A DNA stretch of 64,000 nucleotides from an uncultured Actinomycetes bacterium. Its GTDB lineage: Bacteria; Actinomycetota; Thermoleophilia; UBA2241. A program made the position numbers and the translations under genes. Under the pieces are notes generated by a model. It saw nothing but the letters and a program-made list of their open reading frames with translations. It was not told the DNA's origin and did no database searches. Positions 1 through 64,000 of this stretch are shown piece after piece (position 1 is the first letter of the stretch; every line of letters begins with the position of its first letter). The DNA lies in the NCBI GenBank assembly GCA_963767005.1, contig CAVYCN010000012.1, positions 64,001 to 128,000 of the forward strand. Reading direction: 5' to 3'.

Positions 1-2034
1 GACGAGATCGATCAGCTTGATGCCGATGAATGGCAGCACCATGCCGCCAAGACCGTAGATCAGGAGGTTGCGCCGCAGCAGGGCGGTGGCTCCGATCGCC
101 CGGTAGCGCACACCCTTGAGGGCGAGCGGCACGAGCGCCGGGATGATCAGGGCATTGAAGATCACGGCCGAGATGATCGCGCTGCGCGGGTCGCCCAGAT
201 GCATGACGTTGAGGGCGCTGAGGGGGCCGTGCTGGCCGGGGTGCTTCGCGTAGGTGAAGGCGAACATCGCCGGCAGGATGGCGAAGTACTTGGCCACGTC
301 GTTGGCGATCGAGAAGGTGGTGAGCGCGCCTCGCGTGATGAGCAACTGCTTGCCCACCTCCACGATCTCGATGAGTTTCGTGGGGTCGTTGTCGAGGTCG
401 ACCATGTTGCCGGCCTCCTTGGCGGCGCTCGTGCCGGCGTTCATGGCCACGCCCACATCGGCTTGTGCGAGCGCCGGAGCGTCGTTCGTGCCGTCGCCGG
501 TCATCGCCACCATGCGACCCTCGTCCTGCTCCGACCGGATCAGGGCGAGCTTGGTCTCGGGCGTGGCCTCGGCCAGATAGTCGTCGACGCCGGCCTCGTG
601 GGCGATCACCGCGGCGGTCAGATGATGGTCGCCGGTGACCATGACGGTGCGGATGCCCATCTTGCGCAAGTCGTCGAAGCGCTCGCGCATGCCGGTCTTG
701 ACGACGTCCTTCAGATGCACGACCCCCAGTGCCGTCCTGTTTCTGGCGACCACGAGCGGTGTGCCGCCCCGCTCGGCGACACGCTGTACGGCCTCATCGA
801 TCGCGCTGCCTGGGGCCTCGCCGCCGTTCTCGGCGATGAACGCCTTGACGGCATCGGCGGCGCCCTTGCGGATCTTCGTGCCGTTGAAATCGACGCCGCT
901 CATGCGAGTCACGGCGGTGAAGGGCACGAAGCGGGCATCGGTAGCCACCTCGCGTTGCACCTCGTACTGATCGAGTGCGAGGGCGACGATCGAGCGCCCC
1001 TCGGGCGTCTCGTCGGCCAGCGAGGCGAGCTCGGCCGCCTCTGCCAGCTCGCGCGCGTCGACCCCGGGCGCCGGGATGAACTCGGTCGCCTGGCGGTTGC
1101 CCAGGGTGATCGTGCCGGTCTTGTCGAGGAGCAGCACGTCGACGTCGCCCGAGGCCTCGACCGCGCGGCCCGACATGGCGAGCACGTTGCGCTGCACGAG
1201 GCGGTCCATGCCGGCGATGCCGATCGCCGAGAGCAGCGCCCCGATCGTGGTGGGGATGAGCGCAACGAGCAGGGCGATCAGCACGGTCTGCGACACGTTG
1301 GTGTGGGCGTAGAGCGCGTAGGGACGCAGCGTGGCGACCGCCACGAGGAAGGTGATCGTGAGGCCGGCGAGCAGGATGTTCAGGGCGATCTCGTTGGGCG
1401 TCTTGCGCCGCTCGGCACCCTCGACGAGGACGATCATGCGGTCGAGGAACGACTTGCCGGGCTCCTGGGTGACCTCGACCACGAGGCGGTCGGAGAGCAG
1501 CCGCGTGCCGCCGGTGACCGCCGAGCGGTCGCTCCCTGCCTCGCGGATCACGGGCGCGGACTCGCCGGTGATCGCCGACTCGTCTATCGAGCCGACGCCA
1601 TCGACGATCTCGCCGTCGGCCGGCACGAGCTCGCCGGCCACGAGCTCGACCACGTCGCCCTTGGCGAGCTGCGGTGCGGGCACGTCTTCGAGCGCCCCTG
1701 TCGCGGTCCGTCGGTGGGCGACGGTGGTCGTCCGGGTGGCGCGCAGCGCGCTCGCCTGCGCCTTGCCGCGACCCTCGGCGATCGCCTCTGCGAAGTTCGC
1801 GAAGAGCACGGTGAGCCACAACCATACCGAGATGGTGGCGACGAACCAGAGCTGCCCGGTGCGGCCCTGCGCCAGGTCGATGAAGAAGATCCCGCTCGTG
1901 ATCAGGCTGCCGACCTCGACCACGAACATCACCGGGTTGCGCACCTGGTGGCGCGGGTCGAGCTTGGGAAACGAGTCGCGCACGGCCGCCAGGACGAGCT
2001 GTCGCGAGAAGATGCTGGAACGGCGCGCTGCCAT
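1..2034 (-). CDS. kdpB: K+-transporting P-type ATPase subunit B (3' end runs off window)
   Basis: Read manually: [43 protein letters not shown]...; DKTGTIT phosphorylation motif (~1105-1122) and [14 protein letters not shown]; ATG overlaps the kdpC stop (TGATG). Confidence 0.96.
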
Positions 2035-2621
2035 CAGTTGCCTCCGATCCGGTCGAGCGCGAGGTTGAGCGTCAGGACGTTGACGCCCGGCTCGCCGAAC
2101 AGGCCGAGACTGCGCCCGGTCGTGTTCTGCTTGATGAGCCGCTCGACTGTGGCGAGCGGCAGGTGACGCACCGCGGCGACGCGGTGCGCCTGGAGTCGCG
2201 CGTAGGCCGGCGAGATGTCGGGGTCGATGCCGGAGCCGGACGTGGTCACGGCGTCGACCGGGATGTCGCCGATGGTGAGGCCGGGGTCGTAGGGCCGCTC
2301 GAGCACGAGCACGGCCTGCGCCTGCTTGCGAACCGCCTGCGCCAGCGCCGGATTGGTCGGCCCGAGATTGGCGAACGTCGTGCCAGCAGCATCGTAGGCG
2401 GGCGTCGTGCCCGAGGGCCGCTCGTGGAAGTAGCGCGGTGCGGTGAAGCTCTGCGCGGCGAGCGCCGAGCCGACGACCACGCCATTGCGGTAGAGCAGGC
2501 TGCCCGCAGCCTTGGCCGGGAAAGCCAGCGAGGCGAAGCCGGTCATGAGCGCGGGGTAGGCGAGGCCGAAGACCGCGGTGATCACGACGATGCCGATGAG
2601 TGAACGAATGAGCGTACGCAT
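2034..2621 (-). CDS. kdpC: K+-transporting ATPase subunit C
   Basis: N-terminal [37 protein letters not shown]; lies between kdpA and kdpB. Confidence 0.96.
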
Positions 2622-2622
2622 G

Positions 2623-4311
2623 TCAGTGAACCAGGGATTCGACGATGGGCCCGAGGCTGAGCGCGGGCAGGATCATGAGGCCGGCGGTGAGCGCGACCAC
2701 GCCGACGAGCAGCACGGCGAAGGTCGGCCCGTCGGTGCGGAAGGTGCCGGCGGACACAGGCGCGACCTTCTTACGCGCGAGCGAGCCCGCGAGCGCGAGG
2801 CCGGCCAGCATCGGCACGAAACGACCAAGGTACATGGCCACCGTGCCGAACGATTCCGAGAACGTGGTGGCACCATAGCCGGCGAAGGCGCTGCCGTTGT
2901 TGTTGGCCTGCGACGTGTAGGCGTAGAGCGTCTCGGTGAAGCCGTGCGCTCCAAGGTTGAAGACCGAGGCGAGGCCGGCCGGCGCGGCGATCGCGACGGC
3001 GGTCATGACGAGCACCATGGTGGGCACGAAGAGCGCGCCGAGCGCGGCGAACTTGACCTCGCGGGCCTCGATCTTCTTGCCGAGCCACTCCGGCGTACGA
3101 CCCACCATGAGCCCGGCGACGAAGACGGCGATCAGGATGTAGAAGAACATACCGATCAGGCCGGTGCCGACGCCGCCAAAGATCACCTCGCCGACGAACA
3201 GATTGACGAGGGGCACGGCCCCGCCGGCCGCCGTCTGGGCGTCGAAGCCGCCGTTGACCGAGCCGTTCGAGGCGTCGCTCGTGGCGACCGTCCAGGTGGT
3301 GGTGCCCGCGATGCCGAAGCGGACCTCCTTGTCGGCCATGTTGCCGCCGCTCTGGCCACCGGACGCCACGAGATTCACGCCGGAGTCGCGCAGCACCGGC
3401 GAGGCGTGCTGCTCGGCGGCGAGGTTCACGCCGATGCCTATCACGAACATGGCACTCATCGCCGCGAACACCATCCAGGCGTGGCGGCGCGCCTTGACCA
3501 TGCGGCCGAACATGAAGACCTGGGCGACCGGGATCAACAGGATGGCGATCATCTCGACGAAGTTCGAGAGGCCGGTCGGGTTCTCGAACGGCACCGCCGA
3601 GTTCGAGTTGTAGAAGCCGCCGCCGTTGGTGCCGAGCTGTTTGATTGCGATCTGCGAGGCGACGGGGCCGCGGGCGATCGCCTGATGGGCCCCTTGCAGA
3701 GTGGTCGCCGTGGCGTGGCCGGCGAGCGTCTGCGGCACGCCTTGCGACACGAGAACGACCGCGACGACGACCGACAGCGGCAGGAGGACATAGACGAGCG
3801 ACCGGTAGAGGTCGCGCCAGAAGTTGCCGAGCCTGCTGCCCGAGCGCAGCGCGAGGCCGCGCACGACGGCGGCCAGGACGGCCATGCCGACCGCCGCCGA
3901 GACGAAGTTCTGTACGGCGAGGCCGGCCATCTGGCTCAGGTACGACATCGTCGCCTCGCCGGCGTAGAACTGCCAGTTCGTGTTGGTAATGAAGCTGGCG
4001 GCGGTGTTGAGGGAGAGCGGCGACGGGACGGCCTTCATGTGGTCGGGGTTGACCGGCAGGTGACCCTGCAGCCGCAGGATCGCGTAGAGCACGGCCGAGA
4101 AGGCGACGCTGAACACCAGGACGGTCACGGCATAGCGCTTCCAGCTCTGGTCGTCGCCGCTGCCCCGGCCGAGCAGCCGGAAGAAGCCGCGCTCGACGAC
4201 GTCGTCGCGCCTGCGCGAGTAGACCCAGGCCATGTATCGCCCCAGCGGGTAGGCGAGAGCGATCAGCACCGCCGCGTAGAGCACGATCTGGCCGATGCCT
4301 TCGGCGGTCAT
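2623..4311 (-). CDS. kdpA: K+-transporting ATPase subunit A
   Basis: TNTNWQ, LGTNGGGF, SNGS and NNNGSAFAG filter motifs; start moved to MTAEGIGQ (ATG overlapping the kdpF stop). Confidence 0.96.
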   Translation of the reverse strand: MTAEGIGQIVLYAAVLIALAYPLGRYMAWVYSRRRDDVVERGFFRLLGRGSGDDQSWKRYAVTVLVFSVAFSAVLYAILRLQGHLPVNPDHMKAVPSPLSLNTAASFITNTNWQFYAGEATMSYLSQMAGLAVQNFVSAAVGMAVLAAVVRGLALRSGSRLGNFWRDLYRSLVYVLLPLSVVVAVVLVSQGVPQTLAGHATATTLQGAHQAIARGPVASQIAIKQLGTNGGGFYNSNSAVPFENPTGLSNFVEMIAILLIPVAQVFMFGRMVKARRHAWMVFAAMSAMFVIGIGVNLAAEQHASPVLRDSGVNLVASGGQSGGNMADKEVRFGIAGTTTWTVATSDASNGSVNGGFDAQTAAGGAVPLVNLFVGEVIFGGVGTGLIGMFFYILIAVFVAGLMVGRTPEWLGKKIEAREVKFAALGALFVPTMVLVMTAVAIAAPAGLASVFNLGAHGFTETLYAYTSQANNNGSAFAGYGATTFSESFGTVAMYLGRFVPMLAGLALAGSLARKKVAPVSAGTFRTDGPTFAVLLVGVVALTAGLMILPALSLGPIVESLVH

Positions 4312-4400
4312 CAGAGCCGCTCCCCACGAAAGAGGGCGAAGACGAGGTAGGCGGCCAGCGCGGCCGAAACCGCGAGGCCGAAGATATCTGCGGGCGCCAT
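4311..4400 (-). CDS. kdpF: KdpF peptide (29 aa, MAPADIFGLAVSAALAAYLVFALFRGERL)
   Basis: YLxxALxRxERx C-terminal KdpF signature; TGATG coupling to kdpA. Confidence 0.9.
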   Translation of the reverse strand: MAPADIFGLAVSAALAAYLVFALFRGERL

Positions 4401-4483
4401 CACACACGCTCCAGGACGTAGAGGATCAGGGCGAGAAACGCAAAGCAGGCGAGCACGATGGCGATCGCCGCGATGTCGAACAT
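4400..4483 (-). CDS. 27-aa hydrophobic peptide upstream of kdpF (MFDIAAIAIVLACFAFLALILYVLERV)
   Basis: GGAGGG RBS, single TM segment, stop overlaps the kdpF ATG (TGATG). Confidence 0.75.
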   Translation of the reverse strand: MFDIAAIAIVLACFAFLALILYVLERV

Positions 4484-4818
4484 GGTCGTCCCTCCGGTCT
4501 CACCAAGCAGGTGGCGTCGGGAGCGCGGCGGAGCAGCCGCGCTCCCGGCCTGTCGGCCGCCGGACGCGACGAGTGGCTCCGGGAAGGCTCACCGCGCGCG
4601 ACGGGTACGATCGCGGGAGGCCGCGCTCACCGATGAGGAGCGCCGGCACCGCGGCGAGGAAGCGGGCTGCGGGCCGGATGCGACATCTGCCGACCGGCCT
4701 CGCACGAGACCTCTCATGCTGGCACCTCCACCGCCGAGGAGCCGCAGCGCCCCTGTCGGGGCGACCGGCGAGCGTCCGTCCGGCGACGAAGACTTCTGGA
4801 TTCGTGTTCCCCGGCACT

Positions 4819-4868
4819 CGTAACGAGTTCGTGAAGGAGGGCCGCCGTGCCGTAAAAGTGTCGTGAAC
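4819..4868 (-). promoter_or_regulatory. Putative KdpE-type (OmpR-family) tandem-repeat binding site of the kdp promoter
   Basis: gTTCACG-N4-tTTTACG-N14-cTTCACG-N4-cGTTACG upstream of the kdp operon; near copy at 21289-21337. Confidence 0.65.
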
Positions 4869-4958
4869 GGCGGGCGGGCCGCGATGGGAGGGCGCCGGCT
4901 GCGGCGAGAGGCGGGGCGGCGGACGGCGCGGCGAAGCGGAGCCGGCCGGATGGGGCTC

Positions 4959-6536
4959 CTAGGACTCGCTGCGCGGAGCGGTCTCGGCGGCCTCGTCGGG
5001 CAGGCCGATCACGAAGCGGGCGCCATGCGGCACGACGTCCTCGACGTGGATGCCGCCGCCGTGGGCGCGCACGATCTCGCGGGTGATCGCCAGGCCGAGA
5101 CCCGTGCCAGAGCGCACCTTCATGCCGGTCCTGCCGCCGCGGTAGAACTTCTCGAACACGGCCTCGTGCTCGTCGGCGGCTATGCCGGGGCCCTCGTCTT
5201 CGACCCAGAGCCGCACGCCGCGGCCGGCGGCCTCGGCGCCGACGCGCAGGAGGCCGTTGCCGGCGTACAGCATGGCGTTCTCGAGCAGGTTCTGAAACAC
5301 CCGCACGAACTGTTCAAAGTCGACGCGCAGCGGTGGGAAGTCGTCGGGCACGGCGACGATCACCCGGTCCCGCTCATGGACCGGCAGGGCGGCGAGGCCG
5401 GCGGCGAGGATATCGGAGATTTCGTAGAGCTCGAGGTGCGGCTCCCAGGCGCGCGCCTCGAGACGCGAGAGATCGAGCAGCGCCGTGATGCTGTTGTTGA
5501 GACGGGCCACGTCGGAGACGATGGCGCGCAGCTCGTCGCGCACGCTCCGCTCGTTCCAGGGCACGTCGCCTTCGAGCAGGTTGCTGACCGTCGCCGTGAG
5601 GGCGGCGAGCGGCGTCTTCAGCTCGTGTGACACCGATGAGAGCAGGCTCGACTTGAGGCGATCGGCCTCGCGCAGCGCCTCGGCCGCCGTCGCCACCGTC
5701 TGCAGGCGCTGGCGCTCGAGGAAGGTCGCGATCAGGTTGGCGAGCGCGGCGAGCAGGCGGCCGTCGGCGTCATCGTAGGGTCGGCCGTTCCGCCGGCCGG
5801 CGACGCTCAGGACCCCGACGACTCCGAGCGCGCCGCGCAGGGGAAGAAAGATCCCGCCGCTGCCCTCGGGCACCTTGAAGCCCTCGACCGGCGGCCCGGC
5901 GCCGGCGGTCTCGGCGAGCGTCTGTCGCGGCAGGCCGACCGGCTCGCCGTGCATGTACACCCAGTGCGCCACCCTCGTCGCTCCGCTGTCGGGCTCGTCC
6001 GACGCCGGCGTCACGCAGAACCTGGTGAGCTCGTCGTCGCTGCCGACGAAGAGCGTCGCCGACGCGGCGCCGAGCAGCGTCACTATCTCGCCGAGGATCG
6101 TCTCGGCCATCTCGCCCGTCGAAGCCTGTGAGACAAGACCCGCGGAGAGCCGGTTGAGCGCGGCCGTCTCGTGCTCGCGAGCCAGGGCGCGCGCCTCGCG
6201 GTCTCTCATGCGTCCGGTCTGCACGCCCATGACGACGCCCACCGCCAGGAAGGCAACGAGGGACAGCCAGTCCTTGGGGTCCTGGACCGTGAGCGTGTGG
6301 TACGGCGGCAGGAAGAAGAAGTCCCAGGCGAAGAAGCCCAGCACGGCGGCCAGCACGGCGGGTCCGGCGCCGCTCGCCCCCGCGACGAGCACGACGATGA
6401 GCAGGTAGAGCAGCGCCCACTGCCCCTTGGCGAAGGTGTCGCGGCCCGGCAGGAACAGGGCAGTCGACAGCCCGATCGCCAGGAGGGCGAGCCAGTAGCC
6501 GTGGGCGGCGAGTGTCGTGAGCGTGCGTCGCAGCAT
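4959..6536 (-). CDS. kdpD: KdpD-like sensor histidine kinase lacking the N-terminal KdpD/Usp domains
   Basis: 4 TM (DFFFLPPYHTLTV), GAF, SVSHELKTPL H-box, GTGLGLAI G-box. Confidence 0.88.
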   Translation of the reverse strand: MLRRTLTTLAAHGYWLALLAIGLSTALFLPGRDTFAKGQWALLYLLIVVLVAGASGAGPAVLAAVLGFFAWDFFFLPPYHTLTVQDPKDWLSLVAFLAVGVVMGVQTGRMRDREARALAREHETAALNRLSAGLVSQASTGEMAETILGEIVTLLGAASATLFVGSDDELTRFCVTPASDEPDSGATRVAHWVYMHGEPVGLPRQTLAETAGAGPPVEGFKVPEGSGGIFLPLRGALGVVGVLSVAGRRNGRPYDDADGRLLAALANLIATFLERQRLQTVATAAEALREADRLKSSLLSSVSHELKTPLAALTATVSNLLEGDVPWNERSVRDELRAIVSDVARLNNSITALLDLSRLEARAWEPHLELYEISDILAAGLAALPVHERDRVIVAVPDDFPPLRVDFEQFVRVFQNLLENAMLYAGNGLLRVGAEAAGRGVRLWVEDEGPGIAADEHEAVFEKFYRGGRTGMKVRSGTGLGLAITREIVRAHGGGIHVEDVVPHGARFVIGLPDEAAETAPRSES

Positions 6537-6681
6537 GTCGAGTCGCGGCCGGGCGGACGAGCCCGACGCGCCCCGATTCTACGCCCGCGCTGCCACGACG
6601 CGAGTCGTGACGGTAGACCGGCGCGACGGCCAGCGCCGCCGGACGCGGCGCACGGCCGCGCGCCGCGCCCGGCGACCGCCT

Positions 6682-8862
6682 CTAGCGGGCGCCGCTCGGC
6701 ACGCCGCCGACCTCGGGCGGCTGATGCGACGCGCGTCCCAGCCGGCCGGCGCGCTCGCGGGCGCGCTCCTCGGGAGTCACGGGGCACTCGTCGGCGCACT
6801 CCCAGCGGTGCCCCGGCCAGCCGATCCGGGCGCCGACCACGCTCACGAGCCCGGGGACCAGGGCCGTGCGCACGATGAAGGTGTCGAGCAGCACGCCGAT
6901 CGCCACGCCGAGGCCGACCTCGACCAGGTACTTCACCGGCTCGGCGGCGAGGATCAGGAACGTGCCGGCCAGCACGAGACCGGCGCTGGTCAGCACCCCG
7001 CCGGTCACCGCGACGGCGCGTTCGGTGCCGTCGCGCAGGCCGCGACGGAACGACTCGGCCCGGATGCGCGTCGTGATGAAGATGTTGTAGTCGCTGCCCA
7101 GCGCCACGAGAAAGATGAACATGTAGAGCGGCACCTGGAAGCCGAACGAGCTCCAGCCGAACACCACGCGCGTGATGAAGATCACCGCCCCGGTGGCCGC
7201 GGCGAACGACAGCACGTTCGTGGCCAGCAGCAGCACGGGCGCGACCAGCGAGCGCAGCAGGAGGCCTAGCACGATCGCCGTGACGAGCAGCGCGGTCACC
7301 CCCACCACGATCGAGTCGCGGTTGGAGAGGTGATAGAGGTCGTAGCTCAAGGCGCTCGCGCCGGCGACCTGCGCGTACGCGCCGGTCGTGGCCGCCGCCG
7401 CCGCGACCCGGCCGCGCAGCGCGGCGACGTCGGTGATCGCCGTCTTACCGTAGGGGTCGCTCGCCAGGATCACCTGGTATTGCTCGACGCGGCCGCCACG
7501 GGCAGCGCCTGCCGGAAAGGCGGTGAGCACGTCTGGTGCGCTCTTGATGGCGGCGAGCAGCGCGCCCGACTGCGCGGCGCTCGGCGGCGTGCGATAGGTG
7601 GCGACCACCTGCGTGGGCGCGAGGGCGCCGGCCGGGAAGTGCTGCTGCACCAGCTTGTAACCCTGCGTCGCCGGCGTGGTCTGCAGGAAGTTGTCGATGA
7701 AGTTCAGGGTCGGCGTGTAGGCGACCAGGCCGATGCCGAGCACGGCGAGGACCGCGGCGGTCGCCGCCGCCGCGCGGCGCGGCCGGGCGACAACGGTCGC
7801 CGCCACGCGCTGCCATACGCCGTGCTTCGAGGCCTGTCCCACCCGTGGGATGCGCGGCCAGAAGGCGGCCTTGCCGAGCAGGGCCAGCAACGCCGGGATC
7901 AGCGTGAGCGCCGCGACGAAGGTCACGGCCACCCCGGTCGCGATCACAGGGGCGAAGGACGAGAACGTCGGCAGCCTGGCAAGCGAGAACGAGAGGATGG
8001 CGAGCACCACCGTGATGCCGCTCGCGGCGATCGCCTCCCACGTGCCGATCAGGCCGAGGCCGAGCGCCCTGCGCGCGTCGCGCTCGGTGTGCAGATACTC
8101 GCGGTAGCGCGAGATGAGCAGCAGCGCGTAGTCGGTCCCCGCCCCGAAGAGCAGCACGATCATCAGTGAGATCGCGAGCTTGTTCACGGTGAAGTGGAGG
8201 GCGCTCGCGGCGACGCCCAGCAGGCCGGTCGCGGTCGTGTAGGCGATGCCGACCGTGACCAGGGCGATGATCGGCAGGACCGGCGAGCGATACACGAGCA
8301 GCAGCAGCACGAGCACGATCGCCACGCTGCCACCCAGTAGCTTCGTGTCGAGGTTCGAGAAGATCTTGTAGCTGTCGGTCCCCAGACCGCCCACCCCGGT
8401 GACGTACACCTTCAGGCCGCCGCTGCGCGCGCCCACGTGCGTCTGGATCGCCGACACATTGGCGCGGTAGCTCGCCTGGCTGGGATCGCCTCGCAGCGTC
8501 GCTGCGATCAGCGCGCCCTTCCCGTCGGGCGCGAGCTGCACGACCGGCGCGCCGACGAGACCGACGTTGCCGGTGCGCAGGTATCGCGCTCCGGCCGCGA
8601 CCGCCGCCCTGGCTTGGGCGTCGAGCGGCCGCGACGAGCCGTAGGCGACGATGATCTGCGTGCCCTTGGCACGCGGGAAGGCGGCGTCGAGAGCGTTCTG
8701 GGCGCGCTGTGCCGCGGCGCTCGACGGGAGCTGCTGGGCGTCGTTGCTCGTGTGAGCCGACAGCTTGGGTCCGACGAACGGCAGAGTCGCGAGCGCGATC
8801 CACGCGGCGATCACGAGGAGCGGATGCCAGCTTCGTGTCGACCAGGTGACGATGCGGTCCAT
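6682..8862 (-). CDS. MMPL/RND family transporter
   Basis: GAGTDYALLLISRYRE and ALGSDYNIFITTRIRAE motifs in two repeats. Confidence 0.9.
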   Translation of the reverse strand: MDRIVTWSTRSWHPLLVIAAWIALATLPFVGPKLSAHTSNDAQQLPSSAAAQRAQNALDAAFPRAKGTQIIVAYGSSRPLDAQARAAVAAGARYLRTGNVGLVGAPVVQLAPDGKGALIAATLRGDPSQASYRANVSAIQTHVGARSGGLKVYVTGVGGLGTDSYKIFSNLDTKLLGGSVAIVLVLLLLVYRSPVLPIIALVTVGIAYTTATGLLGVAASALHFTVNKLAISLMIVLLFGAGTDYALLLISRYREYLHTERDARRALGLGLIGTWEAIAASGITVVLAILSFSLARLPTFSSFAPVIATGVAVTFVAALTLIPALLALLGKAAFWPRIPRVGQASKHGVWQRVAATVVARPRRAAAATAAVLAVLGIGLVAYTPTLNFIDNFLQTTPATQGYKLVQQHFPAGALAPTQVVATYRTPPSAAQSGALLAAIKSAPDVLTAFPAGAARGGRVEQYQVILASDPYGKTAITDVAALRGRVAAAAATTGAYAQVAGASALSYDLYHLSNRDSIVVGVTALLVTAIVLGLLLRSLVAPVLLLATNVLSFAAATGAVIFITRVVFGWSSFGFQVPLYMFIFLVALGSDYNIFITTRIRAESFRRGLRDGTERAVAVTGGVLTSAGLVLAGTFLILAAEPVKYLVEVGLGVAIGVLLDTFIVRTALVPGLVSVVGARIGWPGHRWECADECPVTPEERARERAGRLGRASHQPPEVGGVPSGAR

Positions 8863-9027
8863 GGTGGGTTCCCTCCGAGATGCCCGCACGACCATAAGCG
8901 GATAGTTTTTGTCCGTTTACCGCGCGGGGCGGGGTTCGTAACCCCGGGAGAGAGGCTGGCGCCGGCCGCGAGCGCGCTCGCGGGAGTCGCCGGGAGGATC
9001 GCCGTCTGCCCCGCAATGAGCCGACGC

Positions 9028-9819
9028 TCAGCCCCGCGTCAGCGTGTCGACGGCGCCGTCGGTGTGGCCCACGAGGACCTCGTCGGCCACACCCAGGAAC
9101 AGGCCGTGATCGACCACGCCGGGCAGCCCCTTGAGGGCGGCGGCGAGGGCCTGAAGGCCCTCGCCGCCGCCCGCGGCCGCGTCGGGCAGATCGCAGTCCA
9201 GGATGAGGTGGCCCTCGTCGGTGACGAAGGCGCGGCCGTCGGCGGCGCGCCGCAGGCGCGCCGCAGACACGAGCTCGAGCAGCCGGCCGCGCGTCTCGCG
9301 CCAGGCGAAGCGCACGACCTCGACCGGCAGCGCGTGACGCTCACCGAGGCGCACGACGAGCTTCTCGTCCTCGACGACGATCACGACGCGCGCGGCGGCC
9401 GCGGCGATCAGCCGCTCGCGCAGCAGCGCGCCGCCGCCGCCCTTGATGAGGTCGAGCCCGGGGTCGACCTCGTCGGCGCCGTCGATCACGAGATCGAGCA
9501 GCGGCCGGCGACCCGCGTCCGGTGCGGCGCCCGCGAGGGGCGCGCCACGTCGCAGCTCGAGGTCGTCGAGCGACACCACGGGAAAGCCGGCGGCGTGCGC
9601 CAGGCGGTCGGTCTCGGTCGAGGCGACGGCGGTGAGGAGCGGCGGACCGGCGGGCCAGCGCGCCGCGGCGGCGGCGATGACGGCGGCCACCGCCCGGCCC
9701 GAGCCGAGGCCGATCGTGGTACCGGCGGTCAAGCGTGCGGCGGCGACACGGGCGGCCGCCGCGCGCGCGGCGGCCGCCGCGTCGCGACCGGCCTGACCGG
9801 CGCTCTCACTCACGCTCAT
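9028..9819 (-). CDS. rpiA: Ribose-5-phosphate isomerase A
   Basis: IGLGSG, DGADEVD, LIKGGGGALLRE, GVVDHGLF. Confidence 0.92.
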   Translation of the reverse strand: MSVSESAGQAGRDAAAAARAAAARVAAARLTAGTTIGLGSGRAVAAVIAAAAARWPAGPPLLTAVASTETDRLAHAAGFPVVSLDDLELRRGAPLAGAAPDAGRRPLLDLVIDGADEVDPGLDLIKGGGGALLRERLIAAAAARVVIVVEDEKLVVRLGERHALPVEVVRFAWRETRGRLLELVSAARLRRAADGRAFVTDEGHLILDCDLPDAAAGGGEGLQALAAALKGLPGVVDHGLFLGVADEVLVGHTDGAVDTLTRG

Positions 9820-11395
9820 CGCCTCGCACCCCCGATCGCCACGCCCTCGCCGTCGTGGCGCCGGCGTCATCGCCTCGCGGCAGTGATTCCCCGGGCACCG
9901 GAGAAGAGTGCCCGGTGGCCGCGGGTCGTGTGAGCGACACGAGACCGCCGATCAGGGCCATCGCCGCGGCGACCGTCATCGCCAGGCGGAAGCCCTGCGT
10001 GTACAGGCCGCCCGAGTCGACGACCCGTGCTCCCAGGAAGATGACCTTCCCGCCGACCGGACCGAGCCGGGAGCCGGCGATGCCGCCGAGCAGCGCCACC
10101 GACACCGCCTGGCCGGTGAACCGCATGGTGGCAAGGAACGAGGCGGCGACGCCGAGCCGGGAGCGCTCGACCGCGCCCATCACCGCCGAGGTGTTGGGCG
10201 CGCTGAACGCGGCCATGCCGAGCCCCACCACGGCCAGCGCGGCCATCACCCGCGGTACCGAGGCGGCCTGCGACATGGTCGCGAGCAGGACCAGCCCGAC
10301 GGCGATCAGCAGCATGCCGCCGCTCGCCAAGGTGCGCGTACCGATACGGTCCGACAGCCGGCCGGCCGGCTCCGACAGCGCCGCCATGAGGACCGGCTGC
10401 GAGATCAGCATGAGCCCGGCGACCTGCGGCGAGCGATGCTGCGCCACCTCGAGGAAGACGGCGGTGAGCACCGTCACCGCGTTCATCGCCGCGTAGTTGA
10501 GCAGGGCCGCCAGGTTGGCGGTGGCGAACAGACGGTTGTGCCGCAGGAGGGTCAGGTCGAACACCGGGTCGGCGCGGCGGCTCTCGACGGCGACGAACGC
10601 CGCGCCGGCCAGCACCGCCGCGGCGAGGAGCCCGAGCGCCGCGGGCGAGACCCAGCCCCACTGGAACCCGAAGGTGAGGGGCACGATGAAGGCCGCGAGC
10701 GCGAAGGCGAGCAGGGCGGCGCCGGCGAGATCGAACGACCTCGCCGGCGCCGCCCCCGCCGCCTCGCGATCCTGACGTTCGGCCGGCAGCAGGGAGCGGC
10801 CGGCGAGCAGCGTGGCTGCGCCGATCGGGATGTTCACGTAGAAGATCCAGCGCCAGCTGTCGGCGGCGGCCGGGAACGTGAGGTGCTGCACGATGAGGCC
10901 GCCGAGCAGCGGCCCGACCGTGAGCCCGACGTACACCCACATCGTCATGAACCCGAGCGCGCGGCCGCGCTCGGCCGGCGGGTAGGCGGCCGTGACGAGG
11001 GCGGCCGCCGTCGCGCTGAGCAGAGCCCCGCCCACGCCCTGTACGACGCGTGCGGCGATCAGGACGGCGGCGTCGGGGGCAAGGCCCGACGCCACGGAGC
11101 CGGCGGTGAACACGACCACGCCGGCCAGGAAGAAGCGCACGCGACCGTGCTCGTCGGCGAGCCGGCCGAGAGGCACGAGGCACGCGCTGATGGCGAGCAG
11201 GTAGGCCGCCTGGACCCAGATCGCCTCGCTGTAGCTGAGCTGCAGGGAGCGGGCGATCGGCTGCAGGGCGACCGACACGATGCTGCCGTCGAGCGGCGTC
11301 ATGAAGATGCCGATCGACGCAAGGGCCAGGACCCGCCGTCGGTGGCGGTGCAGCGCGGTATCCGGCCGCGGGCCGGCGGGGCTCTCAGACGACAT
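9806..11395 (-). CDS. DHA2-type (14 TM) MFS transporter
   Basis: FMTPLDGSIVSVA, GRLADEHGR, WRWIFYVNIPIG. Confidence 0.9.
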   Translation of the reverse strand: MSSESPAGPRPDTALHRHRRRVLALASIGIFMTPLDGSIVSVALQPIARSLQLSYSEAIWVQAAYLLAISACLVPLGRLADEHGRVRFFLAGVVVFTAGSVASGLAPDAAVLIAARVVQGVGGALLSATAAALVTAAYPPAERGRALGFMTMWVYVGLTVGPLLGGLIVQHLTFPAAADSWRWIFYVNIPIGAATLLAGRSLLPAERQDREAAGAAPARSFDLAGAALLAFALAAFIVPLTFGFQWGWVSPAALGLLAAAVLAGAAFVAVESRRADPVFDLTLLRHNRLFATANLAALLNYAAMNAVTVLTAVFLEVAQHRSPQVAGLMLISQPVLMAALSEPAGRLSDRIGTRTLASGGMLLIAVGLVLLATMSQAASVPRVMAALAVVGLGMAAFSAPNTSAVMGAVERSRLGVAASFLATMRFTGQAVSVALLGGIAGSRLGPVGGKVIFLGARVVDSGGLYTQGFRLAMTVAAAMALIGGLVSLTRPAATGHSSPVPGESLPRGDDAGATTARAWRSGVRGDERE

Positions 11396-11446
11396 GGCGG
11401 AACGGTACCACCGGCGCCGCGACTTGAGACCTCGCGCGGGCGCTGA

Positions 11447-13021
11447 CTACCGGCGCGCCGGCTCCTGGGAGGGCTGGCCCACCCCGGCCGCACGGACGGC
11501 GCGCAGCGCCGCCTCATGACGCTCCCAGAGGCCGTCCCACACACGGGCGCGCGACTCGTCGGGCATGAAGGCCTCGACCGTGGCGGGCGCGGCGGCGGGG
11601 CGGCCGCGGCCGACGGCCGCAGCCGCCAGCACCGCCGCGCCGATCGCCGAGTACTCGCTCTCGCCGTGGGCGGCGTAGACGACGTCGCGCCGGCAGGCGT
11701 CGGCGAGCTGCCGCCGGAAGCTCTGGTCGACGGCGCTGCCACCGGCCACGCACACCGGGCCGCGCGGCAGACCGGCCTGCTCGAGCACTTCGAGGCAACG
11801 CCGCGTCTCGAGCACGATGCCGTCGACCAGGGCGCGCGCCACCTCGGCGGCGCCGTGCCCCAGGCTGAGGCCGAGGAGCGAGCCGGAGAGGAGCGGGTCC
11901 CAGAGGGCGCCCTGCTCGCCGGGGGCGAGGTAGGGCAGGAACGAGAGGCCGCCGGCGCCCGGCGCGACGCGCGCCGCCATGGCCATGAGCGCCGCCTCGT
12001 CGCCGCCGGCCTCGCCCAGCAGGCCGGCGAGCCAGTGGAACGCGCTGCCCGTCGTGAGCAGGTCCATCTCGAAGCCCCAGCCGTCGATGCCGGCGAGCGG
12101 CGTGATGAGGTACCGGTGACCGGGATCGATCACGAGCCGGTCGGCGACGCCGAGCAGCACCGTGCTCGTGCCGGCGATGCAGGCGACGCCGCCGGCGTGC
12201 TGGACGCCGAGGCCCAGGCAGCCGAGCACCGAGTCGGCCCCGCCCACGCAGACCGGCAGATCCGGCGGTAGGCCGAGACAGGCGGCGACCGCGGGCGCGA
12301 CGGGGCGCGTCGCGGTCGAGGGCAGGACCGCCGGCAGGGCCGGCAGGGCATACGCCGGCTCGCCGCCGGACGGCGACTCGTCGCCCGACGCCGTCGCGCG
12401 GGCGGCGGCGCGCAGCTCGTCGGCGGCCGCCGCGACGACCTCGTCGAGCCACTCCCCCGCCTCGAGCCCGTAGCAGCCGAAGCCGCTCGCCGTGCTCGGG
12501 TCGGTCGCGGCCTCGCCGGTCAGGCGCAGGAACAGCCAATCCTTGGCGCCGAGCAGCAGGCGCGCGCGGCGCGCCGCTTGCGGCGCGACGCGCGCCAGGC
12601 GCAGGAACATGGGCAGCAGGTAACGGCCGTCGACCCACTGGCCGGTGCGCGCGTAGAGCCGGTCGCCGTCGAGGCGGACGCGCAGCGCCTCGCCCTCGGG
12701 CTCGGCGCGCGCGTCCTCCCAGGTGATGGCGGGCGCGACCGGCTCGCCGGCGTCGTCGGCGAGCACGAGCGTCGGGATCATGCCCGACAGGCCGACCGCC
12801 GCCCAGCGCTCGCGGGGAGCGCCGGCGGCGAGCGCCGCGACGACCTGTTCGAGCGCACGCCACCAGTCGTGCGGCGACTGCTCGGCGGCGCCGGCCTCGG
12901 GGCGCTGCGTGGGGTAATCGGCGCGGGCGCGGGCGGCGACCTCGCCGCCCGCGCTCACCGCCACGCCCTTGAGGCTCGAGGTGCCCAGGTCGAGCCCGAC
13001 GAACAGCTCGCCGTCCGTCAC
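11447..13021 (-). CDS. FGGY-family carbohydrate kinase (xylulokinase-like)
   Basis: GLDLGTSSLK, WED.RA, GGADS, FLPYLAPGE; GTG start at 13021. Confidence 0.88.
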   Translation of the reverse strand: MTDGELFVGLDLGTSSLKGVAVSAGGEVAARARADYPTQRPEAGAAEQSPHDWWRALEQVVAALAAGAPRERWAAVGLSGMIPTLVLADDAGEPVAPAITWEDARAEPEGEALRVRLDGDRLYARTGQWVDGRYLLPMFLRLARVAPQAARRARLLLGAKDWLFLRLTGEAATDPSTASGFGCYGLEAGEWLDEVVAAAADELRAAARATASGDESPSGGEPAYALPALPAVLPSTATRPVAPAVAACLGLPPDLPVCVGGADSVLGCLGLGVQHAGGVACIAGTSTVLLGVADRLVIDPGHRYLITPLAGIDGWGFEMDLLTTGSAFHWLAGLLGEAGGDEAALMAMAARVAPGAGGLSFLPYLAPGEQGALWDPLLSGSLLGLSLGHGAAEVARALVDGIVLETRRCLEVLEQAGLPRGPVCVAGGSAVDQSFRRQLADACRRDVVYAAHGESEYSAIGAAVLAAAAVGRGRPAAAPATVEAFMPDESRARVWDGLWERHEAALRAVRAAGVGQPSQEPARR

Positions 13022-13055
13022 AGACCGGGCCTCTTGTTCAGGGGTTCGCCGCCGG

Positions 13056-14528
13056 TCACAGACCGAACCCCTCGCTGGGCGGCTCGGGCTTGTCGAAGGC
13101 GGCCTCGACCTTGTCGCCGAAGCTCGTGGTCGGATCGCTGTAGAACTTCGCGTGGCCCACCGCCTTGGCGACGAACGACAGCGGAATGGCGGCGAGCGCC
13201 AGTCCGAATCCGAGGCCGATCTCGGCGCCCGAAAGCGCACCGGTCGCCAGCTCGTAGACGATCACGAAGACCATGAAGGCGGCGCCGAAGCCGGGCAGGA
13301 TGCCGCCGAGCACGAAGTTGCCGACACTCCGCGTAATGGTCCTGCGGTAGTACCAGACGGCCGTGCTCGCCGTGAGGAAGTAGAAGATCGCCGCCATCAG
13401 CCCCAGAGTGTCGACGATGTTCAGGAGAGCGTTGCCGATGCTCGAGAAGAGCGTCGTGCCCCAGAGGAAGACGACGTTGAGCAGGCCGAGCAGGATGGTC
13501 GCGTTCCACGGTGTGAGGTAGCGCGGGTGGACGCTGTCGAAGAACTTCGGGAACACGCGGTCGCGGCCCATGGCGAACGAGATGCGACCGGAGCTCACGA
13601 TCGCGGCCTGCAGGCTGGCGAGCGTGCCGCCGAGCACGGCCACGATCATCACGTTCTTCCAGAAGCCGCCACCGATCGTGTTGCCGACGTAGGCCAGGAT
13701 GTTCGCCTGGTTGGCGGACAGCGTGCCGATCGAAGCGACGCCCTGGAACGAGAAGATCACGAACGAGTAGATGAACAGGAGGATGACCACGCTCATGATC
13801 GCGGCCGATCCGGCCTGCTTGCCCTTGGCCTCTTCACCGACGTACGCCGCGGTGTCCCATCCGGAGTACAGGAAGATGGCGATCAGGATGCCGCCGACGA
13901 GGCCGGTCTTCGGCAGCGTGAAGAGCGAGCTCGCGGTGTGCACCGAGCCCGACAGTCCCGTGCTGTAGATCATGATCAGGGCCGCGATCGAGAAACCGAT
14001 GATGAGCGCGTACTCGAACACCGCCCAGACCCAGTTGAAGCGGGCCGAGAGCTTGATGCCGAGGGCCGCGATGATCAGCACGATGATGTTGAAGACGCTG
14101 CCGACGAACGCCACCCAGTACTTGTTGTTGGCGGCGCTATTCGAGAAGAAGCTCAGAAAGTACGTGCCGAGCGGCACGGTGAGGCTGGTCGTGCCGATCG
14201 TGTAGTACATCAGCATGATCCAGCCAGCGAAGAAGCCGGCGTGCGGGTTGAGCGCGCGGCCGACCCACGAGTAGGTCGCGCCGGCGCTCGGCTGCCAGGC
14301 GTTCAGACGCTGGTAGCCGATGGCGATGCCCATCATCGGGATGAAGCAGATGAGGATCGCCATGAAGGTGTGGTAGTAGACGGCCGCGATCAGGCCGAAC
14401 ATGCCCACGGCGATGCTCTGCGTGGGCCCCGAGCTTGCCAACGCCATGATGACCACGTCGCCGATCCGCAGGGCGCCGGCCTTGAGGCCGCTCTGGCCGG
14501 TCGATGGCTGTAACGTGAGGTCGGACAT
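13056..14528 (-). CDS. APC-family amino acid/amine permease
   Basis: 12 TM, YSGWDTAAYVGEEA, SSGRISFAMGRD. Confidence 0.9.
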   Translation of the reverse strand: MSDLTLQPSTGQSGLKAGALRIGDVVIMALASSGPTQSIAVGMFGLIAAVYYHTFMAILICFIPMMGIAIGYQRLNAWQPSAGATYSWVGRALNPHAGFFAGWIMLMYYTIGTTSLTVPLGTYFLSFFSNSAANNKYWVAFVGSVFNIIVLIIAALGIKLSARFNWVWAVFEYALIIGFSIAALIMIYSTGLSGSVHTASSLFTLPKTGLVGGILIAIFLYSGWDTAAYVGEEAKGKQAGSAAIMSVVILLFIYSFVIFSFQGVASIGTLSANQANILAYVGNTIGGGFWKNVMIVAVLGGTLASLQAAIVSSGRISFAMGRDRVFPKFFDSVHPRYLTPWNATILLGLLNVVFLWGTTLFSSIGNALLNIVDTLGLMAAIFYFLTASTAVWYYRRTITRSVGNFVLGGILPGFGAAFMVFVIVYELATGALSGAEIGLGFGLALAAIPLSFVAKAVGHAKFYSDPTTSFGDKVEAAFDKPEPPSEGFGL

Positions 14529-14541
14529 GGGACTCCCCCTT

Positions 14542-15402
14542 TCAGGGACGGCCGTGCGGCCGGGAACGGGAGTGTGAGGAGCGCGTCGACCGGTCGCCGT
14601 CGCCAGCGGCGGCGACCGGCGTCACGCTCCAGTCGCGCAGGTCGCTGCCGCGGAACACGTGGCGCGCGGTCTGGCCGGAGATCGAGAAGACGACCTCTTC
14701 GGCCGGGTAGACCTGCTCGAAGCAGTCGAACGGGCGGGCGTGCTTGTCGAAGCTGACGCCGCGCAGCCGCACCACCTGGTCGCCGCGGGCGAGCTCGAGC
14801 AGACGGCGCTCGGCCGCGCTCGGCGTGACGACCTCGAGGAACTGCTCCTCGTAGTCGTCGTCGAGCCCGTAGCGCCGGGCGAGCAGGCGGTAGAGCGAGT
14901 CGGCGATCTCGGCGCTGCGTCCGTCGAGGCCGGGCGCCAGGACGACCGGGATCACGGCGCGCTCGGCGATCATCGGGCGACCGTCGACGACCCGCAGACG
15001 GCGTACCGTCCACACGTGGTCGTCGGCGCCGAGCTGCAGGGCGTGCGCGAGGGCGGGCGACGGTGCGCACCGTTCGATGCCCAGGATCCTGGTCGTGAGC
15101 TCGTGCGCGCCGTGCTCCTCGGCGAGCGTGCCCAGCAGGCCGCCGGCACGACCCGGCTCGCTCACCAGGCGGGGTCGGGCGACGAACGTGCCGAGCCCCT
15201 GGTGGCTGCGCACCTTGCCCTCGTGCTCGAGCTCGGCGAGGGCGCGGCGCACCGTGATCAGGCTCACGCCGGCCATCGCCGCGAGCTCGCCGCGGCTCGG
15301 CAGCAGATCGCCGGGGCCGAGCCGTTGCTCGGCGATCAGGCCCTCGACCATGGCCATGACGTCGCGGTACCGCAGTCGTTTGGCATCGGGTGTCTCGGCC
15401 AC
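14542..15402 (-). CDS. GntR/HutC-family regulator with UTRA domain
   Basis: LPSRGELAAMAGVSLITVRRAL...QGLGTFV; GGGAGG RBS before GTG at 15402. Confidence 0.9.
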   Translation of the reverse strand: MAETPDAKRLRYRDVMAMVEGLIAEQRLGPGDLLPSRGELAAMAGVSLITVRRALAELEHEGKVRSHQGLGTFVARPRLVSEPGRAGGLLGTLAEEHGAHELTTRILGIERCAPSPALAHALQLGADDHVWTVRRLRVVDGRPMIAERAVIPVVLAPGLDGRSAEIADSLYRLLARRYGLDDDYEEQFLEVVTPSAAERRLLELARGDQVVRLRGVSFDKHARPFDCFEQVYPAEEVVFSISGQTARHVFRGSDLRDWSVTPVAAAGDGDRSTRSSHSRSRPHGRP

Positions 15403-15428
15403 GCTGACCTCCCTCGGACGACGCCGTC

Positions 15429-16790
15429 TCAGACGGCCGCCCTCTCGGCGGCGAGGATCGGGAACACTTCGGCCGCCGCGGCGAGCGTCTGGTCGACGTC
15501 GGCGTCGGTGTGTACGAGGCTCACGAACAGGTTCTCGAACTGGCTCGGATGGAAGATCACGCCGCGCAGCAGCATCTCCTGCCACCAGCGCGTGAAGAAC
15601 GCCTCGTCGGCATGAGCGCGCGCCTCGCGCCAGTCGTGGATCGGGTGCTCCGAGAACCAGAGCTGGAACACCGTGCCCAGGCCCTCGACCTGGACCGGCA
15701 CGCCGTGCTCGGCGGCGAGGTCGCGCAGGCCCTGGGCGAGGCGGTCGCCGACCGCCCGCTGGCGCTCGTACAGGCCGGGCTCGGCCAGAAGGTCCATAGT
15801 GGCCGACACCGCGGCGCACTGCACGACGTTGGCGTTGTAGGTGCCCGAGTGCGAGTAGCGGCCGTCGTCGATCATCGCCATGACCGCGCGCGAGCCGCCG
15901 ATCGCGGCGACGGGAAAGCCGCCGCCGAGCCCCTTCGCCAGGGTGGTGAGGTCGGGCATGACGCCGTACCACTCCTGGCCGCCGCCCCGACAGAAGCGAA
16001 AGCCGGTGATGACCTCGTCGAAGATCAGCAGGGCGCCGTGCTTGCGGGTCTCGGCGCGCAGCAGCTCGAGATAGCCGGGACGCGGCAGGATGCAGCCGGT
16101 GTTGAACATCGCCGGCTCGGTGATGACCGCGGCGATCTCGTCGCCGTGCTCGTCCATGACCCGGCGGAAGCCGTCGGCGTCGTTCCACGAGAGCACGACG
16201 AGGGTGTCGGCGAGCTCCTGAGGCACCCCCGGCCCTGAGGGGACCGGCCGCGGCCGGTCGGCGGGGCCGGCTGCGGCGGGGTCGACGTGGTTGCTCCAGT
16301 ACACGACGTCCTGCCAGCCGTGGTAGTGGCCCTCGAAGCGCACCAGCAGGCGGCGCCCGGTGACGGCCCGGGCGAGGCGCACGGCGGTGCCGACCGCCTC
16401 GCTGCCCGAGTTCGTGAAGCGCACCATCTCGACGCTCGGCACGGCCGCGATGACCTTCTCGGCGGCCTCGATCTCGAGCTCGTAGGGCACCCCGAAACAG
16501 GTGCCGAGCTCGGCTACGGCGTCGTGCACCGCGGCGGTCACGACGGGGTGACGATGTCCGAGGATCATGGGGCCCAGGCCCAGCAGGTAGTCGATGTACT
16601 CGTTGCCGTCGACATCGGTCATGCGCGAGCCGGTGCCCTGTGCCATGAACGGGGGATAGGGCACCCAGCCGAACTTGAACGTGCGGGCGCTCGAGCCGGC
16701 GCCGGCCGGGATCGCGCGGCGGGCGCGGCCGAACAGCTCTGCCGAGCCTTGCGTGCGCTCTTCGTAGCGCGCTTCGAAATCCATCAGCAT
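15429..16790 (-). CDS. Class III PLP aminotransferase (GSA-aminomutase/HemL-like paralogue)
   Basis: FTNSGSEA, YHGW.D, FDEVITGFR, TTLAKGLGGG, HSGTYNAN; catabolic context. Confidence 0.88.
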   Translation of the reverse strand: MLMDFEARYEERTQGSAELFGRARRAIPAGAGSSARTFKFGWVPYPPFMAQGTGSRMTDVDGNEYIDYLLGLGPMILGHRHPVVTAAVHDAVAELGTCFGVPYELEIEAAEKVIAAVPSVEMVRFTNSGSEAVGTAVRLARAVTGRRLLVRFEGHYHGWQDVVYWSNHVDPAAAGPADRPRPVPSGPGVPQELADTLVVLSWNDADGFRRVMDEHGDEIAAVITEPAMFNTGCILPRPGYLELLRAETRKHGALLIFDEVITGFRFCRGGGQEWYGVMPDLTTLAKGLGGGFPVAAIGGSRAVMAMIDDGRYSHSGTYNANVVQCAAVSATMDLLAEPGLYERQRAVGDRLAQGLRDLAAEHGVPVQVEGLGTVFQLWFSEHPIHDWREARAHADEAFFTRWWQEMLLRGVIFHPSQFENLFVSLVHTDADVDQTLAAAAEVFPILAAERAAV

Positions 16791-16885
16791 CCACTCCTCG
16801 GGTACCGTGACGCGCCGTACACCCGGTGCGCCGGGGCCGCGCGCCGGGGCCGCCGAAGCCGGTCCGTCCGCGCGGAGACCTGTCT

Positions 16886-16900
16886 GTATGGTGAGTATAT
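16886..16900. promoter_or_regulatory. Putative GntR operator copy 1 (GTATG-N5-TATAT)
   Basis: Matches the GTATA-N5-TATAC palindrome also seen at 18144 and 21207. Confidence 0.55.
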
Positions 16901-16991
16901 CAAGTGACCAGCCGCGCCCGGCGCAGCGTCTTCTGGACGTACCGTGCAGACGCCGGACTCACGCCTCGGCCACGATCCGCGCGTAGGCGTC

Positions 16992-18119
16992 TCACCCATC
17001 GGCCACGATCCGCGCGTAGGCCTCCGGGTCGGTCGCCCCCTCCGTCGAGAAGACGAGGGCGCACATCGCGGGACCTATCTCGAGCAGGCCCCGCGCCGGC
17101 GCGAGCTCGGGCGCCTCGCAGAGCGCGAGCAGGCCGGCAAGTCCGGCGGCGCCGCTCTCGCCCGACTCGATCCCCTCCGCGGCGAGCAGGCGCATGGCCC
17201 GCACGGCGTAGTCGTCGTCGATCGCGAGGCAACCGTCGAACGTGGCGGCCAGCACAGGCCAGGCGACGAGCGACAGGGTGCCGCAGTTCAGGCCGGCCAT
17301 GATCGAGCGGTGCGGACCGGGGACGGTCACGATCGTGCCCGCCGCGAGCGACTCGAGCATGCAGGCGGCGCCGTCGGGCTCGACCGCGACGAGGGCCGGC
17401 TGCGCGGCGCCCGCGTAGTGCACGCCGACGGCGGCCGCGAGGGCGCCGACGCCGCACTGGACGAGCACGATGTCCGGTCGCGGCGCCCCGAGCTGCGCGA
17501 GCTGCCGGTCGATCTCGCGCAGCAGGGTGGCGTAGCCGTCGATCACGGCCCGGGGCGTGTCTTCGTAGCCGGGCCACGACGTGTCGCTCACGACCAGGCA
17601 CTGACCCTCCGCGTCGCGAGCGGCGCGCGCGACCGCGTCGTCGTAGGAACCCCGCACGACCTCGACGTGCGCACCCTCGGCGGCGATCGCGTCGATGCGC
17701 GCCGGCACCGTCCCGGCCGGCACGTAGATCGTCGCCGCCATATCGAGCAGCGCGGCCATGTGGGCGAGGGCCCTGCCGTGGTTGCCGTCGGTCGCCGTCA
17801 CCAGCCTGAGGCCGGTCAGCGAGGCGGTTCGCGCCTTGAGCTCGGCGAAGGTCCCGGCAGGCGGCAGCCCGAGCCGCCCGGCGATCGCGCGGTTCACGCC
17901 CCACGAGGCGCCGACGATCTTGAAGGCGGGCAGCCCCAGGCAGGACGACAGGTCCTTCACGAGCAGCTCGCCGATGCCCAGGGCGCGCGCCAGCGCGGGC
18001 ACGCGGAGCAGCGGCCCGGGCGCGTAACCCGGCATGCTGCGGTGGAACGTCGTCGGGTCGGGCTCAGGCCGCGCCGCGCCGCGCCTTCGCACGGTCGGCG
18101 CAGCCACGAACCGGTTCAC
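16992..18119 (-). CDS. Diaminopropionate ammonia-lyase family PLP enzyme
   Basis: GLPAFKIVGA, ATDGNHGRA, VSDTSWPGY, SIMAGLNCG, STEGATDP. Confidence 0.88.
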   Translation of the reverse strand: MNRFVAAPTVRRRGAARPEPDPTTFHRSMPGYAPGPLLRVPALARALGIGELLVKDLSSCLGLPAFKIVGASWGVNRAIAGRLGLPPAGTFAELKARTASLTGLRLVTATDGNHGRALAHMAALLDMAATIYVPAGTVPARIDAIAAEGAHVEVVRGSYDDAVARAARDAEGQCLVVSDTSWPGYEDTPRAVIDGYATLLREIDRQLAQLGAPRPDIVLVQCGVGALAAAVGVHYAGAAQPALVAVEPDGAACMLESLAAGTIVTVPGPHRSIMAGLNCGTLSLVAWPVLAATFDGCLAIDDDYAVRAMRLLAAEGIESGESGAAGLAGLLALCEAPELAPARGLLEIGPAMCALVFSTEGATDPEAYARIVADG

Positions 18120-18143
18120 GCGCGGAACCCCCTTGCGTCGTTG

Positions 18144-18158
18144 ACATACCGATTATAC
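18144..18158. promoter_or_regulatory. Putative GntR operator copy 2 (ACATA-CCGAT-TATAC), overlapping TTGACA
   Basis: In the divergent promoter region; shares ATACCGATTATACT with the 21207 copy. Confidence 0.65.
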
Positions 18159-18254
18159 TCAGTTTGCCGGTGAGCCAATGCCGGCGCCGCTCGTCGCGGT
18201 GGGGGTATGCACGGCGGCCCTCCTTTCCGCCGTCAGCAAAAGAAGGGAGTCGCG

Positions 18255-19988
18255 ATGCGACGACGTGTCGGGGTGCGGACGTATGTGGCGGCGACGGCCG
18301 CCGTCCTCAAGGGCGCGCGCCGGCCTGCCGCCGTCGCGACGTATGGTCTTCTTCTCGCGGTGGTCGTGTGCGCCGTGGCGCTGGCCGCCTGCGGCAGCTC
18401 GTCGGGCGGCGGCGGGGGCACTACGACCTCCAGCACCACGCCGCAGCGCGGCGGCACGCTCGTCGTGACCTTCCAGGCCGACCCGGTGACGCTCGACCCG
18501 GCGATCGATTTCGAGGGTCCGGGCTGGGCCCTCGAGCACTGCCTCTTCGGCAACCTGCTCAACTACTCGAGCGGGCCGGGGGCGGACGGCACGAAGATCA
18601 TCGCCGACATGGCGACCGAGGTGCCGACCGTGGCCAACGGCGGCATCACCAACGGCGGCAAGACGTACATCTTCCACATTCGGCCCGGCATCAAGTTCGC
18701 CCCGCCCGTGAACCGCGAGTGCACCGCCGCCGACTTCGTCTACAGCTTCCAGCGCATGATGAGCTCACCGACGGCTCCCGGAAAGGGCTACTACGCGGGC
18801 ATCGTCGGCGAGCAGGCCTTCTTGGACGGCAAGGCCAAGACGATCGCCGGCTACAGGGCGACCGGCAAGTACACTCTCGAGGTCGACCTCGAGCAGCCCA
18901 ACGCCACGTTCCTCAACATCATGGAGATGCCGTTCAACGCCCCGCTGGCCAGGGAGTGGGTCGCCAAGTGGGGCAAGCAGGTCGGCCGGCATCCGCTGGG
19001 GACGGGGCCGTACGTGCTCGACCACTGGCAGGCCGCCCAGGACATCCTCATCACCCGCAACCCGAACTACACGGGGACGGCAGGCTACCTCGACGCCATC
19101 CACTTCGAGTACTCGATCACGCCGGACACGGCCGTGCTCAAGGTGCAGAGCGGCGACGCCGACCTGCTCGGCGACTACATCCCGCCGGCCAACTACCCCG
19201 GTCTGATCGCGAACCCGCAGTGGAAGAGTCAGGTGGTCGTCGAACCCGCCGTCGCGCTGAACTGCCTGTTCATGAACGTCACGGTCAAGCCGTTCGACAA
19301 CCTGCTCGTGCGCCAGGCGATCGAGTGGGCGATCGACCGGCAGAAGATCGTGAAGCTGCTCTCGGGGACGGGCATGGCGCTCGACCAGATCTACCCCGCC
19401 GGCCTGCCCGGCCACGTCGACGGCGCCGCCGGCAACTTTTACGGCTACGACCCGGCCAAGGCCAAGCAGCTCCTGAGTCAGGCCGGCTTCCCCAACGGCT
19501 TCAGCACGACCCTGTACTCGAGCAACGTGGCGCCCTGGCCGACGCTGCTCCAGTCCATCCAGTACGACCTCGCCCAGGTGGGCATCAAGGCGAACATCAA
19601 GCTGCTCGAGCAGGCGACGTACTGGGCGCAGATCGGCAAGAAGGGCGCCTGCGGCGTCGGCATGAACAACTGGTGGATGGACTATCCCGACCCGTTCGAC
19701 TTCATCAACGGCATGCTCAGCAAGAGCACGGCGATCAACCTGGGCAGCAACCCGAGCTTCTGGTGGGACCCGACGATCGAGAAGGACCTCGTGCAGGCAC
19801 AGGCCATGACCGACCCGGTCGCCCGCCTTGCGCTGTACGACCAGATGCAGACCCACATCATGGCTCAGGCGCCCCTCGTGCCGCTCTATCAGTCGGTGGT
19901 CACGACGCTGCACTCCAAGCGCACCGGCGGCGTCTACCTGCACCCGGTGTGGATCTTCGACTACGAGCACTACTGGATCACCAAGTAG
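18255..19988 (+). CDS. ABC transporter family-5 (Opp/Dpp-type) substrate-binding lipoprotein, copy 1
   Basis: Lipobox LAAC, TLDPA, GTGPY, KPFDN..VRQAI, YDPAKAKQLL. Confidence 0.9.
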   Translation: MRRRVGVRTYVAATAAVLKGARRPAAVATYGLLLAVVVCAVALAACGSSSGGGGGTTTSSTTPQRGGTLVVTFQADPVTLDPAIDFEGPGWALEHCLFGNLLNYSSGPGADGTKIIADMATEVPTVANGGITNGGKTYIFHIRPGIKFAPPVNRECTAADFVYSFQRMMSSPTAPGKGYYAGIVGEQAFLDGKAKTIAGYRATGKYTLEVDLEQPNATFLNIMEMPFNAPLAREWVAKWGKQVGRHPLGTGPYVLDHWQAAQDILITRNPNYTGTAGYLDAIHFEYSITPDTAVLKVQSGDADLLGDYIPPANYPGLIANPQWKSQVVVEPAVALNCLFMNVTVKPFDNLLVRQAIEWAIDRQKIVKLLSGTGMALDQIYPAGLPGHVDGAAGNFYGYDPAKAKQLLSQAGFPNGFSTTLYSSNVAPWPTLLQSIQYDLAQVGIKANIKLLEQATYWAQIGKKGACGVGMNNWWMDYPDPFDFINGMLSKSTAINLGSNPSFWWDPTIEKDLVQAQAMTDPVARLALYDQMQTHIMAQAPLVPLYQSVVTTLHSKRTGGVYLHPVWIFDYEHYWITK

Positions 19989-20061
19989 GCGGCCGGCTCG
20001 CGCGGCGGCGCGAGCGGCGGCGGCGGGGCGCGCTACGCGCGCCCCGCCGCCGCCGACCCGT

Positions 20062-21147
20062 CTACAGGGTCCTCGTGACCTTGTGCAGCCCGCGCGGCCT
20101 GTCGGGGTCGTAGCCGCGCGCCTCGGCCAGACGCGCGGCCAGCAGCTGACCCGGCACGATCGCGGCAAGCGGCGACAGCGGCTCCGGAGGCGTCTGCGGC
20201 AGGTGCAGGCAGCGCCTTCTGGCGCTCTCGCCCTTGGCGCGCTCGCTCACGGCGCGCTCGTTTGCCGCTGCGCCCGCCGCACCGTGTGCGCCCTCGACGA
20301 CGACGATCTCCGCGCCGCGCTGCAGCAGGTCGCCCTCGAGGCGGTGCATGGCCGGGAGCGCCCGACCGGGGAGCGAGAACAGCAGGGCCGGATAGCCCGG
20401 CTCGACCATCGCGATGGGGCCGTGCATGAGATCGGCCGCCGAGTAGGGCATGGCCGCGATGTACGAGGTCTCCTTGAGCTTGAGCGCGGTCTCGAGCGCC
20501 GTCGCGAAGTTGTAGCCGCGCGCGGCGACCAGCAGTCGCTCGCTGAAACGCAGCCATTGCGCGATCTCGCCGATCGCGGCGTCGAGCGACAGCGCGGCCC
20601 GCATCGCGGCGGGCACCGCGTCGCGCAGCGCGGCGAGCAGCGCCGCGTCGTCGCACCACGTCGCCCAGAACAGGGCGAGCGCCGCGAGCTGGCTCGTGTA
20701 GGTCTTGGTCGCGGCCACGGCGCGCTCGCGTCCGGCGCGGGTCGGCAGCACGGCGTGGGCGTGCCGCGCGAGCAGGCTGTCGTCGTCGTTGGTGATGGCC
20801 ACCGTGAAGGCGCCCGCGACGCGCGCGTGCGCGACGTACTCGGCGACGTCGGGCGTCTCGCCGCTCTGGCTGATGCCGACGACGAGGCACTCGCGCAGAT
20901 CAGCGGGCCTGTCGTACACGGTGGCCGAGCTCGGGACCGCGAGGCCGGCGGGCACGCCGGCGTGGATCGTCGCCAGGTACTTGCCGTACACGGCCGCGTT
21001 GTCGCTCGTGCCGCGGGCCGCGTAGAGCACGAAGCGGGCGCCGGCGGCGCGCGCGCCGGCGACGGCCGCGCGATAGGGAGCGAGGTCGGCCGCGAGGCGA
21101 GCGACGATGTCGGGCTGCTCGAAGATCTCGTCGCGCATCAAGCTCAC
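20062..21147 (-). CDS. Two-SIS-domain sugar-phosphate deaminase/isomerase (GlmS C-terminal-like)
   Basis: RGTSDNA, ISQSGETPD, AVAATKTY, ALKLKE, HGP, PRGLHKVT. Confidence 0.9.
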   Translation of the reverse strand: MSLMRDEIFEQPDIVARLAADLAPYRAAVAGARAAGARFVLYAARGTSDNAAVYGKYLATIHAGVPAGLAVPSSATVYDRPADLRECLVVGISQSGETPDVAEYVAHARVAGAFTVAITNDDDSLLARHAHAVLPTRAGRERAVAATKTYTSQLAALALFWATWCDDAALLAALRDAVPAAMRAALSLDAAIGEIAQWLRFSERLLVAARGYNFATALETALKLKETSYIAAMPYSAADLMHGPIAMVEPGYPALLFSLPGRALPAMHRLEGDLLQRGAEIVVVEGAHGAAGAAANERAVSERAKGESARRRCLHLPQTPPEPLSPLAAIVPGQLLAARLAEARGYDPDRPRGLHKVTRTL

Positions 21148-21206
21148 GGCTCTCTCGTCTCCTGTCTCGCCCGCCGTGGCCGGCGGCATCGCGCCCGACC
21201 AGCCTA

Positions 21207-21221
21207 GTATACCGATTATAC
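21207..21221. promoter_or_regulatory. Putative GntR operator copy 3 (AGTATA-CCGAT-TATACT)
   Basis: Perfect 6-bp inverted repeat upstream of the SIS gene. Confidence 0.65.
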
Positions 21222-21288
21222 TGACCTTTCGCGCTGCGCGGCGCTTTCACTCGTGATCGTCCGCGCGGTCGACTTCCGGCCGGCTCGC

Positions 21289-21337
21289 CTTTATAGGGTC
21301 TTGACGGCGACGGCGCCCCCGTTCACGGGTCCTTACG
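21289..21337 (+). promoter_or_regulatory. Orphan copy of the kdp-promoter tandem-repeat motif
   Basis: cTTTATA-N4-cTTGACG-N14-gTTCACG-N3-cCTTACG, then CATCAT as -10 candidate (21349-21354). Confidence 0.6.
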
Positions 21338-21360
21338 CCCGGCGCTGCCATCATCGCAAC

Positions 21361-21515
21361 GACGCCCCGCCGTCTCTCTGTCCCCGGCGGGGCGCCGGCT
21401 CGCAAGGGCACGGGCGACCCGCTCGCCGGCGCCGTCGCGACGCTCGGACTTCGGCCCTCCCCCGTGGGGCCGGACAACAAGGCCGCCGGGCCGCAAGGCC
21501 CGGCGGCCTTGTTTT
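21361..21515 (+). ncRNA. Candidate small RNA (~155 nt)
   Basis: Promoter motif upstream; hairpins with CU-rich loops; GCAA tetraloops; 17-bp-stem terminator with T-run. Confidence 0.5.
21476..21515 (+). terminator. Intrinsic terminator
   Basis: AACAAGGCCGCCGGGCC-GCAA-GGCCCGGCGGCCTTGTT-TT. Confidence 0.8.
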
Positions 21516-21539
21516 GCGTGAGGTCGACGGAGACGACGC

Positions 21540-21583
21540 GACGGGCCCGGCGGGGCGGCTTTGGCCGCCCCGCCGGGCCCGTC
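21540..21583 (-). terminator. 20-bp-stem hairpin downstream of SBP copy 2
   Basis: GACGGGCCCGGCGGGGCGGC-TTTG-GCCGCCCCGCCGGGCCCGTC. Confidence 0.6.
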
Positions 21584-21607
21584 CGGCCGATCACGCCTGT
21601 CGCGCGG

Positions 21608-23305
21608 CTACTTGGTGATCCAGTAATGCTCGAAGTCGAAGATCCACACCGGGTGCAGGTAGACGCCGCCGGTGCGCCTGGAGTGCAGTGTGGTCACGGT
21701 CTCCTGGTACAGGGGCACGCCCGGCATCTGCTGCATGATGTAGGACTGGATGTCCTGGAACTTCGCCAGGCGCGCCGCCGGGTCGGTCATGACCTGAGCG
21801 CTGGTCATGTCGGTCTCGACCTTCGGATCCCACCAGAAGCTGGGGTTCGTGCCCTCGTCGATCGCCGAGCTCCTGCTGAACAGGCTGACGATGTAGTCGA
21901 ACGGATCGGGGTAGTCCATCCACCAGTCGTTCAGGCCGAGACCGACTGCGCCCTTCTTGCCGATCAGTGTCCAGTACGCCGGCTCGTCGAGCAGCTTGAT
22001 GTTCGCCTTGATGCCCACCTGGGCGAGGTCGTACTGGATGGACTGGATCACGGTGGGCCACGGCGCGACGTTGTGCGAGTACAGGGTCGTGCTGAAGCCG
22101 TTGGGGAAGCCGGCCTGACTCAGGAGCTGCTTGGCCTTGGCCGGGTCGTAGCCGTAAAAGTTGCCGGCGGCGCCGTCGACGTGGCCGGGCAGACCGGCGG
22201 GGTAGATCTGGTTGAGCGGCAGGGCCGTGCCCGAAAGCAGCTTGACGATCTTGGCGCGATCGATGGTCCAGGCGATCGCCTGACGCACCAGCAGGTTATC
22301 GAACGGCTTGACCGTCATGTTGAAGAACAGGTAGTCGAGCGCGATCGCCGGCTCCTGGACCACCTGGCTCTTCCACTGCGGGCTCGCGACCAGGCCCGGG
22401 TACTTCGACGGCGGGATATAGTTGCCGAGCAGGTCGGCGTCGCCGTCCTGCACCTTGAGCACGGCCGTGTCCGGCGTGATCGAGAAGTCGAACTGGATCT
22501 TGTCGACGTACCCCGCGGTGCCCGTGTAGTTCGTATTGCGCACAAGCAGCAGGTCCTGGCTCGCGGTCCAGTGGTCGCACACGTAGGGGCCCGTGCCGAG
22601 GGGGTGCCGGCCGACCTGCTTGCCCCACTTGGCGACCCACTCCCTGGCCACGGGCGCGCTGAAGGGCATCTCCATGATGTTGAGGAACGTGGCGATCGGC
22701 TTCTCGAGGTCGACCTCGAGGGTGTACGTGCCGGTCGCCTTGTAGCCGGTGATCGTCTTGGCCTTGCCGTCGAGGAACGCCTGCAGGCCGACGATGCCGG
22801 TGTAGTAGCCCTTCGCCGGGGCGGTCGGCAGGCTCATCATGCGCTGGAAGCTGTAGACGAAGTCGGCCGCCGTGACCTCGCGGTTCACCGGCGGGGCGAA
22901 CTTGATGCCCGGCCTGATGTGGAAGATGTAGGTCTTGCCGCCGTTTGTGATGCCGCCGTTGGCCACGGTCGGGACCTCCGTCGCCATGTCGGCGATGACC
23001 TTCGTGCCGGCGGCGCCTGGGCCGCTCGTGTAGTTCAGCAGGTTGCCGAAGATGGCGTGCTCGATGGCCCAGCCGTTGCCCTCGAAATCGATCGCCGGAT
23101 CGAGCGTCTGTGGCTCGTTCTGGAACGCGACGACGAGCGTGCCGCCGCGCTGCGGCGTGGTCGCCGACGTCGCGCTCGCGCCGCCGCCGCCGCCCGACGA
23201 GCTGCCGCAGGCGACCAGTCCGAGAGCACACACGACCAGCACGACGAGCAGGCCACCGACGACGCCGGCGGCAGGCCGGCGCGCGTCCCTGAGGAAGGCA
23301 GTCAT
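21608..23305 (-). CDS. ABC transporter family-5 substrate-binding lipoprotein, copy 2
   Basis: Close paralogue of 18255..19988; lipobox LVAC. Confidence 0.92.
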   Translation of the reverse strand: MTAFLRDARRPAAGVVGGLLVVLVVCALGLVACGSSSGGGGGASATSATTPQRGGTLVVAFQNEPQTLDPAIDFEGNGWAIEHAIFGNLLNYTSGPGAAGTKVIADMATEVPTVANGGITNGGKTYIFHIRPGIKFAPPVNREVTAADFVYSFQRMMSLPTAPAKGYYTGIVGLQAFLDGKAKTITGYKATGTYTLEVDLEKPIATFLNIMEMPFSAPVAREWVAKWGKQVGRHPLGTGPYVCDHWTASQDLLLVRNTNYTGTAGYVDKIQFDFSITPDTAVLKVQDGDADLLGNYIPPSKYPGLVASPQWKSQVVQEPAIALDYLFFNMTVKPFDNLLVRQAIAWTIDRAKIVKLLSGTALPLNQIYPAGLPGHVDGAAGNFYGYDPAKAKQLLSQAGFPNGFSTTLYSHNVAPWPTVIQSIQYDLAQVGIKANIKLLDEPAYWTLIGKKGAVGLGLNDWWMDYPDPFDYIVSLFSRSSAIDEGTNPSFWWDPKVETDMTSAQVMTDPAARLAKFQDIQSYIMQQMPGVPLYQETVTTLHSRRTGGVYLHPVWIFDFEHYWITK

Positions 23306-23400
23306 GAAAGCTCCTTTCGCGACCCCTGCCGGCCCCTCACGACCGGTGCGCTTACGTTAGCATAGGGACATACGACACGACGCCCGAGGAGCTGCTCACC

Positions 23401-24564
23401 GTGGGACCGACCGACGCCGATCTGCTCGACCTGCTCTGCGACCTGGTCGCGATCGATTCGACCAACCCCGGTCTCGTGCCGGGAGCGGCCGGCGAAGACA
23501 AGCTCGTGCGCTTCCTCGCCCGGCGGCTCACGGCCGCCGGCCTGCAGGTCGACGTCTGGGAGCCGCGCCGCCGGCGCCCGAACTTCGTCGCCGTGCTGCC
23601 CGGCCATGGCGAGGGCGCTCCCAGCCTCATGCTGGTGAGCCACCTCGACGTGGTCGGCGCACCGCCCGAGCTGTTCACGCCGCAGGTGCGCAACGGCCGC
23701 CTCTACGGCCGCGGCAGCAACGACATGAAGGCCGGCCTGGCCGCGGCCGTGACCGTCGCCGAGCGCCTCGCGGCCGAACGGCGCGCAGCCGGCGGCAGGT
23801 CGCCGCTGCGCGGCGACCTGCTGATCGCCGGCTGCGCCGACGAGGAATGGGAGAGCTTCGGCGCCGAGGCGCTCGTGCAGCGCTACCATCCCCAGGCCGC
23901 CATCCTGCCCGAGTGCACCGACCTCGACGTCACGGTGGAGCACGGCGGCTTCGCCTGGTTCGCCCTCGAGAGCACAGGCGTCGAGTCGGCCGGCGCCGAA
24001 CCCGAGAAGGGCGTCGACGCCATCGCCCTGCTCGGCCCGGTGCTCGCCGGCATCGCCGCCCTCGACCGCGAGCTGGCGGCGCGTCCGGCGGCCGAGTACG
24101 GGCGCGGCTCCATCCACGCCTCGACGATCGAAGGCGGCACGCAGCTGCCCGCCTACCCCGGGCTCTGCCGCCTGGGCGTCGAGCGCTGCCTGATCGCCGG
24201 AGAGTCGGTCGCCCAGTCGCGGGCCGAGATCGACGCGCTGCTCGCCGCGGCGCACGCGGTCGACCCGCGCTTCGATGCCACAAGCCGGCTCGTCGTGGGC
24301 CGCGAGCCGGTGGCCCTGCGGCGCGACGACCCCGTGGTCCTCGCGCTCGTCGGGGCCGCCGCCGAGGAGCTCGGCCACCCGCCGGTCGTGCGCGGCGACA
24401 TCGGCTGGGCCGACTCCGGCATCTTCGCCGAGGCCGGCATCCCCTGCGCCCAGTTCGGCCCGATCGGCGACGGCGAGCACACCGCCGGCGAGTGGGTCGA
24501 CGTCGAGTCGGTCGCCCTCGTGGCGCGCGCCCTCGAGCGCGCCGTGCGGGCTTACTGCTCCTGA
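23401..24564 (+). CDS. M20A metallo-amidohydrolase (ArgE/DapE-like)
   Basis: SHLDVV, GRGSNDMKAG, DEE, C-terminal His. Confidence 0.9.
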   Translation: MGPTDADLLDLLCDLVAIDSTNPGLVPGAAGEDKLVRFLARRLTAAGLQVDVWEPRRRRPNFVAVLPGHGEGAPSLMLVSHLDVVGAPPELFTPQVRNGRLYGRGSNDMKAGLAAAVTVAERLAAERRAAGGRSPLRGDLLIAGCADEEWESFGAEALVQRYHPQAAILPECTDLDVTVEHGGFAWFALESTGVESAGAEPEKGVDAIALLGPVLAGIAALDRELAARPAAEYGRGSIHASTIEGGTQLPAYPGLCRLGVERCLIAGESVAQSRAEIDALLAAAHAVDPRFDATSRLVVGREPVALRRDDPVVLALVGAAAEELGHPPVVRGDIGWADSGIFAEAGIPCAQFGPIGDGEHTAGEWVDVESVALVARALERAVRAYCS

Positions 24565-24614
24565 GCCCGCGCGCGCCACGCCCCGGCGGGCGCGCGTGGG
24601 GTATGGTGACGAAC

Positions 24615-25337
24615 ATGATCAGAGCCGTGACGCTCGACTTCTGGAACACGCTGATGGACGACTTCCACCTGTCGTCGCGCCAGGAGCTGCGCACGCTGCG
24701 CCTGCGCGAGATCGTGGCGCCCTACGGCTACTCGCCCGACCCCGACGCCATCGAGACCGCCTTCGACGAGGTGTGGCGGCGCTTCGACCGCGTCTGGCTC
24801 AAGAAGAAGCGCACGCCGATCACCGCCGAGTCGGTCGACGTCCTGCTACACGCGCTGCGCATCCGCCTGCCGGCGCCCGCCGTCGCGCAGGTCGTGACCA
24901 TGCTTGAGGAGGTCGCGCTCGACCACCCGCCGCGCACCGTGGCGGGCGTGCCGGAGACGCTGCCCGCTCTCGCCGAGCGCTATGCCCTCGCCGTCGTCTG
25001 CGACGCCGCCCTGACCCCCGGCCGCGTGCTGCGCAAGGTGCTCGCCCTGCACGGCCTCGAGCGGTACTTCGGCGCGTTCTTCTTCTCCGACGAGCACGGC
25101 TGGTCCAAGCCCGACCCGCGCGCCTTCCTCACGCCGCTCGCCGAGCTGGGCATAGCGCCGTCCGAGGCCGTGCACGTCGGCGACATCCAGCGCACCGACA
25201 TCGCCGGGGCGCAGGACGCGGGGCTGCGCGCCGTGCACTTCGTCGGTGTGAACTCGTCCGATCTGCCGAGCTCGACGGCCGACGCCGTCGCCTTCCGTTT
25301 CAGCGAGCTGCCGGCCGTCATCGCCCGTCTCGGGTAA
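24615..25337 (+). CDS. HAD-superfamily hydrolase
   Basis: MIRAVTLDFWNTL, SKPDP, HVGDIQRTDIAGA. Confidence 0.88.
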   Translation: MIRAVTLDFWNTLMDDFHLSSRQELRTLRLREIVAPYGYSPDPDAIETAFDEVWRRFDRVWLKKKRTPITAESVDVLLHALRIRLPAPAVAQVVTMLEEVALDHPPRTVAGVPETLPALAERYALAVVCDAALTPGRVLRKVLALHGLERYFGAFFFSDEHGWSKPDPRAFLTPLAELGIAPSEAVHVGDIQRTDIAGAQDAGLRAVHFVGVNSSDLPSSTADAVAFRFSELPAVIARLG

Positions 25338-25345
25338 CGCGACCC

Positions 25346-26137
25346 GTGCTCGAGGCGAACGCCGCCACCCTCGTCGCCTGGTCGCTCGCCGCGCTGCTCG
25401 TCGCCATCGGCATCGTCGTCGTCGCCCGTCGCCGGCTGCCGCGGGCAACGGGCGCTCGAGCGCCGGTCGCCCGGCGCCGCCGCCTCACCCCGCTCCTGCT
25501 CGCGATCGGCGTGCCGGCCGCCGTGTTCGCCGTGGTCGCGGCCCTCGTCGTCGCGGGGGACACGCGCGGCTGGGACCTGTCGGTCCTGCACCTCGCGGCG
25601 CGCCACCAGCAGCGCCTGGCCGTCGACACGGCGACGGCGGTGACCACGCTCGGCGCGCTGCCGGTCGTTCTCTTGCTGCTGGCCGCGGCGCTGGTCGCGC
25701 TGCTCTCCCGACGCCGTCTCCGCGAGGCCGCGTTCGTGCTCGCCGCCAGCCTGGCGGCGATGGCCGCCAGCGGCCTCGGCAAGGTCGCCTTCGACCGGCC
25801 GCGTCCGCTGGTCTTCTCGAGCGGTCACGACTGGTCGTTCCTGACCGGCACGAGCGACTGGTCGTTCCCCAGCGGGCACACGATGGGAATCACGGGCCTG
25901 GTGGCGGCGCTCGTCGTCGCGCTGTGGCCCACGCCCTGGCGCTGGCCCGCGCTCGTCGTCGCGCTGCTCGTCAGCGCCGGCGTGGGGGTCACCCGCGTCT
26001 ACCTCGGCGCGCACTTTCCCACCGACGTGATCGCGGGCTGGGCCCTCGCGGTCGCGGTCGTGGGCGTGACCCGGCTGGCGTTCGGGGAGGCTCTGGGCGG
26101 GCGCGGTGGGGATGGGCTTCGCGACCCGCTCATGTAG
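25346..26137 (+). CDS. PAP2-family phosphatase
   Basis: K...RPRP, SFPSGH, TRVYLGAHFPTDV. Confidence 0.9.
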   Translation: MLEANAATLVAWSLAALLVAIGIVVVARRRLPRATGARAPVARRRRLTPLLLAIGVPAAVFAVVAALVVAGDTRGWDLSVLHLAARHQQRLAVDTATAVTTLGALPVVLLLLAAALVALLSRRRLREAAFVLAASLAAMAASGLGKVAFDRPRPLVFSSGHDWSFLTGTSDWSFPSGHTMGITGLVAALVVALWPTPWRWPALVVALLVSAGVGVTRVYLGAHFPTDVIAGWALAVAVVGVTRLAFGEALGGRGGDGLRDPLM

Positions 26138-26146
26138 ACTCCAAGC

Positions 26147-27892
26147 ATGACGCCCCCCGACCCGCAAGAGCCGACGACACTCGTGGGTCGCCCCTCTGGA
26201 TCCGACGAGGCTCCCCCCGACTCAGGCGAGCCGGTGTCTCGAGACCCGCATGGTCCGACCGCCGATCCGGGGCGCGACGGCACTCGCCGGCGCAGTCGCA
26301 CCGCCCTCGTCGTGCTGGTCATCGCGGCCGCCGTCATCCTGGGCGGCGGCCTCCGCCTGGACAGCATCAGTCACAAGCACGGCCTGCACGTCGACGAGGC
26401 GTGGTCGTACATCACGGCGACCGGCCATCTCGGCAACTTCGATACCGGCTCCGGCGAACCCCTGGCGCGCTGGGTGCCGGCCGCGAGCTGGCAGGCCCTC
26501 TGGCACCCCGGCGCGGTCGTCGACTTTCGCCAGATCTCGCTCGACCTCGCCCATTACGACGTCCACCCGGCCCTCTACTTCTGGGTGCTGCACGTCTGGG
26601 TGGAATTCTTCGGGGTGAACGTCAGGTCGGGGCCGCTGCTCAACCTCTTGATCGACCTCGCCACGGGGGCCGCCCTCTTCGGGCTGGCCCGCCGCCTCCT
26701 GCACGACCCGCTGCCGGCCGCCCTGGTCGCACTCACCTGGGCGGTCAGCCCCGCGGTCAGGCTGACCTCGAGCATGGCCCGCATGTACCCGTTGCTGGCG
26801 CTCTTTGCCGTGCTCTTCGTCTGGCTGCTGCTGATCGCGGCCGAGCGAGGACGTGTCCCGCGTCGCCCGCTGCTGGTGCTCGTCCTGCTCGCACTCGCGA
26901 CCGCCGGCGGCATGCTCACCCAGTACCAGTTCATCCTGATCGTCGCCGGCGGGGTCCTGCTCGCCGTCGCCTGGCTCGCGCGTGCCGAGCTGCGCCGCTG
27001 CCTCGGCGTCCTTGCCGCGCTGGCCGGCGGCCTCGTCCTCACCGCCCTCGTCCAACCCGGCGTCTACGCACAGTTCCGCCGCGAGCAGGCCAAGCCCCAG
27101 GTGCACGTGACGCCGGCGGCCTTCGTCGACAAGGTCGACGGCGCCGCCGGCTGTCTGTTCGACTTCTTCGGCCTCGACCGGCCCTGGTTCACGCACACGA
27201 TCGACAAGGTCGTGCGCCTCGACGGGCTCATGCCGGGCCATCACCTGAGCGCGCTCGCGCTGCTTGCTTTCTGGCTCGTCGTCGCGGCCGCCGTGGCGCT
27301 GCCGGTCCCGGCCGTGAGGCGCTGGCTCTGGCGGCGGGACAGGACGGGCTGGCTCGCCTTCGTCCTGATCGCCTGGATCGCCGGCACGATCGTGCTGCAG
27401 AACCTGGCCTTCCTCAGCCAACCGAAGGTGCTCAGCCCCCGCTACCTCGCCGTCGCCTGGCCGTTCCTGGCGTTCATGCCTCTCCTGCTTGCCCGTTTCG
27501 CCACCCGGCGCGCCGCCGGCCTGGTCGCGGTCTCCTTCGTGCTCGTCTGCTCGGTGGCACTTGTCTGGGGACCGCTGAACTACGCCTCGTCGCCCGGCCC
27601 GGGGCGTCTCCTTGCGTCGGCCCATCGAGCCGTGATCGACTGCCCCATCCCCGGGGCCCTGCCGATCGTGATGTGGAGCATGCCGGCGCAGGCACAGGTG
27701 TATGTGGCACCTCCCGGGCAGCTCCTGAACGATCCCGCGCCGTGGATCGACGTGCTCGGCCCGGGCGACTACTACGTGCACCGCGACAACGGCAAGGCGA
27801 ACCCCCTGGCGCTGCTGCAGTCGCGCCATGCGCTGGCTCTCGCAGCGCCCGCGCGCAGCAAGATCTACGTCTACGAGCTGCGCCGGCCCTGA
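26147..27892 (+). CDS. GT-C fold membrane glycosyltransferase (PMT/ArnT-like)
   Basis: HVDEAWS after TM1, DVHPALYF, ARMYPL, many TM segments. Confidence 0.7.
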   Translation: MTPPDPQEPTTLVGRPSGSDEAPPDSGEPVSRDPHGPTADPGRDGTRRRSRTALVVLVIAAAVILGGGLRLDSISHKHGLHVDEAWSYITATGHLGNFDTGSGEPLARWVPAASWQALWHPGAVVDFRQISLDLAHYDVHPALYFWVLHVWVEFFGVNVRSGPLLNLLIDLATGAALFGLARRLLHDPLPAALVALTWAVSPAVRLTSSMARMYPLLALFAVLFVWLLLIAAERGRVPRRPLLVLVLLALATAGGMLTQYQFILIVAGGVLLAVAWLARAELRRCLGVLAALAGGLVLTALVQPGVYAQFRREQAKPQVHVTPAAFVDKVDGAAGCLFDFFGLDRPWFTHTIDKVVRLDGLMPGHHLSALALLAFWLVVAAAVALPVPAVRRWLWRRDRTGWLAFVLIAWIAGTIVLQNLAFLSQPKVLSPRYLAVAWPFLAFMPLLLARFATRRAAGLVAVSFVLVCSVALVWGPLNYASSPGPGRLLASAHRAVIDCPIPGALPIVMWSMPAQAQVYVAPPGQLLNDPAPWIDVLGPGDYYVHRDNGKANPLALLQSRHALALAAPARSKIYVYELRRP

Positions 27893-27942
27893 CGCTTCGT
27901 CGGGGTCGCACGGCGACCCACCGCCACGAGCTTGTCCTGGGG

Positions 27943-29478
27943 TCAGACCAGACCGGCGGCCACGACGAGCCGTCCCGCGGCCTCGTTGCGGCCGAGCGCC
28001 CAGAGCGATTCGAACAGCCCCGGCGTGACGGGCTGACCGCTCATGCCGAGCCGCAGCGCGGCGAAGACGTCGCGCGGCTTGGCGCCGAGCTCGGCCGGCA
28101 GGGCACGGACGGCCTCCTCGACGCGCTCGACGTCGTAGCGCTCGAGACCGGCCAGGCGTACCGACGCCTCGAGCAGGATGCGACGCGCGTCGGGCAGGGC
28201 GGCGAGGCGCGCGCGAGCGTCGTCGTCGAGGGCGAGAGGCGTGAACATCCAGCCGGCGAGGCGCAGGAAGTCGGCGAGCACCTCCATCTTCTCCTGCACG
28301 AAGGGCGTGACGAGGGCGGTGAGCCGCTCCTGCTCGTCGCCGGGCGGCAGGGCCACGAGCTCGCCGGCCCCAACGGCTGCGGCCAAGGCGGCATCGCCGC
28401 CGGCCGCCAGCAGTCGCACCGCCGGCGGTTGCCCGTAGAAGCCGACGCGCTCCAGGTAGGCGCGCACGCGGCCGGCGAGGTCGGCCGGCTCGAGCGCGCG
28501 GATGAAGCGGCCGTTCATCCAGCGCAGCTTGTCGGGGTCGAAGATGCTCGGGCTCGTACCGAGCGCTTCGACGTCGAAGTGCGCCACCAGGTCGGCGAGC
28601 GTCCAGCCGACCATCGACTCGTCGAACTCGGTCGACAGGAAGCACAGGTAGTTGCGTACGACCTCGACCAGGAAGCCCATCGCCGTGAGCTGCTCGAGAT
28701 TGGTCGCACCGTGGCGCTTGGACAGCTTCTTGCGGTCGGTGCCGAACAGCAGCGGCATGTGCAGGAAGCGCGGCGGCGGCGCGCCCAGGGCCTCGTAGAT
28801 CAGCACCTGCCTGGGCGTGTTGGAGATGTGGTCATCGCCGCGGATCACGTGCGTGATGTCCATGGTCACGTCGTCGACGACGACGGCCAGGTTGTAGGTG
28901 ACGGTGCCGTCTGAGCGCTGCACGATGAAGTCGCCGATCGTCTCATTGCCCACCTCGACCGGTCCCCGCAGCAGGTCGTCGAACGTCGTGGTGCCGGGTC
29001 GCACCCGGAAACGCAGCGTCCATGGCTCGCCGGCCGCCTTGCGGCGCGCCACCTCGGCGGCCGGCAGGTCGCGGCAGGCGCCGCTGTAGACCCAGGCGCG
29101 CTTGTCGGCCTGGGCCGCAAGGCGCTCGGCCTCGAGCTGCTCGGGCGTGTGGAAGCAGGTGTAGAGGTGACCGGCGGCGAGCAGCCGGTCGATGAACGAC
29201 TGGTAGATCGCGCGGCGCTCGGTCTGACGGTAGGGACCGTGGCCGCCGGGCTTCTCGGGGCCCTCGTCCCAGTCGAGCTGCATCTCACGCAGCGAGCGCA
29301 GGATCTGGGCGATTGCCTCGTCGGTCGAGCGCGAGGGGTCGGTGTCCTCGATGCGCAGCACGAAGGCGCCGTGCTGACGGCGCGCGTAGATGTAGTTGTA
29401 CAGGGCGGTGCGCGCCCCGCCGAGGTGCAGGTAGCCGGTGGGTGAGGGCGCGAAGCGCACGCGGACGGGCTCGGTCAT
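27943..29478 (-). CDS. gltX: Glutamate--tRNA ligase
   Basis: RFAPSPTGYLHLGG, KKLSKR. Confidence 0.96.
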   Translation of the reverse strand: MTEPVRVRFAPSPTGYLHLGGARTALYNYIYARRQHGAFVLRIEDTDPSRSTDEAIAQILRSLREMQLDWDEGPEKPGGHGPYRQTERRAIYQSFIDRLLAAGHLYTCFHTPEQLEAERLAAQADKRAWVYSGACRDLPAAEVARRKAAGEPWTLRFRVRPGTTTFDDLLRGPVEVGNETIGDFIVQRSDGTVTYNLAVVVDDVTMDITHVIRGDDHISNTPRQVLIYEALGAPPPRFLHMPLLFGTDRKKLSKRHGATNLEQLTAMGFLVEVVRNYLCFLSTEFDESMVGWTLADLVAHFDVEALGTSPSIFDPDKLRWMNGRFIRALEPADLAGRVRAYLERVGFYGQPPAVRLLAAGGDAALAAAVGAGELVALPPGDEQERLTALVTPFVQEKMEVLADFLRLAGWMFTPLALDDDARARLAALPDARRILLEASVRLAGLERYDVERVEEAVRALPAELGAKPRDVFAALRLGMSGQPVTPGLFESLWALGRNEAAGRLVVAAGLV

Positions 29479-29568
29479 GGTGGCCCATTGTACCCCAGCG
29501 GACCGGAGCGGCGACGTGGCCTGCCGAACGGCGTCGCTGGGAGGCGGCCGGTCGGCCGGCAGCCGGCG

Positions 29569-31641
29569 TCAGGACACGGAGACGACGGGCAGGGCCTTCG
29601 TCGCCGCGGCGTTGCGGGCGTCGCCGGCGAAGCGCACGCGCAGGCGGAGCGCGCCGGCCGGCGCCGCGTAGACCAGGCGGAATGTGGAACGGGCCGTGGT
29701 GCGGGCGTGCGCTACCGTCGTCCAGGCGCCGCCCGACAGGCGCTGCAGCAGCAGCGGCACGCCGGCGCGCAGCGGGCGGAAGGCGCCGGTCACGGCGACC
29801 ACGCCGGCCGCGGTGGGCATGGCGGCGCGGGCGCTGAGCGCCGCCCGCACCGCGACCGTCACGCTGCCCGACGCCGCCGCCTCGAACTCGGCCGTGCCGG
29901 CGGCCGCCGTCGGCGTGAACGATGCCTGGAACGACGTGCTGAAGCGCGGCGAGAACGCGAGGACGGCCGCCCCGCCGGCGCCGGTCGTGACCGTCCGTGC
30001 CGCCGGCGTCGCGCCGCTGCTCGGCCCCACCTCGACGCCCGCGAGGGAGCCGATCGGGTACGACGTGTCGTCGGCGTCGGCCGCATGGACCGTGAGCTTG
30101 ACCTTGCCGCCCAGCGGGATGGTGGCGCTGCCCGCCGAGAGGGTGAGCGTGACCGGCGTGCCGGCGGCCCACAGCACGGCGCTGCCGGACGCGGTCGTGC
30201 CGGTGGTCGCCTGCACGGTCACCAGGTGCCGCGTCGGCGCCCCAGCGTAGGGGCCGGCGACCAGCGTCGACGTGTCGACCGTGAAGGCAAACGACGCCTT
30301 CGCGCCGCTCGTGGTCACGGTCGTGACCGCCTGCGTCGCGCCGCCGTCGAGGCTGTACGTCAGGTCGTGCGGCACGAAGATGCTGATGCCGCGGGCGAAG
30401 GCCCGGCCCTTGGCGTTGTGGCCCGGCGGCCAGGCGTTCTCGCGGGCCCTGCCGCCGACCGTCGCCGTGCTGCCGTCGGTCGAGGTCGGCGGCGCCACCG
30501 TCACGGTCGGCGTCGTGTCGACCACGTCGGGCAGGCCGGCGCGCGTGACCCGCCAGCCGACCTGGCCGGCGGTCGACGGGCAGATGCCGCCGACCTGCTG
30601 GTCGTTGCCGTAGGCCTGCCCAAAGAACGCCGCGACGCCCTCGCTGCCGCCCCGCATGATGCAGACGTCGTTGGTCGTGCCGCCCTTCACCGCGTTCCGG
30701 TTGCGCACCCACAGGTAGCCCGAGTAGTCGCTGCCCGTGCTCGGGTAGCCGGTCTCGGCGGCGTACTCGTCGAGCGCCCCGAACACGTGACCGATCTCGT
30801 GGGCCAGCACGGCGCCGTAGTCGGCCGGGCCGTAGCTGTCGTTGTCGTAGGTCGTCACCGAGTAGGGTCCGAAGAGGTCGAAGGTGTAGGAGAACGCGCC
30901 GTCGGGGAACTCGCCCGGCGTCTTGTTGTGCGTGCCGGCGGCGTCGTCGTGCAGGCTGTCGACCACGTAGACGGTGAACGCCCAGTCGGTGTGGTTGGCC
31001 TTGCGCACGGCGTTGTCGTAGGCGGTCTCGGGCGGCGGCGAGTCGGCGCTGCTGGCCGCCTTGAAGCCGAGCTTCGCCATGATCGGGTGGCGCCACGCCT
31101 GGTCGTTCGTCGAGGCGACGTCGATGGGCTCGCGTGCGACCTTGACCTGCCTGGGGTAGCCGAGCGTGCCGTAGGCGGGCACGACGAAGCTCAGGTGGGC
31201 CGCGGCCGGCGCCCTGGTCGCCCACCAGTCGAGCGCCTGCTGGACCTGGCCCAGGATGTAGACCTGACGCGGCGTGAGGTTCGGGTAGGCCGCGCTCGTC
31301 AGGCCCGTGGTCCCGTACTGGTCGAGCGTGGCCCACTTCTCGGTGTGGGTCGTGCCGCCGGCGCCCGAGCTCTGCGGGAAGATGACGCTCACGGCGACCG
31401 AGCCGGCCGCGAAGGCGGCCGGCTCGGTCGCCGTCGGCAGACCCGACGTGAGGCCGGCGAAGGCCGGCGCGGTCGCGCCGGCCACGCCGACCGCACCGGG
31501 CAGCTTGAGGTCGTTCGTGAGCGCCGGCAGCACGGTCGCACCGGCCGCCGCGGCGGCCGGCCACAGCGCGAGCAGGGCGAGCACGAGCGCCGCCGCAAGC
31601 GCGGCGCGGGACCTGCGCTGATGTCGGCGGTCCGCGACCAT
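29569..31641 (-). CDS. Secreted zinc metallopeptidase-like protein with C-terminal beta-rich domains
   Basis: Signal peptide, AHEIGHVFGALDEY, CIM Met-turn-like segment. Confidence 0.7.
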   Translation of the reverse strand: MVADRRHQRRSRAALAAALVLALLALWPAAAAAGATVLPALTNDLKLPGAVGVAGATAPAFAGLTSGLPTATEPAAFAAGSVAVSVIFPQSSGAGGTTHTEKWATLDQYGTTGLTSAAYPNLTPRQVYILGQVQQALDWWATRAPAAAHLSFVVPAYGTLGYPRQVKVAREPIDVASTNDQAWRHPIMAKLGFKAASSADSPPPETAYDNAVRKANHTDWAFTVYVVDSLHDDAAGTHNKTPGEFPDGAFSYTFDLFGPYSVTTYDNDSYGPADYGAVLAHEIGHVFGALDEYAAETGYPSTGSDYSGYLWVRNRNAVKGGTTNDVCIMRGGSEGVAAFFGQAYGNDQQVGGICPSTAGQVGWRVTRAGLPDVVDTTPTVTVAPPTSTDGSTATVGGRARENAWPPGHNAKGRAFARGISIFVPHDLTYSLDGGATQAVTTVTTSGAKASFAFTVDTSTLVAGPYAGAPTRHLVTVQATTGTTASGSAVLWAAGTPVTLTLSAGSATIPLGGKVKLTVHAADADDTSYPIGSLAGVEVGPSSGATPAARTVTTGAGGAAVLAFSPRFSTSFQASFTPTAAAGTAEFEAAASGSVTVAVRAALSARAAMPTAAGVVAVTGAFRPLRAGVPLLLQRLSGGAWTTVAHARTTARSTFRLVYAAPAGALRLRVRFAGDARNAAATKALPVVSVS

Positions 31642-31770
31642 GGTCGACCCCGCGCCCATGCTAGGGGCGACCCTCCCGCCGGTCAAACGCGCCCGCTTCG
31701 TCTCGGCCTCCGTTTTCTGGTACCGTACCTGCTCCACCGTCCTTCGTTACAAAGAACGTTCGAGGAAGCA

Positions 31771-32697
31771 GTGTCCGAACAGTCCCTCCGCATCGTCGTC
31801 CTCGTCAAGCAGGTCCCCGACACGGCCAACGTCACGGGCGAGGCCATGAAGGATGACGGCACGATCAACCGCGCGGCCCTGCCGGCGATCTTCAACCCGG
31901 AGGACCTGAACGCCCTCGAAGAGGGCCTGCGTCTGCGCGACCGCCACGGCGGCCGGGTCACGGTCGTGACCATGGGCCCGCCCTCGGCCGCCCAGGTGCT
32001 GCGTGAGGCCCTGTTCCGCGGCGCCGACGAGGTCGTGCTGCTGTCGGACCGGGCCTTCGCCGGCGCCGACACCCTGGCTACGAGCTATGCGCTGGCGCGC
32101 GCCATCGAGCGCCTCGGCCGCACCGACCTCGTCCTCTGCGGCCGGCAGGCGATCGACGGCGACACCGCCCAAGTCGGCCCTCAGACCGCCGAGAAGCTCG
32201 GCCTGCCCCAGATCACCGGCGTGGTCCGTGTCGACGAGGTCGTGCCGGAGCCGGTGGGCGGCTGGATCACGGCGACGCGCGCAGTCGAAAGCGGCACCGA
32301 GACGCTGCGCGCACCGCTGCCGGCGCTGCTCACCGTGACCGCCGACGCCAACGAGCCGCGGCCGCCGAGTGTGAAGCTCGTCATGACCTACAAGGACGCC
32401 GTCGCCGAGGCGTTGCCCGACTACGACGACAGCTACCTCGACCCCGACTCGGGCGCGGCCGAGGTCTGTCTCGTGACCCGCGCCGGCCGGCGGGTGTGCC
32501 GGGCGCGCATCGTGCAGTGGGACGCCGCCGCGATCGAGGCCGAGCGCGAGCTCGTCGGCCTGCGCGGCTCGCCGACCCGCGTGAAGAAGATCGACAGCGT
32601 CGTGCTGACCGCCGGCGAGGCACGCCTCGTCGAGCCGACCGACGACGGCGTGAGCACGCTCGTGCGCGAGCTGATCGAGGAGCACATCCTTGGCTAG
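31771..32697 (+). CDS. etfB: Electron transfer flavoprotein beta subunit
   Basis: VKQVPDT, NPEDLNALE, AGADTLATS, GRQAIDGDTAQVGP; GTG start with GAGG RBS. Confidence 0.93.
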   Translation: MSEQSLRIVVLVKQVPDTANVTGEAMKDDGTINRAALPAIFNPEDLNALEEGLRLRDRHGGRVTVVTMGPPSAAQVLREALFRGADEVVLLSDRAFAGADTLATSYALARAIERLGRTDLVLCGRQAIDGDTAQVGPQTAEKLGLPQITGVVRVDEVVPEPVGGWITATRAVESGTETLRAPLPALLTVTADANEPRPPSVKLVMTYKDAVAEALPDYDDSYLDPDSGAAEVCLVTRAGRRVCRARIVQWDAAAIEAERELVGLRGSPTRVKKIDSVVLTAGEARLVEPTDDGVSTLVRELIEEHILG

Positions 32698-33811
32698 TAC
32701 CCCGGGCGAGGTCTGGGTCTTCGTCGAGACCAGAGGCGGCCATGGCCGGCGGCCGGGCGGCGACGGCGCGGCGCCCGACCTGCACGCGGCCGAGATCGCG
32801 CTCGAGCTGCTGGGTCGCGCCCGCACGCTCGCCGACGAGCTCGGCGCCCGCACCGGCGCCCTCGTCGCCGGCGGCCCGGGCGCGCGGGCGCTCGCGCCCG
32901 CGCTCGTCGCCGCCGGCGCCGACACCGTCTATCTCGCCGTCCACGACGCGCTCGACGACTACCTGGCCGAGCCCTTCGCGCGGGTCGTCGTCGAGGCCGT
33001 GCGCCGGTTCCAGCCGCAGATCGTCCTGTACGGCGCGACCACGACCGGCCGCGACCTCGCGCCACGGGTCGCCTCGGCGCTGCGCTGCGGCCTCACGGCC
33101 GACTGCACCGACCTGCGCGTCGGCGACCACGAGGTCAAGGGCGTCGAGTACCGCGACCTGCTCTACCAGATCCGGCCGGCTTTCGGCGGCAACATCATCG
33201 CGACGATCGTGAGCCCCGAGCACCGGCCGCAGATGGCGACGGTGCGCGAGGGCGTCTTCCGGCTGCCCGACTCCGACCCGGCCCGCCGCGGCGAGGTCGT
33301 CGCGCTCGCCGTCCAGCGCGTGACGGGGCCGGCGGTGAGCGGCAACGGGCGGCCCTCGGCAGCCGGCGGGCCCATCCTGCTCGACGACCTCGACCTCGCC
33401 GTCGAGCTCGTCGACCGCACGCCCGAGGAGCGGTCGGTCGATCTCAAGGGCGCCCGTGTCGTGGTCTCCGGCGGCGTGGGCGTGGGCGACGCCGCCGGCT
33501 TCGACCTGCTGCGCGAGCTGGCCGACACGCTGGGCGGCGTCGTCGGGGCCTCGCGCGCCGCGGTCGACGCCGGCTGGATCAGCCGCGAGCACCAGGTCGG
33601 CCAGACCGGCACGACGGTGCGTCCCAAGCTCTACATAGCGGCCGGCATCTCGGGCTCCGTGCAGCATCGCGCCGGCATGGACCAGTCGGCCCGCATCCTC
33701 GCCATCAACACCGACCCGCTCGCGCCCATCTTCGCGGTCGCGCACTACGGGATCGTGGGCGACCTGCACGACGTGGTGCCGCGGCTGATCAGGGCCTACC
33801 GCGAGAAATGA
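32690..33811 (+). CDS. etfA: Electron transfer flavoprotein alpha subunit
   Basis: GLTADCT, RPAFGGN, QVGQTG, GISGSVQH. Confidence 0.93.
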   Translation: MASTPGEVWVFVETRGGHGRRPGGDGAAPDLHAAEIALELLGRARTLADELGARTGALVAGGPGARALAPALVAAGADTVYLAVHDALDDYLAEPFARVVVEAVRRFQPQIVLYGATTTGRDLAPRVASALRCGLTADCTDLRVGDHEVKGVEYRDLLYQIRPAFGGNIIATIVSPEHRPQMATVREGVFRLPDSDPARRGEVVALAVQRVTGPAVSGNGRPSAAGGPILLDDLDLAVELVDRTPEERSVDLKGARVVVSGGVGVGDAAGFDLLRELADTLGGVVGASRAAVDAGWISREHQVGQTGTTVRPKLYIAAGISGSVQHRAGMDQSARILAINTDPLAPIFAVAHYGIVGDLHDVVPRLIRAYREK

Positions 33812-33884
33812 CGACGATGACGAGCGCCGGCGACCCGCGAGACGTGACGGCGACCGCCGCCGGCGGCCGGCGACTGGGGGTCTT

Positions 33885-35624
33885 GTGAGCAACTACTACA
33901 GCGACGACCCCGATCTGCAGGCGCAGCTCGACGCGCTCGATCTGCGCCGCATCGTGGCACTGCGCGAGGACGATTACGAGCAGGCCCACGACTTCGCCTA
34001 CGCGCCGCGCGACTACGACGACGCGCTCGACTCGTACCGCCGCACGCTCGAGATCGTCGGCGAGCTCGCCGGTGACTTTGTGGCGCCGCGCGCCGAGGAC
34101 GTCGACCGCGCCGGCTCCGCGCTCGTCGACGGCGAGGTCTGCTACGCGCCCGGCATCGCCGCGGCACTCGAGCGGCTCACCCAGGCCGACCTCATGGGCA
34201 TCACGCTGCCGCGCCGCTACGGCGGCCTGAACTTCCCGGTCACTGTGTCGGTCATGATCGTCGAGATGATCTCGCGCGCCGACCCCGCGCTCATGAACGT
34301 CTTCGGCCTGCAGGACATCGCCGAGACGATCAACAGGTTCGCCAGCGACGACCTGAAGGAGCGCTACCTGCCGCGCTTCGCAAGCGGCGCGGTGACCGGC
34401 TCGATGGCGCTGACCGAGCCCGAGGCCGGCAGCGATCTGCAGAACGTCCAGCTCAAGGCGACGCTCGGCGCCGACGGCGTGTGGCGCCTGAACGGCGTGA
34501 AGCGCTTCATCACGAACGGCTGCGGCCAGGTGTCGCTCGTGCTGGCGCGCTCCGAGGAGGGCACGACCGACGCCCGCGGCTTGTCGATGTTCGTCTACGA
34601 GCGCGACGAGCACATGCGCATCCGGCGGCTCGAGGACAAGCTCGGCATCCACGGCTCGCCGACCTGCGAGCTGCAGTTCGACGATGCGCCGGCGCTGCTC
34701 GTCGGCGAGCGCCGGCGCGGCCTCACCACCTACGTGATGAGCCTCATGAACGGCGCCCGTATCGCGATCGCGGCGCAGGCCCAGGGCATCGCCGAGGCGG
34801 CCTACCGGGCGGCCTCGAAGTACGCCGACGAGCGCGTGCAGTTCGGCGGGCCCATCCGCGACCTCACGCCGGTGGCCGCCATGCTGGCCGACATGAAGGT
34901 CGCGATCGAGGCCTCGCGCGCGCTGCTCTACGAGACGGCGCTGATCGTCGACCTGAAGGAGGGCCTGGAGCGCCGGATCGAGCAGCTCCAGTCCGGCGAG
35001 CGCCCGCCGCGCGACGACGACGAGCTCAAGGAGCTGCGCGCCGACTTGAAGAAGCACACGCGCCTGGCGGCGCTCTTCACGCCGCTCGCCAAGGCCTGCT
35101 CGACCGAGATGGCCAACACGGTCACCTACGACTCGCTGCAGATCCACGGCGGCTCGGGCTACATGCGCGACTTCGCCGTCGAGCGCCACAGCCGCGACGC
35201 GCGCATCACCAACATCTACGAGGGCACGACTCAGCTCCAGGTCGTGGCGGCGATCGGCGGCGTGCTGTCGGGCACCATGAGCGACCGCCTCGACGAGTAC
35301 GACGCCGGCGACTTCGCCGCGACCCCCGAGGCGCTCGCCCGGGTGCGGGCGGCGCGCGAGCGCTGGGCCGCCGCCGTCGCCCACGTGCGCGCGGCCGACT
35401 CGCCCGCGTTTCGCGACTTCCACAGCCGCCGCCTGGTCGAGATGGCGATCGACCTGGTCTGCGCCTACCTGCTCTTGCGCGCGGCGCAGAGCGCGGCGCG
35501 CAAGCTGCTCGTCGCGCGCTACTTCGTCGACCAGATGGCCGCCCAGGTCGAAGCCGCCGCGCACGCCGTGCTGGCGTCGGGCCCGGCGTCGATCGACGCG
35601 CTGCAGGCACTCGGCAGGGACTGA
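33885..35624 (+). CDS. Acyl-CoA dehydrogenase (long form)
   Basis: MALTEPEAGSD, KRFITNG, QIHGGSGY, IYEGT. Confidence 0.93.
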   Translation: MSNYYSDDPDLQAQLDALDLRRIVALREDDYEQAHDFAYAPRDYDDALDSYRRTLEIVGELAGDFVAPRAEDVDRAGSALVDGEVCYAPGIAAALERLTQADLMGITLPRRYGGLNFPVTVSVMIVEMISRADPALMNVFGLQDIAETINRFASDDLKERYLPRFASGAVTGSMALTEPEAGSDLQNVQLKATLGADGVWRLNGVKRFITNGCGQVSLVLARSEEGTTDARGLSMFVYERDEHMRIRRLEDKLGIHGSPTCELQFDDAPALLVGERRRGLTTYVMSLMNGARIAIAAQAQGIAEAAYRAASKYADERVQFGGPIRDLTPVAAMLADMKVAIEASRALLYETALIVDLKEGLERRIEQLQSGERPPRDDDELKELRADLKKHTRLAALFTPLAKACSTEMANTVTYDSLQIHGGSGYMRDFAVERHSRDARITNIYEGTTQLQVVAAIGGVLSGTMSDRLDEYDAGDFAATPEALARVRAARERWAAAVAHVRAADSPAFRDFHSRRLVEMAIDLVCAYLLLRAAQSAARKLLVARYFVDQMAAQVEAAAHAVLASGPASIDALQALGRD

Positions 35625-35767
35625 GCCGGGGCCGGCGAGCGCGCTGGTCCGCGCGTCTCGTCCGCGGCCCCGCTACAGTCCCCGGAAGTGTTTCTCGCAG
35701 CCGAGCAGCCGCAGCGTCAGCTCGTCGGGCCAGCCGGGGCCGAGCGGTCCGACCGGCGCGAGGGTGC

Positions 35768-36931
35768 TCATCGCTGGTCCACACCCTCCATCGGCATCCT
35801 CAGGATGTCCAGGACCGGACGGGCGAAGTACAGCCTTCGCCATTTGCGGCCCTCTGCCTCTTCGAGCAATCCGGCCTTCACCAGGGCCTTGATGGCGGTG
35901 CGAGCGGTCGGGTTGGTGACCCCCAGCGCCTTCTGTGCCTCGGCCACCGTCATGATCGGTGCCCGCATGATCTCGTCTACGAGCGCCAGCGCCTTGGGCT
36001 GGCCCTGTACCTTCTGCCGGTGCTCCTCCCGAACCTGTATCAGGTCGCGCGCCTGCCGCGCCGCCCGCACCGCGGTCTCGCGGACCCCGGTAAGGAAGAA
36101 GAGAAGCCAGGTGTACCAGTCGCCTTCGGTCCGCACTCGAAGCAGCGCATCGTAGTAGTCGCCGCGGTGCGCCTCGATGTAGGCCGAGAGGTAGAGCAGC
36201 GGCTGCGTCAGGCGGCCAGTCTCCGTCAGGAACAATGTGATCAGCAGGCGACCGACGCGACCGTTGCCGTCGAGGAACGGGTGGATGGCCTCGAACTGCT
36301 CGTGTACGAGCGCGCACTGGATAAGAACGGGCAGGATGGCCCTGTCGTGCAGGAAGACCTCCCAATCACCAAGCGCTTGCATCATCTCGGGTACAGGGGG
36401 TGGAACGTAGGTCGCCGTCGCCGGGGTCGAGCCAGGGGGACCGATCCAGTTCTGAGAGCGACGAAACTCCCCCGGGGTGGCGTGCGATCCGCGGACGCCC
36501 TGCATCAAGCGCTCGTGAAGTTCTCGCGCGAAGCGGAGAGACAGGGGAAGCTCCTTCAGACGCGCCAGACCGTACTCGAGCGCATCGATGTAGTTGCGCA
36601 CTTCGCGCAGGTCGTTCGGATCGCGCTCGGATGGCGGCACCTTGACTTCGTCCATCAGCAGTTCTGACAGCGTCGTCCGAGTCCCCTCGATGCGTGACGA
36701 TAGAACGGCCTCCTGACGGAGGTACGGCGCGATCAGCAGATGCGGGTTGGGAAGCTGTTCTCCGGCGATCGAGAGCTCCGCAAGAGCCGCGTCGGCCTGC
36801 GACAGGACGAGCACCAGGTCCTGCGGATACTCGAGGGGGGGCGGAAGTGGAGCGGGTACGAAGGCGTAGTAGCCCGCAGCGGCTTCGATAACGCGACCGG
36901 CTTTCGTGCTGTGAAACGGTGCTGGGTCCGT
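35768..36931 (-). CDS. Fic-domain AMPylase with N-terminal autoinhibitory helix and C-terminal HTH
   Basis: HPFLDGNGRVGR, SSRIEG; conserved AFVPAPLPP lies upstream of the called GTG, so start extended to ACG at 36931. Confidence 0.88.
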   Translation of the reverse strand, partial: TDPAPFHSTKAGRVIEAAAGYYAFVPAPLPPPLEYPQDLVLVLSQADAALAELSIAGEQLPNPHLLIAPYLRQEAVLSSRIEGTRTTLSELLMDEVKVPPSERDPNDLREVRNYIDALEYGLARLKELPLSLRFARELHERLMQGVRGSHATPGEFRRSQNWIGPPGSTPATATYVPPPVPEMMQALGDWEVFLHDRAILPVLIQCALVHEQFEAIHPFLDGNGRVGRLLITLFLTETGRLTQPLLYLSAYIEAHRGDYYDALLRVRTEGDWYTWLLFFLTGVRETAVRAARQARDLIQVREEHRQKVQGQPKALALVDEIMRAPIMTVAEAQKALGVTNPTARTAIKALVKAGLLEEAEGRKWRRLYFARPVLDILRMPMEGVDQR

Positions 36932-36973
36932 GACGGGCTCCGGTCGCGCGGTGCATTTTCAATGCGCCGAGCG

Positions 36974-37005
36974 CTTTGAAAATGCTGGACGCCATATTTT
37001 CAAAG
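36974..37005. promoter_or_regulatory. Perfect inverted repeat upstream of fic (candidate autoregulatory operator)
   Basis: CTTTGAAAAT-N12-ATTTTCAAAG; extra half-site ATTTTCAA at ~36955. Confidence 0.6.
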
Positions 37006-37207
37006 ATGAGAGGCATTCGCAAAGGGAGATCGCTTCGCGATCTCCCCACGCGCCGATCCGCTTCTGCCATCTGGTCGACGAGATGGAGTACCGCGCCGTC
37101 GGCGCAGCACGTCCTGCCTGTCAGGGGTGTGCAAAGCGTGGGGGAGTCGGGGCCGAAGTCACATCATGGGCGCGCTCGGCCGGGTCGTCGAGCGCGCGGC
37201 CGGCCGC

Positions 37208-39055
37208 TCAGGCGCCGTCGTCGGGTGCGTCGTCCCAGTCGGGTGGCAGGATGATGCCACTCAGAGGGTCGTCGGGCTCGGCCGCGGCGCCGGCGTGCGG
37301 CTCGCCGCCGGCGAAGGCGTCGGGCGCCTCGCCGTAGATCTGCACACGGCCGCCGCCGAGCGCCCGCGCCTTGGCGAGAGCCTCTACAGCGTAGCCGCCG
37401 AGCTCGTCGGCGTCTTCGGCGTGGCGCGGGAAGCCGGCGACGCCGACGCTCAGCGTGAAGGAGCCGAGCAGTCCGTGGTCCTCGTCGCGCAGCTCCATGC
37501 CGGAGACCGCCTCGCACAGCCGCTGCGCGACGAGCGCGGCGCCGGGGCGGAACGGGGGCGTGCTCGGCAGCAGCAGGGCGAACTCTCCGGAGCCGTGCAC
37601 GCAGGCCACGTCGACCTTACGACGCAGGCTCGCCAGGAGCAGGCGGGCGATCGCCTTGAGCACGGCGTCGCCGGCCGTCCGGCCGCGACCGATCACGAGA
37701 CGCTCGAAGCCGTCGACGCCGACCAGGACCACCGACAGGGGCTGCTTGTAGCGCACCGCGCGCGCCGTCTCGGAGTAGAGGTGGTCGTAGAAGTACCAGC
37801 GACTGAAGAAGCCGGTGACCGGGTCGACCGCCGTCTGGCGGTCGTAGGCGCGCTCGAGCCGGCGATGCTCGAACGCCACGGCGGCGAGGTCGGCCAGCGC
37901 CTGCAGCACGGCCATCTCAGCCGACGAGAAGCGCGGCAGCGGGCAGCCGCGGATGTCGAGGAAGCCGATCGTGCGCGCGGGCACGACGAGCGGCACGATC
38001 ACCCGGGTTGGCTCACCCGACGTGCGGGCCTGGGCCGGCCGATGGCGCTCGATCGCCCGCAGGACGAGCTTGTCGGGGGCCGGCTCGGCGCCACGGCCGC
38101 CGGCGACGGCCGGCGCGCCGACGGCGAAGCCGTCGTCGGCGCCGCGATCGTCGTCGTCGAGGCGGGTGAACGTGTCGTCGTCGCCGCGCAGCCAGACGCC
38201 GACGTCGTGCTCGACGCCGGGCAGCAACTCGCTCGCGGCGCGCCGCAGGCGGTCCACGACCTGGCGCTGGTCGAGGGTGGCGGCCAGGGCGTGACTCGAG
38301 TCGACGAGGCTCTGCAGCAGGCCGGCGTGGTCGTCGTGGTCGCGACGCGCGCGCACCGACCTCACGCCGACCTCTGCCAGGCGGCAGACGGTGTCGAGCA
38401 GGGCGCGCTCGTCGTCGTCGAAGCGGCGCACGGCGCGGCGCTCGACGAGGCCGAGCACGGCGATCACCTCGCCGTCCTCGAACAGCGGCAGGTCGAAGGA
38501 GCTGCGGTAGCCGCGGCGCTCCATGAGCGCCAGGGCCTCGGGAGGCAGGTCGGGGTCGTCGATGTGACGTTCGAGCGGCGCGCGGCTCTCCAGCAGCAGC
38601 GTCAGGTCGGGGCGCTTCGCCAGCGGCACGATCGTGCCGACCGCCGCGAGCTCGTCGGCGCTGGCCCCATCGTGACGCCAGGCCGCCTCGTAGCGGGCGA
38701 CCTCGCGCTCACGGTCGAACACCCACAGGTCGACGAGCCAGAGGTCGAGCAGGCGACCGGCCTCGGCGACGAATGCGCCCAGGACATCGTCCGACGCAAG
38801 GGCGGCGGCGAGGGCCCGTTCAGCGCCCTCGGCGCTCGTCGTCGCACGGCGCCGGTCGGACTGCTCGGGCGCCTCGGCGGCGACGGCCGCCGGAGCGGCG
38901 ACCGTGGGCGGAGCGGCGCCGGGGACGACCGTGGGCGGAGCGGCGTCGGGGGCGACCGTGGCCGGAGCGCCGAAGACGGATGCGGCGTCGATCATGCGCG
39001 CGATCATGTCGGACGCCGTGGTAGCAGCGTCGCCAGGATGTTCGTCTTGGTGCAC
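37208..39055 (-). CDS. GAF-GAF-GGDEF protein with degenerate active site
   Basis: DPVTGFFSR, RKVD-VACVH-GSGEF, TLSVGVA. Confidence 0.85.
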   Translation of the reverse strand: MHQDEHPGDAATTASDMIARMIDAASVFGAPATVAPDAAPPTVVPGAAPPTVAAPAAVAAEAPEQSDRRRATTSAEGAERALAAALASDDVLGAFVAEAGRLLDLWLVDLWVFDREREVARYEAAWRHDGASADELAAVGTIVPLAKRPDLTLLLESRAPLERHIDDPDLPPEALALMERRGYRSSFDLPLFEDGEVIAVLGLVERRAVRRFDDDERALLDTVCRLAEVGVRSVRARRDHDDHAGLLQSLVDSSHALAATLDQRQVVDRLRRAASELLPGVEHDVGVWLRGDDDTFTRLDDDDRGADDGFAVGAPAVAGGRGAEPAPDKLVLRAIERHRPAQARTSGEPTRVIVPLVVPARTIGFLDIRGCPLPRFSSAEMAVLQALADLAAVAFEHRRLERAYDRQTAVDPVTGFFSRWYFYDHLYSETARAVRYKQPLSVVLVGVDGFERLVIGRGRTAGDAVLKAIARLLLASLRRKVDVACVHGSGEFALLLPSTPPFRPGAALVAQRLCEAVSGMELRDEDHGLLGSFTLSVGVAGFPRHAEDADELGGYAVEALAKARALGGGRVQIYGEAPDAFAGGEPHAGAAAEPDDPLSGIILPPDWDDAPDDGA

Positions 39056-39154
39056 GTCCCCTCCGCTTGAGCGTTCCCGTCGCAGGCGACGCCATCGTTG
39101 TCGGCAGGTCGGCCACCTGCCGATAGGGTCTGCGGGGAGCGCCGGGGCGAAGGA

Positions 39155-39183
39155 CTAAAGGACACGGGGGGGCTTGCCGATAC
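39155..39183 (+). promoter_or_regulatory. Sigma28/WhiG-type promoter
   Basis: CTAAA-N16-GCCGATAC. Confidence 0.65.
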
Positions 39184-39329
39184 TGGGAGTACCCCCTTCA
39201 CGACGGGCCCGGGTTCTGCAAGCCGCCTCACGCGAGACGGCATGCAGTGCCCGGGCCCGTCCCCCTTCTCGGGTCGATGACGGCGGCGCCCGCTTCTGGT
39301 AGATTGGCGGTGCCTGAAGGAGGCCGCAG

Positions 39330-39527
39330 GTGATCTACTCAGTCGTCCCGCCCGAGCTCGGCGAAGAGGTCTTCGCCCGGCTCGTCGAGCGGTACAAGGA
39401 CAATCCCAACATCACCGTGATCATGGACCGTCGCAAGGGCGAACGGCGCAGGGACAACTCCGGCGGCGGCGGGCGCGAGACCCGCGACCGCCGCCGCCGT
39501 CGCCTGCCGGGCAGCTTCGACGTCTGA
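39330..39527 (+). CDS. 65-aa hypothetical protein with DRRxxERR motifs
   Basis: AAGGAGG RBS, GTG start, GC3-rich codons. Confidence 0.75.
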   Translation: MIYSVVPPELGEEVFARLVERYKDNPNITVIMDRRKGERRRDNSGGGGRETRDRRRRRLPGSFDV

Positions 39528-39582
39528 CCCCGCCGCACAGCCGCCGGTCCCGCCGGGCCCGGCCGTCCGCGCCGCCGACACG

Positions 39583-40035
39583 GTGGTCGAGCTCTCTTCG
39601 CTCATGCAGCCCGCCGACGCCAACTTCTTCGGTGTGATTCACGGCGGCGTCATCCTCAAGCTCATCGACGAGACCGCCGGCACGTGCGCCTACCGCTTCG
39701 CCCGCCGCCGCGTAGTGACGGCCGCGATCGACCGCATGTCGTTCCACTACCCCGTGCAGATCGGCAACCTGGTCGTCTGCAGGGCCACCGTCAACTGGGC
39801 CGGCCGCACGTCGATCGAGATCGGCGTGCGCGTCGAGGCCGAGGACCTCGACACCGGCGCCTGGCTGCACACCAACTCGGCCTACCTCGTGTTCGTCGCC
39901 TTGGACGACGAGCGCCGGCCCGCGCCCGTGCCCCGCCTGCTTGTCGAGACCGACGCCGAGCGCCGCCGCTGGGCGGCCGCCGAGGAGCGTCGCAGGGTAC
40001 GGCTCGACGAGCGCGACCGCGAGGCGAGCACGTAG
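39583..40035 (+). CDS. Hotdog acyl-CoA thioesterase (true start possibly further upstream)
   Basis: MQPADANFFGVIHGG, GRTSIEIGV, FVALD. Confidence 0.9.
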   Translation: MVELSSLMQPADANFFGVIHGGVILKLIDETAGTCAYRFARRRVVTAAIDRMSFHYPVQIGNLVVCRATVNWAGRTSIEIGVRVEAEDLDTGAWLHTNSAYLVFVALDDERRPAPVPRLLVETDAERRRWAAAEERRRVRLDERDREAST

Positions 40036-40098
40036 CCCTGCGCCGTCCCGAGGCCGTCGCCCGCGAGAAGGGGCGATCGCCGCCCGGGGCGGTCCAGC

Positions 40099-40902
40099 TC
40101 AGGCGGTCTGCGGCGCGACGCCCTCGCGGCGCAACAGCTCGGTCAGGGCCGACTGGGCCACTTCGAGCTGCGCGTGGTCGGGCTCGCGCGTGGTGAGCAG
40201 GTGCTGCAGGGCAAGGCCCGGCGCGCGGAGCAGGTCGGCCGCGCGGTTGCCTCGATTGCGCGTCATCCACGAGAAGATCTCAAAGGCCGTGCCGAGAGAC
40301 GCGAGCCCGACCAGCAGGTTGGGCAGCGGTCGTTCGTCGGCGCCCGCGGCGTGCAGCACGAGACCGCCGGCCACGTTGGTGAGCAGGAGCGGGCCGATCA
40401 GATTGGTGCCACAGCGATCGTGCTCGCGGGCGGCGTTCTCGGGGCTGCCGCCGGTCTCGTAGGCGGCGACGCTCTTGTGCTCGGCGCCGTGAAAGCGCGA
40501 CAGCTCGGTGGTGCGCACCGCGATCAGCGCCGGCGCGATCGAGAGCACCGAGACCACGAGCTCGCGGGCGACCGGCGCCCTCTTCAGGAGCCGGCGCAGG
40601 ACGAGGGTCGCGATCGCGCTCGCCACGGCGGCCCACACGACCGCCGGCTCCTCTTGCGGCAGCACCCGCCGGCCGAGCTCGCGGCGCATGGCGGGCAGCG
40701 TCATCGTCATCTCGGCGATGCGGCCAACGCCACGCAGCACGGGCACCTTGTCGATCGCACCCTGCCCCGGCAGTCGGCTCCTGACCCCGGAATGCACGTC
40801 GACGCTGCCGTCGGGCAGGCGCACGGCGGCCGCCCAGTTGTCGCGGCTGAGCAACATCACCCCGTCCCTCAGGGCCATGCCCCCGAGCGTGAGATCGGCC
40901 AC
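40099..40902 (-). CDS. DUF1385-family membrane protein
   Basis: LGGMAL..GVM, FHGAEHK, HDRCGT, TTREPD. Confidence 0.85.
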   Translation of the reverse strand: MADLTLGGMALRDGVMLLSRDNWAAAVRLPDGSVDVHSGVRSRLPGQGAIDKVPVLRGVGRIAEMTMTLPAMRRELGRRVLPQEEPAVVWAAVASAIATLVLRRLLKRAPVARELVVSVLSIAPALIAVRTTELSRFHGAEHKSVAAYETGGSPENAAREHDRCGTNLIGPLLLTNVAGGLVLHAAGADERPLPNLLVGLASLGTAFEIFSWMTRNRGNRAADLLRAPGLALQHLLTTREPDHAQLEVAQSALTELLRREGVAPQTA

Positions 40903-41212
40903 TGGTCGTCCTTTCGTCTCGCGCGACGCCCGTCGCGCGCTCCTCTCCTGGGTGACGCGGACGCCCCACCGGTCGACGCGTCCGCCGCCGGTCTTCTTCC
41001 CCGGCCCCGTGCCATCCTATCCGGAAACGGCGAGCGACCGGCAGCCCTCCGGGAGGCCGCGCTCCCCGAGTTCCACCGGAAGGCCCGCGAGCACCCGCGC
41101 GGCGCGTCCGCGGCCGGCGACCGTGGTTCGGTCTATACTGTCGAAGGCGCCCGGCCGGTGCACGAACGGCCGACCGGAGCGCGGCCCCGCAGGCGACGAC
41201 AGGAGGTGGCCG

Positions 41213-41257
41213 ATGACTGATTCTGAGGTAGCGAGACGGAGGGCGGCCGTCTCCTGA
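41213..41257 (+). other. 14-codon sORF (MTDSEVARRRAAVS) in a candidate small transcript ~41145-41350
   Basis: TATACT at 41134, AGGAGGT SD, serial hairpins, terminator-like hairpin. Confidence 0.45.
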
Positions 41258-41313
41258 GCTGCGCGCTCAGCTAGAGAACGCACCATGAGCGGCTGTCTTT
41301 CGTCGAGCCGCCT

Positions 41314-41350
41314 GGGGGGCGGGGAGCCAAGGCTCCCCGCCCCCCGCTTC
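41314..41350 (+). terminator. GC-rich 15-bp-stem hairpin
   Basis: GGGGGGCGGGGAGCC-AA-GGCTCCCCGCCCCCC. Confidence 0.7.
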
Positions 41351-41435
41351 GTCTGGACACCCGCACGCGGCGGCTCGTCGCCGGCGCGAGCCGGGAGGCG
41401 GGCGCCAGGCCCGCGCTGCTAGACTTGGGGCGCTC

Positions 41436-42677
41436 ATGTCCGCGCCCCGCTCAGACCCGCCGTCCGACCCGCAGCCGAGCTTCGGCCGCGACCTGTGGCT
41501 CTGCTTTCTGTCGAGCCTGCTCTTCTCGCTCGGTCTGGGCCTCTACTACCAGTTGCTGAACGTCTACGCGATCAGGCACCTGGGCGCGCCGCGCTTCATG
41601 ATCGGCGCGCTCGTGGCCCTGCAGCTCGGCACGACGGCCCTGAGCTACCTGCCGGGCGCATGGGCGACAGACCATCTGCGGCTCAAGGTCGTGATCGTCG
41701 CCGTATGGTGGCTGACCGTACCGGCGGCGCTCTGCTTCGCGCTCGCGCCGAGCTGGCCCTGGCTCATTCCCGGCTACGTGGTCACCGGCCTCTACTACGC
41801 CAACAACCCGGCGCTCAAGACCTACATCATGCTCAAGTCGGGGCCCGAGCGCATGGCCCGCAACATCTCGTACATCTTCGCGAGCTTCCCCATGGGCCTG
41901 GCGCTCGGACCGCTCGCCGGCGGCTGGCTCGCCGGGCGCTACGGCCTGCGGCCCGTGTTCCTGATCGCGGTGGCGTTCTACGTCGCCTCGTCGATCGTCG
42001 TGAGCCTGATCGCCGACCTCCCCTACCACGCCGCCGGGCAGCCCTGGAAGGTCGCCGACCTGCTCGAGAACCGCGTCTTTCGGCGCAACCTCGCGTTCTT
42101 TGGCTGCGGCTTCTTCACGGTGTACCTGGCCTGGCCGTTCGTGCAGCCGTACCTCGCCCAGGTCCACCACCTGAGCTACACCGCCCTCGGCGCGCTCGCC
42201 GCCGTCGGCGCCGTCGGCGGCAGCGTCGTGACCTTCGCCGCCGGCCGCGCCACCGATCTGCGCGGCCATCGCCAGGGCATCGGGATCACGATCGCCTGCC
42301 TCACGGTGGGGGCGGTGCTGCTGCTCGCCGGCTGGGGTCCGCCGGTCTGGGCGCTCGCCGTGTTCCTCTACGGCGCCTTCGACTCGTTCCGCTTCGTCAC
42401 GGCCGGCATCGTGAGCCACTCGTTCGGCACCGTGCCGCCGGTGTGGGGCTACGCGGTGTTCGACGCGAGCATGGGCGTGCCCACCGCCTGCGCCGCCCTC
42501 GCCGGCGGCGCGCTCTACCGCTCGTCGTACACCCTGCCCTTCTTCGTCGTCGCCGGCCTGGGCGGCGCCATGCTGCTCGCCCTCCTGCTGGCGGGGCGCG
42601 GCGACCGGGCGACCGTCGCGGTCGGCCTGCCGTCGCCGTCGTCTGCTAGGCTAGGGCCGACCAAGGAGACCTTATGA
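41436..42677 (+). CDS. MFS transporter
   Basis: About 12 TM; motif-A-like GAWATDHLRLK and GRATDLRGHR. Confidence 0.82.
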   Translation: MSAPRSDPPSDPQPSFGRDLWLCFLSSLLFSLGLGLYYQLLNVYAIRHLGAPRFMIGALVALQLGTTALSYLPGAWATDHLRLKVVIVAVWWLTVPAALCFALAPSWPWLIPGYVVTGLYYANNPALKTYIMLKSGPERMARNISYIFASFPMGLALGPLAGGWLAGRYGLRPVFLIAVAFYVASSIVVSLIADLPYHAAGQPWKVADLLENRVFRRNLAFFGCGFFTVYLAWPFVQPYLAQVHHLSYTALGALAAVGAVGGSVVTFAAGRATDLRGHRQGIGITIACLTVGAVLLLAGWGPPVWALAVFLYGAFDSFRFVTAGIVSHSFGTVPPVWGYAVFDASMGVPTACAALAGGALYRSSYTLPFFVVAGLGGAMLLALLLAGRGDRATVAVGLPSPSSARLGPTKETL

Positions 42678-43855
42678 CCGACGTCGCGGCCGACCACGAA
42701 CCCGTCACCAAGATCCTCATCGCCGACCTGCCCGAAGGGCGCGAAGTCACGACCTACTTCGTCGCCATCGACGTCGAGCCGGCCACCGACCGTAACGGCC
42801 GCTCGTTCCTGCGCATCAAGCTGCGCGACGCCTCGGGCGAGGTCAAGGCCATCCACTTCGACGCCGACGACCGCGTGGTCGAAGAGTTGCGCAGCGGCGA
42901 CGTCGTCAAGGTGAGCGGCACCTACTCGGTGCACGACAAGTATGGCGAGCAGTTCCAGGTCAAACGCCTGCGGGTCCTGCAGCCCGGCGAGTACGACATC
43001 GGCACGCTGGTGCCGGTCTCGCCGGTGCCGCTCGACGAGCTCGTGAGCCGCCTGAGCGCGCTCGTCGCCTCGGTGCGGAGCCCCTCGCTCCACGCCCTGC
43101 TCGCCCGCGCGCTCGACCCCGGGCACGAACCCGGCGCGACCTTCGCGATCGTGCCGGCGGCCGTGCGCAACCACCACGCCTACCGCCACGGCCTCCTCGA
43201 GCACTCGCTCATCGTCGCCGAGGTGGCCGGCGCGGTGGCCGACCGCTTCGCATCCGTCAACCGCGACCTCACCGTGACCGGCGCGCTGCTCCACGATATC
43301 GGCAAGGTGAGCTCGTACTCGGCCGACCCCATGGCGCCGGGCTTCACCGACGTCGGCCGGCTGCACGGCGAGATCGTGATCGGCCACGACCTCGTGCGCG
43401 GCCTCATCGAGCAGATCCCCGGTTTCCCCGACGAGCTGGCCACGCAGCTGCGCCACATCGTGATCTCGCACCACGGCGAGCGCGAGAAGGGCAGCCCCGT
43501 CAGCCCCGCCACCCGCGAAGCCGTCATCGTGCACTTCTGCGACGACATGACCGCCCGCCTGGCGGCCGTCGACGAGATCGCCGCCCGCACCTCCGGCGAC
43601 GCGCGCTGGTCGGCCTGGTGCAACATGCTGGCCGGTTACACCTACCTCGCGCCGGCCACCGACGAGCCGGACGAAGCCGCTACGGCCGCGGCCGTAGCGT
43701 CGGCGGCGGCCGATGTCACGGATCCACCGACTCCCGAGCCGGAGCCGGCCGCGGAGGCCGAGCCGGAGGCCGAGCCCGAGCCGGAGGCCGAGCCCGAGCC
43801 GGAGGCCGAGCCCGAGCCGGAGGCCGAGCCCGACACGGGCGCGGCGCTCTTCTAG
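42674..43855 (+). CDS. yhaM: OB-fold + HD-domain 3'-5' exoribonuclease (YhaM/Cbf1 family)
   Basis: LRDASGEV, NHHAYRHGLLEHS, LLHDIGK, SHHGEREKGSP. Confidence 0.88.
   Translation: MTDVAADHEPVTKILIADLPEGREVTTYFVAIDVEPATDRNGRSFLRIKLRDASGEVKAIHFDADDRVVEELRSGDVVKVSGTYSVHDKYGEQFQVKRLRVLQPGEYDIGTLVPVSPVPLDELVSRLSALVASVRSPSLHALLARALDPGHEPGATFAIVPAAVRNHHAYRHGLLEHSLIVAEVAGAVADRFASVNRDLTVTGALLHDIGKVSSYSADPMAPGFTDVGRLHGEIVIGHDLVRGLIEQIPGFPDELATQLRHIVISHHGEREKGSPVSPATREAVIVHFCDDMTARLAAVDEIAARTSGDARWSAWCNMLAGYTYLAPATDEPDEAATAAAVASAAADVTDPPTPEPEPAAEAEPEAEPEPEAEPEPEAEPEPEAEPDTGAALF
43760..43831 (+). repeat. 4 x 18-bp perfect tandem repeat (EPEAEP) in the YhaM tail
   Basis: GAGCCGGAGGCCGAGCCC x4. Confidence 0.9.
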
Positions 43856-43858
43856 GCT

Positions 43859-43948
43859 GTGCTTGCCGTCCGCATCGTCCTTGCCGTGGTGGCCGGCGCC
43901 CTGGCCCTGCGCCTCTGGCTGTCGTACACGCGCGTGCGGCGCAAGTAG
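43859..43948 (+). CDS. 29-aa membrane peptide (MLAVRIVLAVVAGALALRLWLSYTRVRRK)
   Basis: GTG 3 nt after the yhaM stop, GC3-rich codons, TM plus basic tail. Confidence 0.5.
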   Translation: MLAVRIVLAVVAGALALRLWLSYTRVRRK

Positions 43949-43984
43949 TGTCGACGCCCAGGCGAGCGCGACGTCGTCGCGCGC

Positions 43985-45400
43985 CTAGACCGACGGCGCC
44001 GTGTCGGTCTCGGGAGCCGGCCGCGGCCGCGTGAGCGAGGCGGGATCGAGGCGCTCGGCGAGCTCGTCGGCCGTCATGATGCCCCTGGCCAGCACCACCT
44101 CGGGCACCGACGCGCCGCTGCGATGCGCCTCCTTGGCCACCTCGGCCGCCGCCTCGTAGCCGATGACGGGGTTCAGGGCGGTCGCCAGGCCGAGGCTGCG
44201 CTCACCCCAGCGCCGGCAGCTCTCCTCGTCGGCCGCGATGCCGCGCGCGCAGCGCGCGGTGAAGACCTCGACGGCCGCGGCCATCACCTGCAGCGAGAAG
44301 AGCAGCTCGAAGGCGACGAGCGGCGTCATCACGTTGATCTCGAGCTGACCGGCCTGGGCGGCGAGCGCCACGGCAGCGTCGGCGCCGACCACGTGAAAGC
44401 AGACCATGTCGAGCATCTCGGCCATCACCGGGTTCACCTTGCCCGGCATGATCGACGAGCCCGGCTGCACGGGCGGCAGCGTGATCTCGGCCAGGCCGGT
44501 GCGCGGCCCGCTCGAGAGCAGGCGCAGGTCGTTGGCGATCTGGATCAGGCTGAGGGCGGTGCCGCGCAGCACGCCCGACAGGGCGACGAAGTCGTCGAGG
44601 CTCTGGGTCGCCTGCACCAGGTCGGGCGCCGCGCGCAGCGGCAACCCGGCCAGCCGCGCAAGCGTGGCCACCATCAGGCCGGCGTAGCGCTCGTCCGTGT
44701 TGAGCCCCGTGCCGGCGGCGGTGCCGCCGATGTGCAGGACGCGCGTCTGCGCGAGGGCCTCGACCAGGCGATCGCGCGCCTTGCCCACCGTGACGGCGTA
44801 GGCGGCGAACTCCTGCCCGAGGCGGATCGGTACCGCGTCCTGCAGGTGTGTCCGCGCGCTCTTCAACACGTGGTCGAACTCGACGCCCTTGTCGCGCAGC
44901 GTCCCCTGCAGCTCGAGCAGCGCACGGGCCAGGCGCTCACCCGGCCGCTGCAGTGCGAGGCGGATGGCCGTCGGGATCGCGTCGTTGGACGACTGCCCCT
45001 GGTTGACGTCGTCGTTGGGGTGGACCGGCGAGTACACGCCGCGCGGTCCGCCGCCGAGCAGCTCGTTGGCACGATTGGCGAGCACCTCGTTGGCGTTCAT
45101 GTTGTGCGACGTGCCCGCGCCCGCCTGGAACGGGTCGACGCGGAACTGCTCGAGGTGCGCGCCGCCGAGCACCTCGTCGGCGGCGCGCACGATCGCCTCG
45201 GACCGGTCGGCCGACAGCAGACCGAGCTCGCGGTTCACGAGTGCCGCGGCCTTCTTGACCAGCACGATGGCCTCTACCAGCTCGGGGCGCGGCGGCAGTC
45301 CCGAGATGGAGAAGTTCTCGATCGCGCGCTGCGTCTGGATGCCGTACAGCGCCTCGTCGGGCACGTCCCGGTCGCCCAGCGCGTCGTGCTCGCGTCGCAT
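43985..45400 (-). CDS. aspA: Aspartate ammonia-lyase / class II fumarase family
   Basis: GSSIMPGKVNP, QAGAGTSHNMN, RTHLQDAVP. Confidence 0.85.
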   Translation of the reverse strand: MRREHDALGDRDVPDEALYGIQTQRAIENFSISGLPPRPELVEAIVLVKKAAALVNRELGLLSADRSEAIVRAADEVLGGAHLEQFRVDPFQAGAGTSHNMNANEVLANRANELLGGGPRGVYSPVHPNDDVNQGQSSNDAIPTAIRLALQRPGERLARALLELQGTLRDKGVEFDHVLKSARTHLQDAVPIRLGQEFAAYAVTVGKARDRLVEALAQTRVLHIGGTAAGTGLNTDERYAGLMVATLARLAGLPLRAAPDLVQATQSLDDFVALSGVLRGTALSLIQIANDLRLLSSGPRTGLAEITLPPVQPGSSIMPGKVNPVMAEMLDMVCFHVVGADAAVALAAQAGQLEINVMTPLVAFELLFSLQVMAAAVEVFTARCARGIAADEESCRRWGERSLGLATALNPVIGYEAAAEVAKEAHRSGASVPEVVLARGIMTADELAERLDPASLTRPRPAPETDTAPSV

Positions 45401-45460
45401 CGTTTGTCCTTTCGTCTGTCGGGCCGGGCGGGCGGCTATGCCGCCCGCCCGCGCGCCGGG

Positions 45461-45910
45461 TCAGCCTCCCCAGATCTCCCCGGCGACCGCCAGCACCTCG
45501 GCGGCGTGACCCGCGGCCGAGACGTTCTCGAACACCCTGCGGACGGTGCCGTCGGGCTCGAGCAGAAAGGTCGTGCGCCGGGCCGACGGCTTGTCGGGCT
45601 TGTCGACCCCGAAGCCCAGGATCAGCGCGCGATCGGGGTCGCAGAGCAGCGGGAACCGCAGATCGTACTTCGTGGCGAAGCTCTGGTTCGCGTCCGGCTT
45701 GTCGACGCTTGCCCCGATCACCTGCACGCCGAGGGCCGCGAACTCTCCGAGCAGGCCGTTGAACTCAACGGCTTCCGTCGTTCAGCCCCCGGTGTTGGCC
45801 TTGGGAAAGAAGTAGAGGACGGTGCGGGCCCCCGGCGCTCCCAGGTCGAAGCTGCGTCCGTCGTGTGCTGTGCCGGTGACGGCCGGCGCCCTGTCGCCCT
45901 CTCTGAGCAT
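45461..45910 (-). CDS. bcp: Selenocysteine-containing peroxiredoxin (BCP/PrxQ family)
   Basis: LYFFPKANTGG-TGA-TTEA: the TGA (45782-45784) sits at the PxxxTxxC peroxidatic position and the frame continues to 45461. Confidence 0.9.
45755..45772 (-). promoter_or_regulatory. SECIS-like hairpin
   Basis: GCCGTTG-AGTT-CAACGGC after a 9-nt spacer 3' of the UGA. Confidence 0.7.
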
Positions 45911-46030
45911 CGTGCCCTCCGATCGCGGCCGGCCCCCGCCCATGCGGGCGACCTGTCGCCACCTTCGTACCCAGGGCACAGCTGCGCCTATCGTCGACGC
46001 CCGGCGTTGCCGCTGGCATAGACTCCGCGC

Positions 46031-46234
46031 ATGAGTATGCGCGTCCGCATCGACTACGACCGCTGCACCGGCGTCGCCGCCTGCGAGGCGGTCTGTCCCG
46101 AGGTGTTCGTCATCCGCGAGTCCGACGGCCTGGCCGACGTGCTCGAGCCGGAGCCGCACGCCACCCTGTGGGAGTGTGTGCGCCGCGCCCAAGAGGCGTG
46201 CCCCGAAGAGGCGATCCTCATCGAGGAAGACTAG
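46031..46234 (+). CDS. Monocluster ferredoxin
   Basis: CTGVAAC...CPEEAI; probably leaderless (TAGACT 6 nt upstream). Confidence 0.9.
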   Translation: MSMRVRIDYDRCTGVAACEAVCPEVFVIRESDGLADVLEPEPHATLWECVRRAQEACPEEAILIEED

Positions 46235-46354
46235 GCGCGCGACGTAGTCACGCCTGCCTGAGCGGCGACGACGCAGTCGCTCGACGGCCTAGGCGCGCGA
46301 CGTAGTCACGCCTGCCTGAGCGGCGACGACGCAGTCGCTCGACGGCCTAGGCGC
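46231..46354. repeat. Perfect 58-bp tandem duplication between convergent genes
   Basis: 46231-46288 is identical to 46289-46346, followed by a partial third copy. Confidence 0.9.
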
Positions 46355-46979
46355 TCTTGGGCAGGATCTCGACCGGCAGCCGGCAGAGCTCGGCCAGGCG
46401 CTGGGCATCGGCGATCGAGCCCACGATCGTGTCGTAGTGCATGGGCACGACGACCCGTGCGCTCAGCTTCTCGCAGGCGCCGGCTGCCTCGTCGGCGGTC
46501 ATCACGTAGGTGCCGCTCACCGGGATCATGGCCACGTCGACGTCGATCTCGGCCATCTCGTCGATCGCGTCGGTGTCGCCGGAGTGGTAGTAGGTCGTGC
46601 CGTCGAGCTCGACCACGTAGCCGACCTTGCCGTCGCGCTTGGGATGGAACGGCACACCCGGCTCGCGGAACTTGTCGAGGTTGTAGGCCGGCACGGCGCG
46701 CACCGTGACGCCGGCGATCGTGACGGAGTCCCCGGGCGCCACCGTCCGGGTATCGCCCTCGACCTGGCGCGTGACCTCGGCGGGGCCCACGAGCACCGTC
46801 GACGACTGCCACAGGCGCTCGACGTCACCCTTGTCGAAGTGGTCGAAGTGCTCGTGGGTGACGAGGATGAGATCGGCCGGAGGCGCCCCGGGAGCGATGT
46901 GCCAGGGGTCGATGTAGACAGTCTTCGAGCCGGTCAGGCGGAACGAGTCGTGCCCGAGCCAGGCGACGTGGTCGACCAT
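46347..46979 (-). CDS. MBL-fold metallo-hydrolase
   Basis: THEHFDH, YHSGDT, PMHY. Confidence 0.9.
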   Translation of the reverse strand: MVDHVAWLGHDSFRLTGSKTVYIDPWHIAPGAPPADLILVTHEHFDHFDKGDVERLWQSSTVLVGPAEVTRQVEGDTRTVAPGDSVTIAGVTVRAVPAYNLDKFREPGVPFHPKRDGKVGYVVELDGTTYYHSGDTDAIDEMAEIDVDVAMIPVSGTYVMTADEAAGACEKLSARVVVPMHYDTIVGSIADAQRLAELCRLPVEILPKSA

Positions 46980-47130
46980 CGTCGTGCCCTCCTTGTCGTT
47001 GAGCGGGCCACCGTGCCGGCCGCCGGCGCCGCCTGCCTGCGACGGTACGGGGGCGAAAACGGCGACGGGGCCGGCCGCCCGCGGGCGACCGACCCCGTCG
47101 GCTCGATCGTCGATCGAACCCCTGGGCGCC

Positions 47131-47331
47131 TTACGACGCCGGCTTGACGTCGGTCGCCTGGGGGCCCTTGCGGCCTTCCGTGAGCTCGAACTCGACGCGC
47201 TGGTTCTCGTCGAGGCCCGTCGTGCCGGGCGCGAGGCCGGTCACGTGCACGAAGATGTCGCCGCCTTCGTCCTGTGTGATGAACCCGTAGCCCTTCTGCG
47301 TCGAAAACCACTTGACTGTACCTTGAGGCAC
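47131..47331 (-). CDS. csp: Cold-shock protein
   Basis: GTVKWF..KGYGFI, DIFVH; GAGG RBS; TTCAAT-N16-TACACT promoter ~125 nt upstream. Confidence 0.95.
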   Translation of the reverse strand: MPQGTVKWFSTQKGYGFITQDEGGDIFVHVTGLAPGTTGLDENQRVEFELTEGRKGPQATDVKPAS

Positions 47332-47632
47332 CTGTTCCTCCTGTTTCGTGGAGCGTGCCCGCATGCCGACGTGAGCGAGGGCCACGGTTGCGCTCGGCCG
47401 GGGTGGCGCACCTGTGCGTCCGGCCATTCCTATCTTGAGTGCGCCACCCGGTAGTGTACGCAGAGACTCAGCCGATTGAAACCCACCCGGCCCGTTGACG
47501 CCAGAGGGCCCCGAGAGGTGACGCCGCCACGCTCGCGGCGAGCTCCGGGAGCGGGTCCGACGCTCGCGCGGCACGCGCGACCGCCGCTCCCGCCCCCGCC
47601 ATCGGACCCGCCTCTCGCGAGCCCCGGCGCGC

Positions 47633-48265
47633 TCAGCCGGCCAGTGCCGGCCGCGAGATCGCGAAGATGGCGATACGCGCGGTGAAATTGGGCCGCCGCA
47701 GGGTACGGGCCGGGCGGTCGAAGCGGTCCAGATAGGCCTCGCGGATGATGTGCAGGCCCTCGCGGCGGCACAGGTCGCGGAAGTCGTTCACCGTGCACAG
47801 GTGGATGTTCGGCGTGTCATACCAGTGGTAGGGCAGCTCCTTGGAGACCGGCATGCGGCCCTGCGCGAAGAGCTGGCCGCGCACCGACCAGTGGGCGAAG
47901 TTCGGGAAGCTCACGATGGCGGAGCGCCCGACCCGCGCCATCTCGCGCACGAGCATGCGCGGCCGGCGCAGCTGCTGCAGGCTGAAGCTCAGGATGACCA
48001 CGTCGATCGAGCCGTCGAGGTAGTCGGCGAGGCCCTCGTCGAGGTCGCCGTGGAACACCGACAGGCCCCTGCCCACGCAGGCTTCGACCGCGGCCGGGTC
48101 GATCTCGACGCCGCTGCCCCGCACGTGCTTGTCGCGCACGAGCGCGGCGAGCAGCTCGCCGTCGCCGCAGCCCAGGTCGAGCACGGTGGCGCCATCGGGC
48201 ACCATCTCCTCGATCAGCCGGTAGTCGTAGCGGTCGAGGATCGTCGGCGCGCGCTCCGTCTCCAC
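47633..48265 (-). CDS. metW: Methionine biosynthesis protein MetW
   Basis: VLDLGCGDG, VSFPNFAHW, WYDTPNIHLCT. Confidence 0.93.
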   Translation of the reverse strand: METERAPTILDRYDYRLIEEMVPDGATVLDLGCGDGELLAALVRDKHVRGSGVEIDPAAVEACVGRGLSVFHGDLDEGLADYLDGSIDVVILSFSLQQLRRPRMLVREMARVGRSAIVSFPNFAHWSVRGQLFAQGRMPVSKELPYHWYDTPNIHLCTVNDFRDLCRREGLHIIREAYLDRFDRPARTLRRPNFTARIAIFAISRPALAG

Positions 48266-48269
48266 AGCT

Positions 48270-49508
48270 CTAGCCCTCCCCGTCCGCCGGCCACAACGAG
48301 GCGGCGCTGCTCGCCAGGAAGTTGGCGATCACGCCCTCCATCTTGAAGCGCTCGAGCAAGAACGAGTCGTGGCCGAAATCGGACTTCACTTCGTAGTAGC
48401 TCACGTGCTTATGGGTGGCGCGCAGGGCGCTCACGATCTCCTTGAGCTGGTAGGGCGGGTGGAGGCCGTCGCTCGTGAACGACATGGCCAGGAAACGCGC
48501 CTGTGTGTGACGCAACGCTTCGGCGAGACTTGCCTTGCCGCGCGTCAGGTCGAAGTAGTCGATCGCGCGCGTGATGTAGAGGTAGCTGTTCGCGTCGAAC
48601 CGGTCGGTGAAGGCCATGCCCTGGTAGTTCAGGTAGCTTTCGACCTCGAAGTCGGCCGAGAAGGTGAACGAGTAGTCGGGCAGCTCCTGCAGCCGGCGGC
48701 CGAACTTCTCGCGCATGGCGGCGTCGGAGAGATAGGTGACGTGACCGATCATGCGCGCCACCGACAGGCCGCGGCGCGGCAGGCGGTGGCCGTAGTAGTG
48801 GCCGCCACGCCAGTCGGGGTCGGCCATGATGGCCTGGCGACCGACCTCGTTGAAGGCGATAGCCTGGGGCGACTGCTGGGCGGCCGTGGCTACCGCGATC
48901 ACCGCCTGGACGCGCTCGGGGTAGGCGACGGCGAGCTGCAGGGCCTGCATGCCGCCCATCGAGCCCCCGATCGCGGCGAGCAGCCTGGGGATGCCGAGCT
49001 CGTCGAGCAGCAGCATCTGCACGTCGACCATGTCGGCGATCGTGACGATCGGAAAGTCGGTGCCGTACGGCTCGCCGGTGGCCGGGTCGGTGCTGCCCGG
49101 TCCGGTCGTGCCGCCGCAGCCTCCGAGCACGTTTGCGCAGATCACGAAGTAGCGGTCGGTGTCGAGCGCCTTGCCGGGACCAACCAGCATGTCCCACCAG
49201 CCCAGGCGCTCGTCGTCGGGCTTGTTGCGGCCGGCGACGTGGGCGTCGCCCGACAGCGCGTGCAGTACGAGGACGGCGTTGTCACGCCGCTCGGAGAGCG
49301 TGCCGTAAGTCTCGTAGGCGACCGTCACCGGCCCGAGGGTCTGACCGCCCTCAAGGACAAGGCGGTGCGGCGGCGCCGCGACCGTGACGAAGCGCGTCTC
49401 GACGATGCCGGCGGCGCCGGCCTGCGGATCGGCGACGATCGGCACGTCGCCGATCTGCGACGCGCCGGCGCCGGTCGCGGTCGAGCTGTCGCTGCGGGGC
49501 TTGGCCAT
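48270..49508 (-). CDS. metX: Homoserine O-acyltransferase
   Basis: HALSGD, GGSMGG, RFDANSY, GHDSFL. Confidence 0.95.
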   Translation of the reverse strand: MAKPRSDSSTATGAGASQIGDVPIVADPQAGAAGIVETRFVTVAAPPHRLVLEGGQTLGPVTVAYETYGTLSERRDNAVLVLHALSGDAHVAGRNKPDDERLGWWDMLVGPGKALDTDRYFVICANVLGGCGGTTGPGSTDPATGEPYGTDFPIVTIADMVDVQMLLLDELGIPRLLAAIGGSMGGMQALQLAVAYPERVQAVIAVATAAQQSPQAIAFNEVGRQAIMADPDWRGGHYYGHRLPRRGLSVARMIGHVTYLSDAAMREKFGRRLQELPDYSFTFSADFEVESYLNYQGMAFTDRFDANSYLYITRAIDYFDLTRGKASLAEALRHTQARFLAMSFTSDGLHPPYQLKEIVSALRATHKHVSYYEVKSDFGHDSFLLERFKMEGVIANFLASSAASLWPADGEG

Positions 49509-49570
49509 GAACGGATTCTATGCGGTCGAGGCGGCGGGGCGCCAAGGGCGCCCCGCCGCCTCACGCCCGG

Positions 49571-50866
49571 TCAGGACCTGGCGAGGGCCTGGTCGATGTC
49601 GGCGATGATGTCGTCGAGCGACTCGATGCCCACCGACAGGCGCACGAAATCGTCGGTCACGCCGGTCTCGAGCAGCTCGGCGGGGCCGAGCTGCGAGTGG
49701 GTCGTGGTCGCCGGGTGGATGACGAGCGACTTGGCGTCGCCGATGTTGGCGAGGTGCGAGAAGAGCTCGGTGCTCTCGACGAAGTGCCGGCCGGACTCGC
49801 GGCCACCCTTGATGCCGAAGCCGACGATGGCGCCGTAAAGGTCGCGGTGGTGGAGCCGGCGGGCGACGTCGTGCGAGCCGTGCGACGGCAGGCCCGGATA
49901 CGCCACCCACGTGACCTGCGGATGCGCCTCGAGGTGCCGAGCGACGGCCAGGGCGTTCGTGCTGTGACGCTCCATGCGCAGCGGCAGGGTCTCGAGCCCC
50001 TGCAGGAACAGGAATGCATTGAACGGCGACAGCGCGGCGCCGATGTCGCGCAGCAGGCTGACGCGCAGCTTGACGATGTAGGTGGCCGCCCCGAGCGCCT
50101 CGTAGAACCGAAAGCCGTGATAGCTCGCGTCGGGCTCGACCAAGCCCGGGAACTTGTCGTTCTGCGACCAGTCGAAGCGGCCGCCGTCGACGACCACGCC
50201 GCCGATCGACGTGCCGTGCCCGCCGATGAACTTGGTGGCGGAGTGGACCACGATGTCGGCGCCGTGGTCGAGCGGCCGGATCAGGTACGGAGTCGGCATC
50301 GTGTTGTCGACCACGAGCGGGATGCCGGCTTCGTGGGCGATCGCCGCGACGGCGTCGATGTCGAGCGTGTCGAGCTTGGGGTTGCCGACCGTCTCGGCGT
50401 AGAGCAGCTTGGTGGTCGGGCGGATCGCCCGCCGGAAGTTCTCGGGGTCGGCCGGGTCGACGAGCTCGACGTCGAGCCCGAACCGCGGCAGCGTGTGGAC
50501 GAACAGGTTGTAGGTGCCGCCGTACAGGCTGTTCGCGCTGACCACGTGGTCGCCGGCGCCGGCGATGTTGAGGATGGCGAAGGTCACCGCCGCCGAGCCC
50601 GATGAGAAGGCGAGGGCGCCGACGCCGCCCTCGAGCGCGGCGATCCGCTGCTCGAAGACGTCGTTCGTCGGGTTCATGATGCGCGTGTAGATGTTGCCGA
50701 ACTCGCGCAGCCCGAACAGGTCGGCGGCGTGGTCGGCGTCGTTGAACACGTACGACGTCGTCTGGTAGATCGGGACGGCGCGCGCGTTGGTCGTGGGGTC
50801 GGGCTTCTGACCGCCGTGCAGGGCGAGCGTCTCGAAGCCGGGGGTCGTCTGTTTCAGGTCGGTCAT
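49571..50866 (-). CDS. metY: O-acetylhomoserine sulfhydrylase
   Basis: [30 protein letters not shown]. Confidence 0.95.
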
Positions 50867-50893
50867 TGGTCGCTCCAGGAAGTTCGAGGGTGC

Positions 50894-51307
50894 TCAGATG
50901 GCGTAGGTCTGCGCCGACCGCGCGCGTTCCGCGGCCGCGCCGATCGTGGCGCCGGCCAGGACCCGGTCGACCGCCTGCCGCACGTCGCGCCACACGGGCT
51001 CGACGAGGGCGTCGGCCTGGCCGGCGCGGGGCATTCGCACCGCCTCGAAGGGCCCGTCGACGAGTTCCCGCACCTCTGCGAAGGTCATAGCGTCGGGCGA
51101 CCGGGCGAGCAGGTAGCCGCCGTTCTTGCCTCGCATGCTCGACACGAAGCCACCCTGGCGCAGGTCGTGCATGATCTGCTCGAGATACTTGCCGGGGATG
51201 CCGCCGAAGGCCGCGATGTCGCGCGACTGGACCGGAGCGCCGCCGTACGAGAGCGCGAGGCGTACGAGCGCCTTGATCGCGTAGTGACACCTGGTCGAGA
51301 TGTGCAC
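50894..51307 (-). CDS. Rrf2-family regulator lacking the Fe-S Cys triad (CymR-like)
   Basis: YLEQI..L...G.V.S.RGKNGGY.LAR. Confidence 0.9.
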   Translation of the reverse strand: MHISTRCHYAIKALVRLALSYGGAPVQSRDIAAFGGIPGKYLEQIMHDLRQGGFVSSMRGKNGGYLLARSPDAMTFAEVRELVDGPFEAVRMPRAGQADALVEPVWRDVRQAVDRVLAGATIGAAAERARSAQTYAI

Positions 51308-51429
51308 CGCTTTGTCCTTCTTTCCTAGAGAGTTTGCGCACTTTATCTCACGAGATCGGCTCGGTCAACCGCGTGCTCCGCGATGAGATAATGCCGGCAA
51401 GGAGCCGGGCGCACCGCCCCGGAGACGCC

Positions 51430-52383
51430 GTGGACGACGACTACACAGACAAGCGACGACCCAGGGTCGCGGGGATCCTTGAGCGCGAGCTACCCGGCCT
51501 GCAGCGCGCCGTGCCGATCGCGCAGCACTGCGCCTACCGGGTGGGCGGCCCCGCCGAGTACCTCATCGTCGCCACACGCACAGAGGACCTGCGCCACGCC
51601 GTGGTCGTCGGCCGTGAGCTCGGCCTCGCCGTCACCGTGCTCGGCCAGGCGACCAACGTGCTCGTGAGCGACCGTGGCGTCGCGGGCCTCGTCGTGCTCG
51701 CCCGCAACGACCGCACGCGGCTCGACGGCGAGCTGTTCACGGCCGGCGCCGGCGCCCTGCTGCCCGAGGTCGTCGGCGACCTCGCCCGGCGCGGCCTCGC
51801 CGGCCTCGAGTTCGCGGGCAACATCCCGGGGTCGGTCGGCGGCGCCGTCGTCGGAAACGCCGGCGCCTACGGGCGCGCCGTGGGCGACGCTCTCGTGCGC
51901 GCCCGCGTGCTGGCCGCCGGCCGCGAGCATCTGGCGCAGCCGGCCGACCTCGCCCTCGGCTATCGCACGAGCGGACTCAAGGGCGATCACGACGCGGTCG
52001 TGCTCGAGGCGACGTTCGCGCTGCGGACCGGCCAGGCCGACGCCCTGCTTGCCGAGATCGCCCGCGACGCGGAGCTGCGCCGCGGCAAGCATCCGCTCGA
52101 CTACGCGTCGTGCGGCAGCTACTTCAAGAACCCGTCCCGCGAGGTGCCCGCGGCGAAGCTGATCGACGAGGCCGGCCTCAAGGGCATGCGCCTGGGCCGC
52201 GCCGAAGTGAGCCGCCAGCACGCCAACTTCATCGTCGCCCACGCCGGCGCCGGGGCCGAGGACATCAGGCGCGTGGCCGACGAGGTGCGGCGCCGCGTCT
52301 TCGAGCGCTCCGGCGTGCGTCTCGAGGAAGAGGTCGTCCTGCTCGGCTTCGACGAGCCGGCGCGTCCCGGCGTGGCCTCCTAG
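51430..52383 (+). CDS. murB: UDP-N-acetylenolpyruvoylglucosamine reductase
   Basis: RVGGPA, IPGSVGGA..NAGAYG, GSYFKNP, HANFIV. Confidence 0.93.
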   Translation: MDDDYTDKRRPRVAGILERELPGLQRAVPIAQHCAYRVGGPAEYLIVATRTEDLRHAVVVGRELGLAVTVLGQATNVLVSDRGVAGLVVLARNDRTRLDGELFTAGAGALLPEVVGDLARRGLAGLEFAGNIPGSVGGAVVGNAGAYGRAVGDALVRARVLAAGREHLAQPADLALGYRTSGLKGDHDAVVLEATFALRTGQADALLAEIARDAELRRGKHPLDYASCGSYFKNPSREVPAAKLIDEAGLKGMRLGRAEVSRQHANFIVAHAGAGAEDIRRVADEVRRRVFERSGVRLEEEVVLLGFDEPARPGVAS

Positions 52384-52417
52384 CCGCAGCGCTATACTGG
52401 CGCCGTCGGGGCGCCGC

Positions 52418-52444
52418 GAACCTTCCGCGGCGGCCGTTGCGTCT
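52418..52444 (+). promoter_or_regulatory. ECF-sigma promoter (probably autoregulatory)
   Basis: GAACC-N17-CGTCT. Confidence 0.65.
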
Positions 52445-52465
52445 CCCTGGACGAGGAGGACGAGG

Positions 52466-53071
52466 ATCGAAGCCCTTCCCCCGGGTCTGCTCGAGCGCCT
52501 ACGGCGCGGCACGCCCGAGGCGCGCGCCGAGTTCTTTCGCCGGTACGCGCCGCGTGCCCGCGAGATCCTCTTCCTGCAGGGCATGTGCGACGACGTCGAC
52601 GACGGCGTCCAGGAGGTGTTCGTCAAGGTGTTCCGCGCGACGCTGCCGGGCGAGGAGACCTTCCTGGGCTGGTTCTACCAGGTGATCGTCAACACGGGGC
52701 GCGACCTCGGTCGGCGGCGCGGCAGCCGCCTGCGGCTCCTGCGCCGCCTCACCGACACGGCGCCGTCCGACCTGGCCCCAGCCCCCGAGCCGCCGAGCGG
52801 CGACCGCCGGCTGCGCGAGGCCCTGCAGGGCCTCGCTCCCGAGTTTCGCGAGACCGTCGCCCTGCGCTTCCTGGCCGACCTCTCGCTCGACGAGATCGCC
52901 GCCTGCCAGGGCGTACCGACCGGCACCGTGAAATCGCGCCTGCATACCGCGCTCGCCCGCCTGCGGACGGCGCTGTCCGGCCCGGCGGCGACGCCTGGCC
53001 CCGACGTTCAACGGCAGGGGACTAGCCTCGCCGATTCGGGGGATATGGCGCTTGAGGTCCCCGATCCGTGA
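52466..53071 (+). CDS. ECF sigma factor (probable ATC start)
   Basis: DDGVQEVF, GWFYQV, SLDEIA...GTVKSRL; the N-terminal helix extends upstream of ATG 52583. Confidence 0.85.
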   Translation: MEALPPGLLERLRRGTPEARAEFFRRYAPRAREILFLQGMCDDVDDGVQEVFVKVFRATLPGEETFLGWFYQVIVNTGRDLGRRRGSRLRLLRRLTDTAPSDLAPAPEPPSGDRRLREALQGLAPEFRETVALRFLADLSLDEIAACQGVPTGTVKSRLHTALARLRTALSGPAATPGPDVQRQGTSLADSGDMALEVPDP

Positions 53072-53862
53072 GCGATTTGCACGACAACCAGCGCGCGGCT
53101 TTCGACGACGACCGTCTGCTCGACTTCGCCCTCGGCCTCGAGGACGATCCGGAGCTCGCGGCGGCGTTGTCGCAGTCGGCGCGCCTGCGCGAGCGCCTTG
53201 CCGACCTCAAGTCCGACCTCGCCGCGATCGACAGCGAGCTGCGGCGTTGCGTGCCGGCCGTCGACGACAGCTGGGCCGAGCCTGCCGGCGCGGGTTGGCC
53301 GCGCCTGCGCGCCGCCTTCGGGCTGCGGCCCGCCACGCGGCCGGCCGGCTGGCGCGGCCGCCGCCTCGTCACGGCCCTGGTGGCCGCCGCCCTCCTCGTG
53401 GCCGTGGTGATCGGCACCGTCGTCGTGCTGCCGCGCGGCGGCTCGAACACTACCTTCAGCGGCTCCGAGAAGAACGCCCCGGCGCCGGCCGTCCATGCGG
53501 CCGGCGCCGCGGCGGGAACCGCCCAGCCGGCGGTGATCGCGACGAAGGCCGCGGGCTACGCGGTGGTCGCCGTGGTGCGCGTCGGTCCGCTGCGCGGCGC
53601 GAGCCAGTCATACACCGTGGTGCGCCGCCTCAAGGGCCGGCCGCCGGCGGTCTTCACGCTCGTGCTCCAGGCCATCGACAACGCGCCCCAGGCCGGCTCC
53701 CTGGCGATCGCATACCTCGACCCCGTCGCCACGTTCGCGCCGAGCGCGGCGGGCTCCTCGTCGGCGACGACGCCGGCGCCGTTCACGCTCGCCGGCCGGG
53801 CGGCGCTCGTGAGCGCGCTGCCGGCCGGCGCCCCGGCCGCGTCGGTACGCCTGCCCCGCTAG
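53068..53862 (+). CDS. Putative membrane-anchored anti-sigma factor
   Basis: GTGA overlap with the sigma gene, N-terminal helical domain, single TM. Confidence 0.65.
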   Translation: MSDLHDNQRAAFDDDRLLDFALGLEDDPELAAALSQSARLRERLADLKSDLAAIDSELRRCVPAVDDSWAEPAGAGWPRLRAAFGLRPATRPAGWRGRRLVTALVAAALLVAVVIGTVVVLPRGGSNTTFSGSEKNAPAPAVHAAGAAAGTAQPAVIATKAAGYAVVAVVRVGPLRGASQSYTVVRRLKGRPPAVFTLVLQAIDNAPQAGSLAIAYLDPVATFAPSAAGSSSATTPAPFTLAGRAALVSALPAGAPAASVRLPR

Positions 53863-53982
53863 TCCGTCGAATGACTTCGTCGTCGGCCGCTCAGGCCGGC
53901 GTGACGTCGGCGCGCCCCCAGTGGGCGGGCCAGCCGCCCCGGGTCCTGGCGTTCGACGCGTCCCGCGGTGTATAAGACGCCC

Positions 53983-54753
53983 ATGCCGGACCTTCTGACG
54001 GGCAAGAACGTGCTGGTGATGGGCGTCGCCAACCAGCGCAGCATCGCGTGGGCGGTGGCCCGCGCCGTGCTCGCCCACGACGGCCGCCTGGCGCTCACCT
54101 ACCAGTCCGAGCGCAACCGCCCGCGGCTCGAGCGGCTGCTCGCCACCGTCGGCGCCGACGTACCGCTGATCGCCTGCGACGTGACGAGCGACGGCGGCGT
54201 CGCCAAGGCGATGCGCGCCGTCGCCGAGCGCATGCCGGTGCTGCACGGGCTCGTGCACAGCGTCGCCTACGCACCGGCCGAAGACCTGCAGGGCAGCTTC
54301 GTCGAGACCACCCGCGACGGCTTCGCGGTGGCCAACGACGTGAGCTCGTACAGCCTGATAGCGGCGGCGCGCGAAGCGCGCCGCCTCATGGCGCAGGGCG
54401 GCGCGATCGTGACCATGACCTACGCCGGCTCGCACCGGGTCGTCCCCAACTACAACGTGATGGGACCGGCCAAAGCGTCGCTCGAGGCCAGCGTCCGGTA
54501 CCTGGCGGCCGACCTCGGGCCGGCCGAGATCCGCGTGAACGCCGTCTCGGCCGGCCCGATCCACACGGTCGCCGCGCGCAGCATCAAGGACTTCGCCGGC
54601 ATGCTCGACCTGCTCCAGACCCACACGCCGCTGCGGCGCAACGTCACGGCCGACGAGGTGGCCGACGCGACCGTCTTTCTGCTCTCGGACCTGTCGCGCG
54701 CGATCACCGGCGAGATCGTCCACGTCGACGCCGGCGCCCACGCGGTCACCTAG
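53983..54753 (+). CDS. fabI: Enoyl-ACP reductase
   Basis: GVANQRSIAW, YNVMGPAKASLE, SAGPI. Confidence 0.93.
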   Translation: MPDLLTGKNVLVMGVANQRSIAWAVARAVLAHDGRLALTYQSERNRPRLERLLATVGADVPLIACDVTSDGGVAKAMRAVAERMPVLHGLVHSVAYAPAEDLQGSFVETTRDGFAVANDVSSYSLIAAAREARRLMAQGGAIVTMTYAGSHRVVPNYNVMGPAKASLEASVRYLAADLGPAEIRVNAVSAGPIHTVAARSIKDFAGMLDLLQTHTPLRRNVTADEVADATVFLLSDLSRAITGEIVHVDAGAHAVT

Positions 54754-54873
54754 ACTCCCGCGGCGCGCGTTCCCCGCAGTCGACCACCCTGCCGCGAACG
54801 CCGAGTATTTGCATACTTGCTCGATTCGCGCTAATTTGCGACAGTATCGCTCACAACAAGCGAGGAGCCGGTC

Positions 54874-56166
54874 GTGACACGGATCGTCTTCATCGGCGCC
54901 GGCAGCGTCGAGTTCACGCGCAACCTCCTGGGCGACATCCTCACGTTTCCCGAGCTCGCCGACGCGACCATCGTGCTGCACGACATCGACGCGCAGCGGC
55001 TCGAGACGGCGGCGGCGATGGCGCGCTGGACGAACGCCGCCGTCGGGGCCCACGCCACGATCGAGGCGAGCCTCGACCGGCGCGCCGCGCTCGACGGCGC
55101 CGACTTCGCCATCAACACGATCGAGGTCGGCGGCATCGCCGCGACCCGTCTCGACTTCGACATCCCAGAGCGCTACGGGCTGCGCCAGACGATCGGCGAC
55201 ACGCTCGGGGTCGGCGCCGTGTTCCGCGCGCTGCGCACCATCCCGGTGCTGCTCTCGATCGGCCGCGACATGGCCGAGCTGTGCCCGCACGCCTGGCTGC
55301 TCAACTACACCAACCCCATGGCCATGAACTGCTGGGCCTACGACGCAGGCTCGCCGCACAAGCGCATCGTGGGCCTGTGCCACTCCATCCAGAACACGAG
55401 CCGCCAGGTCGCCGAGTACGTCGGCGTGCCGTTCGACGAGGTGACCTTCGTCGGCGCCGGCGTGAACCACATGGCGTGGGTGCTGCGGCTCGAGCGCGAC
55501 GGGCACGACCTCTACCCGTTGCTCGACGCCGCGATCGCCGCCGACCCCGAGGGCCTCGGCCGGCACGTCCGCGTCCAGATCTACCGCACCTTCGGCTACT
55601 TCCCGACCGAATCGAGCGAGCACTTCGCCGAGTATGTCCCCTGGTTCATGCGCGACGACGCCGAGATCGCGCGCCTGCGGATCCCGGTGCGCGAGTACAT
55701 CGCGCGCAGCGAGGAGAACATCGGCTTCTACGAAGAGGAGCGGCGCAAGCTCGCCGCCGGCGAGCCGTTCGAGATCGAGCGCAGCCTCGAGTACGCCTCG
55801 CTCATCGTCCACTCGATCGTCACCGGCACCGAGCGGGCGATCTACGGGAACGTGCGCAACGCCGGCCTCATCACCAACCTGCCCGAGGGCGCGTGTGTCG
55901 AGGTGCCGTGTCTCGTCGATCGCACCGGCGTGCAGCCGGTCGTGGTGGGCGAGTTGCCGGCGCAATGCGCCGCACTCGATCGCACGTTCCTGAACGTCGC
56001 CGAGCTGACGGTGCGTGCCGCGCTCGAGGGAAGCCGGGACCATGTCCTGCAGGCAGTCCTGCTCGACCCCAACGCCGGCGCCACCCTGTCGCTGGCGGCG
56101 GCCGGCGCGCTTGTCGACGAGATGCTGGCCGCGCACCGCGCGGCGCTGCCCGACGCGCTGAAGTAG
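54874..56166 (+). CDS. melA: GH4 NAD+/Mn2+-dependent alpha-galactosidase-like glycosidase
   Basis: FIGAGS, QTIGDTLG, NYTNP, GLCHS, GVNH, TESSEH. Confidence 0.9.
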   Translation: MTRIVFIGAGSVEFTRNLLGDILTFPELADATIVLHDIDAQRLETAAAMARWTNAAVGAHATIEASLDRRAALDGADFAINTIEVGGIAATRLDFDIPERYGLRQTIGDTLGVGAVFRALRTIPVLLSIGRDMAELCPHAWLLNYTNPMAMNCWAYDAGSPHKRIVGLCHSIQNTSRQVAEYVGVPFDEVTFVGAGVNHMAWVLRLERDGHDLYPLLDAAIAADPEGLGRHVRVQIYRTFGYFPTESSEHFAEYVPWFMRDDAEIARLRIPVREYIARSEENIGFYEEERRKLAAGEPFEIERSLEYASLIVHSIVTGTERAIYGNVRNAGLITNLPEGACVEVPCLVDRTGVQPVVVGELPAQCAALDRTFLNVAELTVRAALEGSRDHVLQAVLLDPNAGATLSLAAAGALVDEMLAAHRAALPDALK

Positions 56167-56172
56167 GCGACC

Positions 56173-57135
56173 GTGCCCGCCGGTCCCCGGTTCGACCTGC
56201 TCGTGGTCGGCGATCTCAACCCCGACGTCGTGATGGCCGACCTGCCGCCGCGCCTGCGGTTCGGGCAGCGCGAGCAGCTCGTGGCCCGGGGGGCGCTCAC
56301 CGTGGGCGGCTCGGCCGGCATCGTCGCCTGCGGCGCCGCGCGGCTGGGCCTGCGCACCGCCCTGGTGTCGGCGGTCGGCGACGACGAGGCCGGCCGGCTG
56401 CTGCTGACCCTGCTCGGCGAGCGCGGCGTCGACACCCGCGGTTGCCACGTCATCGACGCCGCGCCGACCGGTCTCACCGTCTGCCTCGTGCGCGGCGACG
56501 ACCGCGCCATCGTGACCGCTCCCGGCTGCGTCGCCCGGCTCGACGGCGCCATGGTCGACCGTGACCTTCTTGGGGCGGCGCGCCACCTGCACGTCGCCTC
56601 GCCGTTTCTGCAGCCGCTCCTTGCGGCCGGGCTACGGGCGCTGCTCGACGAGGCCCGCGGCGCCGGTCTCGGCACGTCGCTCGACTGCAACGACGACCCT
56701 ACCGACGTCTGGGACGCCGGCGTGCCGGACGCCCTGCCCGCCGTCGACGTGCTCTTCGCCAGCGGGCGCGAGGCGCTCGCGCTGACCGGGCGACGGGGCG
56801 CGCTGGGGCCCGCGCTCGAAGGCCTCGCGGCTCGCGGCCCGCTGCCGGTCGTCAAGCTCGGCGGCCGCGGTGCCGTGATCCTGCGCGACGGCGAGACGAC
56901 GACGCTGCCGGCGCTGCCCGTCGATGCGCTCGACGCGGTCGGCGCCGGCGACGGCTTCGCCGCCGGCTTCCTGTACGGACGGCTGAGCGGCGCCGACGCC
57001 GTGCGTTGCCTCGCGCTCGGCGTGGCGTGCGGCTCGCTCTCGACGCGGCGGCACGGCGGCGTCAGCGCCCAGGCGACGCTCGACGAGGCGGAGCGCGGCG
57101 CCGACGCCGTGCTGGCCGCAGCGGCGCGCGCGTGA
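56173..57135 (+). CDS. PfkB-family sugar kinase
   Basis: GGSAG, VGDD, DAVGAGDGFAAG. Confidence 0.9.
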   Translation: MPAGPRFDLLVVGDLNPDVVMADLPPRLRFGQREQLVARGALTVGGSAGIVACGAARLGLRTALVSAVGDDEAGRLLLTLLGERGVDTRGCHVIDAAPTGLTVCLVRGDDRAIVTAPGCVARLDGAMVDRDLLGAARHLHVASPFLQPLLAAGLRALLDEARGAGLGTSLDCNDDPTDVWDAGVPDALPAVDVLFASGREALALTGRRGALGPALEGLAARGPLPVVKLGGRGAVILRDGETTTLPALPVDALDAVGAGDGFAAGFLYGRLSGADAVRCLALGVACGSLSTRRHGGVSAQATLDEAERGADAVLAAAARA

Positions 57136-57151
57136 GCGTGCGCGCTCGGCG

Positions 57152-58450
57152 ATGAACACGGGCGGCGCAAGCGGCCGCCCGGCATCGCCGTCCGTCGTCC
57201 TTCTCGAGACGGCCGCGGCAAACCGCGCCGGCGAGCGCGCCGGTGTGTCCTCTGTGTGCTCGGCGAACAGGTTCGTGCTTGAGGCCGCCCTCGCTGCGGC
57301 GGCGGCGGCCGGCTCCGTGGCGCTGATCGAGTCGACCTGCAACCAGGTCAACCAGTTCGGCGGCTACACCGGCATGACGCCGGCGGCGTTTCGCGACCAC
57401 GTGCTCGCGCTTGCCGGCGCGGCCGGCTGCGACCCGGCTCGTGTCATCATCGGCGGCGACCATCTCGGCCCCTACGTCTGGCGCGCCGAGCCGGCCGACC
57501 AGGCAATGGCGCGGGCGTGCGACCTCGTGCGTGAGTGCGTGCAGGCCGGCTACACCAAGATCCACCTCGACGCCAGCATGCGGCTGGGCGACGACCCGGG
57601 GCCGTCCGGGGCTCCGCCCGACACGCGCCTCGCAGCCGAACGCGCCGCCGAACTCGCCGCGGCGGCCGAGTCCGCCCTGGACGGGCTGCCGGCCGGCAGC
57701 CCGCCCCCCGTGTACGTCGTCGGCACCGAGGTCCCCATCCCCGGCGGCGAGCTCGCCGGCAGCGGCGCGATCGCCGTCACACGCCCGCGCGACGCCGAGC
57801 GCACGCTCGTTGCCACCGAGGACGCCTTTCGCCGCCGCGGCCTGGGCGACGCCTGGTCGCGGGTCCTCGCCCTCGTCGTCCAGCCGGGGGTCGATTTCGG
57901 CGGCGAGACGATCACGCGCTACGACCGCGGGCCGGCCCGCGAACTCGTCGCCTGGCTCGAGGGCCTGCCGTCGCCGCTCGTGTTCGAGGCGCACTCGACC
58001 GACTACCAGACGGCCGCCGCCCTGTCCGAGCTCGTGTCAGACCATTTCGCCGTCCTCAAGGTCGGTCCGGCGCTGACCTTCGCCTTTCGCGAGGCGGTGT
58101 TCGCCCTCGAGGCGGCCGAGCAGGCGGCGCTGGCCGACGCGCGCGCCGGCGGCCCGCCCTCGCGCCTGCGCCATGTCCTGGAGCGGGCGATGCGTGCCGA
58201 TCCCCGCCATTGGCGGCCGTACGCCGAGAGCGACGACGACCTGGCGCGAGCGGCCTACGGCTTGAGCGACCGGGCCCGATACTACTGGGCCGAGCCGGAT
58301 GTAGAGCGCGCCCTCGGGAGGCTGCTGGCCGACCTCGGTCCGGGACGCGTGCCGGCGGAGGGCCTGTCGACCGACGAGCCGCGGTCGTTCATCCGTCGGT
58401 GCGTCGGCGAGGCGCTCGCGCCGTACGAGACGGCCTGCGGCTCACGGTAG
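57152..58450 (+). CDS. gatZ: GatZ/KbaZ-family protein (tagatose-6-phosphate 4-epimerase type)
   Basis: IESTCNQVNQFGGYTG, GGDHLGP, GTEVPIPGG, FEAHSTDYQ, LKVGP. Confidence 0.92.
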   Translation: MNTGGASGRPASPSVVLLETAAANRAGERAGVSSVCSANRFVLEAALAAAAAAGSVALIESTCNQVNQFGGYTGMTPAAFRDHVLALAGAAGCDPARVIIGGDHLGPYVWRAEPADQAMARACDLVRECVQAGYTKIHLDASMRLGDDPGPSGAPPDTRLAAERAAELAAAAESALDGLPAGSPPPVYVVGTEVPIPGGELAGSGAIAVTRPRDAERTLVATEDAFRRRGLGDAWSRVLALVVQPGVDFGGETITRYDRGPARELVAWLEGLPSPLVFEAHSTDYQTAAALSELVSDHFAVLKVGPALTFAFREAVFALEAAEQAALADARAGGPPSRLRHVLERAMRADPRHWRPYAESDDDLARAAYGLSDRARYYWAEPDVERALGRLLADLGPGRVPAEGLSTDEPRSFIRRCVGEALAPYETACGSR

Positions 58451-58537
58451 ACGCCTCGCCGGCCCGACCGTCCGTCGCAAGGAAGCAGAGTTCGAGGAGC
58501 GCGCCCGTTCGGGTGGTGGCGGCTCGGCGTCCGCGTG

Positions 58538-59686
58538 TCAGGCGGTCGCCGCGGCGACCGCCTCGACGGCGAGCGACTCCCCGGTCGCCGGGTCGAACAC
58601 GTGCACCGCGTCGGGCGCAAGGCCGAGGGGCAGCTTCGCGCCGCACTCGAAGCGCGTGAGCCCCTTGAGGCGCGCGCAGACCCGCGCTCGCGAGCCCGGC
58701 AGGGGGGGCGGCAGCGACGGGTCGATCTCGATCGAGGCGATCTCGCCCGGCACCTCGCCATAGACGAGCGTCTCGTTGCCCAGCTCCTCGACGACGTCGA
58801 CCACCATCTCGAGGCCCGGGCGGCCGGGGCTCTCGGCCGCGAGCGCCAGCGCCTCGGGCCGGAAGCCCAGTACGACCGGACCATCGACCGCGGCGGTGAC
58901 CCGGAGCTCGAGGTCGCCGGCGCGCAGGAACCCGCCGGCGACCTCGCCGCGCAGCAGGTTCATGGAAGGCGTGCCCATGAAGGCCGCCACGAACAGGTTC
59001 CGGGGCCGGCGGAACACCTCGCGCGGCGTGCCGAGCTGCAGCAGCCGGCCGCTGTTCAGCACCGCGATGCGGTCGCCGAGCGTCATGGCCTCGGCCTGGT
59101 CGTGCGTGACATAGAGGCTGGTGACGCCCACCCGGCGCTGCAGCTCAAGGATCTCGGAGCGCATCTGCCCGCGCAGCTTCGCGTCCAGGTTGCTGAGCGG
59201 CTCGTCGAGCAGAAAGACGCGCGGCTCGCGCACGAGCGCGCGGCCCATGGCGACGCGCTGCGACTGGCCGCCCGACAGCTCGGCGGGGCGCCGGTCGAGC
59301 AGCGCGTCGAGGCCGAGGACGGCGCTCATGGCGCGTACGCGCCGGTCGGTCTCGGCGCGCGAGACGCCGTGCTCGCGCAGGCCGAAGGCGAGGTTGCGGT
59401 AGACCGTGAGGTACGGGTAGAGCGCGTAGTTCTGAAAGACCATGGCCACGTCGCGCTTGCGCGGCGGCAGCTCCTGGACCTCGTGGCCGCCGATCAGGAT
59501 GCGGCCGCTCGTCGGGCTCTCGAGGCCGGCCACGCAGCGCAGCGCCGTCGTCTTGCCGCAGCCCGACGGCCCCACCATGATCAGCATCTCGCCATCGCCG
59601 ATCTCGAGGTCGAGGCCTTCGAGCGCCACGACCGGCGGCTTGCCGCGAAAGACCTTGCGCACGCCCTCGAGTGTGACCGTCGCCAT
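58538..59686 (-). CDS. Sugar ABC transporter ATPase
   Basis: GPSGCGKT, LSGGQSQR, LDEPLSNLD. Confidence 0.93.
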   Translation of the reverse strand: MATVTLEGVRKVFRGKPPVVALEGLDLEIGDGEMLIMVGPSGCGKTTALRCVAGLESPTSGRILIGGHEVQELPPRKRDVAMVFQNYALYPYLTVYRNLAFGLREHGVSRAETDRRVRAMSAVLGLDALLDRRPAELSGGQSQRVAMGRALVREPRVFLLDEPLSNLDAKLRGQMRSEILELQRRVGVTSLYVTHDQAEAMTLGDRIAVLNSGRLLQLGTPREVFRRPRNLFVAAFMGTPSMNLLRGEVAGGFLRAGDLELRVTAAVDGPVVLGFRPEALALAAESPGRPGLEMVVDVVEELGNETLVYGEVPGEIASIEIDPSLPPPLPGSRARVCARLKGLTRFECGAKLPLGLAPDAVHVFDPATGESLAVEAVAAATA

Positions 59687-59706
59687 GGTGAGCTTCCCTT
59701 CTCTTT

Positions 59707-60636
59707 CTAACCCTTCAGTCCCTGGGTCGCCAGCGACTGCACGAACCAGCGCTGCGAGACCACGAACACAGCGAGCATCGGTAGCTGGGTCATCACGGTG
59801 CCGGCCATGATCAGGGGCCAGTTGATGTTGTGGGCGCCCTGGAACGTCATGAGGCCGAGCTGCAGCGTGTAGTTCTTCTCGGACTGGATGGCGATCAGGG
59901 GCCAGAGGAAGTCGTTCCAGGTCCACAGCAGCGTCATGATACCGACCGTGGCGAGCGGAGCGCGCATCGCCGGCATCACCACCTTGAAGAGCGTGCCGAG
60001 CCGGCCGGCGCCGTCGATGCGGGCCGCCTCTTCGATCTCGACCGGCACGGTCTTGAAGAACTGGCGCAGCAGGAACACGCCGAACGGGGTCACGAGGTTG
60101 GGCGCCATGAGCGCCGGCAGCGTGTCGACCAGGCCGAGTCCGCGCACGATCAGCAGCGTGGGCACCATCACCACCTGGAAGGGCACCATCAGCGTGGCCA
60201 GGATCACGAGGAACAGGGCGCCGTTGCCGAAGAACCGCAGGCGCGCCAGCGCGTAGCCGGCGAGGCTGCAGAACAGCAGGTTGGTGACCACGCAGGTGCC
60301 CGACACGATCGTCGTGTTGGCGAGCCAGCGGCCGAACGGCGCCTGGGTCCAGGCCGAGACGTAGTTGTGCCACTGAAAGGCGAAGTGCAGCCCGAACGTG
60401 CGCGACTGGGCGAGCGTCTGGAAGCTCGTGACGACGAGCCAGAAGAAGGGAAAGAGCATGACCACGGCGAGCGGGATCAGCACCAGGTGCCACCAGCTCG
60501 GCAGGCGGCGGCGGCGCTCCCGAAGCTCGTCGGGCCGCACCGCGCCGGGGGCCGCCCCCGCGCCGCCGGGCAGCACCCCGGCGCCGGCCAGGGCCGGTGT
60601 CTCGAGCCCGCTGTCGCTGCGCGCGCCCACCGTCAC
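59707..60636 (-). CDS. Sugar ABC permease 2
   Basis: EEAARIDGA, WNDFLWP. Confidence 0.92.
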   Translation of the reverse strand: MTVGARSDSGLETPALAGAGVLPGGAGAAPGAVRPDELRERRRRLPSWWHLVLIPLAVVMLFPFFWLVVTSFQTLAQSRTFGLHFAFQWHNYVSAWTQAPFGRWLANTTIVSGTCVVTNLLFCSLAGYALARLRFFGNGALFLVILATLMVPFQVVMVPTLLIVRGLGLVDTLPALMAPNLVTPFGVFLLRQFFKTVPVEIEEAARIDGAGRLGTLFKVVMPAMRAPLATVGIMTLLWTWNDFLWPLIAIQSEKNYTLQLGLMTFQGAHNINWPLIMAGTVMTQLPMLAVFVVSQRWFVQSLATQGLKG

Positions 60637-61622
60637 GAGCGGTAGTGGACGAGCAGGCGGCCGGCCAGGAGCTGGACCACGGTGAGCGCGAGGATGCCGA
60701 TGAACAGCACGTAGGCGATCGCCGTGGCGTAGCCCGCGTCGAAGTACGAGAAGGCCTGCTGGAACAGGTAGTAGACGACCACCGTCGTGCTGTCCAGCGG
60801 GCCGCCCCTCGTGATCACGTAGATCTCGTCGAAGAGCTGCAGGGCGTTGATCGTGAGCCACACGACGAGGAACAGGGTGGTCGGTCCGAGCAGCGGGAAC
60901 TGCACGCGCCAGAAGGCGCGCCAGCGGGTCGCGCCGTCGATCTCGGCCGCCTCGAGCAGCTCGCGCGGGATGCCCTGCAGCGCCGCGAGGTAGATCACGA
61001 CGGCGAAGCCGAGCCAGCCCCAGACGGTCACGACGACGATGCACCAGAGCGCCTGGCCGGGGTCCTGGAAGAAGCTCTGCGAGGCCAGGCCGACCTTGTT
61101 GAGAAAGAGATTCACGATCCCGAAGTAGGGGTCGAGCAGCCAGCTGAACATGATGGCCGTCGCGACCGTCGAGGTCACGACGGGGGCGAACACGGCGGTG
61201 CGGTAGAAGCGCATGCCGGTCAGGCGCCGGTTGAGCGCCACCGCGACGGCGAGCGAGCCGAACAGCGTGATCGGCACGAACACGACGGTGTACTCGATCG
61301 TGCGCCGCACCGACGCGGTGAAGACCGGGTCGTGCAACAGGCGCCGGTAGTTGGCGAGGCCGGCCCACGTGCCGCTCGTGTCGAGCGAGTTGTGCTGGAA
61401 CGAGATGACGAACGACCAGGCGATCGGCGCCACGCCGAAGAGCCCGATCAGCACCACGGCCGGCGAGACGAAGAGCCAGCCGGCCAGGTGGTCCGAGGCG
61501 AGCAGGCGGTCCCACAGGCTCGCCCGGGCGCCGCGTCGCGGAGCGCGGCCCCGGCCGGTGGCGCCGGCGGGCGTCGCCGGATGACCGGCGCCCGCCGCCG
61601 TCGCCCCTCGCTCCCCCGTCAT
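60633..61622 (-). CDS. Sugar ABC permease 1
   Basis: LEAAEIDGA, GGPLDST. Confidence 0.92.
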   Translation of the reverse strand: MTGERGATAAGAGHPATPAGATGRGRAPRRGARASLWDRLLASDHLAGWLFVSPAVVLIGLFGVAPIAWSFVISFQHNSLDTSGTWAGLANYRRLLHDPVFTASVRRTIEYTVVFVPITLFGSLAVAVALNRRLTGMRFYRTAVFAPVVTSTVATAIMFSWLLDPYFGIVNLFLNKVGLASQSFFQDPGQALWCIVVVTVWGWLGFAVVIYLAALQGIPRELLEAAEIDGATRWRAFWRVQFPLLGPTTLFLVVWLTINALQLFDEIYVITRGGPLDSTTVVVYYLFQQAFSYFDAGYATAIAYVLFIGILALTVVQLLAGRLLVHYRS

Positions 61623-61632
61623 CGCCCGCGGG

Positions 61633-62940
61633 TCACATGCCCGAGGCGATGTCGCCGTCGACCTGCTGTGCCGCCTGCTGCAGCGCCTGCTGCGGGGTGT
61701 ACTTGCCGAGCAGCACGCCCTGGATGGCCTGGCCGAGGTCGGCCGAGATCTTCGGGTAGGCGGCGATGTTGGGCCGCGCCTTGGTCACGTTCTTCAGGTT
61801 GGCCACGAACACCGCCGCCGCCGGGTACTTCGCCAGGTACGTCTTGTAGCCCGGCAGGCTGGTCTCGGCGGTGCTGAGCGGCAGGTCGCCGGTCGCGATC
61901 GCGAACTGCAGGTGCTGCTGCGGCGCCGTGAACCACTTGATGAACTGCCAGGCGCCGTTCAGGCGGCCCGCCCCGTTGTTCAGCACGACGTAGTTGTCGG
62001 GCCCCGCGATCGTGGCGTGCGTCACGTCGCCCGGCAGGATCTGCACGCCGAAGCTCACGTCCTTGTTGATCGACGAGATGTCCCAGGGGCCGGTCCACAG
62101 CATCGCGATCTTGCCGGCGTTGAACAGGTTCAGGTAGTTGTCGTTGCCGCTGTCGAGGTAGATCGAGTGGTCCTGGTTGGCCATGTCGTAGAGCAGCGTC
62201 ATGGCCTTGAGGCCGGCCGGCGAGTCGAACGCGGCCTTCGTGTTGTCGGGGGTGAGCAGGTCGCCGCCCGCCTGCCAGAGCAGCGCCAGGAAACGCCAGA
62301 CGGTGTCCTCGCTGGCGTCGTTCACATAGGCCCAGCCGAACTGCTTGGCCCCCGGGTCGGTCAGCTTCTTGGCCGCGGCGCGGAAGTCGTCCCAGGTCCA
62401 CTGCGCCGTCGGGTACGGCACGCCCGCCTTGTCGAAGAGGGCCTTGTTGTAGACGAGCGCCAGGTTGTCGACCAGGGCCGGCACGCCCAGCACCTTGCCG
62501 TTCACCATGGCTGCCAGGCGCACCGCCGGGAAGAAGTCGTTCCAGCCGAAGGCCGGGTCGTTCACCCGCGAGGTCAGGTCGACCACCTGGGGAAGCTGCG
62601 CGAGCAGCGCCATCGACGAGCCGTACTGGTACGAGATGTCGGGCGCCTTGCCGGCGGCGAGGGCGGTGCGCAGCTTGGTCAGGGCGTAGTCGTTGTTGCC
62701 GGCAAAGACGGCCTGCACCTTGTACGGCGGGTTCGTCGCGTCGTACTGGGTGACCATGTGCTCGATCGCGGCGCGCTCGACGTCGGTGTAGCCGTGCCAG
62801 ATCGTGACCGTGCCGGTGCTCGAGGCGCCCGACCCGGAGCCGCCCGACGAGGAGCTTCCCCCGCAGCCGGCCACGAAGAGCAGGGTGAGGACGGCGACGC
62901 AGACGACCGTCGCCGCACCTCCGAGGCGAGAGCGTGTCAT
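61633..62940 (-). CDS. Sugar ABC substrate-binding lipoprotein
   Basis: Lipobox VAGC, LVYNKALFDKAG, WTWDDF. Confidence 0.92.
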   Translation of the reverse strand: MTRSRLGGAATVVCVAVLTLLFVAGCGGSSSSGGSGSGASSTGTVTIWHGYTDVERAAIEHMVTQYDATNPPYKVQAVFAGNNDYALTKLRTALAAGKAPDISYQYGSSMALLAQLPQVVDLTSRVNDPAFGWNDFFPAVRLAAMVNGKVLGVPALVDNLALVYNKALFDKAGVPYPTAQWTWDDFRAAAKKLTDPGAKQFGWAYVNDASEDTVWRFLALLWQAGGDLLTPDNTKAAFDSPAGLKAMTLLYDMANQDHSIYLDSGNDNYLNLFNAGKIAMLWTGPWDISSINKDVSFGVQILPGDVTHATIAGPDNYVVLNNGAGRLNGAWQFIKWFTAPQQHLQFAIATGDLPLSTAETSLPGYKTYLAKYPAAAVFVANLKNVTKARPNIAAYPKISADLGQAIQGVLLGKYTPQQALQQAAQQVDGDIASGM

Positions 62941-62956
62941 CTCGGTACCTCCATCG

Positions 62957-63880
62957 TCAGGATGGTCCGGTCGCGGTGCGCACGCTCCGGTCGCCGCTCA
63001 ATATGACGGAGCGCGTGAGGTGGCGCGGACGGTCGCAGTCGAGCCCGCGGCTCTCGGCCGTCGCCACGGCGAAGCGCTGGGCAAGAACGAGCGCGGCCAG
63101 CGGCTCGAGCGCGGCGGTATCGGCCAGAGTGGCGCCGGTCGCCAGGATCTCGCCGGCAAGGTCCGCCGGCAGCGGCCCGAACGGCCAGACGGCGCGGCCC
63201 GGCTGGGCGATGCTGATCGGCCCGTGGCGATACTCCATCGCCGGATACGCTTCGGTCCACGCCTGGGCCGCCTCGCGCAGCTTGAGCGCCGCCTCGCTGG
63301 CGAGGCCGGCCGTCCAGCCGGTACCGAGGAAGGTGACCTGGTCGATCGCGCCCGGCTCGAGCGGGAGCGGCGCGGCGAGGGCCGCCTCGGCGGCCCTCGC
63401 CGCGCCCTCCACGTCGTCACCGAGCGACGCCCGCAGCAAGGCCAGCGCGGTCGTCGCGAAGCGCGTCTGCACGACCGACTCCTCGTCGGCGAAGGCGAGG
63501 TCGACGACGGCCCCGGCACGTGTCGCGCAGGGCGAGTCGACGACCGCCGTCAGCAGCGTCGACCGCGTGCCCGGCGACAGCGCGTCGAGCAGCGCCGCGA
63601 TTTCGCTCGTCGTGCCCGAGCGCGAGATGGCGAGGACTCGGGCCCGGCCGCGCGAGGCCGGGAGCTCGGAGGCGGCGAAGGCGTCGGTGCGACCATCGCC
63701 GGCCGCCTCGCGCAACGCCGCGTAGGCCTGCGCCATGTAGAGCGACGTGCCGCAGCCAACGACCGCGACGTCCTCGCCGGGCGCCGGCAGGGCGGCACGC
63801 ACGGCGGGCCGCGCCGCGAGGGCGGCGGCCCGGCGCCAGCACGCCGGTTGCGTCGTGATCTCTTCAGCCGTCTTGCTCAT
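62957..63880 (-). CDS. SIS-domain sugar-phosphate isomerase/deaminase (AgaS-like)
   Basis: GCGTS, ISRSGTT, SVVQT, ALKLRE, EYRHGP. Confidence 0.88.
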   Translation of the reverse strand: MSKTAEEITTQPACWRRAAALAARPAVRAALPAPGEDVAVVGCGTSLYMAQAYAALREAAGDGRTDAFAASELPASRGRARVLAISRSGTTSEIAALLDALSPGTRSTLLTAVVDSPCATRAGAVVDLAFADEESVVQTRFATTALALLRASLGDDVEGAARAAEAALAAPLPLEPGAIDQVTFLGTGWTAGLASEAALKLREAAQAWTEAYPAMEYRHGPISIAQPGRAVWPFGPLPADLAGEILATGATLADTAALEPLAALVLAQRFAVATAESRGLDCDRPRHLTRSVILSGDRSVRTATGPS

Positions 63881-64000
63881 TCTTGCGCAGATTACGCCCG
63901 AATCAATCAGACATCAACAGCAACTCGTCGGCGACGCACCGTCGCGTGTCCGTTCGTGCCCGAAACACGACCAATCGCGCAGAAGGAGTCACGGCGCTCT

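Follow-up and report, generated by a model that had tools for sequence, protein, structure and literature searches.

A four-half-site KdpE-type promoter on the plus strand of the DNA analyzed here—a 64,000-nucleotide stretch, the window, which is G000:C12:64001–128000 of the 3.44-Mb, ~71% GC genome G000—probably drives a short, likely non-coding transcript. We assign a probability of roughly 0.45 to the fuller reading that this transcript is a KdpE-activated, lineage-specific small RNA (sRNA) repressing translation through C/U-rich loops that pair with purine-rich ribosome-binding sites (RBSs). The element is flanked by a SIS-domain sugar-phosphate gene (20062–21138, minus strand) and a family-5 solute-binding protein (SBP) gene (21608–23305, minus strand), and it has homologues in two other genomes of the genus, G011 and G009. 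The features to which the argument refers are as follows.

21290–21306, plus strand: upstream KdpE-type half-site pair TTTATA-N5-TTGACG (half-sites TTTATA at 21290–21295 and TTGACG at 21301–21306), 11-nt period, kept in G011 and G009
21322–21337, plus strand: downstream half-site pair TTCACG-N4-CTTACG (half-sites TTCACG at 21322–21327 and CTTACG at 21332–21337), 10-nt period, overlapping the −35 position
21349–21354, plus strand: predicted −10 hexamer CATCAT at the distance from half-site 1 seen in other boxes, 59 nt
21361–21516, plus strand: candidate non-coding RNA of ~155 nt, its start placed from the −10 and its end from the terminator
21363–21394, plus strand: P1 hairpin with a 12-nt loop, UCUCUCUGUCCC, at 21373–21384
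21395–21447, plus strand: P2, an irregular middle hairpin containing a stretch nearly identical in G011, its fold varying between homologues
21450–21474, plus strand: P3 hairpin with a C5 run, loop CCCCCGU at 21459–21465, kept in three genomes
21476–21516, plus strand: P4 terminator hairpin of 17 bp with a GCAA loop and a U tail, probably bidirectional
21540–21583, minus strand: separate 20-bp hairpin, the likely terminator of the convergent SBP gene
4819–4868, minus strand: reference four-half-site box with a non-consensus −10, upstream of the in-window kdpF/A/C/B cluster

The box at 21290–21337 is well supported as a KdpE-type sequence feature: Its layout, its rarity in the genome, its co-occurrence with KdpE orthologues, and an E. 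coli-type first half-site all point to a KdpE-type promoter. The four half-sites lie where a preliminary description of this DNA had placed them, and the matching motif at 4819–4868 on the minus strand is likewise present. The likeness drawn between the two arrangements holds for the four half-sites but not for the last spacing, which is 10 nt here and 11 nt in the reference; the 10-nt spacing also occurs in other promoters of the K+ island described below. The promoter chosen as reference is itself atypical, with AACACG at the −10 position instead of the consensus TAGCCT. Family loci share one fixed layout, with half-sites at offsets 0, 11, 32, and 42–43 and the −10, usually TAGCCT, at +59; 8–9 promoters in G000 use it. 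All three homologues (3/3) have the −10 hexamer at +59, reading CATCAT in G000, CATGAT in G011, and CACCAT in G009, and from CATCAT at 21349 we infer a transcription start near 21361.

Genome-wide motif scans placed the box far above chance. With a matrix built from the two kdp promoters alone, it scored 31.6 and ranked fourth in the genome, the best site on any other contig scoring 19.5; with a matrix trained on five other promoters, it scored 33.3 and was the best non-training site, and all nine sites in the genome scoring >17 lay on C12, the contig of the K+ island. Compared with KdpE-type repeats—TT-initial 6-bp direct repeats with an 11-nt period upstream of a −10—the first pair has a period of 11 and the second a period of 10. 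The E. coli KdpE site upstream of kdpFABC, given in passages of PMC3264566 as TTTATA-N5-TTTACA, has an identical first half-site, the same 5-nt spacer, and TT-initial 6-bp direct repeats; the element differs from it in having two tandem pairs (offsets 0/11/32/42–43), a fixed −10 at +59, and no downstream ORF.

The same box lies upstream of kdp genes and co-occurs with kdpE across the family. A degenerate pattern recovered 60 boxes in 39 of 89 family genomes (reversed control, 0). All 39 belong to the 58 genomes that encode a KdpE orthologue, and the 31 genomes lacking one yielded 0; the comparison uses a pattern built from the same sites, related genomes are not independent samples, and many of the assemblies are incomplete. 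An orthologue was a best match at least 64% identical; the 31 genomes comprise 24 with no match and 7 with only ~50% paralogues. Family-wide, boxes precede kdpF/A, a P-type ATPase-trkA-trkA operon, and genes beside kdpE. Assigned by script or by eye, the 32 distinct boxes in the 30 loci returned stand before kdpF/A leaders, the P-type ATPase, or small proteins, the downstream assignment of one (L251) being uncertain. No hairpin-terminator unit was found at the seven other family boxes inspected by eye.

Several KdpE boxes drive unannotated small single-pass membrane proteins that are conserved across the family; a loose script assigned 62 of 90 distinct boxes to this kind. The one box-driven small membrane protein tested belonged to no Pfam or NCBIfam family and had only sub-0.9 atlas matches. 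Examples with KdpE boxes, which have orthologues in L097–L124 and L241–L278, are the following.

L056 14762–15001, minus strand: small membrane-protein gene
L056 16756–17070, plus strand: small membrane-protein gene

An isolated KdpE box lies on the plus strand at C12 11483 (L057 7584–8145), ~40 kb from the island; it drives two small hypothetical genes and is also found in G011.

The K+ island starts ~15 kb from the element and extends beyond the window start. Within it are two kdp clusters, a split KdpD, a KdpE-like regulator encoded at C12 61815–62556 on the minus strand, and a P-type ATPase gene accompanied by two trkA genes; the best model for the regulator is KdpE at 231 bits, under the curated cut-off of 325. 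Gene order is F-A-C-B in one cluster (window 1–4403) and F-A-B-C in the other (L056 10376–14428), and two tandem hydrophobic ORFs of ~27–30 aa lie upstream of each. KdpD is in two pieces, a sensor part and a kinase part. On the minus strand at L056 4178–8479, a type-II-like P-type ATPase gene and then two trkA genes lie under a KdpE-box promoter; TrkH was not found in G000, and the operon is possibly an unconventional K+ or Na+ pump module. Of 21 intergenic regions compared with G011, the 555 nt ahead of the in-window kdp cluster (4403–4959) show the highest identity, 95%, which might reflect a long structured leader or a recent exchange; the box in this region has the −10 AACACG (AACACC in G009). 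A GntR/UTRA regulator gene lies elsewhere in the window, at 14542–15402.

Downstream of the box, predictions from the sequence describe an independent unit with a promoter, a terminator, and no ORF. The stretch 21361–21515 folds with z = −6.4 on the plus strand and −5.3 on the reverse strand, and the three homologues folded separately span z = −4.7 to −7.8. The impression that no credible gene lies downstream was borne out: No ORF with a Shine–Dalgarno (SD) sequence is common to the three homologues, and the RNA unit contains no hydrophobic frame. Small-ORF and pseudogene readings were rejected: The three homologues do not have any SD-preceded start codon in common, and the small membrane proteins of the regulon leave no detectable remnant (best HMM E = 0.022, below inclusion). 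The P1 stem-loop with UCUCUCUGUCCC was recovered at 21363–21394, and the plus-strand terminator is indeed separate from the SBP hairpin (21476–21516 vs. 21540–21583). Two details of the hairpins in the preliminary description needed correction. The second stem does carry a C run, but its predicted loop is CCCCCGU rather than CUCCCCC, the preceding C and U being stem-paired; and of the GCAA tetraloops, the terminator's forms in the minimum-free-energy (MFE) fold, whereas the other is unformed and has no conserved counterpart in G011. The genome gave 261 C5-hairpin matches, and P3 with a long hairpin after it was found at 2 places among them.

Conservation in two relatives with compensatory changes supports the prediction of a structured non-coding RNA. 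In G011 the element is syntenic with that of G000; it retains the box, the −10, and an identical P1 loop (12/12), while the P1 stem carries two two-sided changes and one one-sided change with pairing kept, P4 carries three two-sided changes, and the G–U pairs of P1 and P3 are compatible with the plus strand only. In G009 the element was found by promoter scan, with the box, the −10, P3 with its C-run, and P4 in a 143-nt four-hairpin fold (z = −7.8); its 5′ half is unrelated in sequence and lacks the P1 loop. The MFE loop of P3 is CCCC only in both relatives. On the covariation that had been suggested as a check, a structure-conservation test limited to three sequences counted 2 two-sided pairs in P1 (2 genomes), 5 in P4 (3 genomes; 97.8% of cells paired), and 0 in P3. 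Also in favor of the RNA, P4 is retained beside the separate SBP hairpin although G000 and G011 have no plus-strand gene ahead of it.

Fourfold-site identity between G000 and G009 is 0.62–0.66, near-saturated and close to the value for other genera. In a tree of three genes from 17 genomes, with all rows kept and four g10 genomes as outgroup, G009 and the G000+G011 pair form the two deepest genus branches, in an order that is weakly supported (74, 56). Box register, −10, and P3 are kept at this near-saturated divergence, so these features were apparently retained for long, which argues for selection. Counted against the main reading are the narrow distribution (3 of 12 genomes in the genus and 3 of 89 in the family), the identity of 0.77 between G000 and G011 over the RNA, which is ordinary beside 0.41–0.95 in other intergenic regions, the likeness by eye of P4 to the SIS terminator of relatives, and the fact that perfect palindromes can covary without selection at the RNA level. 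Among 321 other genomes of the class no copy was found; the one pattern match was a different, sigma-70-type C-rich element.

The locus might instead be a vestige, a KdpE promoter whose small-protein gene decayed before an inherited terminator and whose transcript is functionless. Most other boxes do drive small membrane proteins, the element is missing at the SBP end in the 8 other genus members examined, overall identity is ordinary, and the 5′ half in G009 is of unrelated sequence. We nevertheless consider this unlikely: Box register, −10, and P3 survive near-saturated neutral divergence, a compensated P1 stem bears an invariant loop, no ORF remnant reaches HMM inclusion, and three separate folds are all unusually stable at the z-scores given above. 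A cis-acting role upstream of the SIS operon, as a leader or riboswitch, was rejected, since the SIS gene has the opposite orientation to the element in G009; the SIS gene's own TATAAT (21216–21221, minus strand) and the lack of an Rfam riboswitch also speak against it. The element tracks the SBP 3′ end, not the SIS 5′ end, and in G009 a small membrane-protein gene lies between the SIS gene and the box. Most relatives carry the SIS gene and an aminotransferase gene in divergent orientation, and the SIS gene has a conserved operator-like sequence; in the window an operator-like sequence, TAGTATAC...TATACT at 21203–21222, overlaps the TATAAT of the SIS gene, and related motifs precede SIS genes family-wide.

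In other bacteria, it is established that low K+ acts through KdpD to generate KdpE~P. The favored reading of a KdpE-activated sRNA would place the same cascade here, with the kdpD-like and kdpE-like genes of the K+ island as its components. KdpE~P would bind the two half-site pairs, at ~−71 to −24, and activate the CATCAT promoter, as layout and co-occurrence suggest; a transcript would extend from ~21361 to the P4 terminator; and the 12-nt P1 loop, the P3 C-run, or both would pair with G/A-rich leaders. This last step is drawn by analogy to 6C RNA, which passages of PMC6486639 describe as pairing with G-rich RBSs via C-rich loops. Anti-SD action of the C/U-rich loops is plausible on that analogy, within the limits set by the missing CU loop in G009 and a C-run loop of 4 nt in two of the three folds, a tight length for a pairing seed.

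The 6C sRNA, or B11, of Actinomycetota (RF01066) resembles the element in that, in the portions of the literature consulted, its C-rich hairpin loops are proposed to pair with G-rich RBSs independently of a chaperone. The element nonetheless had no RF01066 match at any threshold tried, including among the 24 matches to E = 10. Where 6C has two conserved C-rich loops, the element has one C5 loop and a CU loop; it lacks two loops with at least six C, its P1 loop having three C in a row and being absent in G009, and it further differs in its narrow range and KdpE-type promoter. Two-component-controlled trans-acting sRNAs, which passages of PMC9262595 describe in mixed TCS/sRNA circuits, share with it a direct-repeat response-regulator box, a short ORF-free transcript, and an intrinsic terminator, with KdpE as the proposed regulator here. 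Cuckoo RNAs and S. aureus RNAIII also present pyrimidine-rich loops (CU- or C-rich anti-SD) on stable stems, but the element matches no Rfam family, lacks repeated identical loop modules, and belongs to a different phylum. In its proposed mode of action, the element is like a two-component-controlled, 6C-style sRNA outside the 6C family.

Searches of the open-licence PMC and bioRxiv literature found no KdpE-activated sRNA, and no relevant small-RNA paper was found for the presumed class. In passages of the Caulobacter study bioRxiv 10.1101/2023.07.05.547876, KdpE ChIP-seq yields a different motif, and one sRNA is down-regulated at low K+, its status as a KdpE target being unstated in those passages; the supplementary peak tables of that ChIP-seq could contain sRNA promoters. 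An Rfam search, another of the checks that had been proposed, assigned the RNA unit to no known family, 6C included: In the window nothing reached the gathering score, the 24 weak hairpin-type matches to E = 10 all falling well short of their own cut-offs, and the two homologue loci gave no match to E = 0.05. Pattern scans returned 1 match in metagenomes, inside a coding gene; G011 plus 3 copies of that coding match in GTDB; and 6 matches in viruses, all unstructured. Exact patterns of this kind miss diverged copies, and those based on P1 are unable to find G009. Two covariance models run on the 89 family genomes recovered only training sequences and terminator-only matches, with 3 of 7 non-self loci inspected for the first model and 3 of 3 for the second.

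Two further candidate sRNAs came to light. On the plus strand at G000:C7 ~104440–104650 (L202 ~1140–1350), a sigma-70-like TTTACA...TAATAT promoter precedes a hairpin with a C7 loop and a tandem pair of identical hairpins whose loops contain C6, a separate unit that looks 6C-like and has no Rfam match. In G151, from another family of the class, L195 ~1590–1760 carries a TTGACA-N17-TATATT promoter and several C-rich-loop hairpins and is unannotated.

Candidate targets were sought among 3042 predicted start regions in G000, from gene calls made for the analysis. The APC permease named in the preliminary description did not hold up: The 7-nt match exists, but its heptamer occurs in 46 of the 3042 start regions and the gene ranks 88th; moreover, G011 has a G in place of the U that lengthens the pairing, with no change in its APC SD. 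The top P3 partner in G000 is dnaB, its family confirmed (rank 1 of 3042, 14 contiguous pairs, −37.3 kcal/mol); the pairing is not significant, its energy being reached by 3 of 25 shuffled leader sets and its helix length by 6 of 25. The gene is attractive as a target because 6C RNA represses dnaB in mycobacteria, where it is a validated target according to passages of PMC6486639. The pairing in G011 has two mismatches and no compensation, and in G009 the start of dnaB falls outside the contig. In both RNA-bearing genomes with data, which are sister taxa, the dnaB RBS contains a G5 run that is absent in the 8 others.

Elsewhere the target search was less specific. Pairing of P3 with the kdp leader falls in the top 2% of leaders, with no compensation in G011 and with similar G-runs also in genomes that lack the RNA; the starts of the K+ channel, trkA, and cation/H+ antiporter genes gave nothing specific, ranking 317 or worse. 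The P1 loop is complementary to many RBSs, and two hypothetical genes keep 10–12-nt matches in G000 and G011. The RBS of a TetR gene, matching the P1 loop over 11 nt, was dropped, having no counterpart among 20 G011 sites, and a compensation screen in G011 found none among the 30 of 128 sites it covered. No tested gene was both significant and compensated. We put forward, tentatively, that this would be the first sRNA under direct KdpDE control, an RNA branch of a multi-promoter KdpE regulon whose C/U loops would stop translation of mRNAs with G-rich RBSs, possibly including dnaB, and link K+ starvation to growth control in an uncultured actinobacterial lineage.

The lack of any significant or compensated predicted target also suits a KdpE-driven structured RNA acting through a protein, such as a binder of C-rich loops, rather than by mRNA pairing. 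Within the RNA body, all three homologues share just one feature, a stable hairpin capped by a small CCCC(C) loop, and the P3 loop has four C in the G011 and G009 folds against the 12-nt loop with seven C that the consulted passages give for 6C. A 12-nt unpaired pyrimidine loop that is invariant between G000 and G011 and complementary to many RBSs is, however, a typical pairing seed, and the analyses point to no partner protein; we judge this alternative improbable. A promoter for convergent or antisense transcription that damps the SBP gene at low K+, with incidental hairpins, would account for all three copies facing the 3′ end of the same SBP gene and for the weak plus-strand U tail of P4 in G011 and G009. 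It is very unlikely, as one or two strong hairpins stand between the promoter and the SBP gene, the overlap would reach the SBP 3′ end only, and P1 loop conservation is left unexplained. Least probable is a genuine regulatory RNA under another OmpR-family regulator or a signal other than K+: The genome has many related regulators (38 first-look candidates), the island regulator scores under the KdpE cut-off, and KdpE motifs vary among bacteria in passages of PMC5401905 and bioRxiv 2023.07.05.547876, but throughout the family the box precedes kdpF/A, the P-type ATPase-trkA-trkA operon, and genes next to kdpE, and it was found in none of the 31 genomes without a KdpE orthologue.

KdpDE has been described as controlling transcription of a K+ pump and, in certain pathogens, of virulence genes. 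The reach of the finding is limited, as the proposed regulator-RNA link is confined to three MAGs of one genus. The analysis also defines a sharp four-half-site KdpE box for an entire uncultured family and reveals a regulon rich in unannotated small membrane proteins. If the candidate RNA is expressed, K+ sensing in these organisms would gain a post-transcriptional arm, as other two-component systems have.

Follow-up and report, generated by a model that had tools for sequence, protein, structure and literature searches.

The question raised by this locus is whether an in-frame TGA at the catalytic position of a small peroxiredoxin gene is a stop, as gene callers have treated it, or a codon for selenocysteine (Sec) within a complete enzyme. 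The gene occupies 45461-45910 on the minus strand of a 64,000-nucleotide stretch of DNA (the window) from the genome of an uncultured bacterium of the class Thermoleophilia (G000). It very likely encodes a 149-residue BCP/PrxQ peroxiredoxin that carries Sec at its catalytic site by way of UGA and a downstream hairpin and that would be recycled by an outside thiol. The minus-strand translation is a single frame. An ATG at 45910, with a GGAGG ribosome-binding site 5 nt before it (45916-45920 (-)), opens 42 codons starting MLREG and ending FPKANTGG; TGA follows as codon 43 (45782-45784 (-)), the predicted Sec codon, and then 106 codons run from TTEAVEF to EIWGG before a terminal TGA (45461-45463 (-)). 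The initial annotation had described a TGA exactly at the peroxidatic Cys position, a continuous BCP-like frame on both sides of it and a gene split by the ORF caller, and all three descriptions hold. For this gene the standard ORF list calls only an 88-aa C-terminal piece from a GTG at 45727 (45461-45727 (-)), which is without the PxxxTxxU active-site motif and whose GTG is not preceded by any GGAGG-like site within 33 nt. Public collections contain the same 88-aa piece (P0005), as well as 42-aa N-terminal pieces from relatives that end at ...TGG just before the TGA.

The genes nearby encode a metallo-beta-lactamase-fold protein, a ferredoxin and a fumarate-lyase-family or HD-domain protein, a neighborhood that is common within the host family (f1), not in a second family (f4), and that suggests no functional partner for the peroxiredoxin. 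The gap that separates the peroxiredoxin stop codon from the fumarate-lyase-family gene downstream contains a 12-bp G+C-rich inverted repeat (45425-45451 (-)), which has no U-tract and is possibly a terminator or a transcript-stabilizing hairpin. It was not picked up by a terminator scan, whose sole terminator-like match is inside the peroxiredoxin gene, and a promoter scan found nothing. Two other features of the window were seen in passing: a sequence of about 57 bp, recognized by eye, is repeated in tandem in nearly identical form between the ferredoxin and metallo-beta-lactamase-fold genes (two copies, 46235-46350), and 42674-43855 (+) encodes a protein that combines an OB fold with an HD domain and ends in a tail of EPEAEP repeats.

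Family models and structural comparisons agree on the kind of protein encoded. Pfam AhpC-TSA (PF00578) matches with an E-value of 1.2e-29 and 103 bits against a cut-off of 26, and the best matches among 11 NCBIfam families, PrxQ (NF053650, 79.6 versus 260 bits) and PRK09437 (74.9 versus 140 bits), both fall below their cut-offs; we file the protein under the wider BCP/PrxQ subfamily and not under these two equivalogs. Its AlphaFold model, built from a 30-sequence alignment, has a pLDDT of 96.4. Structures of BCP/PrxQ proteins rank first in a Foldseek search (E about 1e-15), and BCP proteins come first when phmmer is run against solved structures. The Cys-containing structures, namely Xanthomonas campestris PrxQ (5iiz, 3gkm), the Burkholderia ambifaria protein 5enu and Sulfolobus Bcp1 (3drn), have the same catalytic set and superpose with TM-scores of 0.82-0.88 by query length at 31-38% identity; the protein here differs in having Sec for Cys, Ala79 for Xanthomonas C84 and Val48 for the second Cys of CxxxxC. 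The Pxxx(T/S)xx(C/U) motif is present as P36-x3-T40-x2-U43 together with the catalytic Arg, and an alignment of 30 proteins, in which U is written as C, shows no variation in any of the four columns P36, T40, U43 and R112. On these grounds the protein is a BCP/PrxQ peroxiredoxin, with thiol-dependent peroxidase activity as its predicted function. PrxU of Eubacterium acidaminophilum, reportedly an experimentally verified Sec-peroxiredoxin, likewise has Sec at the peroxidatic position and comes from a Gram-positive bacterium, but the gene here is of the small BCP/PrxQ type, and its product falls outside the PrxU family (model NF040737, 233 positions; 26.9 bits against a cut-off of 270). The genome also encodes a second, ordinary Cys peroxiredoxin of the AhpC type, with FTFVCPTE and GELCP motifs (contig C2, 593861-594190 (-)).

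In regard to catalysis, the selenolate of U43, held by P36, T40 and R112, would reduce H2O2 or organic peroxides, as expected of the peroxiredoxin family, and would become a selenenic acid in doing so. The absence of a CxxxxC resolving Cys, noted at the outset, is confirmed by Val at position 48, and Ala occupies position 79, the counterpart in the alignment of Xanthomonas PrxQ C84, presumably the resolving cysteine of that enzyme. With V48, A79 and a C90 that is not conserved, the protein does not have the makeup of a 2-Cys BCP/PrxQ. Because neither tested position holds a resolving Cys, the Sec-peroxiredoxin would be expected to act as a 1-Cys BCP, with an external thiol restoring its reduced form. 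The donor is the least certain step: thioredoxin with thioredoxin reductase, or a glutaredoxin-like protein, seems most likely, and we would put thioredoxin first, with a chance about equal to that of the other routes together. The genome holds two clear thioredoxins and a weak third, one of them adjoining a thioredoxin reductase that scores over its cut-off, as well as five glutaredoxin-family hits. Both routes have precedent, since 1-Cys BCPs are described, in the available part of PMC8945050, as being reduced directly by Trx or by GSH/Grx. The Burkholderia cenocepacia enzyme of that study likewise has no resolving Cys, depends on an outside thiol and prefers GSH/Grx over Trx (PMC8945050, same part); in the protein studied here, selenium is the predicted catalytic atom. 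Mycothiol was rejected as the reductant, the best MshC score being 237 against a cut-off of 485 with one query. A further candidate reductant lies on contig C4 (270495-271658 (+)), where a glutaredoxin-family domain is close to a thioredoxin-reductase-like domain; both are in one open frame of 448 aa and so probably form one fused protein.

Two other accounts of recycling deserve mention, and we consider each unlikely. C90, the single Cys of the Sec-peroxiredoxin and one passed over in the initial annotation, could be an internal resolving cysteine that forms a selenenylsulfide with U43, an idea favored by its being the only candidate in the protein and by the presence of Cys at this position in 14 of the 21 family orthologues. 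Across 90 TGA rows, however, the position is Cys in only 21 (Ser in 45, Gly in 10, Ala in 10), ten distinct near-full-length orthologues have no Cys anywhere in the aligned span, and C90 lies on strand 88-90 of the AlphaFold model, not at position 48 or 79. About as doubtful is the idea of a selenium-only peroxiredoxin clade that turns over without a cysteine of its own, possibly by non-thiol recycling, such as through a selenenylamide, or with the help of a paralogue. In some genera, an adjacent paralogue that has lost both Sec and the catalytic Arg could assist in such chemistry. Tandem paralogues beside the Sec-peroxiredoxin occur at L030, L035, L056, L062 and L068 (genomes G016 and G022 and three other records); in these copies Ser or Ala takes the place of Sec and the catalytic Arg is missing, and the five form one clade in a quick tree. 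At L034 (G014) the tandem copy retains the TGA and the hairpin, and in G000 no tandem copy stands beside the peroxiredoxin gene. Reduction of U43 by an outside thiol remains the account we prefer.

The case for Sec itself begins with the codon. TGA stands at codon 43 in 21 of 21 readable family orthologues (G000 and 20 relatives, 55-91% identity), and it is thus common to 20 independent assemblies of the same family. These 20 relatives are drawn from 24 members of f1 among the 40 relatives searched; one of the remaining four has an orthologue cut by a contig end before codon 43, and three have no close match. Elsewhere among the 40, the codon is TGA in three f4 genomes and TGC or TGT in five from other families. 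A larger sample of the class gave matches in 23 of 26 f1 genomes, all 23 with one TGA, and TGA in 19 of 23 matched f4 genomes, these being counts of TGA presence, with positions unchecked for the new rows. Among 116 aligned hits, which include loci fetched twice, the codon is TGA in 90, TGC or TGT in 21 and another codon in 5, and where a homologue is free of the stop the aligned residue is Cys, never Trp. Alignment with Cys-containing homologues had been proposed as a check in the initial annotation, and in it the in-frame UGA falls on the conserved Cys. Three proteins that show C at the Sec position (P0003, P0004 and P0009) were left out of the count of Cys homologues because their C may be a U converted to C.

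Close relatives with the TGA form belong to Thermoleophilia, and the more distant ones are mostly Acidobacteriota, whose loci (L064-L132) mostly have TGA at the same codon, six of them with UxxxxC. The TGA form also goes together with the Sec machinery: selA was found in 22 of 23 relatives that have it, the exception being a genome only 51% complete, and six selA-negative genomes at least 97% complete have no TGA in any listed hit. Because the relatives are kin, this co-occurrence is a pattern and not a statistical test. A quick tree of 109 rows, from which we excluded duplicates, short rows and those with multiple stops, needed seven changes for Sec and six for Cys with long branches meeting, so we claim no direction, donor or order of events.

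The hairpin that the initial annotation had placed just downstream of the TGA, with a 7-bp stem and a G in the loop, is the predicted SECIS GCCGUUG-AGUU-CAACGGC at 45755-45772 (-), with its 4-nt loop AGUU at 45762-45765; it fits the bacterial model and is conserved in relatives. The bSECIS model, as given in the available text of PMC13188914, has a loop of 3-9 nt, a stem of 4-16 bp, a distance of 16-37 nt from UGA, a G in the first two loop positions and an MFE of at most -7.5 kcal/mol. Compared by hand with these constraints, our hairpin has a loop of 4 nt that begins 16 nt after the UGA, a stem of 7 bp and a G at loop position 2, then U. It appears in both the MFE and the centroid structures, and the 47 nt after the UGA fold with -15.7 kcal/mol. 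We reject folding energy as proof of a SECIS, because in four windows from this 71% G+C genome it is no better than that of shuffles (z from +0.27 to -0.44); the case therefore rests on conservation. For orientation, a hairpin with at least 7 Watson-Crick pairs, the same spacing and a loop G follows 568 of 68,011 TGA triplets in the genome (0.84%).

The strongest evidence for the SECIS is that synonymous sites within it are frozen. Its Val codon is GTT in all 21 orthologues, compared with 1.5% genome-wide, and its Glu codon is GAA in 20 of 21, compared with 10.3%, while the flanking codons vary. In 34 actinobacterial rows out of 73 distinct TGA rows, 96.2% of 238 stem cells are paired, compared with 18-61% in slid controls; the 39 other rows, mostly from Acidobacteriota, are outside this count and by eye seem paired two positions further out, with a bulge at acidobacterial loci among L064-L132. 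Stem changes consist of C-G to G-C in 8 of the 34 rows and U-A to C-G in one. Those eight compensatory rows are one clade in the tree and so probably represent a single inherited event, and 53 of 500 shuffles reached the observed number of pairs with a change on both sides. Under a loose stem test (at least 6 pairs and a loop G), 76 of 78 TGA rows pass, versus 9 of 21 Cys rows. L066, a Cys-type member that groups within the Sec members from Acidobacteriota, has GAA instead of GAG at the codon from which the loop G comes.

These results bear directly on whether the TGA is simply a true stop, through pseudogene formation or sequencing error, with the 88-aa C-terminal piece as the most that could be made. 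Some observations lean that way: the assembly has stray stops, such as a TAG in an ABC substrate-binding gene that is missing from orthologues, the peroxiredoxin gene is frameshifted in three relatives (L038, L039 and L040), and the GTG at 45727 could start the fragment. We nevertheless regard a true stop as highly improbable, since the same codon is TGA in every readable family orthologue and in distant Acidobacteriota, the reading frame is conserved on either side, the 88-aa fragment has neither the active-site motif nor a GGAGG-like site upstream, and the synonymous sites of the hairpin are frozen. Of the 19 sequencing runs listed for this material, none is an RNA run. Contigs, as distinct from raw reads, of four of these runs show no difference at 45782-45784 among 40 of 149 rows, a comparison that we do not count as evidence.

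The genome is equipped to decode Sec. On contig C4, at 372-376 kb, selD, selA and selB lie in a row, each above its family cut-off: SelD at 351 bits with an in-frame TGA of its own at codon 16, SelA at 428.8 bits and SelB at 320.5 bits with a C-terminal match in the same frame. A 98-nt tRNA-Sec with a UCA anticodon (Rfam 68.1 bits versus 47) lies 13 kb beyond the sel genes. The initial annotation had proposed a search for selA, selB, selC and selD, whose absence would have told against Sec; all are present, and its suggestion that this actinobacterial-type organism decodes Sec is very likely right. The gene for the formate dehydrogenase alpha subunit (contig C19, 850 bits versus 666) also has an in-frame TGA, and predicted hairpins follow both this one and that of selD. 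The peroxiredoxin, selD and fdhA are the supported selenoproteins and represent a minimum, as our genome-wide hunts by coding score and motif lacked sensitivity: selD escaped all three, and fdhA one of them. TGA is otherwise the commonest stop, which excludes genome-wide UGA reassignment. A UGA read as some other residue, either Trp by genome-wide reassignment, as noted for Eggerthellaceae of the same phylum in the available part of PMC13462651, or Cys via a suppressor-type tRNA, is scarcely credible when TGA ends 934 of 1,480 clearly coding ORFs (63%), the peroxiredoxin gene included, the only UCA-anticodon tRNA among 50 ARAGORN calls is tRNA-Sec, stop-free homologues have Cys and never Trp, and selA and selD are intact.

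Thus the conserved codon, the conserved SECIS, the presence of selA, selB, selD and tRNA-Sec, and the use of TGA otherwise as the main stop make Sec insertion at codon 43 very likely. By the established bacterial pathway, in which SelB binds the SECIS and brings Sec-tRNA to the UGA (PMC9312934, in the text available), SelB loaded with Sec-tRNA would bind the hairpin loop and deliver Sec at codon 43.

The gene belongs, as a quite ordinary member, to a selenoprotein family already known, to which it adds the Thermoleophilia lineage. The available portions of PMC9312934 and PMC13188914 list "Peroxiredoxin (Prx)", COG1225 Bcp, with TxxU, as a selenoprotein family, and PMC5029168, similarly limited, counts 91 members in 78 organisms. 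The family described in these sources and in PMC1794560 shares its domain (PF00578) and PxxxTxxU motif with the gene studied here, and its SECIS follows the UGA directly within the coding sequence, as in the Thermoleophilia gene; the host lineage is what differs. A literature search at the level of titles and abstracts found nothing on Sec in Thermoleophilia, and supplements or BSepDB may list members.

The initial annotation had held Sec decoding to be uncommon in the phylum, and our counts do not support this: selA is present in 135 of 201 Actinomycetota genomes over many families, or 131 of 197 when four unpublished genomes, all positive, are set aside, in a survey that counted selA alone and was unweighted by species number. 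Among the class relatives, 32 of 40 have selA. Symbiobacterium, once placed in the Actinobacteria, is now classified outside that phylum. It is the richest example in the phylum given by PMC1794560, the available part of which names Actinobacteria among the selenoprotein-rich phyla and credits Rubrobacter xylanophilus with five selenoproteins. With uncultured families included in the sample, our survey points to Sec machinery as a common feature of Actinomycetota families.

The same genome has a complete system for a second rare amino acid, pyrrolysine, consisting of pylSc, pylSn, tRNA-Pyl(CUA), pylB, pylC and pylD (contig C3, 236183-246500; L050). We found pylSc in 23 of 24 family relatives and in 1 of 16 other genomes of the class, and selA in 22 of the same 24 family relatives; it thus appears that nearly all members of the host family encode 22 amino acids. 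In G000, MtbB-like and MttB-like motifs contain at least nine in-frame TAG codons (contig C18 at 36346, 96682 and 102308 (-); C6 at 54765 and 53360 (-); C3 at 158114 (+); C4 at 256092 (-) and 146370 (+); C18 at 34861 (-)), and judging by these motifs we take the genes to be methylamine methyltransferases. We rejected a broad recoding of TAG to pyrrolysine, as TAG ends 33% of coding ORFs, and the single non-methyltransferase TAG candidate that was checked is not conserved. The in-frame TAG of the ABC substrate-binding gene (contig C13, 18131 (+); L135, 1632-1634) probably reflects either a nonsense change confined to this strain or an error in sequencing, since orthologues at 84% and 79% identity are without the stop. 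A pylSc match in the 51% complete genome G021 (contig C9, 10153-10875 (-)) has one in-frame TAG, which could be an error or self-regulation. Our literature search for pyrrolysine with Thermoleophilia found nothing on topic; PylRS is reported from two Actinobacteria in the available part of PMC9630628.

The finding is chiefly an annotation correction for the peroxiredoxin gene, with a reach beyond one genome: because gene callers yield fragments of 42 aa and 88-113 aa across a whole uncultured family of Thermoleophilia, the enzyme has been missed there. It also provides a compact SECIS with natural controls, in the form of Cys members and a degenerate paralogue. How a Sec-BCP is recycled without a resolving cysteine is a small question that this protein could address, and a selenium-only clade, if real, would be a compact system in which to examine "one-Sec" peroxiredoxin chemistry.
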